Source of the DNA: Octopus bimaculoides
Lineage: Eukaryota
Length of the DNA: 64,000 bases
Assembly (NCBI RefSeq): GCF_001194135.2
Contig: NC_068992.1
Span: forward strand, 27,619,709-27,683,708
Direction: 5' to 3'
Shown here: one piece after another, positions 1 through 64,000 of the stretch
Layout of the letters: each line of letters opens with the position of its first letter
How positions within the stretch are numbered: the first letter of the stretch is position 1
Notes under the pieces: generated by a model
The model's input: only the letters and a program-made list of their open reading frames with translations
Database searches by the model: none
Told to the model about the DNA's origin: nothing
Position numbers and translations under genes: made by a program

Positions 1-128
1 TCGCTTTGGCTCTTTGTTCCAACTTCCTACTTCCTGTCCATGAAAAAATCAGACTACAGCATACATGTGATCATATANNNNNNNNNNNNNNNNNNNNNNN
101 NNNNNNNNNNNNNNNNNNNNNNNNNNNN

Positions 129-165
<37 letters not shown>

Positions 166-2204
166 TATATTTGTGTGTCTGTGTCTCACCATCGCTTGAC
201 AACCAATGTTGGTGTGTTTACGTCCCCATAACTTAGAAGTTCGGCAAAAGAGACCAATAGAATAAGTATTAGGCTAACAAAGAATAAGTCCTGAAGTTGA
301 TTTGTTTTACTAAAGGTAGTGCTCCAGCATGGCTGCAGTCAAGTGCCTGAAACAAGTAAAAGAATAAAAGAATTATTTGTAAGAAGTTTGCTTCCCAACT
401 TGTTTCAGGTTCAGTCCAACTGCATGGCACTTGGGACAAGTGTCTTCTACTATAGCTTCAGGCCAGCCAAATACTTGAGTACCACATCTAATGCTAATGG
501 ACTGATAAGCATACACAGTGACCTTGCTTCTAAATTGACTCCAATTTATGTAATACAAATATTTGAGTAATACAAAAGAAGCCTATATTTGTGTGTGAAT
601 TTATGTGTATATATATGTGTGTGGTTTTGTTACTTTCTTTTCTTACATTGACATCATGTGATAATTAAAAGTGTTACTGTCATGCAAACAGTCTCCATTT
701 CCAATCTTCCATGAAAACATGTCTAGTTATGGGGAAATATTACCCTTGAAACGGGTAAGGGTTAGCAACAGGAAACTGCCTCAACAAATTCCACCCAACC
801 CAGTGAGCATGGATAGTGGACATTAAAACGATAATGGTGATAATATCTAAGTATTTCTATCCATTTGAACATAAGATAGGACCATAACATTTCTATTTAA
901 TACACTATATTTAGGAAACCAAAGCTTCCATATGGGAGCAGCAATCAAGAAGACAATGTGAAAAACATGACCGATTATAAATCATGATACATAAGGTAAA
1001 AAAAATTTGAAATAATTAAAACTAACCTATGCTGTTAAGATTACATAAGATGATACAGAGTTAAGTAAACTAGAAAAGAATAACCATAATATTAATAACT
1101 GTTAACTGTCTAATGTCCAAGATGATTTGTTGTTCATAAGATTTTGTATTTTCATATTATATTAAGAAATTAAATATTTTAAAATATTTATCTGATTCTT
1201 ATCATATAATATACTTAGGTACATAAATAGTGATAGATTGCATTTGAACAATGAATCTTTATTTCTAAACAAAAAGTGACAATGTTCTTGTTCACTAGAC
1301 CACTGATGTACAAACAAAAGAACCCATGAAATGTTTTTCTAATCCAATTCCTTGCACAAGTCAATGGTAGAAAAGTGAATGTTAGTGCGCTCACTTGGAA
1401 AATGCATCTACATGCATCAGTACCTAGGTACATAAGAATGTTATTACATCTAGTTTAGATATCATGATGGTATATATGCATTCATCATTAAGACACTTGA
1501 GGATAATAAGAAATCAACCAATTAAAACATAGTGGAGATATAAATATTAATAAATGTTGCATATCTAAAGGTAAAATTTATATTATATTGTTAAACATTA
1601 TGAATTTATGCTATACTCATGATATTTTATGTTGGCATAAAGCCAAAAATATGCACAGGAAGATAATTAAATTAATCTCAATAGAAGACTAATGATTGTT
1701 CTATTAACGTCAATGAGATAAATAACCAAATCAACCACAATGGAATTTGAACTCAGAAAGGGATAAAACTAAGTACTGTGAGACAGTTTGGTACTCTACA
1801 ATGTAAGAGTGGAAAATCCTGTCTGATAAAAAAAAAAGTCTGAAAATATTTGTAAAAATAATAAAAGCTTGACCTGTATCATAAATTGAACAATTTATCT
1901 TGCTAATTAACATCAAGAAATGGTCTTTCTTTCTATGGTCAAGAGTAACTTGACCAGAGTTATTATTATGGTTAGATGGTTATATGAAATCAAAATATTA
2001 ATTTATGACCATATACTAAATTTAAATCTTCAAGGAACTAGAAACAGTCATGAAATGAAGAACTAAAAAGTGAACTATTACATTAAATGTGACATAAACC
2101 TGTCCATAAGACACCAATAAAAATATCCAAGTGACATTATTATCCACTTGTACTCTAGTAGATTATTTCATATATATACATGTATGTATGCCTATATGTG
2201 TGAA

Positions 2205-2247
2205 TGCACACACACAGACACGCGTGTGTGCGTGTGTGTGTGTGTGT

Positions 2248-2290
<43 letters not shown>

Positions 2291-2347
2291 CATACATACA
2301 TACATACATACATACATACATACATACATACATACATACATACATAG
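2205..2347. repeat. Compound microsatellite (TG)n(TA)n(TACA)n, representative of many in the window
   Basis: Directly visible; similar tracts at 5283-5328, 11559-11640, 28149-28191, 35950-36100, 54837-54883 and elsewhere. Confidence 0.97.
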
Positions 2348-2404
2348 AGAAAAAATTGGCAGTTAGAATTTTGGATAACTCTTTATTATTAACGCTTTTG
2401 TTTG

Positions 2405-2477
2405 TTTAAGCGAACTCTTCAAGATAAGAATTAAAATCATTTTGATTTTAATTCCTATCTTGAAGAGTTCGTTTAAA
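2405..2477. repeat. Near-perfect 35-bp inverted repeat with a 3-nt loop
   Basis: tttaagcgaactcttcaagataagaattaaaatca-ttt-tgattttaattcctatcttgaagagttcgtttaaa; 2 mismatches. Confidence 0.9.
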
Positions 2478-5281
2478 TGAAAGTGCAAATAATGAATTAT
2501 CCAAAATTCTGACTGCCCCCTTTTTTCTCAATATACAATATCTGTACACCACTTCAAATACTCTATGCATATGTATGTATGTATGTATGTATGTCATTGT
2601 TCAGTTTATTTCAAGATTTCTTGCCAATAGAGAATGAGCCAATTTCTAACCTTATGTATGTACCTACGTATGTATACCCATGCCAGCATAAAACATGGAT
2701 GTTAAATGATGATGGGCATGTGTTATATGTATGTATAAATACAGAACCTGACAGAAATAGGGTGGGGGTTCAGTTTTTAGTGCTTCAACAATGTAAAACA
2801 GAACAAGATTAACCAAATTCTTATTTGTACTAATTTCAAAAATGATTCTTGAATTATACTAAAAATGTTAATTTACAAATTTTTAAGAAAATATGAAAAT
2901 GAGTAAATTTAATATACATTTTTTCTTAATCCACAATAGAGTTATACCACGATGGTACCACAAACTAATGAGCATGTCACTTTGATGCTGCTTAACCTAC
3001 AAGGAATAGCAACTAATTCCTTCTCAAATCACAATGAAAGATCGCACTGGACAATATAATCTTAAAAGATGAGATTTCACTACCAGAATGCCTCTGATTG
3101 TAAGTTTGCTTGATAAAAAATGACCAGGGATTTAACAAAACAAAAAGAAAACAATTATTACAATTTTATACTAAGTTGCTGTAACCTTTTACAAAAGAGA
3201 AATTAATTTTTAGATAGAACTCTACAATTTTATCTCATCATTTGATCTACAGTACTGAATGGAAAGTGAAAAGATACACTGATACATGAAAACTGTTATT
3301 GTGAAAACGTTCCTACTCACATGATTTAAGAACTGAACAAGTCAACTTGAGCATCTGTTTGTGTGTGAAGTGCATCTGCAGGTAATTAGCAGCCAGCAGA
3401 TATTTAAAATTAATATAACATCCAAATAGTAAATTTCTGTGAATATTGTTGCAGTCACAAGTTTACAATCTTTAGCAATAGTGTTATTCTACTAACTAAA
3501 GATGTGAAAATGGTAAATCCATTAAAAATAATGTTACATATGACTGGTAAAATGTATGTCAATAGAAAAGCAATAGCTTTTGAGTTGAGAAAGCAGAGAT
3601 ATTAGATTCTTTAAATTAGTATAGAAAAGGAATGGTTACAATTAAGAATGTTAACAAGAAGTATACCACTTATTCCGGCTGAATTTCTCTACAACACATT
3701 ATGTTACCATTTTTCTCTAAACTTCAGTTAACAAATCAAAGATTAATTTAAATACATTCCCATAGGTGAATTGGTAATAAATCCACTACATATCAAAGGA
3801 GCACATATTGGTGTGACTCATTAATATTCATTTCAATGAAGAGATAAGACACAAGATAAGTCAGTGCGCTGTTGAAGAATTTTTTGAAATATTTAGTATC
3901 TCTTTTTTTTGTAAGCACTCCAAAATGTTTCACTTTTTTGTTTCTTCATGGTTGATTGATTGTAATGAGCAGAAGAGCCTCTTGTTAAAAGACAAACTCC
4001 AACAGTTCAGTTTCAAAAGTCATTCAAGATTTGAAGATCTATCTAACCAGTTCTGTTATGAAAACAGTGAATTTAAAAAACAAAAAGAAAAAATATCAAC
4101 AGGATAATATTAATCAATACACTGCTCTATATAGCAATATATGTTTATTATCTAAAGAAATCAATTAGAGCAAATTGTTCCTGAAACACAAGTAAGCATA
4201 TCGTTTTTCATATTGCTTCACAAAAGCTAAAATGATGGACATGACAATAATTTAAAACTTGAGGTATTCATTTGAAGTTTGATCTTAGCTATTACAAAAC
4301 ATAACATTTGGTTCAATATTCTGTGTGTGTGTGTGTGTGTGTGTAATGGTATAAGTTAATTGGTTCTAAATATACTTCTTTTGCAACAAAAGATGTTTGC
4401 ATCATGGAATCCACAATTGGTTTTAAGGTAGAAAATATAAGTGTATTTGCATATTTAAGATATATGTCTTGGATATTAAGTCATTTCCATTTTCTAGTTA
4501 GAAACGAGCATTTGAAGAATTATAATTTTTTTCTTGTATCTTGTTTTGTTTTGTTTTTTTATATAAATTTGACATACAACTATATAGATGCCTGATATCT
4601 TCTCATCTTTTAAAAATATTTTTTATCTTTTAATCATGACAACATAAATAATATTGGATTAATTTTTCTTTGTGAGTTTATTTATGATACAAATGCATTT
4701 GTGGCATTAACAACTAAATAGTTGAGATAAATAGAATAGTTTATGGATGATTCTCCCAGTTGTCTGCTAATGTAAAGTTGACAAAACCTTGCAGCTGTTT
4801 TCAACTCATACAATGATTTTCAGATTAAATATCAGGTAGTGCCTGTCAAAACAATTGCACCTGATCAAAACTACATAAACTGAATGTCTGATAAAATACA
4901 CTATCAATATTCTAATTTCCAATGTGTGTCTTCAATAAAAGTGGTTTGGATATTGAAATTTAGTTTTAAAATTTTCATTACTTATAAGATCTCTCAAAAT
5001 CACCTGTGTCAAGTCAAAAAATGGCAATGATAATAATGCTACAGAGGAGGATGATAAACAAATATCATCATATTGATGAATAATCATCATCATGCTGTTC
5101 TTGATAATGATAATGATATAGTCTCAGCTGATAAAGATGTCAATTTATGTCAACTTAACAAAACTTCAAACATTCAATACAGAAAATAATATTTAACCTT
5201 ATATATTTCATTCTTTCTTGGTTTCTGATGTAACAAAAGATACTATATACTAAAAAAAAGTTGTGACTTTTAACTTGTCAA

Positions 5282-5329
<48 letters not shown>

Positions 5330-6784
5330 TGTGAGCATTTTATATGAGTTATATTTCAACTGGTGTTTCCAACTTATAAGCTACTCACCTGTAGCTTTTG
5401 TCTTTACTCACTGAACCTATGATGACTGATGTGATAGTTGTTATCATGCTGCTTCCCATAACAACCAGTGTTTTTGTATGCACAAAGCTAGAAAGAGGTC
5501 GATGAATATCTCACCACAAGTTACTTTATTGCAGTATAATGTGTACACACAAAGCGCGTGTGTGTGTGAGTATGTTTAAATGTGTGGGTGGGTGTATCTT
5601 TTAAAGTGTCTGTTTTTATTACATCAGGTTTTTTTATGGTATGCACATAAACAAACAAAAAAATCCCAAACTGCAAAGCAAATTATTATTGAAATCTACA
5701 CATTTCAGATGAATATAAGCAAAGTGGTTTCCTGCAAATATTTTGATGTTCATTAAAGTAACAATGGATATTTGGATGAGTTAGTAAGAAAGACATTCAC
5801 AGTATTAATTTAATATACACCAGCCTCTTGCCTGGCACAACTACTTGCAATGGTTCCACTCCCTCTCTCAGCTGAGAGGTCTCTGTTTTGCAAACTACTT
5901 GGCAACCATGCTGGTGCCACATAAAAAGCACCTGTGCTAGTGCTAGACAAAAAGCACTTGTGCTGGAGTCACATAAAAAGCACTCTGTAAAGTAGATGGC
6001 ATTAGGAAAGACATCCAGCCATAGAAACCATACTAAAACACAATTGGAGCCTGCTGCAGTTCTTTGGCTTCCCAACTCCTGTCAAATTCCAATCCACACC
6101 AGCATGGAAAACAGACATTAAATGATGATGATTACCACATGAAAACTAAAGTTCATTATATAACTTATTGTTTATATCAAGAGCTTAAAAGTATTTAACA
6201 GGTTGTTGTATCATAATTATGGTTTGTTCACAATTAGTAAATCTATGATACACATGCATCTAATAAGGTCTAAGTTTTTCTTTACCTATGTAACCAATCA
6301 AAAGGAGATGAAAGATTAAATTTCAAACAATTGGCCATTCTTGTTAGAATTGTGGATCAACCTTAAATTATGACATTAAATTTGTTTTCTCTTGACTTTT
6401 CAAGAGAAGTCATATACTTGAGAAAAGATAGCCATGTGAATAAGACATTGGACTAACAGTTCATAAAATAGACATTCAAATCCCACTGTTTTTATGAGCA
6501 GAACATTTTATTCAATATTTTTTTCAGTTTGTTTAGGTCAGGGATCAGCAACTTCTTTTATATGTAGGTCCAGTTTTGATTTTTCTTTTTTACATTTACC
6601 CATATACATTACATTTACCTCATATATCATATCTTATGCATGAAATTATTACCATATATCACCTCATTTCTATCACTGGCAATGCTTACATAAGCAAAAC
6701 TTAAAACAAATTAAGATGCAAAGGACAGACTAAAAGTCACTAATTACTCAATCACCTACAAATACATTCAACTTTTAAAATTTC

Positions 6785-8200
6785 TGGGAGCTCCTCTATG
6801 CTGATGACCTGGCCCTCATAGCAGAATCACTACCAGAACTAGAAAAGAAATTTCAGGTGTGGAAGCAAGGTTTAGAATCAAAAGGCCTTAGAATCAATGT
6901 AGCAAAGACTAAAGTTCTAGTAAGTAGGAAGGCGAACACATCACACACACCCTCAGGTAGGTAGCCCTGCTCGATGTGTAGAAAAGGTGTAGGTAGAAAC
7001 TCCATAAGATGTACCCAGTGTAAGCTATGGACACACAAGAGGTGTAGCAACATCAAAGGAAGATTAACCGAGAAGATAGCTTTCATGTGTAGCAGATGCA
7101 CAGTGTCAATAAACACCATAGATGCTCAGAAAACAGATTTCATCACATTCCAGGAGGAGAAACCAGAAGTAGTTGATAACTTCTGCTACCTAGGTGACCA
7201 AGTTAGTAGTGGGGGTGGATGCTCAGAGAGTGTTGCCACTAGAATAAGAATAGCCTGGGCAAAGTTTAGAAAGCTTCTACCCCTACTGGTGACAAAAGGC
7301 CTCTCACTCAGAGTGAAAGGCAGATTGTACGATGCATGTATGCGAACTGCCATGCTTCACGGCAGTGAAACATGGGCCATGACTGCGGAGGACATGCGTA
7401 GGCTCGAAAGAAATGAAGTTAGCATGATCCTCTGGATTTGTAATGTCAGTGTGCACGCACGACAGAGTGTAAGCGCCCTGAGAGACATGCTGGACATAAG
7501 AAGCATAGGATGTGGCATGCAAGAGGGACGTTTGCATTGGTATGGTCATGTACTATGGATGGATGAGGAGAGATGTGTGAAGAAGTGCCACTCCCAAACA
7601 GTTGAAGGAATTCGGAGTAGAGGTAGACCTAGGAAGACATAGGATAAGGTAGTCAAGCATGACCTTGAGCCTCACAGAGGCAATGACGTTGGGCCTCACA
7701 GAAGCAATGACGAAAGACCAAGACTTCTGGAGATATGCTGTGACTGCGAAGATCTGGCAAATAAAGTGAGTTCACGGCTGTATCCTACACCAGTTTTGCA
7801 TAACCAGCCCCAGCCCATTCAAAAGTACCTTGGATCATAGGGTGACCTGCTGTGCTTGAGGAGACCTATTGAGTCAAGTACATCAACATCAAAATGAAAA
7901 TCAGATGGAAACTGTAGTTGTGATACCCATGCCGGTGACATGTAAAAAGCACCAACCAATCATGGCCGTTGCCAGCCTCCTCTGTGACACGTATCCTCTG
8001 TGATACCCGTGCCGGTGACACGTAAAAAGCACCCACTACACATATGGAGTGGTTGGTATTAGGAACAGCATCCAGCTGTAGAAACACTGCCAGATCAGAC
8101 TGGAGCCTGGTGCAGCCTCCTGGCTTCCCAGACCCCGGTCGAACCATCCAACCCATGCTAGCATGGAAAATGGACGTTAAACGATGATGATAATGATGAT
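6785..8200 (+). mobile_element. 5'-truncated RTE-clade LINE: RT C-terminal half with an embedded PHD-like zinc finger, 3' UTR and (GAT)n tail
   Basis: Frame from 6785 reads WELLYADDLALIAES...GLRINVAKTKV (YADD motif), with one TAG at 6962, then ORF 6974-7642 with F.YLG, YDACMRTAMLHGSETW, RLHWYGHVLWM and RGRPRKTW-like motifs typical of RTE. Ends in gatgatgataatgatgat at ~8183-8200. Confidence 0.92.
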
Positions 8201-8662
8201 ATATATATATATACATATATAAATACACACATTCATATACATGCATATATATATATGTGCACAAAAACACACACACATTTATATACACAAATATATATAC
8301 ATATATATGTACACACACACCCATTTATATCACTATATATGCACACACACACCCATTTATATCAATATATATGCACACACACACTCATGTGTATATACAT
8401 CTCAATAATACTAAAATTCTAGAGATGTTTGTGCGTACCTAAAATATCTCAGAAATAGTATATTTTATCTTAATGTTTTTTCATATTTATTTTCATACTT
8501 ACCTGCAGTAGTGTAGTACAAATTTTTGTGATATTTGGACCTCTATTTAAACGATTAAACACATTTTGACACACACAATATTTTAATCATTTAGAAATAT
8601 TTTTAACTGAATGTGGTTTCATCATCCAGAGTTCATTAATTTCCGTAAAAAATTTTTATTCA

Positions 8663-8824
8663 TTTACTTTTGTTTCAAAGTGAAAGAGAGGAGAAAGTGA
8701 AAGAGAGGAGAAAGTGAAAGAGAGGAGAAAGTGAAAGAGAGGAGAAAGTGAAAGAGAGGAGAAAGTGTATGTACGCGTATATGAAACGGACATGTGTGTG
8801 TGAAAGAGAGAGAAAGAGACAGGA

Positions 8825-8861
<37 letters not shown>

Positions 8862-9088
8862 AAGAGAGAGTGAGTGAGCGAATGGATGTGTTGTCATGTA
8901 TACATACATACATCAATACATATGCGTACATCTTTTGTGCATGTATGTGTGTGTGTGAGAGAGAGTGAATGTATGTATTCTCATGTATGTGTAAGTGGAT
9001 CTCTCTCTCACATACACACATGTCAATTTCATATGTCCGTTCCTGCATCTTCCACTTTCTCCTCTCTTTCACTTTAAAACAAAGGTAA
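8663..9088. mobile_element. Palindromic MITE-like element with ~37-bp terminal inverted repeats, an internal 17-bp tandem array and (GA)n/(TG)n
   Basis: Left ttacttttgtttcaaagtgaaagagaggagaaagtg matches the reverse complement of the right end (ttacctttgttttaaagtgaaagagaggagaaagtg). aaagtgaaagagaggag is repeated ~5x at 8677-8766. Confidence 0.65.
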
Positions 9089-9939
9089 CATGATTTTTCA
9101 GGATAAAAATTCTTAAAAAATAGTTTCTACTCATGTAAAATTCACACACAAAAGTTTTTAGAATTGCCAATTTGGCCAGAGGGAAAAGATTTTCAATTTA
9201 GTTGTATTTAGCATAATTTTACTCACTTATGATTAGATTTTATTAAACTTTCATTAGATTTAAGCCCTTAATTATTTTGTAAATCTTATTCTGACATTAA
9301 ATGAGTTAACTTCTGGTACAAATGTTTACATTTAGTAACTCTCTAAGAAAAAAAAAATGTTGACTTTTTGACGTACACACACAATGACATAGAGAAATAT
9401 ATTTTTTGCGGATTATTACTTATAGTTTCATCATTTCAGATTTTATTCTATTTTATTCATTTGGTATTTGTAATCTCTTTGTTGATTTGATTTAATTTTC
9501 TTAATACATTACATACAAAATAAAAAAAACTGATCAATTATGCCACATGGAAAGAGATGGGGATCATCATGGTCAAGAGATGATGCCAAAAGGCATCAGA
9601 AAGAAGCAAGGACAAAGAGATAACAGGAAACATGCAGCAACTTAAAAGACGTTTACATTGAATAAAGAAGTTCTAGAGAAAATATGTAAACTAAAGACAC
9701 TTTTACGGGTTTTCCTTATATTTAGATTTAATCAGAGTACATTGAAGCAAAATGGCAAGTGATTTCTTTAACGGTATGACGCTGTAGATAATATGTCAGT
9801 CGTTGAATGAACTGTTTTAGGGTATGTATTAACTGATATTACTCATATATTAAAACATATTCATGCATCCAACCACCATCCAAACAACCATATACTCCGC
9901 TCCCTATTTCTGGGAATGTCCAGGAGTGCCCAACTAGAA

Positions 9940-10422
9940 GCGATCGTTAATAGAGGTTCCGACAGTATTTTCAGCATGACCAACTGGAACTGCAAAAGTT
10001 ATCCATCTATCTAGGTTTTGATTTACGAACAGCACGCCCAGCAGATGGCTCTGATTGAAACATCGGTCTTGCAAATGTTTGAGATGACGGCAGAACAACA
10101 GCAGGATAACAGAGACACGCAACAAAAAAGGAGGCAAGAGAGACTGAGGAAGATAGGAATGCACACCTCCAGGATGTAAGACAAAGAACAAATAGCAAAA
10201 GACTTGCAGAAACGCCTGAGATGAAGGCTGCACAACTCTTAAACAACAGGGTGAGGAAAGAAAGAAGGACAGAGGGAGCAATGGAAGGAAATGGATCCAC
10301 TCTTTCTGCTGATAAATTAGGTTAAATATATATACATGCATAAGTACCGTGAATTCCCATTCTACAAACTGGCTAACAGTTCCGTGAATACTTTACCAGG
10401 CAACGCTGGGTAGTAAGTCTAG
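9940..10422 (+). mobile_element. Helitron-derived relic (STPR-like charged repeats plus a 3' hairpin-CTAG terminus)
   Basis: Frameshifted peptide ..TAEQQQDNRDTQQKRRQE / ETEEDRNAHLQDVRQRTNSKRLAETPEMKAAQL resembles the ET.E.R..RL repeats of Helitron N-termini. ccaggcaacgctggg hairpin at 10396-10410 is followed by CTAG|T at 10419-10423. Confidence 0.5.
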
Positions 10423-10554
10423 TGTGTATGTATAAATATATATATATATATATATATACATACACACACATGTACATTTATATCCATGTACACACACATA
10501 TATATATACACACATTTTTATATATACATATATATCATCCCTAGGGGAACTGTA

Positions 10555-10760
10555 CTAGGATCACCACGGTGGATCTCTCCAACATGTCTTCAATAATACA
10601 GTCAACCACTCTCAGAAGCAGGCTGATGATACAAAATTATAAGCAGTCAAGTACCCTGTAGATACCTGAAAACTACAGAAAGATTTGAACGCACTGCACA
10701 AGTTGGCTGAAGAAAACAATATGCAATTGACTGGCTGGTTGGATTCTGAGATCATTTGGA
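10555..10760 (+). mobile_element. CR1/L2-group LINE reverse transcriptase fragment
   Basis: Translates to (Q)ADDTKL...LQKDLNALHKLAEENNMQL, matching the FADDTKL...LQ.DL..L..W...N.M.F pattern. Confidence 0.7.
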
Positions 10761-11385
10761 ACATGAAAAAACATGCTGCTCCTCTGATGAACATTCATGC
10801 TCAAACATCTGGAAACTGTGTGGAAGCTTGTCGTACATGTGCAAATGAATGTATGTGTGTGTGTGTGTTCGTATGCTGTGCACAAATGCACAACACATAC
10901 TCTTGCATTTAAATACACACACACAAGTATGCAAGTGTGAAAATAAATGTTTATACTGTTATGTGTAGTAGTTTAGTTAGTGCTTCTGAATTCAATCCAT
11001 GTGTTAGTAAAAATATATAAACTCTGGTTCAAGCAACATAACAAGCAGGAGAGTGACTATTAGGAGAATATATTCACTATGGACAATGGAATGAGAACAA
11101 TCTACTCCAGGGGATTTAATAAAGTGTTTGGTTTAATATTAAAAGAACATTACTGAGTAGGACAGGCAGAATTTACAACAATCGAAACATTGTGGCTATA
11201 ACAATCAAGAAGATACTTCTCCAAATATATCAATACATGTTTCTATCTTACTAGACCTCATTAATGAAGTTTTACCTTTACATAACAAGCCTTAGAGTGA
11301 CTGGGAGAATAATGATTTTGAGTGAAAAACATTCATTGATTAGAGAGGTTAAAATGTCTAGTAAGACATAGAAATTGTGGTGGGG

Positions 11386-11416
<31 letters not shown>

Positions 11417-11554
11417 ATTTAAATGAATGTGGTCTATTGTCAACAGTAAGATCAGAAAAAGTGAAAGCAGTAGAAGAAAGAACAACATTGATTTATCAGC
11501 ATCTCTCAAACTGACACATACACATGTTTACTTATACACGTATCAATGTAGACC

Positions 11555-11621
<67 letters not shown>

Positions 11622-13625
11622 TCACACATGCACACACACACAAAGATGTTCACATGAAGCATTATACTTTGTTCGCTTATTTTGTTTTTTGTTTTTACTT
11701 CTTATGGTGTTATTATTTGATGTTATTGATCCTTATTAGACTTATCTATATTGCATGTTGCTCTTAACCCCAATCCAGTAATGGTGTCATCATCGTCATG
11801 ACATCATAACTATCATCATTGTCTGTGATGACATGATACAGTGCTGCATCATCATCAGTACTGCAACTAAATGGAGCTCAAGTACAACTTACCACTACTA
11901 TTCTTCTCAATTTTGTTTCATCTTTTCTGTGAGGCCCTCAGATCCTATAATCGCCTGACTATGTCTTCCCATGTTTTTATTTTTTTTTATTTTTCCCCTC
12001 TATCACAAGTAGTTTCCACTGTCAGTACATAGTAACTTTTTAATCTCACTAGAATCATCCATTCCTGTGTCCATACCAGTGCAACAGGTTCCTAACATGT
12101 AATAGACGTCCAGCTGGAGTTGATTGAATTGTCTTTAGCCATCCTCCAACAAACTTCTGGTCTTCTGCCAAAGTTAGGAATTCATCATTATAACAGGAAG
12201 AGCAAAAACAAAAGTAAACCAGACCATGGCTTATTAACCTTATTATATCATGTCAGGTTTCTAAATTTAAATCCTATCAGAAATAACTGTTTATGATTAA
12301 AAATAAATAAGTACAAGTAATGAACTAGAACCAATTGAATTTACAAGAACTTCTATGTGACCATGCTCATGTTAGAAATAGCAGCCAAATATTCACGAAG
12401 CTACACGCCACAGCCCTATAAAAAGGGCAGGACATGTAAGACAACTTTATTCAACATTTACTCCTAAAAAGACAGGATGGTTATGGTTGGAATACCTTTG
12501 AGCATGGGCTCAGTCCAGTCACGATTATGGATGGAATACCTTTGAACATGGGATTAAAAGCAATAACAACAACATTTTTTTATTCTAAAAATTTAACCTT
12601 CTACTTAGCCCAAAATAATTCTTCTTTATTGATAAGATATATAAAAAATTTTATAGGTTAGATATTAATTATTAAACTTATTCTTAGTATGTATACATAT
12701 ACACATACAAATTATATAAATATATGGTGTTGACTATATACCTGTACAATTCTTTTGTTTTTATTTCTTAATACATGTCATTATTTTTTATGGTGGTCAG
12801 TAAATGGAAACAAAAAAAAATCCTCTCTCCCTTCTAACATCAATATTCCATTTATCATCAATATCTTATTTATAAATACTGTAAAACAAGATACAAGCTT
12901 CCAGTCAGTTATGGTTGTAATGCAATTCAGTGCTTCATTGATACAACTTCACTTCATCCTGCTAATGCCCCTGTGAAAGCTATGAACATCCAAACATCTC
13001 TTTTTCTGTTATGCCTTCTTATAACAGACCTTTGTGACAAGTAAAGAAGCCAATATTTTCTTTATAATTAGAAAGGCCAACAGGTTACTATACTATAAAT
13101 GCATTAAAGTATTTCATTTCTTCTTTCTTAGTTTGAAGTTTAATCCCCTTTCAGAATCAACCTTGCCTTTTATCCCTACACAGACAATGAAATAAATACC
13201 AGTAATCAATCAACTATATGCCTACCCACAACAAAATATTACCCTTGCATCTAATCAAAAATATTTTGATGTTTGATAGTTGGGGGTGGGATATAAAATT
13301 TTCTATAAAAAAATAAAAAATATAGCTTCTTTTTCTTTTCTCTTTAACCTACTTTTAAAGTAATAAAAAATATTAATATATCATGTGGGTTTACATAAAT
13401 GTGTCTATTTTAAGGAGAATGTTTGTAAGTTCTTGCATTCTTTCTTTTGTACTTAATGGATAACATTTCTGTTGAATATCTTTCACTTTTTTATCTAAAG
13501 TATAGAATTAGTTTTTGGATACAAATTTTATCATAAGAAAGTAACAAAGGATATTGACTAAAATAAATGAGAAGGGTATGAATAAGAAAATTAATTATAC
13601 CTAACTATTCAGCAAAAGTTACTTT

Positions 13626-14372
13626 GAAGTAATGATTATTGCCACTTAAACATGGCTGTTCCATAGGAACTGACATTACTGCTATTTTAAACCCCAGAAG
13701 GACATCTCCTCTGGCTGGTTACTCGATGCAATCTGCACCTGATATATATTGCAAGCAGGGGAGTGAACGCCTACCATCTTACCACCAGACCATATGGTTT
13801 CAAACTCTTTGCGGTCATCCTTGGAGGTGGATACTCATCTGCTAGAGATAGAAGTAGTTCACTTCAGCTCACAATATATAGAAATCAAGTGACACACAGT
13901 CACTAATCTTGCAACAAACAAATTAGCTAGTTAGAAAAAATCCTGGGGTTAAAAGCAGCAGTAACATAGGTTCCAGTTATGTTCAAGTGGCAATAAACAT
14001 TACTTCTTAGTATAGTTACTACTTTCATCTGTTACTGAGATTTTCTAACTAGCTAATTTGCTTCTTGCAAGATCAGTCACTGTGTGTCACTTGATTTTTA
14101 TATATTGCGAACTGGAGTGAATTATTGCTGTCTCTAGAAGATGAAGATGAGTATCCACCACCAAGGATGACTACAAAGAGGTCAAAACCATGCAGTCTGG
14201 TAGTTTTGTGGCTGGAAGATGGTAGGAGTTCACTCCCCTGCTTGCAATATATATCAGGGGCAGATTGCATCAAATAACCACCCGAAGGAAGCGTTCTCCT
14301 GGGATTAAAAATAGCAGTAATGTTGGTCACTATGGAACAGCAATGTTTAAGCAGCAAGAAACATTACTACAC
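13626..14372. repeat. Foldback structure: two inverted copies of a ~350-bp element, the first with its own ~75-bp TIRs
   Basis: ORF track shows near-identical peptides on opposite strands (13639+ and 14073-14357 -). 13627-13700 is also inverted at 13941-14008. Confidence 0.85.
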
Positions 14373-16236
14373 AGTATAGTTATTGCTTTCATCTCTCAAA
14401 GATTTTCTAAAAAGTTACTTTATATGAAGGAAATATCTGATGATGAAGAACTCTTGGGTGCCAGTGTTGGTAATATTGCTATTTCATAATTTTTAAAGAT
14501 TTAACTTTAGAGCAATGAGTATCAATAAAGTGAAAGATCTACAGTAACCACATTTCCTCATATGTGCATGACATAATAGTAAGGCAACTAGGCTCTCAAT
14601 CATAAGGTCATGGGGTCAATTCCTGATCCAAGAAGCATACTGTGTCCTTAGAGAGGCACCTTCATGTTATATCAGTCTACTCATGAGTATTAAGACTGTC
14701 AGAGTGCCCAGTCACTGTCAAGTTAGCACGGAAGTATTAACATGTCAGTGGTACAACCAAAATCCTTAGACATGAAGAAGGATACCTCCAGCAGGGAACT
14801 AATAAATCCTATCATTACTTATATATATATATATATATATATTATACTAGTTTATTATCAAGTGAGAAATATTTATTTAGGTGTTTTAATTTTAAAATTG
14901 ATGTCTTTGGACAAGCTATTGGGCCACATTTTGATTTTTCACCATATTATTGAAAATATACAGAAAACAAGTTTGCCTTTCTTTTCTCTGGGGTTTGATA
15001 GAATAAAAACAAGCAACAAACAGAGTCAATGCAAACTTTCCTTTTGTTTTAGTCAAATTAGGAAGTGCCAAAGTTTTTCTTCAGGACCCCCAAAGTCTGG
15101 TGAGCAAATAGTCAAAGTTATATTCAGATTGGAGATCTGATCCAAATGCTTGCAACAGAGTGGAGTCCACTAAAGGTACTCACAGATACTTGTTGGTATT
15201 AAACCAGCCAAGTTTACCAGCCAGAATAGGGACAGTTCTTTTGACAAGCTTCCACAGTTTCCATCAACCAAATAACATTCAAAGTCATTGGCTGATCCAT
15301 ATTGAGGCCATGGTAGAAGATACATGGCAAAGGTGCAATGCAGTGGGATCAAACTCAAAACCATGTGGTAATGAAAGAAGCTTCTTAGCTACACAATCAT
15401 ACCTGAACCAGTATAATAAATTGACATCTAACAGTGATACATTTTTTGTTGAAACTAACTTAAGTCAACTTCCCCCTTCCAGCCTCTTTAGATTAATGAA
15501 ATAAGCACTAGTAACATGGTGATATTGATACAAATGATTCACTCTAAAAATATCAGTTAAAAGAAATTAATACTAATACATATCAGTACACAGTCACATT
15601 TGAAGCTTTTATTTTGTCTCATCTGGTGTTTCATGTTTCTATGGTGAAATCAAATTAAATTTGAATTTACATTTCATCCGTTATTTCTTACCAACATTCA
15701 GTATTTGGCCAACCATAATTCATTTCCTACAAAAATTGGTCATTTGCCAATTCAAAAATACAATCTACACTAATCTTGTCAGATGAGAAAAGTGATATAA
15801 AAAAAAAAGAACAAAAATTATAAACAAATTATTAAAGAAAAATCTCATCCATCACACAGACACACAGACACACACACACAGAGGTTTGTAAGCAAAAATG
15901 AACATTTATTTACACATTTTCATTTTAATTGTGCTGTACCTTTGCTTCTTGTGTGTGATTTATCAATAACCTATTCTGTCTTTTTCACCTGGTATAGAAA
16001 TATGTCTTCTGAACAGTGTAACATGTCAAGTAGGTTTATATAATACTTGACCTTCTTGTTGCCAAGAAACCAAAATATCTTAAAGTCATTTATACTATTA
16101 CTAATAGTTCTGTTCATTTTCCTTTTCTTACAAGTCAACATTTTTTTAAAAGCTAAGCTTCAAAAAGGCATTTCAAGCATGGAAAGTTAGTTATATTTTT
16201 ATGTTTAATGTTTATTTAATAAAATATTAATCATAG

Positions 16237-16375
16237 TAAAGTTCTCATGCACTGATAGTGCAGAACCAGAAATTGAAAGGAAAGATGCAACAGTCAATTT
16301 TATCAACTCCCTCTGTATTACTGGTACTAATTTCACCATCAGTGGAGAAATGAAACATAAGACTGACCCCAGGAG
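16237..16375 (+). CDS. Ambiguous candidate exon (plus: xKFSCTDSAEPEIERKD...TDPRx); the minus strand is also open here
   Basis: Plus donor GAG|gtaata; minus ORF 16205-16462 also has a good acceptor, so the strand is unresolved. Confidence 0.25.
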
Positions 16376-19162
16376 GTAATATGAACAAGAACTTAAAAGG
16401 ACATAAAAGATATCCGAAATTTTACCAATTTTGTTATCAATCATCCCTATTGATGATAGCAATTATTTCTAACATTGGCACAGCCTGAGATTTGGAGGAG
16501 GGGTTTAGTTGATTAAATCAATTCCAGTACATGACTAATGATATTTTGATTGGACATAAAGGCACAAATTTCTGTAGAAATTTCTGGTAACCTGAATTTC
16601 TTCAGGACATTACGGGTACTAACTTTCAGTCTTTGAGAGATGAAAGGTGAGCCAAACACAGTGAGAGTTGTACTAAGGGTATTAAGGAATATAAAAAATA
16701 TGTGTTGGCTACAACACCAACAACAACAATTCAATCTATAATAGATTGTGAACTCATAAAGTGTTTTTGTATGCTGTTATACATAAGAGCATTAGAGAAA
16801 AAAAATATACACAAATATGAGCCTAAAGAGGAGGTAGTATTGCAATAGGTGAATCAAAAAGCCAAAATATGTATAGACTGTAAATGTCTTAAGAAAAAAA
16901 AAAGAAAATGTCACTATATTCAACGTTTGATAACAAAAAAGAAATGAAAAAAATATTACTTAATAAAAAAGATTTGTTTGTAACTACATTTCAAAATAAA
17001 AGTTAACTACTTGTTTTGATTGGATAATTGGATTTTTTTTTAATTTCTATTTTTATTCTTTGGATGTATATTTCTTCAATATCACTTTAGCAAAACTGAA
17101 CACTGTATCATTAAAAAAAAATCTGGTTGTGATTTACAAAATATGCACTCATTGACTCTTCTCTATTTAGGTACAGACATAGTTATATGGTTAAAAAGTT
17201 TGTTCTGTAATCATGTTGTTCCAGATTTTACATCATTTTGTACCATCTTGGATGTGAGCCTTCTATCATAACCTCAGGATAACCGAAGATTTGTAGATGA
17301 AATTGGGGAAATGGACACTGTGCAGAAGACTATTGGATGGATTGTGTCTATTCTTGGAGGATAGATTTTATTCATTGTATAACTTAACCCCTACCATCTA
17401 ACTCCTGAGTCAACTCTGTTTCAAGTCATTTTGAACAAATCTCTTTCCCACCCACCAATCTCAGAGACAGTACAATAAAAGTTGCTCGTCTTCTGAGCAA
17501 GACAGAAAAACATTTAAAAGATTAAGATTTGATAGTATTCTTCTAAAATTTTTGAAAGTACTTTAATTATGAATGCCAATCACAAATAATCATCAAAAAC
17601 TATGCAATATAACTTTATCATAAAATATGGAACTCACTGCCACCAATTACTGGAAACTTTCAAACCAATTTGAACTTCAAAAACAAATAGAATTCTCTTT
17701 TCATTAACTGCATTTTCTGTCCTAGCATTGATCCTAGAAGGAGCAGAACTCACTCATTTTATTTACGCAACTGAGATGTTGCACTAATTGCTGCATTGCT
17801 CAATCTCAAATTGGCAGCCTAACACTATTAACTGGACCCCATGGACTCATTTTCTACTATAAAGAGGTTGATTATAGAAGGCAAAATATGAGCTCAGAAA
17901 GGAACTAAGCAGCACTGATAATCACAAGGCATCTCGTCAGACACTTCAACAATTCCACCAATCCACTGCCCTGTGCCAGGAATTTATTGGCTCCAAAAGG
18001 ATGAAAGGCAAAGTTGAATTCCCTAAGAATTTGCTATTGCAGATATCCAGCTATACATTTTTACACTTACTTGGATGTAGGTCACTGAGTATGCAGCATG
18101 CAATGTCTGTCTAAAGAGAATCAGGAAAAATACAAGGCTTTCTAGCTGATGCACTAACAACTCTGTCAATTTACCCTCTTCACTCTGAATATTTTGTAAA
18201 CCTTGAGATACCTTGAGATAAACATCTTGAGCATTGGTACATTACCTTGAATTTTACATCTTAGGCAAACTGTGTAATAACTGTACAGTACATTTCAATT
18301 ATCTTCATTATGGCCAATATGAATTATAGATTTGAATATTGTAAATAAAAGTATTCATTAGTACTATTTTATTGATCCTGAAAAAATAACAGATAAAGTC
18401 AACCTTGACAGGATTCAGACTTAGAACATAAAAAGGAGATAACAAGTACTACAGGGAAATTTGTTCAATAATAATAATTTATTTTATTTGCCAAAAGAGT
18501 GTTGAATTTAGGGAACATTACAGAGACAAGTTATAATTTGCATAGGGGTTTACATATAATAAAAAAACTGGTGAGAAAGAAGAGAAAAAGAATAATCATG
18601 CTTAAAAGTTTAAAGGACTTAAAGTTGCAGTTTGAAATCCTTGTCTCATTAATCGGTGTAACTAAAACAAAACATTTTAAATAATGCAAAGAATACATAT
18701 TGAATATGAAGAGAATTTAACAAAAATAAAAAAGAAAAATGATTAGACAGTCACCGTATGTGGCATACTCACTGAGTGACCTACAGCCAAGTAAGTGTAT
18801 GGATACTAGTAAAAATGTATAGCTGGATATCTCCAATAGCAAAATCTTAAGGACTTAGTATCACAAGAAAAACAACATAATACATTGACAGAAAGATCTT
18901 AGTTGTTTGAAATTTCTGTATAATTAAGGCAAATACTTTTTTTCTTTCAAGATTATTTAATGTAAGATCAATTACAATGGCTGTATCTAAAAATAGTTTT
19001 CTGTATTTTAAATTTATTTTGTTATAATTTTCTCTAAGATAAATATATCAACTATTGTTAATAACAGTATGGTTACACTAGTAAATAAATAATAGACAAC
19101 TGGAGCCGTGCTAATGCAAAGCCTTTACACTCCTTAAAAGATGATAGGATTCAGTATCTTAC

Positions 19163-19205
19163 CATAATATAATTTGTTAAGCCAAAAACATGAAAGATGA
19201 AAAAA
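19163..19205 (-). CDS. Candidate small exon (xFFIFHVFGLTNYIM or FFHLSCFWLNKLYYx)
   Basis: Strong acceptor ttcatcttcttcag, donor ATG|gtaaga, two frames open. Confidence 0.35.
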
Positions 19206-19556
19206 CTGAAGAAGATGAAAAGTGAAGGAATAAACCCAACCTATCAAACTAAACATAAAGCATGTAGAATTTTATTGTTAAAGATTTCTAAACATACACA
19301 AGCTCAGAAATATTAAAAAAAATATATACATTTTGTAAATATACAACAACATTTTTTTTTAATTTAGAGATCAAATATATTTATTGCACTTCAGTAAAGC
19401 AGTATACTGTCATAACTAACAACATAATTTCTTTCATTGCTAACCTATTCCTGTGATTTTTGTCTTCAACAATAATCAAGAGAGTTTTACTTTCTACTCT
19501 GGTAAGGGCCATTCAACAAAACTATATATGTGTGTGTGCGTGCATGTGTGAGTGTT

Positions 19557-19592
<36 letters not shown>

Positions 19593-21371
19593 CACAGAAA
19601 GAAAAAGAATGGAAAAGGAAAATACATCCAAGGTAACTGTGGAGGGCATGAAAAAAATTTTGTCTTTATCTCTTAAGTTGATTGACAACAGAATGATTTG
19701 ACTGAGGGTAGGTAGTGCAACGAGATATTTGACTATAACCTCCTAATAACTGCCAAGTGATTTGCTTAAAATCAGTGGACTTCAATTATAAAACCATTGG
19801 ATAATAAAGGATTAGTTTGATAGATAAACAACAGAAAAAAATGACTAAAAATGTATTTAAGATAGCCTATTCTTCTAAAGAAAATTCATTAAAACTAAGT
19901 TTTCAAATAAACAAGCTAATAATCAAAAATATTTAAAACTTTTAGAATGTTTTTACATTTAAGTAGAAATTAAATGGAAATATTAAATTTGGCCATTTCA
20001 TTCTTTCACACCTTCCTGAATTACATTCAGTTAGGTATGGCATTTTTTATCTGTAAAAGATAATACACTAAAAACATTACTGCAATTATTTCTGGTTGAA
20101 TTAACCAAAATTTAATAAATTAAAAAATATTGTCTGCAGTGTCTGAATCTGAATCCTACATAGACTTTTTTTTACTCCAATATTAACCAATACAACAAGC
20201 AAACATATGCTTTGATACACAAAGTTGTATTGCTGGAACTTAGATCCACTTAATTGCACCCAAATGCACCAAAATACCAATGTCAGGATAGTATTAAAAA
20301 GTCCTTTTGAGAGACAGTATAGACACCTTTTTGTGTAGGCAAAATGTCAATCATCTCTTCAGTGAGTTCTTGTTAAGCTTAGCATCTAATAAGTAGGACC
20401 TTCACTTTGGTTGAAGTGTCAAACAGTAAAATAATCTCAACTATTACTGTTCCGAGACATTAGATTCTTAAATAAGGAGCTCTGCCAACCAACACCCATT
20501 ATAAAGTTCACTATCCGAGTGTAGTGTAAAAAAAAAAAAAAATGAACTACCATGACCTCGGGTCGTTAAATAACTAACAAAATATGTTAGTTAGTTATCT
20601 GTGATAAAACAATTGTCTGTTGCTAACATAACATTGCTGATTTTTAAAAATTCTAATCATTTAAGATATCCAAGGGCCTCCTCATATTCCAGCCTGCTCT
20701 ATCTATTCTACACTTCTATTTCAAACTCTACCCAATGGCAGTCTCCTCTTTCTTTCTGCATTGTTTTCAACCAAGATAGTTCTCTTTGGTAAAATATGTT
20801 CACAACAACAATTGCTTGTGACAAGTTCTTATTATACCTCCATAGGTATCTAACAGCATGATACAAGTCTTACATCTTCATCACAACCAGGACAAAATTA
20901 ATATGATAAAAAAGGTTATAAGTTAACAGGAAATTATCTGTGTCTCATGTATTTATTTTCAATCATTCTATTTTCTGTAATTATTCAATACACCTGAGTA
21001 GTTAATAACTATACTCTGTTTATCCTTAGGAATTTAATTAAAATATTTAGTGAACTTAACTTCAATCATAACATTGTCTCACTGGATGCTGTAGTTTATG
21101 AAATGTTTCTAATGATGGTACTGGGAAATCACATAATCAAAAGCAGCATTATTAACCACACATACAGTATTTAATATCAATGCAGACATGGTTGTTTCAT
21201 ATAAATTAGATATACATTAAGCAATAATTATTGCTGGACTTGTGCAATAAGAACCCCATATGCTTAATTTCCTATTCTTTGAAGAAATTTTGGAAAAATC
21301 AGTCTTAAAATTTTACTTTTTGCTATTTAATTTTTGGCCAGCTTCACTCTTTTTGTTTTAGAATACTTAAC

Positions 21372-21417
21372 CTGCAAAATCTTTTCCATTTTTAGCATTT
21401 TTTTCCAGATTTTATTT
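21372..21417 (-). CDS. Candidate small exon (xNKIWKKMLKMEKILQ)
   Basis: ctaatccag acceptor, CAG|gttaag donor, 46 nt open. Confidence 0.35.
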
Positions 21418-23819
21418 CTGGATTAGTTGTATTAAACACATGAGATTACAACCCTTACTTCATTTTACAATTATGGTCAGTGTTTAAGGTGAAGATTAAA
21501 GATTGGATTTAGAGTGAGGGAATAGAGTTTAAAGTTTGTGAATGTCTTTTCCTTACATACACAATCGTAATTTCTAATGTTCAAAACATGGAAATCCAAA
21601 AACAAAAGAAAATGAGTTAATAAATTAGAAATTAAAGGAAAGCTATTTATTGTACAGTTCTGCCACATACTGTATATTTATTGTATCTCAACATACATTG
21701 TATCAATGTGGATTGTGACAACCGAAATAGATTCGTGTCATTTCTTTTTACACTAAGTTATTGATACATGACAATATTTTAAGAAATAAAAAAGAAACAT
21801 GTATATCTCTTTTAATAATACAACATTGCATTAAAAATAATAAATTTATGCAGAATTATAGTAGTTCTCAATCAGCAAAACATAAAACCATGTTCTACAT
21901 TTTCTAGGCAATGCTAAGTAATCTAGTAAAGTTTACTTTGGGTATTTACTGGTCATAGGTTATTTTTTATCTCTTACTTGTTTCAGTCATTTGACTGCAG
22001 TCATGTTGGGGCACCACCTTGAAAGATTTTAATCAAACAAAGCAACCCCAGTACTTATTTTGCTTAAAGCCTGGTATTTATTCTATCAGATACATTTTGC
22101 CAAACTGCTAAGTTACAAAGACATAAACAAACCAACACCAGTGAGGGATAAATACAGAAACACACATGATGAGCTTCCACACAGTTTTCATATACCAAAT
22201 TCACTCACTCACAAGGGTTTGGCCAGTCCAAAGATATAGAAGACACTTGCCCAAGGTGACATGCAATAGGACTGAACCTAGAACCTTGAGACTGGAAAAC
22301 ATATTTCTTATCATACAACCACACATACACCTTAACTCGAAAAATTAGGCTTTAAATACTTGCTTGTATTAGACTAAAATGCTTATATAGTTTTAACAAA
22401 CCAATTTGAGGACTGATTTACATGTTCAGTGTTTAATTTCATTCGTTGGTTTCAATTTCTTACAATATTAGATTCTATGAATTTTAATAATGAATTTTAA
22501 TAATGAAAAATTACTTGATAAATTAAAAACATTTTCTAAAAGACTCAAGTTTCAAGTCATAATTTTATTCTGAAAGATAACATTTTTTTAAATATGTAAT
22601 GCATGTTTATAAATATTTCAAGTAATAATGTAACTAAACTATGTATTAAGAAAAAAATCTAAAATAACTTTTAAATAATTTGACTTCTGGATTGAGAGTA
22701 AAAGTAATAATGAATACTATGCATTCTGTTAAAATATGAAATTATTAAATTATAGATATTAATTATAGACATATATTCTGTTCACCACATATAATAGTAT
22801 GTTTGAATATATATGTGAGTTTTAGTTTTTAGAATAGGCACACTGTATGACTATATCATAAGAGGCAACTAAAAGGGTTATCATCAGGAAAGGTATTCTG
22901 CCTTAAAATATTGCTTCAGAAATTCCTATGCCAGCATTTAGGAATGAAAATAAACTCTCATTTTATCTATATAAAAGACCACAAATACACACACACACAT
23001 CTAATATATAGATATATATACAAACATGTGCACACATCTAAACATACACACCTACTATATAAAGTGAAAACTGAATTTTAATTAAAAATTAAACACTGCT
23101 ACTGACAGCAGTTAAATCATGATTGAATCAGAAAATATAAATGAAATATATAAGTGAAGATATTTAAACAATGGAAGAACTAACTAGAAAAATTAGAACT
23201 GTTTTCCAAGTTAAAAATATATGACTTACTTGAAGATGTAACTGAACCTGGAGGTAAGTAACCTATTCAGCGTTTGACAACAAGTGGGGAAAATACTTTA
23301 TTGTAAAGCTTTATAATGCTTCACTATACCAATACACAAACCAATGTTAAAGCCAATGTCCAGGAAATTTTTTATGAGTTAAAAATAAACAAAGAAAGCA
23401 TGAATGAATGGCAGAGAAGTAAAGAAAAGAATTGCTGCAATGACCACTCACTAACAAAAGAAGACAAATATCTCAGCTACAACTAATCCCAACAGTAAAT
23501 GGATAAAATAATTTAGGTCAAATTGTTCCTCTTAACAACAAGTTTTTAGCAATATTTCAAACTTCAAGATGTTTAATATTTGTTTTTTATTATTATTTAC
23601 AGTTTGATTACTAAAAGATATTTTAATATAATTGCTATGTGTAAACAACTACTTTTCAAATATCCTAAATTTTTAATAAAAAATATTCACTTAGTTCTAA
23701 AAGCTAGAAGAGTAGATATAAACTACCAGTAAGTAAAATCTGTAGCCTAGTTTTAGTTCTTGAGAGTGATTTCACTTCACTTGCATTGTTTTACCTTGGA
23801 AAAGCCTCCTAAGTTCATA

Positions 23820-24250
23820 GACTTTGTATTTTAGAGATGCCATCCAGTATGAATAACAAGAGGTAAATTAAAGCAATGCAAAGGTTAGAGAAGAGGAATG
23901 AGGCTAGTATGCTCTGCTGGATGTGTCGTGTAAGTGTATATGTTCAACAGAGTGCTCGTGTATTGAGAGAGAAGTTAGGCATAAGAACGAGATGCAGTAT
24001 GCAAGAGAGAAGATTGCATTGGCTTGGTTTGGTTGTGTGATGAGGATGGATGCCAACAGTTTCATAAAGAAGTGCCAATCTCTCAAAGTAGATGGAACAT
24101 GTGGAAGAGATAGATCCGGGAAGATATGGGATGAAGTATTGAAGGACAATCTCAGACAAGATGACAAAGAACTAAGATACCTGACACCTTGCTGTACTCA
24201 AGAATACTCGTACTCCACAGCAGAAGTGTTAAGGTCACTCCCTCTGGTGA
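23820..24250 (+). mobile_element. Decayed RTE LINE 3' coding fragment
   Basis: RNEASMLCWM..V, REKLGI, QERRLHW, KKCQSLKVDGTCGR motifs; homologous to 7380-7640. Confidence 0.8.
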
Positions 24251-25149
24251 AGAGGATTGGCCTGCAAAAGTCCTGTGCTGGTGCCATGTAAAAAGCACTC
24301 ATGTTGGTGCCATATAAAAGTGCTCGTGTGGTGCCACGTTAAAAGCACCTAGCGCACTGTAAAGGGGTTGGCATTAGGAAAGGCATCCAGCCATAGAAAC
24401 CATGCCAAATCAGACTGGAACCTGGTGTGGCTTTCTGGCTTGCTAGCTCTGGTGAAACTGTCCAACCCATGCCTGCTTAGAAAACAGACATTAAATGATG
24501 ATGGTTTAATACATGGAGAATTGAAAAGCTAACCACAAAATATATAGCCAATAAGGAAAATAGCTAAACCAGTCAGTGGTTAATATTTTTGTTTCAATAG
24601 TAAATATGAAAAACAACTCTGCACATATTTTAGTTTAGCTCTGACCTTCTCAGGAGAGAATAATCCTTCCCAAGTTTGCCAGAGTTGTTATAAATGAATC
24701 ACTCACTAAGTATACAAAATTGATAAACTAGAGATATATCATATACAGCATGAGTTTGAACATCAGCTCAGGTACTCCAAAACCCAACACATCACAGAAT
24801 ATTAAAAACATTTTATATAATTTTAATAGTAAAACTTGAATCATGGAAACTGAAGCAGACATAAAAAAATGAAACATCATCCTAATCAGATTCATTATTT
24901 CATTCCAAACTTTTTCCCTAAACAGCACTGCTGAATTAAAGACATCATTATATCAGCCATATGAATTATCTAGTACAGTATCATGGAAAACTAATACAAA
25001 TAGCTATGAAACATTAACATGAAATATGGACTGTTTTTTGTCTTCAAAGAAGCCAATAGAAAACAAGCTGCAATAACAGACAGCTATGAAGTAAATGGAG
25101 AAGCCACACCAGAAATCATGAAATAATTAAAATTTAAACTAAAATTGAG

Positions 25150-25950
25150 ACTAGAGGATACCATGATAAAACAATTTGCACATAAATCCCCTATACAGCA
25201 AATACTGGAGAAAAGATGAAAATAGTTAGAGTAGGAACAGAAATCTCACATTAAATGAGATAAACAAGATTCAAACTAGAGACTAGGGGGTTCTTGATCA
25301 TGGCACAGGATCAATAGAAACAATCAATAGAAATAGTCAATAGCTAATAATGAAGTAGAATACAGTAACTGCAGAACATGGAGATGGAGAAGAAACAATT
25401 AAAAACACTATCTTAGGCTACCTAGTCTTAGCCAAGAGAGAAAACATCTACAAACATGACAGAGTTGGGTCTTTACATTCACTATAAAATACCAACAGAA
25501 AAGAGATGGTATAAGCATACACCAAAAAAAAAAAGATCTCCAAGAATGGCAAAGTGACCATACTCTAAGATATATCATACAAACAGACAGAGATCAAGGC
25601 TAACAGAAAAGATATTGTTGTCAAGGAGGATCAGGAAAAGAAATACCTTCTAACTGACATATCAGTCCCAACAGTTGATAATATATCTCTAAAACAGAAT
25701 GAGAAATTATCCAAATACAAAGATTTGGAAACAGAGATAACCTGAATGTAGGGCATGCAAATAGAAACAATCCCTCTAATAACAGGTGCTTTGGGAATGA
25801 TAAAAAATGCAGACAAATACATATACAGGACTTAGAATATATACAACATACAGAAAATAGCACTGCAAGGTACTACACACATACGCAGAGCACTTTCAAT
25901 ACAATACAAAACCAAAACAAAACACTACACATGTCAAAGGTACACAGAGA
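25150..25950 (+). mobile_element. R4/Dong-clade non-LTR retrotransposon 3' end (zinc knuckle plus restriction-like endonuclease), decayed
   Basis: Broken frames give LETRGFLIMAQDQ, CRT..GEETI, KHD, WYKHTP, QTD.EIKANRKDIVVK, LLTDISVP..DN, EKLSKYKDLE, IPLITGALGMIK: the RLE domain signature. Confidence 0.85.
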
Positions 25951-25964
25951 TAATGATGATAATA

Positions 25965-26590
25965 ATAAGAAATCTTTCTACTATAGGCACAAAGCCTGAA
26001 ATTTTTGTGGGTGGGGATCTAGTCAATTACATCAACCCCAGTGCTCAACTGGTATTTATTTTATCAACACCGAAAGAATGAAAGGCAAAACCAACTTTGG
26101 TGGAATTTGAACTCAGAACGCAAAGCCAAAAGGAATGTCACTCAGTATTTTGCCCAGCATGCTAATGATTCAGCCAGCTCAATCTCTTGATGATAATGGT
26201 TTCAAATTTCTTGTTGGAATGGAGAAGTCAATTACATTGACCCTAATGCTCAAGTGGTACGTATTTCATTGACCCCAAAAGGATGAAAAGCAAAGTTGAC
26301 CTCAGCAGAATTTGAACTAAGTATTTTGTCCAGCATGCTAATGATTCTGCCAACTTGACAAACTTATATAATTCTTTCTATTATGGGCACAATGCATAAA
26401 TTTTTAGGAGAGGGCACTAGTTGATTACATCAAGCCCAGTGCTCAACCAGTACTTATTTTTTTCAACCCTCAAAAAGAATGAAAGGCAAAGTCAACGTCA
26501 GTGGCATTAATACTCAGAATGTAAAGATCAAGGAGAAACAATGCAATTATATTGTGACTGATGCACTAACAAGTCTGCCAGTTCACTGCC
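25965..26590 (-). mobile_element. Three tandem copies of SINE family B (ggcagcgagctggcagaatcgttagc head)
   Basis: Repeated reverse-complement blocks gaatgaaaggcaaa...ggaatttgaactcagaa...cccagcatgctaatgattc; homologous to 53255-53470. Confidence 0.8.
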
Positions 26591-28144
26591 TTAATGATAA
26601 GCAAATGTATTGGAATCTGAAAGTATAGATTCCTATTTTGTTGCATTATAATTTTTGACTCACTTTACATACAGATCTATTTAAGGGTTAATTTCCAATC
26701 TGGGAAATTAATTCTTAATTAGACCAGTATCTTATTCTAAGAGATATTTACTTTCCTTCTTAACCCTAAAGAAACTTGGGAATAGTTTCTGAAAATAAGA
26801 TCTTTCAAAATGTAAATCTCTGAACAAACTAGTTGCCTAACACCTCAACCCTGGCCCACCCAACACACCTGTTTACCCTAGTCCTCTCATTACACCTATT
26901 GTGTGCAGCATCCACTCTCTTTAGATCCACATTAATCACTCTTCTCAGTCCTGTCCCTTCAAAGCACTAATCCACACAAAATCTCTCTCAACCTATGATT
27001 TTCCTGCAGACATCAATTTGTAGATGTTTGTCCAAACTGAACATTAAACTCATCCCAATCAATCTTACAAGTCAGAGAGAGTCTGCAACAGTTATAGGTG
27101 CAGCTCCTTACCAAGACTGGATAAATGTAGTGTAAGGCTTGTAACATGTTATAAATAGGCTCAAAAATTTTTTTTTAAATCAGAAACACAGATATTAAAA
27201 AACATACTTTTTACTTGCACAATGAACTATAATTTAAAAGTTACATTTTGTAGGTTTAACATGAGCAAACTTGTTGATGATAGTGGAAATGTATATTTCT
27301 TGCAGAAGTTCATGGTTAATGCTTATATTACAAGAAAGTTGTTAAATCTGTTTTGACCTATCGTGCTCCTTAGTTCATTTTTAATCCTTTTCAGTTTTAA
27401 AAATTATCCCCTTCCACCACAGTTGGTAACTATGAGTGACAAATACGCAAGCTATTAAATAGTAAAAATGTATACCTACAAAGTCTTATTTGGTGCTGAT
27501 ATGGAGAGCAATATCAGTTTTAAGCACTTTCTATAAGGTGTACAAATTCTTCAGGACTTTCTTCAGATATAATCTGACAAGATTTGATGATTACTTTACA
27601 ATCTCTTTATGTGTGATTGACTGCAACTTATGAAAGAATTCAAATAAACTCTACCACTTTCTTTTTCTGGCTGTTTAACAAAGCAGAAAACATGTTATCA
27701 TTAACAAAAACTCTAAATAACATAAGCCTGAGAATTTAATGAGCTGTCCAAGTGATGTTAGCATGGAAAAGCAGATGTCAAATGATGAGATCTATAGTGC
27801 TGGAACCACAAAAATCATTATATATGCAATTTTGCTTGTGTTCTCTTCAAATTTGTTATAATCTTCACTCTAAGTCAGGTCCTTGACTTTTTGGTCAATG
27901 CCTGGGAAAATAGACTGCATAGAAGAGTAATTAGAATAGTGGATAAACTGTCTTGTAGTATTTGTATGGGTTTTCTGCATTGTGAGTTCAAATCCTGCTG
28001 AGGCTAAATCATCCTTATGGTGTTATTAAATAAAGTATCAGTAAGTACTGAGATAAATTCTCTCTCTTAGAATCAGTTACATTGCAGTGCGAGAAGGTCA
28101 TGAGAAATTACTTATATTGTCCCTTTCTCCAGGAAAGTAACCTA

Positions 28145-28192
<48 letters not shown>

Positions 28193-29407
28193 NNNNNNNN
28201 NNNNNNNNNNNNNNNNNNNNNNNNNNNNNNNNNNNNNNNNNNNNNNNNNNNNNNNNNNNNNNNNNNNNNNNNNNNNNNNNNNNNNNNNNNNATATATATA
28301 TATATATATAACTGATATGCTAATGAAACTATTAAGAGTTGACCAAATAAATGTGCAGTAAAGTATGCAATGAAAATTAAGAAGTAAGCTTTAAAAGACT
28401 TTGGATCTATTTTACAAAGTAGACTACATCTGAAAATTTTCATGGGAGTTAATGAGAAATGATATAAAAGTGGAAAGGAAAACTTGAGTGTACACAAGTT
28501 GGTGGTGGTTTTGGACCTTGTTAATAAATCTGCATCTCTCTGTGTAGTTCTATACTATTGTCCATGGGAAATTAATCAGTTGGTAAGAACAAATCTATTT
28601 TACTCAATGACAGATTTATTGACTGTCATTACAAAATCTACTTGAAATGAAAACTGCAAATGCGTAAAGGTGAATGGCAGAGTGGTGTCAAGATTTTACT
28701 ATAATTCTCGGCACATATTTTCTATTGCATTCACCTTCTGTATCATTGTTGTTTTCAGGCATGCATTCAAATAAAAGAATTATTGGAATTCTTATACCAT
28801 TTGCAAAGTCCTAACCTTATTTCAATTTTGCAATAATATTGTGTCTGTTTTTCATTTATTTTCATTCACGTTGAAATTAGCACCTCTTTTCCATTTTTCT
28901 TTTCTTTTGTGTCTGTTTTATATAATTTTTTTTTATCGTTGGTAAAAACCTAAATCATCTACCATACCTGCAGTATTAGGGATATGGGCACAGTAATAAA
29001 AAAAAATGTTTCCTTAAGAGAGAAAAAGTAACACTAACTGAAACAAAATTATCTTCAGAAAGATAAAAAGCAATGTGAATTAAGGAGTGAGTTTTAAGAT
29101 TGATAAAATATCCTTATGCTGTACAATTTAAAACAATACATAAAAGTGAAAGTATTTGTCACATAATGTCTATGAACCAAATATATAATATAGTATTTCT
29201 ATGAAAGACAAACCCCACCCCCACCCCTGCATACACAGGGTAAATATCATTTAAGTAAAGGAAGTTTCGAAGTAAATAACTTAATTTCTATGAACTACAG
29301 CTCACTTATACACACACACACACACACACACACACCTTCCATTGTGAAAATATAGCGAGTGAACTAATTGTTGACAATCATAGTCAAAGAATAACAGATG
29401 CGCGCGC

Positions 29408-29450
<43 letters not shown>

Positions 29451-30159
29451 ATATAGATTCGATCAAGTGATCTAATGTTGAAAATGGGAGTGTATTAAAT
29501 TTGTTATTTGTGCTATAACATTCCATAGCAATATAATGTTGATAAATAGAACAAGAATCATTTTGTGAAACCAGTCTGAATTTGTGATTATTTCAGAATT
29601 TATTTGAAACACATAATGGGTGTATTTTGATCAGAAATACAGTAACAAAAGGATTAAAGTAGATATTGTAAACAAATTGTTCCTTGCCTGCTTAAAAATC
29701 CTAGTTTGATTTAATGAGAATTACAGTGTCTATAATACATATTAATATGATCTACTCAACTGAATTTATTTATAAAGTCCAATTATTCTAGAAGTTCAAT
29801 GCAACTCTATATTTTATGTATATACATTGAATCAGAAGAACGCCACATAAAATACCTTGTGATATTTTATGTCCCCTTACATTCTGATTTCAAGACAGCC
29901 TTAAATGCCCTTTTGAGGTTAATAAAATGAGTATCAAAGTACTAGGGCCAGTATAATTGAATCATCTTGGCTGCAGTGAAACTAGTAAATGAAAGAAAAA
30001 TACACTGTCAGTTTTACAGAAGGCAACAAACCATAAAACTTACATGCAGCACTGATACTCTGTTACACATAATGTTACTTTATTGCTGTTTAATTGATAT
30101 GATGATGTACCCCAAACAGATTTATATAACCCATACAAGCATGGATAAACAAATCTTAA

Positions 30160-30376
30160 CCCTTTAATGTTCAGACTAATTTGTCAAAAACAATCCTTAT
30201 TTATTCACATTTCTAAAAATTAATCTGGTATTATCTTGTAGCTTCAATATTTCAAAGATGTAATTGTTTATTCTTAGAATGACATTGCAGGGTAGGTTCT
30301 GGCTGTTTCTGGCTAGTTTGAACATAAAATGGGTAGAATTTTAGGGCTGGATACAACCAGTTTAAACACTAAAGGG
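30160..30376. mobile_element. piggyBac-like MITE
   Basis: TTAA on both sides (30156-59, 30377-80); TIRs ccctttaatgtt / ccctttagtgtt. A partial related copy lies at ~31331-31450. Confidence 0.7.
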
Positions 30377-31823
30377 TTAAGAAAATAATGACAATAATAT
30401 TTTCTTTCTTTGGTTTCATAGTCATGTTAGAGTACTTCTGACACAGGGTTTAGTCAGAGTGACCATACATCCAAGCCCTTAATACTTAGAGCAGAGATCA
30501 ATAAATATTTACCTGGTTATCAACTGGTTGGATCTATATATGCATGCATGTGTACGTGTGTGTGTTTGGTCAATGCAGAGCATACAGAACCATGTTGCAC
30601 TCTATCTAAACTAAGGACATGCAGAAAAAGAGGCTTAGCTGATACATTACACACTTGCTCAGAAACTCATGTCCCAAATATTGGAGCAGCATAACACACA
30701 TATCTCATTTCATTTAACTGACAAAATTTTGCAAAGTATTGGTCAATATGAGGCTATGTTGAAAGATGTATGCTCAAAGAGATAAGTAGGATTAAACCCA
30801 TAACCATAGAGCCATGCCTGAACCCATAAGATATATTAATATGAGCAAACAGCTTGTCCAAAAAATATTGTTACCCCACAAATGCAAAACCTTCACTCTT
30901 AGTTTATGTTAAGCTCTACACATATGATAGAACCATCATCTGAGTATGTCTCACATGCAGGGAGTATGAAAAATATAGGTCGCCGTAATCATTGGTCTAA
31001 AGAACCTTTTCTAGCTGTAAAATATTTCCATTATGACAATTGTAATACCACTTTCATTTGGCAAAATGCTGCTGGTATTTTCTCTGTCAGGTAGTAATAT
31101 TATGGGCAAGGATAAAAGTGGTTTTTCATCTTCAATGAAACAAGATTTCTTTAAGTATCATTTGATATGGAAGGCAGTTGTACTGCCATTAAAATGAATT
31201 AATAAAAGATAAGTGAGAGTGACAAAATTGGGGCGATGAAGGTCTGACCCCGTCAGTTTGCTAAAGGGTAATGTCCTAAGCAATATGTTTTAGGTGCCCT
31301 ACATCCATCTAAAAGGCTAGTTTTTATGTTTAACCTTTTCACATTTAAACAGGCTATATCTGGCCCAAATAGTTTGCCTGTTTTATGTTCATATTAGCTG
31401 GATCTGGCTTCTAACATCTACCATACAATGTTATTCTAAAAATAGACAATCACATCTTCACAGCATTCAAGACATACACCTTTCACGTCTGGCTGTACAG
31501 CCTTTTTGTTTGTTTATTTCACCGTTTCGTTTTCTTGTCTTGTTTTCCGTCCGCCACTACCCTCCACGAAAACAATTTAATTTGTGTTCGTGGGAAGAAC
31601 CATTTTAACGATACATACTGCCTTAATTCTTCGAAACGCCGGAGTTTTAATGGTGGCAGCTGATGAAGGGGATGTTTCTATGTGGCCTGCTTGTTTGTTG
31701 CACCTTGTTTACCATTTTGTCCTTGTTCTTTTGCCACGTCATGTACCCAGTTATGTATCTATGTGTACATGTAGATGAACGTATATACATACATGTACAT
31801 ATATATGCATATACTCATATATT

Positions 31824-31869
<46 letters not shown>

Positions 31870-33061
31870 TTGCTTACTTATTTTGACTATATTTTATAGC
31901 TATCTTAGTCTGGAAGAGAGAAGGATTCTAACCTTGACCATCCTTGCTTTTGTATAAAAGAACATTATCCAATGTGTTCTTCCTGCAAGGAAGTTCAATT
32001 TTATATGAGGATTATTTAGCTGCAGAGTAACTACATAGAGACTCCCTCTTAGATTAAAATCATTTCTGTGATTATACACACACACACACACACACACACA
32101 TGCATGCGTGCACATGCACACACTTACATATACACACACATGCTTTGCTCTTCTCTGTAAGCTGCACTTGTGGCAAAATAAGGAAAACATTACTACTGTT
32201 ATCAAGAATGTGTAGTGTGTGCCAGAATCAGTAGAGATCTGGATAAAATATCTTGCTATAATTATCTATTGCCATATTTTGAGTTTAAAATCACCTTTGA
32301 CACTTCCAGGGTCGATAGAATAAATACTTGTCAAGTATTTGAATCAACCAAATGTATTAGATCCCTCCCAGAAATTTATCATCTTGTTCCTATATTAGAA
32401 AGCAGTATAGTCAGTATGGTGGATGACAAGTTGATAAGGTGAAAGAAGTACTATCTTAGAAGAGATTGAAGGTAGTGAAGAGAGGGTGTGTTTTTTTTAT
32501 CTTCAACAAAACACTCAAAACATGGCTTTTCATCTTCAATGAAACACTCAACTTCTTTAAATATCACTTGATATGCTTGTGATATCACTTAAATATTGCT
32601 TGATATCAGTAACATAGAACAGCAGATTAGTGATGTTTAGTTCCAAATTAACCCTAATTTTGCAAGCCTATGTTTAAAGGCATTCTAGCTATGATTATTC
32701 CATCTTTTCACAGTAGAGGGTCACACAATATGGTTTGCAATTTGATTTCAAATCTGGCAAGAGTCATCAAGTCATCAATGCTTTTCATTCTTCTAGGAAC
32801 AATAGCATAAATTCCAATCAAATATTAGGGTCAATTTAATCAATTGTACTCATTTCTGAAATATGTTACCTTGGGCTTATTTCATAAACCATTATCATAA
32901 TTCATTGGCACAAAGTCTTAAAGGGACTAAATTGTATCACATCCTCAGCTACTCAAGAAATTTTTCTATATTCTGTGAACTGACCTAATATTGTTTCAGA
33001 GGTTCTGCAGTATACTTGATTACCTGCAACAGTGCATAAAGTTATCACACCTCTTTTGTAG

Positions 33062-33141
33062 TTGATATGGTGACAGATGTGGTTGGATGCACACATTTAT
33101 ACATTGCAAGCATGAGAAAACAAATACTAAATAAATTGATG
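33062..33141 (+). CDS. Candidate plus-strand exon (xDMVTDVVGCTHLYIASMRKQILNKLM)
   Basis: cctcttttgtag acceptor, ATG|gtaagt donor, 80 nt open; phase-compatible with 34029-34060. Confidence 0.4.
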
Positions 33142-34028
33142 GTAAGTTTAATATTACACACATGAAGTTTTAAAATCTTTCCGCTTATCTTTACGGTGAA
33201 CATAATGTTATCTCCATTTGTTCTACTTGACATTAGGACAGATCCGATGTGGTTATCAAGGGAAAACCAGATTATATAAATGAATTCCAATATTTATGAT
33301 TACACATTTTTACAATTTAACTGTATTATTATTCCAGAGACACAATGTTCAGATCATTAAATAGCTAAAATGAAAATTCAAATTGAAGAGTAGGTTTTTG
33401 TAAACACTTTTGTTGATCAACAAAAATATTGAGATTTGTTCAAATAAAGCATTGTTGTTGTTATCATCATCATTATTGTTGTTGCTATGTTAGAAACAAT
33501 TATTATTGTAATTATGTTCTGAGTTCAAATCCTCCTGAAGTCAATTAGGCCTGTCAGTCCACCAACATCGATAAAATAAAAATATCAGTCAAGAATTGGG
33601 TTCATTTAGTCCTTCTCTACTTGCAAAATGTCTGGCCTTGAGCTGAGGTTAGAAATTATTATGATCATTATTGTTCTTGTTTAACCCCAGGTCAGCTTTG
33701 ACCAAGCAGACCTATATATAATCAAAGGGTATAAACATCCCATCTTATTCTTATTCACAAAGTCTATGCACAATAACATTATTCAAAACAGTAGAACATG
33801 GTCTGGAGGACTTTAAGTATGATTTTTCCAAGATAGCAGAATGTGATTTAGCTATTATTTCTAGTCAAAAAGAATATATTTGGCCAAATCATCAAAAGCA
33901 AGATTGACATAAAAATGTAAATTCTGAAATAAAACTTATCCTGAAGATAGTGGAATGGCTTTATTTTCATCCATATTCTTTTTCCATTCAAATTCCAATA
34001 AAATCAATTTTGCCCTTTCTTTTTTCAG

Positions 34029-34060
34029 TATAGAAAAAAAAATTACATGCATATACTCAG
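34029..34060 (+). CDS. Candidate plus-strand small exon (YRKKNYMHILx)
   Basis: Long pyrimidine tract ctttcttttttcag, donor CAG|gtcagt. Confidence 0.3.
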
Positions 34061-34589
34061 GTCAGTTTAATCAAATATTCATCCCCTATAAATTTGTGCT
34101 TTATATCAATGTAAAAGATGAATATGTATGTAATCAATTTGTAATCAGTTTAATGACATTTAAAAATAAGAAGTGTATTATTATACAATTTTCTACTCAA
34201 ATACAGACATTTTCAGTAAATGTGGCAAATTTCTAACCAATTAAACGAAACAGAGATCAGTTTTTTAAAATCAATGTTGTCCAATAAAATTTCCTGTTTT
34301 CCTATCATATGTAACTAATTTGAATTTCACTTCCAAAAAAGATGATCTTCACTTGCTTCAGAACTATAGAGGAATCACACACCCACCTCTAGCCTCAAAA
34401 ATCTACAAAGTTATGCTCTCCTCATATTGGCATCAAGGATGCATCCGGCCATAAAAACCATACCAAAATAAGTATTGGAGTTCAAAACAGTCCTTGGATA
34501 CATTGGTTCTTGTCAAACCATCCAACTCATACCAGCATGGGCCATGGACATTAAATGATGATGGCAATGATTAATTCCATCCTAAAACA

Positions 34590-35030
34590 GAACCAAAATG
34601 GCTTCTGCAAAGGCAGATGAACACTACCATGGATCCTAACACTTAGAAGAATTATAAAAGATTTCAGAATCTACAAGCATAAGACACAAATTATATTTGT
34701 GGATTTCTCCAAGGCATTTGATAGTGTCAACAGAAAGGCCATGTTACACTACAGTATCTCAGATGAGATTGTCAAAATTATCACCATCATGTATGAAAAC
34801 CCATCAAGTTTCATGCAAAGCACAAGCAGTCCAACAAAAGAGTTTCGAACAACAGCAGGAATCTTTCAGTAGCTCCTTTTTTGTTTGTGATTGTAGGCAA
34901 AGTCTTAACCCCATCCATGACAACGGCCTCACTATCAAGCAGACTTCACCCCTGATCTATCTGATTCTGGACCACACCTGGAAAACCCTTTTGCCCAATA
35001 AACTCTGGGCTCCTCCTAAAAAAAGGTGCA
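34590..35030 (+). mobile_element. RTE-type LINE RT N-terminal fragment (second family)
   Basis: QNGFCKGR...ILTLRRII...IIFVDFSKAFDSVNRKAM. Confidence 0.8.
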
Positions 35031-35399
35031 ATTGAGAAGCAGTATACTGATACTGTTATCTTTAAAAACAACAGAGCAATCTACACCCAAGAGCTAAGAG
35101 ATGACCTTATTTCAGAGAAAAGTTTTATGTGCTCTGCATAAAAGGAATAGGAGCATTGGAGAGTATAAAGTTAAACAGTAGTTGAGAAAAAGTTAGCTGA
35201 CAAGGAAGACATCTGAATATTGGAAAAGAGTTACTGTATCATGATATACAATATCAAAATACCAACATAATGATCACTGTTTAATGCTCTATGAACACTG
35301 TAAAGGCTATAAGACATGACATGGACAACTGCAACAGTGACTTGAAGTTGTGGCCATCAGGAAGGAACACAGCAGGCATTCCGACTGTGTTTGCACACT

Positions 35400-35820
35400 A
35401 GAATTCACCCAACAACTGATACACATGGCTTTAGACTCAATCCAGATGGCTATGTTAAAAGCTGCTGAAAATTGTGGTCAACCCCTGGATGGAAAGGGTT
35501 GCTGCTGGTAGGCCATGTGTGTAGCAACAGGATTTGGCTTCTTGCCATGTGTTCAGAAAGAGTCAGAAATGATTGGTGGAGAATTTCTACAGCTTCACCA
35601 GCCCCAATTTCTGGCCTCCTAATTCCTCCCAATTTTACAATCAGATTACTATGTGCAGGGCACAGTTAAGAAAGACACCGACTGCAACACCAAGACCAAT
35701 CTGCTAACCAAGATCAAGGAGGTGTTCAAAAATCTTTCCAGAGACACAATAAGAAATGCATGTACCAGTTTGTGGAGCTGTCTTGAGGCCATGGAGGAAT
35801 GTGAGCATGGGTATCTCCCA
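35400..35820 (+). mobile_element. Tc1/mariner (DD37D/maT-like) transposase relic
   Basis: HGFRLNPDGY...PWMERVAAGRPCV*QQDLASCH...FWPPNS...DYYV; homologous to 39775-40280. Confidence 0.8.
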
Positions 35821-35988
35821 ACCATAATCTAGCTGATGTCTTGACTTTTAAAAAAAAATACTTTTTTTTTTGGATGAGATATTGCCTTTTACCCTTGTGT
35901 GCAAGCTATCAAATTTAGCCTAAATACCCTATATATACACAAACACACATTTATATATATATATATATCTATGTGCATATATATATAC

Positions 35989-36053
<65 letters not shown>

Positions 36054-37569
36054 TATATACACGCACATATATATACATATATACACTCACACACATAAAC
36101 ACACATCATCGTTTCACGTCCACTTTCCATGCTGGCATGGGTTGGACGGTTTGACTGAGGACCAGTGAGCCAGATGGCTGCACCAGGCTCCAATCTGATC
36201 TGGCAGAGTTTCTACAGCTGGATGCCCTTCCTAACGCTAACCACTCCGAGAGTGTAGTGGGTACTTTTTTACATGCACCAGCATGAGGGCCAGTCAGGTG
36301 GTACTGGTGACAGTACTGCCAGACTACTGCTCAAATGGTGTTTTTTATGTGCCACCTGCACAGGAGTCAGTCCAGCGGCACTGGCAACGACCTCGAAGAC
36401 AACAAATTTCCAGCAATTTAATTTTTAGTAATCAAAAGAAATCAGAAACACTGTTCTAAGCAAAAAAGTACAAAACACATCTGAGAAGCAGGAGAAGGAA
36501 CCACAAAAAAATTATTTGCTTTAACCTTTCTATAAACAGATTATATATTTTAAAATCATTATATATAATGTTCAGTAAACTTGAGTCACTTTTAAATAAA
36601 AATTAATGATTAAAAATAAAGCAAATGATAATATAAATTTACTAATGACATAACTATTTTCACAACAAAGAATATTTTAAGAANNNNNNNNNNNNNNNNN
36701 NNNNNNNNNNNNNNNNNNNNNNNNNNNNNNNNNNNNNNNNNNNNNNNNNNNNNNNNNNNNNNNNNNNNNNNNNNNNNNNNNNNNNNNNNNNNNNNNNNNN
36801 NNNNNNNNNNNNNNNNNNNNNNNNNNNNNNNNNNNNNNNNNNNNNNNNNNNNNNNNNNNNNNNNNNNNNNNNNNNNNNNNNNNNNNNNNNNNNNNNNNNN
36901 NNNNNNNNNNNNNNNNNNNNNNNNNNNNNNNNNNNNNNNNNNNNNNNNNNNNNNNNNNNNNNNNNNNNNNNNNNNNNNNNNNNNNNNNNNNNNNNNNNNN
37001 NNNNNNNNNNNNNNNNNNNNNNNNNNNNNNNNNNNNNNNNNNNNNNNNNNNNNNNNNNNNNNNNNNNNNNNNNNNNNNNNNNNNNNNNNNNNNNNNNNNN
37101 NNNNNNNNNNNNNNNNNNNNGAAAAACTAATAAGTAGACCAAATAAATTTGCATGAATATTTCAAGCAGTAAATTTAATAACTTGCAAGGAGATATTTTG
37201 TAATTACTTCTTATTTCTTATTTGTTTTAATTATTGGGCTTGCAAACACGCAGGGACACCACTGAAGAGTTTAGGCAAAAAAAAAAAAAAAAAATTAAAC
37301 CTGGTACATAGACATACATACATACATTGTATGTATCATTAATTCCTGTCTACAATAGTAAATAATAGATAAAAATATAGATATCTTATTTTGTATAGAA
37401 TATGAAAATGCAGCATAGCATCAAATGATGTTGTTAGATGGATACTATCTTCAGCTTAATCGTAAGACAGCCATAATTAATGGATTAGATGAGCAGAATA
37501 AAGTTTGAATAAAAGCCTTCTTTGAACTGGTTTATGACAAATTTTATTCAAACTTTGTTCTAAATAAAT

Positions 37570-38620
37570 GTCAAAGTGTTCCAGACAAACCAACTGAGGA
37601 AGACTATATTTACTGGAAATGGATGCTACGCATCTACATAGCAAAAGCAAAAGTTCTAAGTGAGTCTAAACTGGAGGTACTCTTAGTCCTCTGTGGAGCA
37701 AGGACCTACCCCATCGTCAAAGAATCTGAAACCTTCGAGGAAGCAATAGAACACCTGGACTCCAAGTTCATAAAGAAAGGTTCAAACAATGATGCGCCAT
37801 GAGCTATGGACTTGTTTATTGAAGAATTTCTGTCAAGCTTTCAGGTGCTGGTGAAGAAGTGTAAAATCCAAGCCCTAACGGCAGACCGTTACTGAGAAAT
37901 TCTAATTAGTGATGCCTTTGTGGCTGGGTTTCAATCACCATCAATCAGACAAAGACTTCTCAAGTCATCAGATGACAGCTTAGAAACACTCTATAAGCTT
38001 ACTCAAACCATGGCCATTGAAGACACTCACAACTTGTCGCAAGGCTCAGCTGGTATTGATCAACCACCCCATCTTGCAGCTGTGAAACCAGCATGCTTTT
38101 GGTGTGGTGGAGACATCCATAAAAAAAATCAATGTGCAGCAAGAAACTCCACTTGCGAAAGGTGTCAGAAGAAAGGCCACTGAAAGAAAGTCTGCCTCTC
38201 AAAAAAGCCACAAAGAAACAAACAAAACTTCCCTAAAACAGCAGCTATTACAGATCCCAAGAGCAACTTAAAAGAAAACATTGATGGGACCTTATCATCC
38301 ACCATTTTAGCAGTAACAAACAGTATGGGATGGCTAGTACCCATTAAAATTAAGGATAGTACACAAGCTCATCTCGACACAGGTTCTGACAGGACATTTA
38401 TAGAAGCGAATCTTCTTGCAGTCTGGGGATTACAATACAATCATACCTGCCCAGAAAAGGTTAACTTGGCAAACACAGCACTGGAAATTAAAGGCAAATT
38501 CAGTAGCAAACTACGATTGGGAAATAACGCATATAATACTAATTTCCTTGTGGTCAAGCAGCTCCAGTCATCATCGCAATCGATATCCTCAGTCAATCAA
38601 TCAGTGACAAAGAAATAGGG
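37570..38620 (+). mobile_element. Ty3/Gypsy LTR retrotransposon gag-protease relic
   Basis: Gag-like segment with double zinc knuckle CFWCGGDIHKKNQC...CERCQKKGH*KKVC (38095-38195) and aspartic protease motif HLDTGSDRTFI (38370-38400); several stops and frameshifts. Confidence 0.85.
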
Positions 38621-39550
38621 AAGGTATCAGGTGGTCAAGGGATATCCTAGAAACAACAGCTAAATCTCCATTATATCACACACCTTTTCATCTGAAAATT
38701 ATTTAGAAATTATAAACTAAGTCCACTCTGCTGAGTGGTTGGTGTTAGGAAGGGCATTCAGCTGTAAAAATTCTGCCAAAACAGTCACAGAAGTCTGGTG
38801 CAGGCTTCAGTCTGGTCAGCTCTTGTGGTACTGACCCACCCATGCTAGCATGGAACATGGATGTTAAATGATGATGATGATGAAACAAATTGCAGATTCT
38901 GACTGTCCATATTTTGAAACTGATTTTTTTTAAAAATGGGAAAAAGCCAAAATTTTAGGATAGGATTAATGGTAGGTGGGATTAATGAAAAATTAATAAA
39001 GAATTCACTATTGTCTTTAAATTACATTTCATTTTCTATCTGAAAATAAATGTAATGGGGATTGTAATGGTGATTGCCAATCCCCCAGGCCCAATTCTTT
39101 TTTTTTATTTNNNNNNNNNNNNNNNNNNNNNNNNNNNNNNNNNNNNNNNNNNNNNNNNNNNNNNNNNNNNNNNNNNNNNNNNNNNNNNNNNNNNNNNNNN
39201 NNNNNNNNNNNNNNNNNNNNNNNNNNNNNNNNNNNNNNNNNNNNNNNNNNNNNNNNNNNNNNNNNNNNNNNNNNNNNNNNNNNNNNNNNNNNNNNNNNNN
39301 NNNNNNNNNNNNNNNNNNNNNNNNNNNNNNNNNNNNNNNNNNNNNNNNNNNNNNNNNNNNNNNNNNNNNNNNNNNNNNNNNNNNNNNNNNNNNNNNNNNN
39401 NNNNNNNNNNNAAAAATCCCAATCAAAATGGAGAAAATCCAACTTATATAAGTATATTATTCTGAAAATCCACCAAGGCATTCTATTGTGAAAATTACCC
39501 AGCAATGACAGGATACACAGTTAGTGTGTGTGTGTATATATATATATATA

Positions 39551-40416
39551 CAGGGTGCGATGGGTAAATTGTTGCCATTTTATATTTTCAATTTCATGCA
39601 TGCACATTGTGTGTTTGTGAATTTGTCGACTACACAATATAGTAGGGTCAGTTGGGCACCGTTTGTGAGAAAAACAGCACCATGATGCAATTCACTCAGC
39701 CAGAAATTTGGAAATGACATGCTGTACTGCTCGGCATTCATGCTGGAAGCTCCAATATAAACATTTCAGAGCGTTTGGGTGTCAATCTGAGGACAGTGCA
39801 TGTGACAAGAGTGATAAAAATCAAACATCCAGTCAACATCATGGTGTTTGGAGTGATCACTAGTGATGGTGATGTTATGCCTCCATTCATCTTCCCACAT
39901 GGCCTTAGACTCAACACGGAGACCTACAACAAGTGCCTGAAGGAGGTAGTGCTGCCCTGGGTAAAGAGGGTGGCTGCTGGAAGACCCTATGCCTGGCAAC
40001 ATGACTACTCCATGTCACACAAGGCGAACCCAGTCATGACTGACACACAATTTCTGCGACCACACCGACCCTAACATCTGGCCACCTAACTCCCCAGACT
40101 AACCCCCTTGATTATTATGTGTGGGACACAATTAACCTAGAGACCAACAAAATACCTTGTAACACTAAAGATGAAATGACGGCAAGAATTATAGCAGCAT
40201 TCACCAAATTAAACAAGGAGACCATTGAGAAGAGTTGCAGGAGATTCCAAAGTCGTCTGAATGCTGTGGTTGAAGCCAATGGCAATTTTACTGAATAAAT
40301 TTACTCTTTAGTATTTCAAGATAGTTTTATGTAATTTTGATAAATATATTTGTTAAAATGAGATGTCAGTATTATTTTCATTTTTGCGTAATTTAGACAA
40401 AAGTTTATTCACAGAA

Positions 40417-40418
<2 letters not shown>
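39551..40418 (+). mobile_element. Internally deleted Tc1/mariner (DD37D/maT-like) element in a (TA)n site
   Basis: Starts TA|cagggtgcgatgggtaaattgttgcc. An HTH fragment (ISERLGVNLRTV) is fused to the catalytic region KHPVNIMVFGVITSDG...PWVKRVAAGRPYAWQHD...WPPNSPD.NPLDYYVW...EANG. The diverged right TIR ends at (TA)n. Confidence 0.88.
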
Positions 40419-40455
<37 letters not shown>

Positions 40456-41790
40456 TTCAATATTAACAGTTTTGTATAAGAAAACCAATAGAATTTATAC
40501 AAGGCTGTAAAAGAAGTGCTCAAACTAGTTGAGACAAAAGTACAAAGTTAATTGCAGAATAAAACCATTAGGTCATCGACTCAAAAGGCCACAGCCCACC
40601 AATGACCACACATAAGGAATACAGCATAAACCACAAAACCAAATTAGCAAAGGGAAGTCAAAATTTTTTATACATAAGAATAAAATCGATTAAAAATATA
40701 ATAGAATAACATAAACTGCAATTAAAAAGTTGATTAAAAATATTATAGACCGGTACAGATATAGTGGAATAAATATATATATCATCATCATCATCATCGT
40801 TTAACGTCTGCTTTCCATGCTAGCATGGGTTGGACGACTTGACTGAGGACTGGTGAAACCGGATGGCAACACCAGGCTCCAATCTAAATTTGGCAGAGTT
40901 TCTACAGCTGGATGCCCTTCCTAACGCCAACCACTCAGAGAAAAAATAATTTAGAGAAAAAAAAAATGTAATAATAATAATACATAGGGAAACGTAGTAA
41001 AATAGTTCATTCGTTGAGGTTAATGGCTAATAAAAGAAGTTAAATTGTACGAAAGTTCATTACTTCCCTCATGACAGCAAATTTAACAGGTAAAATCCAA
41101 TTTCGAAATTCATACACAGGAATACCGAAGTACACGGGACGACATAATAGCAGAACATCCAATGTGTAACAAAGTAAAATCCATATTTCACCATCAGCAT
41201 TATTTAAGTCCAAGAAAATCAAGGCACACACATTAAACCAACATCCAGCAGGTAACATCGGTAAAGACAATCCATAATTTAACATCATTTACAATGGATT
41301 ACAAATATAGGTCGGAATACAAACACAAAACACCTATGGCCATTTCGCGGGTATATCACCATATTTAGAGCAAAATAGAGCACAAACTAGTGATAACCCC
41401 CTCTTCAGGGTAAAGAAACACATACAAACATCAACTAAGGCACTAGTAAAAAGAAATTATAATTATGAGAGCAAGCTTAAATAAATAATTAATATGGACT
41501 AGCCCAAAAAAAAAAAAAAAAATTCTAATTTTTAGTATACCCTTTAGAATAGTCAGGCAGGTTTGGTAACTAAATAAAACTACTAGGTTTCAAATCCAAC
41601 GTAAGCTATGATAATAAATAAATACTACCATTGTATCCATATTTTTATTATTATTTTTATATCAATATTTTTGTCTTTTTATTTTTATTTCTATCATTAC
41701 TATTATTATCACCATTACTACCATTATTACCACTACTAATACTATTATTTTTGTTCTTATTTTTATTTTTATATAGTTTTAGGAAGGTGG

Positions 41791-42510
41791 NNNNNNNNNN
41801 NNNNNNNNNNNNNNNNNNNNNNNNNNNNNNNNNNNNNNNNNNNNNNNNNNNNNNNNNNNNNNNNNNNNNNNNNNNNNNNNNNNNNNNNNNNNNNNNNNNN
41901 NNNNNNNNNNNNNNNNNNNNNNNNNNNNNNNNNNNNNNNNNNNNNNNNNNNNNNNNNNNNNNNNNNNNNNNNNNNNNNNNNNNNNNNNNNNNNNNNNNNN
42001 NNNNNNNNNNNNNNNNNNNNNNNNNNNNNNNNNNNNNNNNNNNNNNNNNNNNNNNNNNNNNNNNNNNNNNNNNNNNNNNNNNNNNNNNNNNNNNNNNNNN
42101 NNNNNNNNNNNNNNNNNNNNNNNNNNNNNNNNNNNNNNNNNNNNNNNNNNNNNNNNNNNNNNNNNNNNNNNNNNNNNNNNNNNNNNNNNNNNNNNNNNNN
42201 NNNNNNNNNNNNNNNNNNNNNNNNNNNNNNNNNNNNNNNNNNNNNNNNNNNNNNNNNNNNNNNNNNNNNNNNNNNNNNNNNNNNNNNNNNNNNNNNNNNN
42301 NNNNNNNNNNNNNNNNNNNNNNNNNNNNNNNNNNNNNNNNNNNNNNNNNNNNNNNNNNNNNNNNNNNNNNNNNNNNNNNNNNNNNNNNNNNNNNNNNNNN
42401 NNNNNNNNNNNNNNNNNNNNNNNNNNNNNNNNNNNNNNNNNNNNNNNNNNNNNNNNNNNNNNNNNNNNNNNNNNNNNNNNNNNNNNNNNNNNNNNNNNNN
42501 NNNNNNNNNN
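41791..42510. other. Assembly gap (largest of 7 N-runs: 78-128, 28193-28291, 36684-37120, 39111-39411, 41791-42510, 58021-58180, 59009-59037)
   Basis: Runs of N. Confidence 1.
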
Positions 42511-43392
42511 ATATATATATATATACATACATACACTATAGTCTTCAAGATTAATTGTCTACCAAATCCACTGAGGTTTGGTCGGTTTGGGGTTATTGTA
42601 GAAGACACTTGCATAAGATGTCACGTAGTGGCACTAAACCTGAAATCATGTGGTTGGGAAGCAAACTTCTTAACCACACAATCAGATCTGTGCCTATACG
42701 ATGCCTACACCTACAAACATATATAAAGATTATGCACACACACACACACACACATGCAAACACACACAATGGTTTTAAAATAGATAAAGCATGTCCTTGA
42801 GCTTCAAAAGAAGCAACTAAAAGACTTAAAGACACAAAGTGCACCCAACCATAAGAGAATTCTCCAGAAACTCTGTCTAGCCTATGCCAGTATGTCAAGG
42901 TGAGCATAGGGCTAAAGCAATGGTAATGTGCACATGTGTGTGTGTGTGTGTCTTATGCATAAAATTAGTCTAAGTGATAAAATAATTAACTGAGTAGCAA
43001 TTGTGAAGTTTCAGCTTTATTTAAATATAATTTACACTGTTTATACTGAGCCCTTGTCTCTATCCACTGTAAATAGTTATAAGCTTCTAATCTCCCCAGG
43101 GATAGAAGATGGATGCTCTTACCTAATAAAAGTCCAGAAGACTAGAAAGTAATCAGATCAATTCCTCTTTCCCTGCCTATGGAGAAATAAAATCAGTAGT
43201 AATCACATTGTTTACTCTTCATAGTAATGCGTATTTCACAAGCTACACCTTACATTTCAAATTATCTAAAGTAGTACATAAATTTATAAACTACAGTTAT
43301 CACTTGTATAAAAGCAAATGTATGCTTTTCATGTCACAATATATATTATAAATATTTAATACTGATGTTAATAACTATTTTTAAACTATTCT

Positions 43393-43682
43393 AGGTGCAG
43401 GAGTGGTTCTGTGGTAAGTAGCTTGCTTACTAATCACATGGTTCCAGGTTCAGTCCCACTGCATGGCACATTGGGCTAGTGTCTTCTACTATAGCCACGG
43501 GCTGACCAAAGCCTTGTGAGTGGATTTTACTTGACAACCAATGCTGGTATGTTTACGTACCCGTAACTTAACAGTTTGGCAAAAGAGACTGATAGAATAA
43601 GTACTAGGCTTACAAAGAATAAATCCTGGGGTCAATTTGCTCAACTAAAAGTGGTGCCCCAGCATGCCCACAGTCGAATAAC
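43393..43682 (+). mobile_element. tRNA-derived SINE family A, near full length. Other copies or fragments at ~186-470 +, 15250-15405 -, 17170-17340 +, 21950-22325 -, 30660-30830 -, 42548-42700 -, 55893-56030 -
   Basis: A-box-like tggtaagtag and B-box-like ggttcagtccc, then a shared body gtgtcttctactatagc...aagagactgatagaataagtactaggct...gaaacaagtaaaaga repeated across the window. Confidence 0.85.
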
Positions 43683-43752
43683 TGAAACAAGTAAAAGAAT
43701 ATTCTGATAACTCTTAAAATTAGAAATAATCATTGGCAAAGATTTTACTCAC

Positions 43753-44019
43753 CCTTTGTGAGGAAAGACTTTGTAGGAGATCATAAGGCAATTTATTAGC
43801 AGCGGATCCATGTAAATAGTTATTTTGTGACTCATGTTGTGAATTATTTTCTTCTGACCGTTGGTGTTGCTCTTGTTTATGACAGTCTGAAGACATAGTT
43901 TCCTTTGTTAAATCCATACCTCTTGATGCTGACATAGCAAGTCTAGATAAAATTCCTTCGACTTTAGAACTTTTTTTACCAACCACAAAATCATTCATCC
44001 TTAGTAAAAGGGAATTTTC
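43753..44019 (-). CDS. Candidate exon with polar low-complexity sequence (ENSLLLRMNDFVVGKK...YDLLQSLSSQR)
   Basis: Frame open for ~110 codons; consensus donor AGG|gtgagt at phase 0; 5' boundary uncertain. Confidence 0.5.
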
Positions 44020-45219
44020 CTTATTTTTTAAAAATTTTTGTTGGTTTTTTTAATGTGAACTTTCTCAATTTTTCAATAAATCATTTTGCTTCTGTAATTT
44101 CCACATAAACAGAAACAGCAATTAAACTAATGAATCTAACTAATGATTTTTGTTTTTTTTTACTTGCTTGTCTTGTTAGATTTCTTGTAATAGTCCATTC
44201 CAGTTAATCTCCATTGAAAAGTATGCATTAAATCTGATAATCTTAGCCATAATCCTGATAAAGTTAAGTAAATGACTGTAGTTGAAGTTTCATAAAATTA
44301 TGGTTTCAGCATTTGATTATTACAGAATATACTATTCACTAACTATGAAAAATTGTTAACTTTTACTTCAAACAAATCTTTAGGTTTTTACAGTAGAAAT
44401 ACAATAACTGATATGCGACTATCAAAACAACAGGACTTAAGAAATGTAGATATAATAAGATAAACTAGAAGTAATGCAAACATTTTTTTAATAGCCAAAG
44501 GTCCAACATATAAGAAGACAAAGCTTTCAAGTGCTATTGACATTGATGATAATTTGCACAAATCAGCAAGATATCCACTCATAAATTGATAATCACATAG
44601 TTTCAGATATGGTGTGTATATACAACAATCCCAATTTTTACTTCAAATAATCACAACCATAGAATGCTATCTTGTAACCTTATATTTATTATCTCAAAGC
44701 AAAGATTTTAATAATTTTCTGATAAGAAAGAAAAATACTGTCTAAATAACAAAAATATTTGTAAATGTATGAGAAAAGTCAAATATAATTAACACAAAAT
44801 TTATCCCGTTTGAGTTTTCAAAAAGCCAACTCCCTAATAATTCAGTCAGTTGGAAAACACTATCTTCTATATGTGTACATATATTTCTAAAATACTGAAG
44901 TTTTGATCTTCAATTTTTTTTTTTCAAATATATCAGTATCTACTCTTGTTTTCTTTCAGTTAAAATTATGTCAAAAATCATATTTGCCTACCATCTTTTA
45001 AATTAATAAAATAAGTAACAGTAACAAACTGTTCAAGTAATTTTACATCCTCTCCTACAAGAAGAAATGAATATTATTTTGAATGTCCTTTAAATTAAGA
45101 TTTTCATAGTTTTCTGGTAATAATAAATTTAATTATCTGAAAAGAAATAGTGACAAAAAGAGAACCTAACAATACATAACAGCTAGTTGAGTAAAATCAG
45201 AAACTTGAAAAAATGCATT

Positions 45220-45402
45220 AAATAGCCATGCTACATGGCAGTGAAACATGGGCCGTGACTGCTGAGGACATGCATAAGCTTGCAAGGAATGAAGCCAGTA
45301 TGCTCTGCTGAATGTGTAATGTCAGTGTGCATACACGACAGAGTGTAAGCACCCTGAGAGAAAAGTTGGATTTAAGAAGCATCAGATGTGGCATGCAAGA
45401 GA
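45220..45402 (+). mobile_element. RTE LINE internal fragment
   Basis: IAMLHGSETWAVTAEDMHKLARNEASML; closely matches 7345-7530. Confidence 0.85.
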
Positions 45403-48400
45403 GACAACCTGGCACTTCACATCACAAGTTATAAACAGATCACATCCAATGACCACCTACACAATGAAATAAAGATGCAAAAGGAGAAAGGCCACCAGGA
45501 CATGCAAAGAGCACAATTTACCATAGTAAATTCCAACCCTCACTGTTCCTGAAACTACTCAAAAAAATCACATCTAAACAACCAGATATCCTAAAAAATC
45601 CTATCATTTCCACTCAACCGAGACACATAAACATAAATAAATGCAGTATCAATAATCCCATAGGCTCCAGGCATTGTGCTAGGATATACACCACCAATGA
45701 TAAGTGCAGAGGAAGGGTCTACTGTATCTTCCACCAGAATTTACAGGTATACAGAGCTATGAGGAGAGCCTCTGTCTGGTTATTTTATCTGCTAGAAATA
45801 GTAACCAAATTTTCAAGTCACATTGCCTGTCTAAATAACATATTTATCTTTTAAAAAAGGAAACACACTGGATAGTGTAGTCCCTGATATATACATGTAA
45901 AAAAAAAAAGATATGATAATGGTTGCAATATCTTTGACCATAGGCCTGCTTAATCAAGGCTGACTTCAGATTAAGTAACAGGCATACTGAACTAGACTGG
46001 ACAGTAAACAGAAAACATGTCTAGAGTGTTACAGTGAATCCCATTTGATTTACAGCTGCATGTCAGAGTGTGAATTATGAGCCTCAGTTAGGCAAAGACA
46101 TGATAAATCCAGAACAACATATCTGTAGGCTGAGTCTAGTTGCTTGGCCTGTTACATGTATACCATCTCTACTTGATCAGAGCTGACTTTTATCTACACA
46201 GCTTGGTAGAGATGAAAGGTACAGTTGACCCACCAGAGTACGGACCTAGAACTAACATGAAATAAATACTGTGAAGAAACTGAATCTGGAATTCTTACTG
46301 CTTGGGCTGTTTGCACTACTCTCAATACATATGATATTAGTGTTGTGTAATATATAAAGGTTTATTTAAATATCACAAATAAGAGCTTGACGGTTATTTA
46401 TATTTATATAATTTTGAGTATAAATAAGTTGTTTATTATTATTGATGTATTGTAATAACATGTGAAATATCATGGTTATTTAATATAATAATATTGTAAT
46501 GTTCATTGTTTTGTTATTTAATAATATTTATTATGTTAATTCTTGTATATTATATATTTAAATATATTGCTATTAAAATAAAAATAAAATGTCAATATTG
46601 ATTTGTTGTATAATATTTTAGAATAATAGGTAATATTAGTTGAATATTAGTAAGTCAGTAACAAAAATTTGTCAAAACATGCAATTGGTATTTTCAAACT
46701 TCTGGATTCATTTCATTTCACGATTTTCTTGCAAAAAGAAGAGTAACTAACAAAATACTGAAAGGATTAAAAATAAGAATAGAGAAAGATCTCAAAAATT
46801 AAATAACTCATTTTATCTCATTACTCTTCACTACTGCCATCATTATGATCAGGATGAAAATTGACTGCTACTTGACAGCTTTCTGCAGGTTAGCTGTTTA
46901 CACAGAAGTAGTGGTGCACAATTTCGATTTTTTTTTTTTAAACAAGCAGATCCACAACTGTAATAATGGCAAATCTTTACAGCCTAATTAATTCTAGAAT
47001 TGAACCAAAATTAATTTGTTGTTCCCAACTTAGTAAGCTTAATTGTGCAGGCTAAATCCATACATTAAACTGTCAAAACTGGAGAGTCTCAAGATTTTAG
47101 CTTTTAATTAAAGCGCTACAGTATTTTGTTTTTCTAATGGAAATAAATATAAAAATAAAACATCCAATAGAAAATGTTTAAGCCTTTATTTTCACTCTAA
47201 ATCTAGAGTGAGACCCACAATAGAATATTATTCTCACACTTGGAATGGTGGTGCTGCTGCACATAGACATTCAAGACTGCATTTAGAAAAGGGCTACCTG
47301 ACTGATTGTCATAAAGTTACTTAAAGATATGCTGCTCCACCTTCTGACCCACAAGCATATTGTCTCTTCTCTGCCTTTTCTACTGCTGCTATAATGGCCT
47401 GTTCCTCAGAGCGGGATGGGCTCATGTCATCTACACTCAGACATTCCCAACCCACTTTCTCCTCTCATCTCTCTCTTGCTGCATCCAACCCCACTCAGGC
47501 TCTGCACTAATCACTATACCCAGGCCTTCCTTCTCTAAATGTGAACCTTCTGAACCCCTCCCTATTCATCTCTTACATGCGGGTTCAAAAGGAATACTAA
47601 CAGCATCAATATCATTGGTCCAGAAGGAACCAATGATATTAATACTGCTCCTTACATTAGATCCAGCAAATATGAAAACAGGAATGTAAATAAATGTTAA
47701 TTAACAAACTATATTGAAATTTCTGTCCTCATATCTGACTTTAGTGCAGAATCTGATGTGCCAATCAATGCATTATTCTGTGTGATATTGAAACCTATCA
47801 CTGTTTAGCTGGTTCCTGAAGGTACTGCATCCCATCATAAGGTGGCTGGCAATAAAAGATGGAATTTGAACTCACAATAGAAAGAGCCTGAGCAGATGCC
47901 AATTCACATACTATAAAACCCATACAAATATCAGAAGGTATCACATTTTGAAATACGTACATATCCATGACTCAAGAAGGTATAAAAGTAAAAATATGGG
48001 ACTTAAAAACAATCAAATGATATACTGATCAATATCTACTGAAAGATGAAATTTATAATCACATTTTTATTTGTAGACTAAATTTTAATTGAAAATGTTT
48101 CTAGAAACAGTAGAGATCTCACAAATCACATACGTGATTTATTAATTATGTGGAGTTACAATTAGATCCTTCTATAATATAATGGGGTGGAAATTGATCC
48201 ACCTGGATCAATTTGAACTCCTTATCAGTATAAGTTTTGTTTTGACTCAGGATTTAAGTAGTAATTCAAGTATTAGTTAGTCACAGCTGCCAACTGTCAC
48301 TCCTATGTAAATAAACCTTACTTCTGACAAACTGTCTATGATACACAGCATTCTACTTGATTTGAAAGGTTAAGCTGGACTTTTTCCATTTTTTTATTAT

Positions 48401-49529
48401 GATAATTTTTACATGAAAGAAGATGGGTCTATTTTCATGATAAATGCCATCAGTGCAATAAAAACAATAGATAATCATCAATTATAATACAAATCCTTTA
48501 GCTAAACAAGTACTAATACTTGGACTTCAAATTTTGAATTAGGTGGTCAAAATTCTTTTTTTATAAGCTTACTAGAAATCAATACTAACATTATATTTAA
48601 TTATTTCAAATGCATCTTGTATCAGTTTTAATGATGATGCCTAGTAAGATGATAAAGCAGACAAAAATTATACAGTTAATTTTTTTGCATGAATACAGTG
48701 TTTCAGGTTATTCATTAATGTAGTTAGCCCTAGAAAACATATAATCAGATCATACATTTCCATGTATGCAAATTATATGTCAGGTTCTAGTAAATCCATT
48801 CTGGTAATTTCACTGTATTGTATTGCTTGTTTTATGATTCAATCCATTTTGGGAACAGACTATTTAGGATGGAAGTAGCTCTGAATGAGAACTGATACTT
48901 TGAGTCTCCTCTTTAGTACTGGTGTCAGGATGAAGTGCACCCATAAAGTGGTTGGTGATGGGAAGGGCATCCCAGCCATAGAAAAGATGTGAAACAAGTA
49001 AATTATTTTTGTTACCATTATTCTTGTTACTATGTTATTAGTAAGGTTATCTTAACTGCTAGAAATTGAAAATATTTTTCTGATGCAAGGAATAACCTAT
49101 ACCACAAGAGATAAGATTTCTGCAAGCTATAGTGAAAGCATCCTGTCTAAGAAAGCAGTAATTGTGAATAAACTTTTACATGACAGGGATGAGAGCTCTG
49201 ACATGGGCTCTGTATGTTGCATTGAAAACAACACCTAAGAGAGCAGCAACACCAAATGATATACATATAGAAGAGACACTTTAGCCCTATCAGACAATCT
49301 CTCTAATGCAGGTTGCACAAAAATATGCATTCAGTCCACGTTGTGAAGTGATTTGTAATAGGAAAGGTACTCAGTAGCAAAAACCAGCCCTAAACCAAAA
49401 GAGAAATCAAATTAAAAAAATCTTAATTGTATATACAACAGGGCTAACACCATTAGTGCTGCATGTGGTAGTAGGAACACAGATGAGAGGTTTTGGCCAA
49501 GCATGAGAATCCATCAGTCATCATGGTAC

Positions 49530-49800
49530 AAACTCTCAAATGTACAAAATAAACCAAAATATCATCAGAGACTCCTCATCACTGTGTGGTACAAAATCAG
49601 AACAATGGAGCACGAATGAGCCATAAGATATGAAGAGGAATTAAATGAAATGTACCAGAGAAAAGTCTCAGCTGATATAGACATGTGATGCATATACAGA
49701 ATGAAAGTTGGGTAAAGGAATGCCTAACAACTAAAGTGGAAGGAACCTACAGGAAAAGGTGGTCAAAGAAAGCATGGGTAAAAAGAAAGAAAACTGACCT
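49530..49800 (+). mobile_element. Highly decayed RTE 3' fragment
   Basis: Weak similarity to the RTE C-terminus (..WVKECLTTKVEG..R..K.W). Confidence 0.45.
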
Positions 49801-50104
49801 TAGGAGTCCAAACTTCATGAAGGAGATTACAAAGTACTGTAACAAGTGGTGAGACACTGTGCTGGAAAAAATTAATTCAACTTGTATAAACATCAGAAAA
49901 CAGATATATTGCAATAAGAAATCAATATACACATACTTAAGTATTTATAGTTATGTGCATATGTGCATGTGTGTATCTGCATGAGTGTATGTGTATGAGC
50001 ATGTGTACATATGTGCATGTACGTGTGTGTCTGCATATGTGTGTATATCACAGTTATGGCAGAAACATTTGAAAGACCAAAGCTGAGAGCAAAAAACAAA
50101 TCAC

Positions 50105-50291
50105 CTTAAGCAAGTTATAAAACAGAGAAAACATAGTATGTGTAGATTGGTAATAGTTACCCCTCATTTGTTGTAGAGGCTGCAAAAACAATAGGGAGGT
50201 GTATATAGAAACAAAAATGTATGCTTCAATGTTGACTAAAAGAACTTGAAGATTCAAAGATTCCCCAGGAAGCATTAAGTGTTGCTTGATA
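50105..50291 (-). CDS. Candidate internal exon (xIKQHLMLPGESLNLQVLLVNIEAYIFVSIY...FSLFYNLLK)
   Basis: Lies within a 100-aa ORF; donor AAG|gtgatt; acceptor caaacag is phase-compatible with the 52022 exon (2 in, 0 out). Confidence 0.45.
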
Positions 50292-52021
50292 CTGTTTGAG
50301 GGATCAATATCATCAGAAGATTCAAAATCAGCAGTTAGCACAGAGAGCATCCACAATGTAGATTATGCTGAATGTATAGAAGAGGAAATGTGAAAGTAAA
50401 GATGTGTCTTTGGTCCACTTCTTGCCATGAAGTACTAGCCTTAAAACCCCTTGGAATTAGGAAAGTATTTACACTAACCTAGAACTTATTTATCAATACT
50501 GTAGGATGTAAATAATGTTAAATGTATTATGTGAACTGTGGACAGAGAAGTACAAAACTAAATACCTTAAGTCAAGTGCTATATCATTTCTTCCTTTCAC
50601 TGCCTTCGTGGGTTTCAAGATCTTGATTAAAAGAAAAAAAAATGTAACTAAAATGTTTCTTATTTAGTATGTGAGTAAGTCATGTGTTTTCTGGCAGTTG
50701 AGTCATAGATTATGCAGTAAGGTTGAGTTACCTTCACAAAATATTCAACTTTATTAATATGTCATGAATTATAAGACAGTAGTGCTGTTAGTTTAATGAA
50801 ACTGCTAGCATTGTTGGAGAATACTGCAGGGGAAAGGTAGTATTCACCAGAGTATGTAGTTAGAAGTAAAGAGAGCAAAATATTTTTTTTTTAAGTAGTT
50901 GGCTTATATGAGCCAACTAAAGCTACGAAGAAGAAAAGAGGGTGAAAAAAAAGTTTATGGCTATTCTTATGACAAGTAAAAATACTATGCTGCCCGAAAA
51001 CACTATACTACCAATATGTCCCACCATTTACATTTTCTTTTAACATTCTTGACAGGCAATGTAAACACTTATTTAGCAAGATTTTAATGAATGAAATTAG
51101 TGGATAGGTGTACAGAGTGATCAACATTTTATTTTCAGAACTCTATGGAAAGAATGTAGGTAAGAAAATGAAATAAGCAGTGATATTTCCCATCTTATGA
51201 CTACACGAATTTGTCCTTTCTTCGAGATATGTTTCTTTAACCCAATTTGATTATGTTATTTTTTTTTGACATGTACTAAGGAGCTTGATTGCATATTCGT
51301 CTTCATTTTCTTCTTAATAGGATGGTTCCTCCTATTCATTTTAAAATTGGTGGCATTTAACATTGTCAACTTGTGAATGCTTAAATGCCTATTTTTTGCA
51401 TCACCAGTGCACTAATATATCTAACAGTAATACTTAACAAAAATCTTTAAAACAACTGCTTTACAATTGCAAAAATATAATATATAGATACTTGCCAACT
51501 TACAACCACCCCTAGTTACAACAATCAAGTTAATATGCATAAAATGTAAAAAAAAAAAAAAAGTCAAATACTTTTGCATGTTGTTCAAGAGTTAGTATCT
51601 TCCAGTAAAGCATCACATTATCTTTTTATTTCTGTCACACTACAGTAGTCATATTACAAATATTTTACTTAGCTTCCAGATTTACTAATGTCAAAGATAT
51701 GTAAAAAAGATTTTTCCATTTACTAAAATAAGTAAAGGAAGTCACTTTATTTGGTCTTAAAATAAAAAGACTTAACCAACAAGAACAAAAGTAAAAAGTG
51801 ATTGCTATACACATAATCTGCAATTGCTCCAGTTAATGATTTTCATTGTTCTTAAGAATAAAGAAAATTTTCAAGTAGAATATAAAGTTTGGCATCTCCA
51901 AAATATAAAGAAATTGTTGATGTTCAGGAAAGAACAGACAAAAAAACCTACTAAAAATTCAAGCTAAGACTAAAAGTATTTGGGGACTTTGAAGAAACAG
52001 AATATTAACTACAAATAATAC

Positions 52022-52243
52022 CTCTGAGTGAACAAGACTGCTTTCAGACACTGGAAAAGAGAGTCCTTGTGAATTTCCAACCCCATCCCTTTTTTTTTTA
52101 GGGAAGAGGCTAGAATACAGTCATGGGCCTCCCCCTGGACCCCTGATGCAAGAACTGACTGAACTCTTTTAGACTGACTACAAGGAAAAGCATTCAAGCA
52201 AGTAATGGATTGGTCAATCATTTCAAAAACAAAAAAAAATTGT
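52022..52243 (-). CDS. Candidate internal exon (xQFFFVFEMIDQSITCLNAF...HKDSLFQCLKAVLFTQx)
   Basis: Strong acceptor ctttctttaattttcag, donor GAG|gtatta, 222 nt open, phase 2-2. Confidence 0.55.
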
Positions 52244-53254
52244 CTGAAAATTAAAGAAAGCAAAAATATAATAATGCATTAAAGGAGATAAAATTATGAA
52301 ATACAGTACATCGTAGTAATGCATCTAAAGATACTCCCACTCCACCCCTGTATAGAAATGGTCACTATGAATAGGTCTTCAGATTACATGCATACTGATT
52401 TACAATCAGTTGATCAGAAGAGAACCCAAACTTGGAGCAGCTTATTTTTCTTTGCGTCATTTTTTTTTATGTTTGCTTTTTTTCCACTTTAGTAACTGCT
52501 GTAATCGACAAAATTTTTTTAAATAAAACATAAGAGAATTTCTTATAAGAGTTCTATAACTTTCTAGAAATAGAGGACAAGTAAATACAATATGAAACAA
52601 CTAATAAAACTAAGATTATATTGTCCCAAAATTAAAGTGGTAAGCATTTAATGAGTAAAACTTAAAATAACATGAACACAAGAAAGTGAGAGTTGGTAGT
52701 GAAAGAGTATAAATGCCAACTAGTCAAGATAAAATAAGTCATTTTTAGAAACTGAAAATTAACCACTAAACAGTAACATTAAATTTTTTTTTTTTTTTAA
52801 TCAGAGGTAAGATCATATTGTCTCACAAAATTATCTGAACAAGATTTGATAAACAATTCCATTACAGTAAATATGAAACTGCCCAACACTCATCTTGAGA
52901 TTATCTCAAAAGAATAAGTTCATATTATTCTTTTCTATATAAAAGCTACCAGTGTTTTTGTTTTTCTTTCACCCATTTTACAACTAATTGAAGAGATGGA
53001 AGGAATAGAATATATCACAAACTATTCATTGTCAAGCAGTCATTGGAACATACAATACTAATAGAATGTTAGCTTAATTATGAAGTATATATTATTTCCC
53101 AAGCAAATTGTTTTATCCTGCCTACATAATAAAAAAAAATAGCAATGTTGTTGATAAAAATAAATCATAAATTAGCATTTTTATAACAATGGTGGATTGT
53201 CCAATAGAAGTGTGCTAAGATTTGAGCCTTATAGGTCTTAGTATTTAGTTATCA

Positions 53255-53470
53255 AAGGCAGCGAGCTGGCAGAATCGTTAGCATGCCAGGCAAAATGCCT
53301 AGCAACATTTCATCCATCTTTATGTTCTGATCTCAAATGCTACCGAGTCAGCTTTGTCTTTTATCCCTTCAGGGTTGATAAAATAAGTACCAGTTGAGCA
53401 CTGAGGTTGATCTAATTGACTTAGCCCCTCTCCCAAAACTGCTGAGCTAGTGTCAAAATTTGAAACCAAT
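53255..53470 (+). mobile_element. SINE family B, full-length copy. Other copies at ~17760-18170 -, 27950-28070 +, 32215-32380 +, 33500-33655 +, 59195-59324 + (truncated)
   Basis: ggcagcgagctggcagaatcgttagc...ttctgatctcaaat...gataaaataagtaccagttgagcactg repeated throughout the window. Confidence 0.85.
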
Positions 53471-54229
53471 ACTTAGTTATCTCTCTTTAGATTCTGGATT
53501 CATATTCTACTGAGATTGACTGCTTTTCATCCTTCTGAGATCATCATCATCATTTAAACCTCAATTTTCTGTTAGCATGGGTTGGACAGTTTCACAGGAG
53601 CTGGTCAGCTGAAGAGCTTCCCAGGCTCCAAGTCTGTTTTGGCATGGATGCCCTTCCTAATGTCATTAAAATAAATTACAAGTATGTACTGAGATCGATT
53701 CAATGTCTATACCTCTTTCTCACAATTTTCTGATTTTGTGCCAAAACAAAAAATCAAAATTGTTCACAAGCAACAGAAGTGAACTGCTTCACTTGTAGAA
53801 TATTTCTTAACTTGCATGGTAAGTAATACTGTAAGTATATTTTGTAAGCTATTTCATGCCATTTAACATTTTCAATGCATCTGAAGTAGACATGAATATC
53901 ACAATATACCAGTGGTCTCACTCCTGGGCAAGAAACCAATGCTGTCATTATATTTTGATTCAAACTTGAAAACAAAATATTTACTTAATAGATTTTTGTT
54001 CACCTGATATAGCATATTTTTTGATCTGCTATATCAGGTAAACTCTGATATAACAGATCGATGACAAAGGCATTCCAGCCATGATCATTCCATCAATGTG
54101 TATATCAGAACTACAATGTCCAGTATATCATTTGTTCTGAGGGTGATTTTGCCTGTCTAGTGATCACAATGAGGTTTCTTCACATGCTAATTTTCTAACG
54201 CTGTATTTGTAATGCTATTCATCCTGATC

Positions 54230-54620
54230 TATCTTCTAAATCGGATTCACTCTCTCATGATCATCGTGTGGCTTCTTTGTCTCTTTTCTCTAAGTATTCT
54301 CATGGACATTGTTCTGCTGAGCTCTCTTCTCTGGTTCCTCCTTTAAGAACTTATCAGCAATCAACTAAACTTGCATCCAGTCCTCATCAATATACTGTGC
54401 AACCTCCCAAGTGTCATAAAGCACTTTACAATACCAGTTTCTTCTCTCACACCTCTGAACTTTGGAATTCCCTTCCACAGTCTTGTTTTCCTCTTCAATA
54501 TGACCTCCAGTCTTTTAAGTCTAATGTACATCGTCACCTATTGACTTCTGTCTAGTGTCCATTTTATTCTAGTAGCTCTTGCATTTTCAGTGGTCTAAGG
54601 ACCTTATAATGAGCAAATGC
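54230..54620 (+). mobile_element. CR1-group (L2/Crack/Daphne-like) LINE 3' end
   Basis: ORF 54268-54555: ASLSLFSKYSHGHCSAELSSLVPP...SFFSHTSELWNSLPQSCFP.QYDLQSFKSNVHRHL, a typical C-terminal motif; A-rich tail at ~54625-54643. Confidence 0.8.
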
Positions 54621-54835
54621 TTTAAAACAATAAAAAAAAAAACAGTTTCTCATATTTTGGTGAGGTTACTCTCAAACATCTTGTAGTGATCTTATCTACT
54701 ATAGAGCTATTTAGGTAAGTAAAGATTTCTAGGGTCAGTAAAATATGTACTATTAATACACTGTGGTTAATTTAGTCAACTATATTCCTATTTGATTAAG
54801 AGAAATCCTACATATCTAATTTTCTATGTATGCAT

Positions 54836-54886
<51 letters not shown>

Positions 54887-55181
54887 GTTATGGTGCTTAT
54901 CTACCATATAGCAAATAAGACAAACAATTAAATAAACCATGGGTTTTTTTTTCCATTAAATGTTGCAATTCTTCATAAACTCTATATAGCAAATTATGTT
55001 TCAGTTGCTCACTAGCTTGCAAAATTTTAATTTTTAATGTAACCATCCATCTGTTTCATTTATTATTTCCCAACATGAGATTTTAATGCTTTACCACACA
55101 CAATGTGCTCAATCACCTTAAAACAAAAACTTACAGGATTACATTTTAGATTATAAAAGAGTAGAAAAAGTAAAGTGTGAC

Positions 55182-55280
55182 CTTCATCCTTTTCCCAAGG
55201 ACATTAGCAATGTTAATAAAAGCAATTCTGACTGGCTTTTGATCAAAATCACCAGTAACTGTATCTTCAATATTTATCAC
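55182..55280 (-). CDS. Candidate internal exon of an unidentified minus-strand gene (VINIEDTVTGDFDQKPVRIAFINIANVLGKRMK)
   Basis: ttattcag acceptor, 99 nt open, phase 0-0; weak donor AAG|gtcaca. Confidence 0.4.
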
Positions 55281-56733
55281 CTGAATAAACCACATAGCAT
55301 AGAGCTTGCATTACACATTTAATATTTAATACAGAAATTTCTATTAAATCATGTTTAGATAATTATGCAGTTCAGGTAGACAAAATGGTTGCAGGTGTCT
55401 ATTAATAATAAAGAATATTTTTCTGACTATAAGGTAAGCAATATCTATGACTGGTAATACAGTAATTTAGGATGGTAATTTTGGTGTTTAAGACCATAGT
55501 AAGTATTAGGTATTGATTTCTTCTAAAAGATATTGTGTGAGGCTTTTCAAAATCATTGAAGCTTTGTGAGCATTAGCGTTAAAATTATCACATGGCATTA
55601 GTCCTTTTGTTTCAAGAAAAAAGTCAATGTGATGATAAGAATGAGGACATAACATTTATAATGCAGACTAATACTCTATTTGATAATGTAAGAGAGCTTT
55701 CAGAGTATTGTTGTACAAAAACAAAAGAAATCTTTTATGGCAAAGGAAAAGTACCTACAGATATTCTTAACAATGAAAAGGAATCTTACTTTTTAATCTA
55801 TTTTGCTGGGGCTCTATTAAGTGATGAGAATGTAAACAAACCAACACCATTTGGGGACAAACACATAGATATGTAGACACACACACACACCACAGGTTTC
55901 TTTCAGTTTCCATCTATCAAATCCATTCACAAGACTTTGGTTTGTCAGGGATTACAATAGAAGACACCTATCTAAGGAGCCATGTGGTTGGAAAGCAAAC
56001 TTCTTACCGCACAGCCACACTTGCACCTACATATGCATATATAAACATATATACACACATATACATATATATACACACACAAACATATTTATCATCATCA
56101 TCATCATCATCATCACTTAACATCCATGCTTGTATGGACTGGACAATCTAACAGCATCCAATGTGTCCAATGTCTGCTTTGGCAGGGTTTTTATGGCTGG
56201 ATGCCTCTCCTAATGCCAACCATTTCACAGTGTCCACACTGTGCTTTTTACATGCCACCTGCAATGTTAAAGTCACTATGTGGTTCACGTGACTATGAAC
56301 CCTAGGGAAAGTAGAGGGGTCAGCTTCACACTAGAGGACGAGGGGATTATTACGAGGTGGAGCTGAGCAGGTTCCTACAGAGGTATTTGTATGGTTACTC
56401 ACATCTAGTAGCAGAGTAGAGGAGAAAGAGAAAATGATTAGAAGAGCTCACAAGAGATAAATAATGGTGATGAGGTGTCCAGGAAACCCCACAAGGAACA
56501 AGCTGAGTAAAAGTGAGTTTGCAAGATAATATAGGAAGTGGGTATGGAAAGCCTGACTGCCAAAATGGATAGAATTGAAAGATGGATGAACAAAGAAAGC
56601 ATGAGCCAGGGAACATAGAAGGATGTAGAAGAGAGAGTGGTTAGGTGTACTGGGTGTATGCACCCAGTACACTTTGTAAAGTGGTTGGCAAATCAAGCAG
56701 AGAGACAAGGTTTATTTTATTTTCATTTGTTAG

Positions 56734-56757
56734 GAAGATACTTTCACTCTTAATCTG
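56734..56757 (+). CDS. Candidate 24-nt symmetric microexon (EDTFTLNL)
   Basis: ttattttattttcatttgttag acceptor, CTG|gtaaat donor, phase 0-0. Confidence 0.3.
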
Positions 56758-57903
56758 GTAAATATTTTTCATTTCCATGAGATCCTGAAATAGAATTAAA
56801 TACCCACAAATGTCCCTAAGTTGATAAGGTTGCAAAGTAGTGCTAAGTACAGTTCCTCATCGCCTTGAACAATTTCATTTATTTTACACAAATTTCGCTT
56901 TTCAAATGTTCACATTCACAAGACTTGATCTTAAGAACTATTTTATCAAATTCTTTATATGGACCTTCAGAGATTTGATGGTAAAACAGTTATTCTTTAT
57001 ATAATTTTCTGAACCAAGGTGGTACTGATATTTATCGTTTATGGCATTAAATTTGCATTTTTTCATTTCTTTTGTTTGTTTTTTTTTTAATAAATTTCAT
57101 AACTATTCTTTGTCTTAATCTTTATTCTTTAACTTTTAAGAAATACAGTAACTTCTTTACGTGTTGTTTGTTCTGATCAAGCAACCCTAAATTAAAAGGT
57201 GCATACTCACAGAAGTGTGCTCCCTCCAGATTGTTTCCTCATGACTTTCAGAAAAATGGGAATTTTATTATGAAACTTTCTACAAACACCTTTCAGATAC
57301 TATAGATAATGATTATATCAGAATTTAATGTGGAAAACAATGATGGGCACGCACACATACATCAACAAAAATGAAACTTAAAATTTTGAAAAAATAAAGT
57401 TTTAGTATGTATGTGTGCACTCACCAATTTTGTGACTCAAAGTGACATTGATCTTTATCGTTTATGACATTAATTTTTTTATATTAAATTTTGATATAAT
57501 TATAATCTACCCCATCTGAATGATATTTGTAGAAAATTTCATTAAAAAAATCCATTTTCTTGGAAGTTATCAAGAAACAAAATCGGCGGGCACGTTTCTG
57601 TCTTCTAAGAGTCTCCAGAACTATATTATGCACCAGTGATTTCCAACCTGGGGTCCGCAAAGGTAGTATCGGGGGTTCGTGAACTAAATTCAAAATTTCG
57701 AAGGTGAAAGTAAAAAATACGTACACCCGGTGTTTAAGGTTAAGGTTTTTGTTACACAGAAAACGGGTGGTGTACGTATTCTTTACCCCCGCCAATTTCA
57801 TATATATATATATGGGAGAATATACAAATAATAACAACAGACGAGGACAGGTGGTGTAAATAACAAAAGTATATATTAGTATGACGCTCGGGAATACGGA
57901 AAG

Positions 57904-57940
57904 TCTTTGACGTTTCGAGCTACGCTCTTCAACAGAAAGA
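57904..57940 (-). ncRNA. Minimal type-I hammerhead-ribozyme-like motif (Penelope pLTR type), core variant CUGUUGA
   Basis: Minus strand reads UCUUU-CUGUUGA-A-GAGC gua GCUC-GAAACGUC-AAAGA: 5-bp stem I, 4-bp stem II, palindromic ACGU stem III, GUC cleavage triplet. Confidence 0.6.
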
Positions 57941-58422
57941 ATACGGAGACAAGGAGAAAAACACGGAGAAAAAAAATTGAATAGTGTTCAGTCAACGGTC
58001 AATCATAATATATATATATANNNNNNNNNNNNNNNNNNNNNNNNNNNNNNNNNNNNNNNNNNNNNNNNNNNNNNNNNNNNNNNNNNNNNNNNNNNNNNNN
58101 NNNNNNNNNNNNNNNNNNNNNNNNNNNNNNNNNNNNNNNNNNNNNNNNNNNNNNNNNNNNNNNNNNNNNNNNNNNNNNNTATTATTTTGCTTAAAAGAGT
58201 TCCAACACTGTCTGTTTTTTATGTTTTATTTATATTCCTGCAGAACTAATGTGGGGTATAGAATATGGAATATACAATATATAATATGATATACAATATA
58301 CAATATAAAATAAAATAACATAAAAATGGATGGCACCATGAAAGAAAGTATTGAATGTAGATGAAATATTGAGTGTTCAATATAAAGGATCAAATATATA
58401 AATATAAATATATATATATAAA

Positions 58423-58462
58423 GGCGACTCGAGTTTCAGGGCTATTTCCCTTCGTCATGGCC
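58423..58462 (-). ncRNA. Minimal type-I hammerhead-ribozyme-like motif between (TA)n tracts
   Basis: Minus strand reads GGC-CAUGACGA-AGGG aaauag CCCU-GAAACUCGAGUC-GCC: stem I GGC/GCC, stem II 4 bp, palindromic ACUCGAGU stem III, GUC triplet; one extra or altered base at core position 3. Confidence 0.6.
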
Positions 58463-58530
58463 GGTATGACAGACTATATATATATAAGAATAAGCATATT
58501 AAAAGGGTTCTGTGGGAAAACTCATTTAAA

Positions 58531-58735
58531 GGCGACCTTACGTTACTAAGTCCCAAAGCTGTCACTTAAACCACGTGTGTTTATTTACATCACATCGGCC
58601 TTTTCCGTAAATGGGTGTTAGGGTTAGGGAATTCTGTCCCTAACCCTAAAACCCCTTTACGGAAAAGGCCGATGTGATGTAAATAAACACACGTGGTTTA
58701 AATGACAGCTTTGGAACTGGTAATGTAAGATCGTC
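58531..58735. mobile_element. Foldback MITE 1 (Mutator/MULE-like) with telomeric repeats flanking a 6-nt loop
   Basis: ~100-bp near-perfect inverted arms; centre gttagggttaggga-attctg-tccctaaccctaa; 9-bp direct repeat TCATTTAAA at 58522-58530 and 58736-58744. Confidence 0.85.
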
Positions 58736-58842
58736 TCATTTAAATAAAAGCGTTGGGAACCACTGTTACATACCAATGGTGCACCTGCGATCAAATAAAA
58801 AAATTACCTACGCAATTTGTATGAAAAATGCAAGAGTTACTA

Positions 58843-59078
58843 GGTACTACTAAAGCAGCGCGGACCCGAACGCGCAGTCGCGCGTCCGCGCCAGCTAGTC
58901 GTGAGTGGTCGATCCTAACCCTAACCCTATTCCTAGCCCTAACCCTAAACACGTATTCATTTGCACACGCGGGTTAGGGATAGGGTTAGGGTTAGGATCG
59001 ACCACTCANNNNNNNNNNNNNNNNNNNNNNNNNNNNNGCGCGACTGCGCGTTCGGGTCCGCGCTGCTTTAGTAGTACC
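58843..59078. mobile_element. Foldback MITE 2 (Mutator/MULE-like), GC-rich, with telomeric repeats flanking the loop
   Basis: Arms ggtactactaaagcagcgcggacccgaacgcgcagtcgcgc...tgagtggtcgatcctaaccctaaccct and their exact reverse complement, with a 29-N gap in the right arm; perfect 9-bp TSD GAGTTACTA at 58834-42 and 59079-87. Confidence 0.9.
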
Positions 59079-59346
59079 GAGTTACTAATGGATTTCGCAT
59101 GAAAAATGTTCAAAAAAATATTTTAAGATTAAAAATTCATAAAACAGAATTGTAGAGAACACTAATTATTTAGTTTTGGTAATTGTATTTGTGGCTAAGG
59201 CAGTAAGCTGGCAGAATTGTTAGAACGTCGGGTAAAAATGCTTAGCGGCATTTTGTCCGTCTTTATGTTCTGACTTCAAATTCAGCCAAGGTCAACTTTG
59301 CCTTTCATCCCTTTCAGGGTCGATGATCGTATAGTGTGTTTATGTG

Positions 59347-59529
59347 TTTAAAGTTTCAGTTCGGATGGCACCTTACTCACTCGCACCTTGGCCACACGTT
59401 TGCCGCAGTACGAAGGCAAGAGCACCCATTCCTCTGTCCTTATTGCCTCTGTGGAGTGCTTTATTGGTTCCTCCTCCGTTGTGAAGCGCACCTCCACAGT
59501 GGCGTATCTCCTCCCTACACTGATTACAT
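59347..59529 (-). mobile_element. L1/Tx1-type ORF1 (RRM-like) internal fragment
   Basis: Minus frame reads VGRRYATVEVRFTTEEEPIKHSTEAIRTEEWVLLPSYCGKRVAKVRVSKVPSELKL; GC-rich against the background; resemblance to L1/Tx1 ORF1p is by eye. Confidence 0.5.
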
Positions 59530-59661
59530 GATCGTATAGTGTGTTTAAAGTTTGAGAACTGTATGCATCTGAGGTGGAGAAGGTTTGAGTTTCTATTTAA
59601 TGTTGTCTTTTCATATTTTCAAGTCATTGAAAAACAAACGCACTATACGATCATGTAATTA
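59521..59661. repeat. Small MITE-like element with 26-bp inverted ends
   Basis: tgattacatgatcgtatagtgtgttt versus reverse complement taattacatgatcgtatagtgcgttt. Confidence 0.6.
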
Positions 59662-59663
59662 GT

Positions 59664-59700
59664 ATGCGTGCGCGCAACGACCGGAAGTTGTAATGGACTA
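59664..59700. promoter_or_regulatory. Possible housekeeping promoter element (ETS site ACCGGAAGT next to GCGTGCGCGCA)
   Basis: Exact ETS consensus and an NRF-1-like GC motif in a CpG-retaining region; motif match only. Confidence 0.3.
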
Positions 59701-59812
59701 GTATCGAAGGATCGCCAAAATTATTATTCGATAATCAAAAGTTAAAATTTTACTGAAACATAAATTTTTTTTCAAAAATAAAATCTGTCTTTCATCAAAA
59801 CTTACCGCGTAA

Positions 59813-60220
59813 ACTTTTCGGAAACTCTTAAATATCGATGTAGACATTGCTGAAGAAATTAACGAAGGCATACAATGTCAAATACTAAGCACAACATGTT
59901 CATGAAATGAAATAGAATCAGTTTGCTTTGAAGAAGGGAAGTTTTACATGTCCTTGCCTTATAATGTCGATTCTTCTTTCAATATCTTCCATGTCGTCCA
60001 GAGATGTATTTTGAATGACTTACAAAATATGGATAGAAAAGCATAACCGCTAAAATATTTAAAGAAATATTGCCAGAATCTGGGGTATTTCTGAAATATT
60101 TGCCAGCGAATTGTTTCCATTCTTTCAAAAATTTCAACGGTCTTTGAACAAGAAACAAAATTTGTAACAGACGATCTTTTACCTAAGAATGTTAAAGGGT
60201 TTGCTGGGAAAATTATGTTT
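59813..60220 (+). pseudogene. Decayed intronless ORF resembling the two cyclin-fold repeats of TFIIB/TFB
   Basis: One frame with 3 stops in ~135 codons: KLLNIDVDIAEEI...NEIESVC...FYMSLPYNVD...*PLKYLKKYCQNLGYF*NICQRIVSILSKI...LLPKNVKGFAGKIMF. By eye it aligns to the TFB pattern LGLP..V.EEA...RSIEGV...LY...P.TLDE...P.DY..RF...LG...GKNPKGLAA..LY. Confidence 0.35.
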
Positions 60221-60463
60221 TAAAACTATTTTTAATTTCAAAAATTAAATTTATTAAATTCGAGGCGATGTTTCATTTCATTATTCAAAAGGTGAAATTA
60301 ATGAAGCTGGTAGACATTGGCATAAAATAAAAGCAATATAATTAATGTTCGGTAGTATTCGACTAAACTCGATCATGAAATGAAACTACAAGAGTAATTC
60401 TTTGAGATGTAATGTTTATTTCGAAATTATTTTTAAGAATTCGCTGATTATTTTATACCATAA

Positions 60464-60895
60464 CTATTCGTAATAATTGTAGATAACATTATTAACATTG
60501 TTGATTTGACTGAAGGGAATTATAATGTTGGGGATGTTTCTATTAATACACTGAATATTGAAAGTGCAATTAGTTTTCCTTTTGCTTCGTTGGACATCGA
60601 TTTGTATCAGTTTTATTTCATTTCAAAGAAAAATATTTATTTCTCTTTTGTTCTTCTGACTAGTTTCACACAAATTACAATCTCATCTGACTTCAGTAGT
60701 TTTACTTTTTCTATCATAAAACGAAACCTTGCCAATTTGATAATAGTGGCATTAGTAATTGCAAATAAAATTATTTCAGATAGTTATTGGTTATTTTTCT
60801 CTTTTTTTAGGAACTTTCTACATCAGTAGAACCTGATTGAAATATGTTGGAGCTTATCTCCTTGGGGTTCGATATTAAATACTGTGTATTCTTAT
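60464..60895 (+). pseudogene. Intronless ORF or relic resembling a Pho80/cyclin-U/cyclin-Y-type cyclin box
   Basis: About 120 open codons including IYFSFVLLTSF...IIKRNLANLIIVALVIANKIISDSYW; after a frameshift, EPD*NMLELISLGFDIKY. Compare the family pattern ..A.IYLDRF...N.HRLIITS.L.A.K..DD...EEMNMLE..FL..IGF.L. Confidence 0.4.
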
Positions 60896-61579
60896 AAAGA
60901 AGTAATAGCAAAATAGCTGAAGTAACATTTTTGATTATCGATATCATTTCTAAAAATTATATAAATTACTGAGGTTTTGGACGCAAATATACAAGTGTCC
61001 CTCCTTACAATCACTCTTACTTTGTTTTCCTCATAATTCCCTGAAAAAGGAATTTTTAAAATGAAATTTACTATAAATACGTTTCAGAAGGTGTTGATTA
61101 CGATTATATCACAATTTGTTTTCACATAAAGTTTTGAGAGGGTAGAGAAGTTTTGAATAATTCACACTCTTCGACCTTGTTTCCTCCTACGTTTTGATGA
61201 AGTTGTTTACAATTACGTTGAAGAAAATATTTTTGAGGACTATTCCTTCGGGAATTTGATACGGGAATTTTTTTTTTTTTTTTAATAAAGAAATTTTCTA
61301 GACCTATGCCATGCCAAAAAACTATACCAATAAATACCTCTGATAATTAGCTTTCTTCCAACTATACCAATACCTCTGGACAATAACATTTGATGAAAAA
61401 AAAATATCCATTTAATAAATTCTTGAAGGGAGAGAGTAGAATAGTCTTCTTCAGTAATTTTTTAAAACATAATTGCATTCTAATTTATTAAAATGTATGA
61501 GGAAACAAAGTCAAGGTGCATGAAATATCCCCACCATCCTTTTTGTTTTTTCACATTAAATTCTGATATGATCATAATC

Positions 61580-62143
61580 GGTGCTACTTTAGTGTGCGGT
61601 CTACTGCAGTATTCGAATTTTGTGTGCAGTCTACAACAGTATCCTGTCTACACTGTAAAATTACTTTTAGCATGCAGTCTACTTTTTCTTACCCTTTTCT
61701 GTATGTCCATTACGAAAAAAACCACCAGCTTTAAAATCTCACACAAAGTCAAATTGCAGTGCAACCTGTTGTTGATGCCCGTATAATGAAAAAAAACCGG
61801 TTACCGTTCCAAATAGAACGCGAAGTTTGACTCCCTTTTCGAGGACAGTGAAATGTAGGCTGGTATTCTCCACTTCTGTCACGTTTTCGTTTTTCTTGCA
61901 TAACACTACCACATCGATGACAAGGGTCTGCTTCTTGTGATGTATCCAGAAGATTGTTTTCTTGTAAAAATGCAACTGCTGTTTTCTCTGTAAAAATTAT
62001 ATGTCTATAGAAATCCTTTAACAGCATTGTAATGGTTAAAATTAACTCAGGTTAAGAGGGTAAGAAAAGGTAGATCGCACGCCTAAAAGTAATTTCACAG
62101 CATAGACAGGATACTGCAGTAGACCGCATGCTAAAGTAGCACC
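61580..62143 (-). mobile_element. Non-autonomous Merlin (IS1016-like) DNA transposon
   Basis: TIRs ggtgctactttag(t/c)(g/a)tgcggtctactgcagtat; 8-bp TSD tcataatc / tcacaatc; minus ORF 61749-62027 with an N-terminal zinc ribbon (AFLQENNLL...PCHRCGSVM...FHCPRKG...RSIWNG.RFF); subterminal repeats; no DDE domain. Confidence 0.85.
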
Positions 62144-62684
62144 TCACAATCTCCAATGCTTGAAACATATTTGTAGATAGTTTCATTAAAAAAAAGTCGG
62201 TGGCACACAAGTACAAGTACTAGTACTGGTGGCACACAATAAGCACCATTCTTGCCCATCCCCCGTGAAACCATCTAACCCATGCCAGCATGGAAAACAG
62301 ACGTTAAACGATGATGATGATGATGTAAAATAACACCGTAGACAGAAACAAGTTCAGCTGATTCCTCTTTTACTATCCACAGAGAAATTGTTTAAAACAC
62401 AGACGTTTATAGCTTTCCAGTGAGTTTACACACACACACATTGTTGACTGAAGTCCAGAGATATATTTTGTTATATAGTATTAGATTAGATATAGTAAAA
62501 GATTGATACAGGAATTGTATTTTGAAAAAATTTTGATGTCTATTTACTGCACACATATGCATGCAGACACACACAAACACACATATTAATCCCAGATATA
62601 CCAATGCAATTTCGTATTTTTATGCTTGTCTTCACTGATAGTGGATAAGGTTGCTGTCATATGAGTTAAGTGTCCCTAACAAAT

Positions 62685-63035
62685 AACAAGCACTCGGAGA
62701 GCACAAACCTCTACCATGGCAACACCAATGTCATCTCAATGATTAGCTGGAGATGATTTTTTAAATGAGAATATCTGAAATAAACTCGACTGTTCTCACA
62801 AACGAGAATACTAAAAACGAACTTGACCTCTCAAAAGTTAAGTAAAAAAACAGGAAAAATAATCCAGAATCCTTGTCCAGTACTGGATCGATCCCAAAAA
62901 TCTAATCAGTTTGTACCAGTCATGAGGCCAAACATCCCTGAAGGTTTCATCCGATTCCATCCAGCAGTTCTTGAGATATCCTGTCCATGGACAAACAAAC
63001 AAACATAACTGAAAACAATACCTCTGCCTCATATG
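62685..63035 (+). mobile_element. Helentron-derived non-autonomous element (HINE/DINE-1-like)
   Basis: Begins aacaagcactcggagagc and ends ...ttcttgagatatcctgtcc...acaaacaaacaaac...gaaaacaatacctctgcc, an architecture typical of these elements. Confidence 0.6.
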
Positions 63036-63749
63036 AACAACACAATAACTGAGGATAATATATTTTCCAGGTTAACTATCCCTACCATCAAAATTTGTGA
63101 CCTCATAGCTAAGTTAAAAATGAAAAGTAATAACTCCTAAATTTTTGACTATTTTTAACTGTATTCATACCTTGTGTATAAAAGAAATATAATGCTAACT
63201 ATTCTGAAAAGATTAATAGAAGCAGTTTAAAAATAAAACTAATAATGAAGTGATGACTTTCTTGGTTAACAAATGTTTCACTATGCTGCAATGACCTTGT
63301 CACCATATCTGATCTTTCTCTCCGTAAAAATAAACTTTTTAATTCAATCAATCAATCTACCTAAGAAAGATATTCATTATATTTAACATCTAGCTATTTA
63401 TCTCTATAGTTACTAGAAAACAACATGACACCCAATTATAGTTACATATACACAATGCACATATTCACATACATACACACACACACATATCATCATCATC
63501 ATTGTTTAACATCCATATTCTATGCTGGTATGGGTTGGACATCTTGGCAGGATCAGATAAGTCCTGGACTGCATCATGTTCCCATGTCTGATTTGGCATG
63601 GTTTCTATGGCCGGATGCCCTTCTTAATGCCAACCACTTTTATTAGGTGCACTGTTTTGTGGTACCAGTGTGAGTGAGGTCATCATGTAACTCACAAGTC
63701 ATAGCCCATGCTTCACTTCCACATAGCTTAGCTATACACACACAGGTAC

Positions 63750-64000
63750 ATCATCATCATCATCATCGTTTAACGTCCGCTTTCCATACTAGCATGGGTT
63801 GGACGACTTGACTGAGGACTGGTGAAACCGAATGGTAACACCAGGCTCCAATCTAAATTTGGCAGAGTTTCTACAGCTGGATGCCCTTCCTAACGCCAAC
63901 CACTCAGAGAGTGTGTAGGTGCTTTTACGTGTCACCTGCACGAAGGCCAGTCAGGCGATGCTGGCAACGGCCACACTCGAAATGGTGTCTTTTATGTGCC
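63750..64000 (-). mobile_element. RTE-tail short repeat family C, young copy. Others at 5870-6135 +, 24255-24505 +, 34430-34565 +, 36103-36395 -, 38720-38882 +, 40783-40940 -, 53545-53665 -, 56090-56280 -, 62230-62325 +, 63500-63700 -
   Basis: catcatcatcgtttaacgtccgctttccat.ctagcatgggttggacg...ctacagctggatgcccttcctaacgccaaccactc is the reverse complement of the RTE LINE 3' end at 8040-8200. Confidence 0.9.

Follow-up and report, generated by a model that had tools for sequence, protein, structure and literature searches.

Two unrelated hairpin-forming elements, here called E1 and E2, lie 107 bp apart in a 64,000-nt stretch of Octopus bimaculoides DNA (the window, meaning the whole of the DNA that was analysed), and each carries the host telomere repeat at the centre of its hairpin. 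The first-pass annotation had described two independent foldback insertions with terminal inverted repeats (TIRs) about 100 bp apart, with unrelated arms and with TTAGGG repeats beside the central loop in opposite polarity, G-strand first in E1 and C-strand first in E2. These points were upheld; both elements are non-coding, near-complete palindromes and each has its own exact 9-bp duplication, as had also been claimed (TCATTTAAA for E1 and GAGTTACTA for E2). The hexamers are the only sequence that the arms of E1 and E2 have in common, and TTAGGG is the telomere unit of molluscs. Their content is unusual, a host telomere repeat being placed at the hairpin centre on two unrelated backbones and in opposite polarity; the new result is the assignment of E2 to Merlin and not to Mutator.

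Both elements have the structural features of a MITE: they are small (205 and 236 bp), they have TIRs and a duplication, and they contain no ORF with relatives. Because long TIRs and an exact duplication are combined with small size and the lack of a gene, E1 and E2 are classed as non-autonomous cut-and-paste transposons of the foldback/MITE type. The explanation that is favoured as a whole, in which they are by structure unrelated non-autonomous MITE-type hairpins, each of them single-copy in the window, is probably correct. The positions of the elements and of their parts are collected in Table 1.

Table 1. Positions of E1, E2 and the Merlin-related features (positions are those of the window).
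Feature	Position	Strand	Remarks
E1 foldback TIR element	58531-58735	.	205 bp; arms, hairpin, duplication
E1 left arm	58531-58630		
E1 loop	58631-58636		ATTCTG
E1 right arm	58637-58735		
E1 target-site duplication, left copy, TCATTTAAA	58522-58530	.	identical to 58736-58744; abuts E1
E1 target-site duplication, right copy, TCATTTAAA	58736-58744	.	
E1 telomeric core	58617-58650	.	(TTAGGG)2, 6-nt loop, (CCCTAA)2
E2 foldback element, Merlin-type termini GGTACTACTAAAGC	58843-59078	.	236 bp including 29 N
E2 target-site duplication, left copy, GAGTTACTA	58834-58842	.	identical to 59079-59087
E2 target-site duplication, right copy, GAGTTACTA	59079-59087	.	
E2 telomeric core	58913-58997	.	C-strand tract, loop, G-strand tract
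E2 C-strand tract	58913-58948		36 nt
E2 loop	58949-58970		22 nt
E2 G-strand tract	58971-58997		27 nt
Assembly gap within E2 right arm	59009-59037	.	29 N
Internally deleted Merlin transposon	61580-62143	-	564 bp; TIRs, duplication, ORF homology
External loci with a DDE_Tnp_IS1595 domain			L011, L012, L014, L016, L020, L022

The arms of E1 match each other at 91 of 100 positions, and seven of the nine differences lie within the outer 35 nt. The core reads GTTAGGGTTAGGGA / ATTCTG / TCCCTAACCCTAAA with an asymmetric loop; from either terminus the G-strand is read inward, 5' to 3'. As single-stranded DNA the element folds into an end-to-end hairpin (-96.8 kcal/mol, z = -23). Its termini are GGCGACC... 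and ...GATCGTC, the end letters being GGCGACCTTACG and GACGATCTTACA, and the longest open frame within it has 35 codons. A tenth base, the C at 58521 and 58735, is also identical on the two sides, so that the duplication is 9 or 10 bp; it is taken as 9 bp, the length at which symmetric termini are preserved. A fragment at 58424-58476 that begins GGCGAC was considered as a relative of E1 and was rejected, the similarity not being significant.

In E2 the outer arms (58843-58883 and 59038-59078) match at 41 of 41 positions, the inner arms (38 nt) are 95% complementary, and the folding energy of the inner hairpin is -42.9 kcal/mol (z = -11). From each terminus inward the C-strand comes first. A variant unit, ATAGGG, is common to both arms and lies at an equal distance from the arm junction in each; the left arm has one more degenerate unit than the right, and the G-strand tract has four GGG runs separated by 3-nt spacers. 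The arms are 66% G+C, with a GCGC motif recurring about every 8 nt. Open frames across E2 have 50-65 codons, and a comparison of the 60-codon frame with 1.84 billion representative proteins returned low-complexity RV-repeat proteins only. Rfam and tRNA scans gave nothing at threshold. Below threshold, the mir-3099 precursor was matched on the telomeric hairpin of E2 (58908-59002, plus strand; 40.6 bits, the gathering score being 95), a match that most likely reflects merely a hairpin of telomere-like repeats. E2 has inserted into a tandem repeat of about 33 bp that is present locally in two copies, 74% identical (58804-58830, TTACCTACGCAATTTGTATGAAAAATG; 59082-59108, TTACTAATGGATTTCGCATGAAAAATG), and the flanks therefore seem partly repeated beyond the true 9-bp duplication. 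A SINE-like dispersed repeat lies directly downstream (59197-59325), and the window has several other, diverged copies of it, for example at 53255-53379 and 26063-26593 (69-85% identity).

The right arm of E2 is interrupted by an assembly gap. The 11 nt ahead of the gap are an exact mirror of 58902-58912 in the left arm and the 41 nt past it an exact mirror of 58843-58883, while the target-site duplication closes across it; on both grounds, one insertion spans the gap. The stretch of left arm that faces the 29 N is 18 nt long (58884-58901). The real gap is probably about 18 nt long, some 11 nt below the 29 N, and its content, read from the opposite arm, is predicted to be CGACTAGCTGGCGCGGAC. 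No reading frame is affected. A break in one arm of a palindrome is the outcome that would be expected of a short-read assembler, and the E1/E2 locus provides a worked case of a palindromic insertion causing an assembly gap.

It could be argued that the palindromes are themselves artefacts of assembly or of the library, produced by chimeric fold-back reads or by a mis-scaffolded gap; palindromes are difficult to assemble, and the scaffold has seven N gaps in the window, one of them within E2. However, 9 bp of unique flanking sequence are duplicated exactly on the two sides of each palindrome, the arms of E1 contain mismatches around an asymmetric loop and those of E2 differ by one repeat unit, whereas artefactual fold-backs would be perfect and would have no duplications. 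An artefactual origin is considered extremely improbable.

It is clear that the structures of E1 and E2 are real and well beyond chance; the elements are ordinary in kind and unusual in content. Of about 63,700 window positions, only 2-3 have an exact abutting direct repeat of at least 9 nt at the same spacing. The telomeric dimer TTAGGGTTAGGG, allowing at most one mismatch, occurs eight times in the 64 kb, against an expectation of 0.16, and all eight fall inside E1 or E2, where hexamer tracts occupy the inner end of both arms in each element, with opposite polarity between the two. A lax scan of the whole window for TIRs with 8-10-bp duplications returned E1 and E2 only, a count that by itself proves nothing since block-shuffled controls of the same scan give about two hits. 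No further copies of either element, of the kind that would make it a repeated family as a MITE is by definition, were found within the 64-kb window (blastn, word size 7). Exact arm patterns gave no matches in bacterial and archaeal genomes; in public metagenome and viral contigs they gave isolated 19-21-mers without extension, on contigs that are unrelated and mostly G+C-rich.

Both elements look young, because their duplications are intact, the outer arms of E2 are perfect and CpGs have been kept in a CpG-depleted genome; the ratio of observed to expected CpG is 0.95 in E1 and 1.33 in E2, against 0.27 in the whole window, which is strongly CpG-depleted. The corresponding empty sites are predicted to read ...AAAACTCATTTAAATAAAAGC... 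and ...GCAAGAGTTACTAATGGATT....

With about 32% G+C the window is AT-rich; it contains other repeat-related features. An ORF at 6974-7642 (plus strand) is the C-terminal reverse-transcriptase/PHD-finger ORF of a LINE-type retrotransposon, and its best named relatives are Octopus bimaculoides and O. vulgaris proteins at 70-77% identity. A large inverted structure at 13620-14376, whose arms measure about 320 nt, are 83-88% complementary and enclose a spacer of about 100 nt, has no telomeric repeats; it could be an inverted SINE-like pair or another foldback element. Two adjacent open frames at 39718-40295 (plus strand) gave only weak helix-turn-helix matches in Pfam, and we presume them to be candidate remains of a decayed Tc1/mariner transposase.

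Merlin elements are characterised by TIRs of 24-462 bp, a conserved terminal GG and duplications of 8 or 9 bp, and Octopus bimaculoides, with 191 Merlin sequences, was named among the Merlin-richer species of the survey concerned (PMC8101967). The earlier statement that E1 and E2 begin with GG holds for both ends of E2 (GGTAC) and for the left end of E1 (GGCGAC), and fails for the right end of E1, which is GA on the complementary strand (GACGAT); the terminal GG of Merlin is thus found at both ends of E2 and at the left end only of E1. The exact 9-bp duplications of the two elements lie within the Merlin range. Combined with long TIRs, they also agree with the Mutator/MULE-Foldback group, in which the first-pass annotation had placed both elements; duplication size and long TIRs are common to MULE and Merlin and are therefore non-discriminating.

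The termini of E2, GGTACTACTAAAGC, agree with an external Merlin consensus, GGTGCTACTATAGC, at 12 of 14 bases. With at most two mismatches this consensus is found at exactly four sites in the window, namely both ends of E2 and both ends of an internally deleted Merlin copy, where 0.24 sites would be expected by chance, and four were reached in none of 100 shuffles. The two ends of E2 are copies of one another and therefore amount to one independent observation only; the match falls at the exact terminus of an element that had been delimited beforehand by other criteria. E2 is assigned to Merlin because its tips match the Merlin consensus and because 2.5 kb away there is a deleted Merlin copy whose TIR is related to its own, though not identical, and for this element the Mutator/MULE-Foldback placing is abandoned. 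Beyond the terminal 14 nt the E2 arm showed no significant similarity to Merlin (p 0.3-0.9), and a second, subterminal Merlin motif in the arm was tried and rejected, the local alignments being no better than those of shuffles. The three related-TIR Merlin copies that could be evaluated all have 8-bp duplications, against 9 bp in E2. The conclusion drawn from the sequence is that E2 appears to be a Merlin-type (IS1595-like) MITE, whose likeness to Merlin is confined to the terminal 14 nt and whose duplication is 9 and not 8 bp.

The Merlin copy neighbouring E2 has 33-nt TIRs that start GGTGCTACTTTAG and match at 31 of 33 positions, and an 8-bp duplication, GATTGTGA at 62144-62151 and GATTATGA at 61572-61579, that matches at 7 of 8. 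Its sole remaining ORF, an N-terminal zinc-ribbon (62051-61752, minus strand), gave no match in Pfam or NCBIfam; we took it to resemble the zinc-ribbon N-terminus of IS1595-type transposases. A profile was made from this ORF and two Logan homologues, and relatives were located on long ENA and JGI contigs. In six loci that were fetched, the homologous ORF is followed on the same strand, either about 50-240 nt further on or with a short overlap, by an ORF with the PF12762 DDE_Tnp_IS1595 domain. With the N-terminus of one relative, P0127, the window ORF shares 68% identity (E 8e-41), and the loci of P0127 and of a second relative, P0128, both run into such ORFs. The Merlin identity of the window ORF follows solely from this continuation of homologous loci into a DDE_Tnp_IS1595 ORF. 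The external Merlin elements have a strongly conserved TIR, GGTGCTACTATAGCGTGAGGTCTACC, with GG termini and 8-bp duplications; in one of them (L022:9735-11145) GAGAATTT flanks both sides. No telomeric repeats were found in the related-TIR Merlin copies, either in the window or elsewhere. The external loci were also considered as octopus DNA and this was rejected; they have only the Merlin ORF in common with the window and are therefore from other taxa.

The termini of E1 matched no element that was retrieved, Merlin elements included, and both Merlin and MULE are candidates for its superfamily. A reading in which both E1 and E2 are Mutator/MULE-Foldback elements, moved by a MURA-type transposase, would agree with this lack of a Merlin match for E1, and a 9-bp duplication with long TIRs suits MULE and Foldback elements. 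Mutator families are, further, reported as recently active in O. vulgaris, as are Merlin and MITE families (PMC13282606). Against this, the terminal 14 nt at the exact ends of E2 match the Merlin consensus, the signature of Merlin is the combination of GG termini and 8-9-bp duplications (PMC8101967) and no MULE sequence was recognised in the window; the placing of both elements in the MULE-Foldback group is unlikely to be right.

Whatever the superfamily of E1, both elements would have arrived by cut-and-paste insertion at a staggered 9-bp cut, with a DDE transposase supplied from elsewhere; the mobiliser of E2 was likely the transposase of the nearby Merlin lineage, or of a close relative that makes 9-bp duplications. 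For the telomeric core, we infer that the most likely origin is an inverted duplication of a transposon end together with a telomere-like tract, a proposal whose chances of being right or wrong are about evenly balanced. A single transposon end, with adjacent DNA ending in a short telomere-like tract, would have been made palindromic either in a sister-chromatid fusion or in snap-back synthesis at microhomology of a few bases; the outcome would be a small new element with two identical ends that a transposase could move. The hexamers would then be passengers, outside the transposition machinery. The presence of ATAGGG at the same position in both arms indicates that the E2 tract was copied together with its arm, and a tract that was inverted-duplicated with its arm is therefore one independent tract per element, not two. 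Since the related-TIR Merlin copies have no telomeric repeats, the tract does not belong to the parental TIR.

The polarity of the tracts bears on how they could have been acquired. In E1 the order (arm, TTAGGG, centre) is the one that a healed 3' end or a sister-telomere fusion would give; in E2 the order is reversed (arm, CCCTAA, loop), and addition to a 3' end cannot yield it. It has been proposed that telomerase added repeats to the tips of broken hairpins or cruciforms, or to excised ends, which were then re-joined. The polarity of E1 matches 3'-end addition followed by fold-back or sister fusion, and in mammals the insertion of short telomeric tracts by telomerase at double-strand breaks is documented (PMC7215372). 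However, the polarity of E2 is the opposite, the equal distance of ATAGGG from the junction in both of its arms indicates that the tract was doubled as part of the arm and not by two additions, and mirror-image tracts would not result from separate additions to either side of a broken cruciform. The healing of two broken cruciform ends, as the first-pass annotation had suggested, is thus disfavoured by the mirrored ATAGGG and the polarity of E2, and telomerase addition with re-joining is left with a slight chance.

A passenger origin by itself leaves a coincidence unexplained, in that both elements carry the same hexamer at the same internal position and the remainder of the 64 kb lacks it. 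E1 and E2 are the window's only clean elements with TIRs and a duplication, and the host telomere unit occupies the same place in the structure of each. This coincidence keeps alive both a mechanistic link between telomeres and palindromes and a selected function, each at low probability.

Were the core under selection for a function, the binding of Myb-type telomere proteins or the formation of G-quadruplexes or hairpin RNAs might help the elements to spread or to be tolerated. The confinement of the window's telomeric dimers to one structural position on two unrelated backbones is consistent with such a role, as are the four GGG runs with 3-nt spacers in the G-strand tract of E2 and the internal (TTAGGG)7 of a small TIR element of another taxon (L021:493-651). 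Conversely, E1 has merely two units per arm, the opposite polarity of E1 and E2 speaks against a strand-specific role, and the related-TIR Merlin copies have no such repeats; a function for the core is putative and is regarded as improbable.

The element of the other taxon (ENA ERZ22157276 ctg13741l) is unrelated to E1 and E2; it is 159 bp long, has the TIR TGGGTCTTGTTTGAAATTCGGACTG and a flanking 6-bp direct repeat, TCTATC, and its (TTAGGG)7 tract has a single orientation. The contig has another short telomere-like tract at L021:1092-1108. Telomeric tracts in small TIR elements are therefore not confined to the E1/E2 locus.

A broader possibility is that telomere-centred foldback MITEs are a recurrent cephalopod class, produced by a specific mechanism in which a transposon end beside a telomeric tract is made palindromic, or that their core is kept by the recruitment of telomere proteins. 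The routes to such a class would be sister-chromatid or telomere fusion, or fold-back repair, beside a telomere or an internal telomere-like tract. This is judged decidedly unlikely; if true, two unrelated backbones within 350 bp of a random 64-kb window would imply thousands of such elements genome-wide. A telomeric core, were it regular, would tie chromosome-end biology to the birth of mobile elements, and would supply cephalopod genomes, whose heavy transposon load and rearrangement are already known, with scattered internal telomere-like sites that might act as fragile sites, as binding sites for proteins or as sources of hairpin RNA. If E1 and E2 are two isolated cases, the value is smaller, and E2 with the copy at 61580-62143 documents a Merlin lineage and a MITE derived from it.

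Among known systems, Merlin elements and Merlin MITEs resemble E1 and E2 in their GG termini, 8-9-bp duplications and TIRs in the 24-462-bp range (Feschotte 2004, summarised in PMC8101967). E2 resembles more specifically the Merlin lineage that encodes DDE_Tnp_IS1595, whose terminal 14 nt it matches and of which a deleted copy lies in the window. Unlike the Merlin copies, E2 is a near-complete palindrome with G+C-rich arms, a telomeric core and a 9-bp instead of an 8-bp duplication, and it has only the tips in common with them. E1 shares with Merlin the generic signature only.

Ciliate TBE transposons are several kilobases long and coding, with telomeric repeats at their extreme termini and a 3-bp duplication. 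They are like E1 and E2 in being DNA transposons that carry the host telomeric repeat within inverted repeats, whereas the repeats of E1 and E2 are central and the elements themselves are tiny and non-coding, with 9-bp duplications and GG termini. TBE had been cited at first as a MULE-related precedent, but the Oxytricha TBE elements belong to Tc1/mariner (PMC4724952). Interstitial telomeric sequences left by break repair are, like the cores of E1 and E2, short (TTAGGG)n tracts at internal chromosomal sites (PMC7215372). The break-repair tracts have a single orientation and no inverted arms, TIRs or 9-bp duplications, whereas those of E1 and E2 are mirrored within TIR elements that have duplications. 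Telomere-associated Penelope-like retroelements are mobile and carry short species-specific telomeric tracts, as do E1 and E2; they differ in that they reside at chromosome ends, have terminal repeats, encode a reverse transcriptase and have no TIR or duplication.

In the full-text literature outside subscription journals and Repbase Reports, no account was found of foldback MITEs built around telomere repeats. In overall architecture a comparison can be made with Foldback elements, which include Drosophila FB / MULE-NOF and the plant FARE and Hairpin elements. These consist mostly of inverted repeat, have 9-bp duplications and short tandem repeats in the inner arms, and code for little or nothing; in the classical cases the inner repeats are family-specific minisatellites and not the host telomere unit. 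E1 and E2 are like them in being nearly all inverted repeat, in their 9-bp duplications and inner-arm tandem repeats and in their lack of coding capacity, and unlike them in having the host telomere unit as the inner repeat and, for E2, in having termini that indicate Merlin and not MULE.
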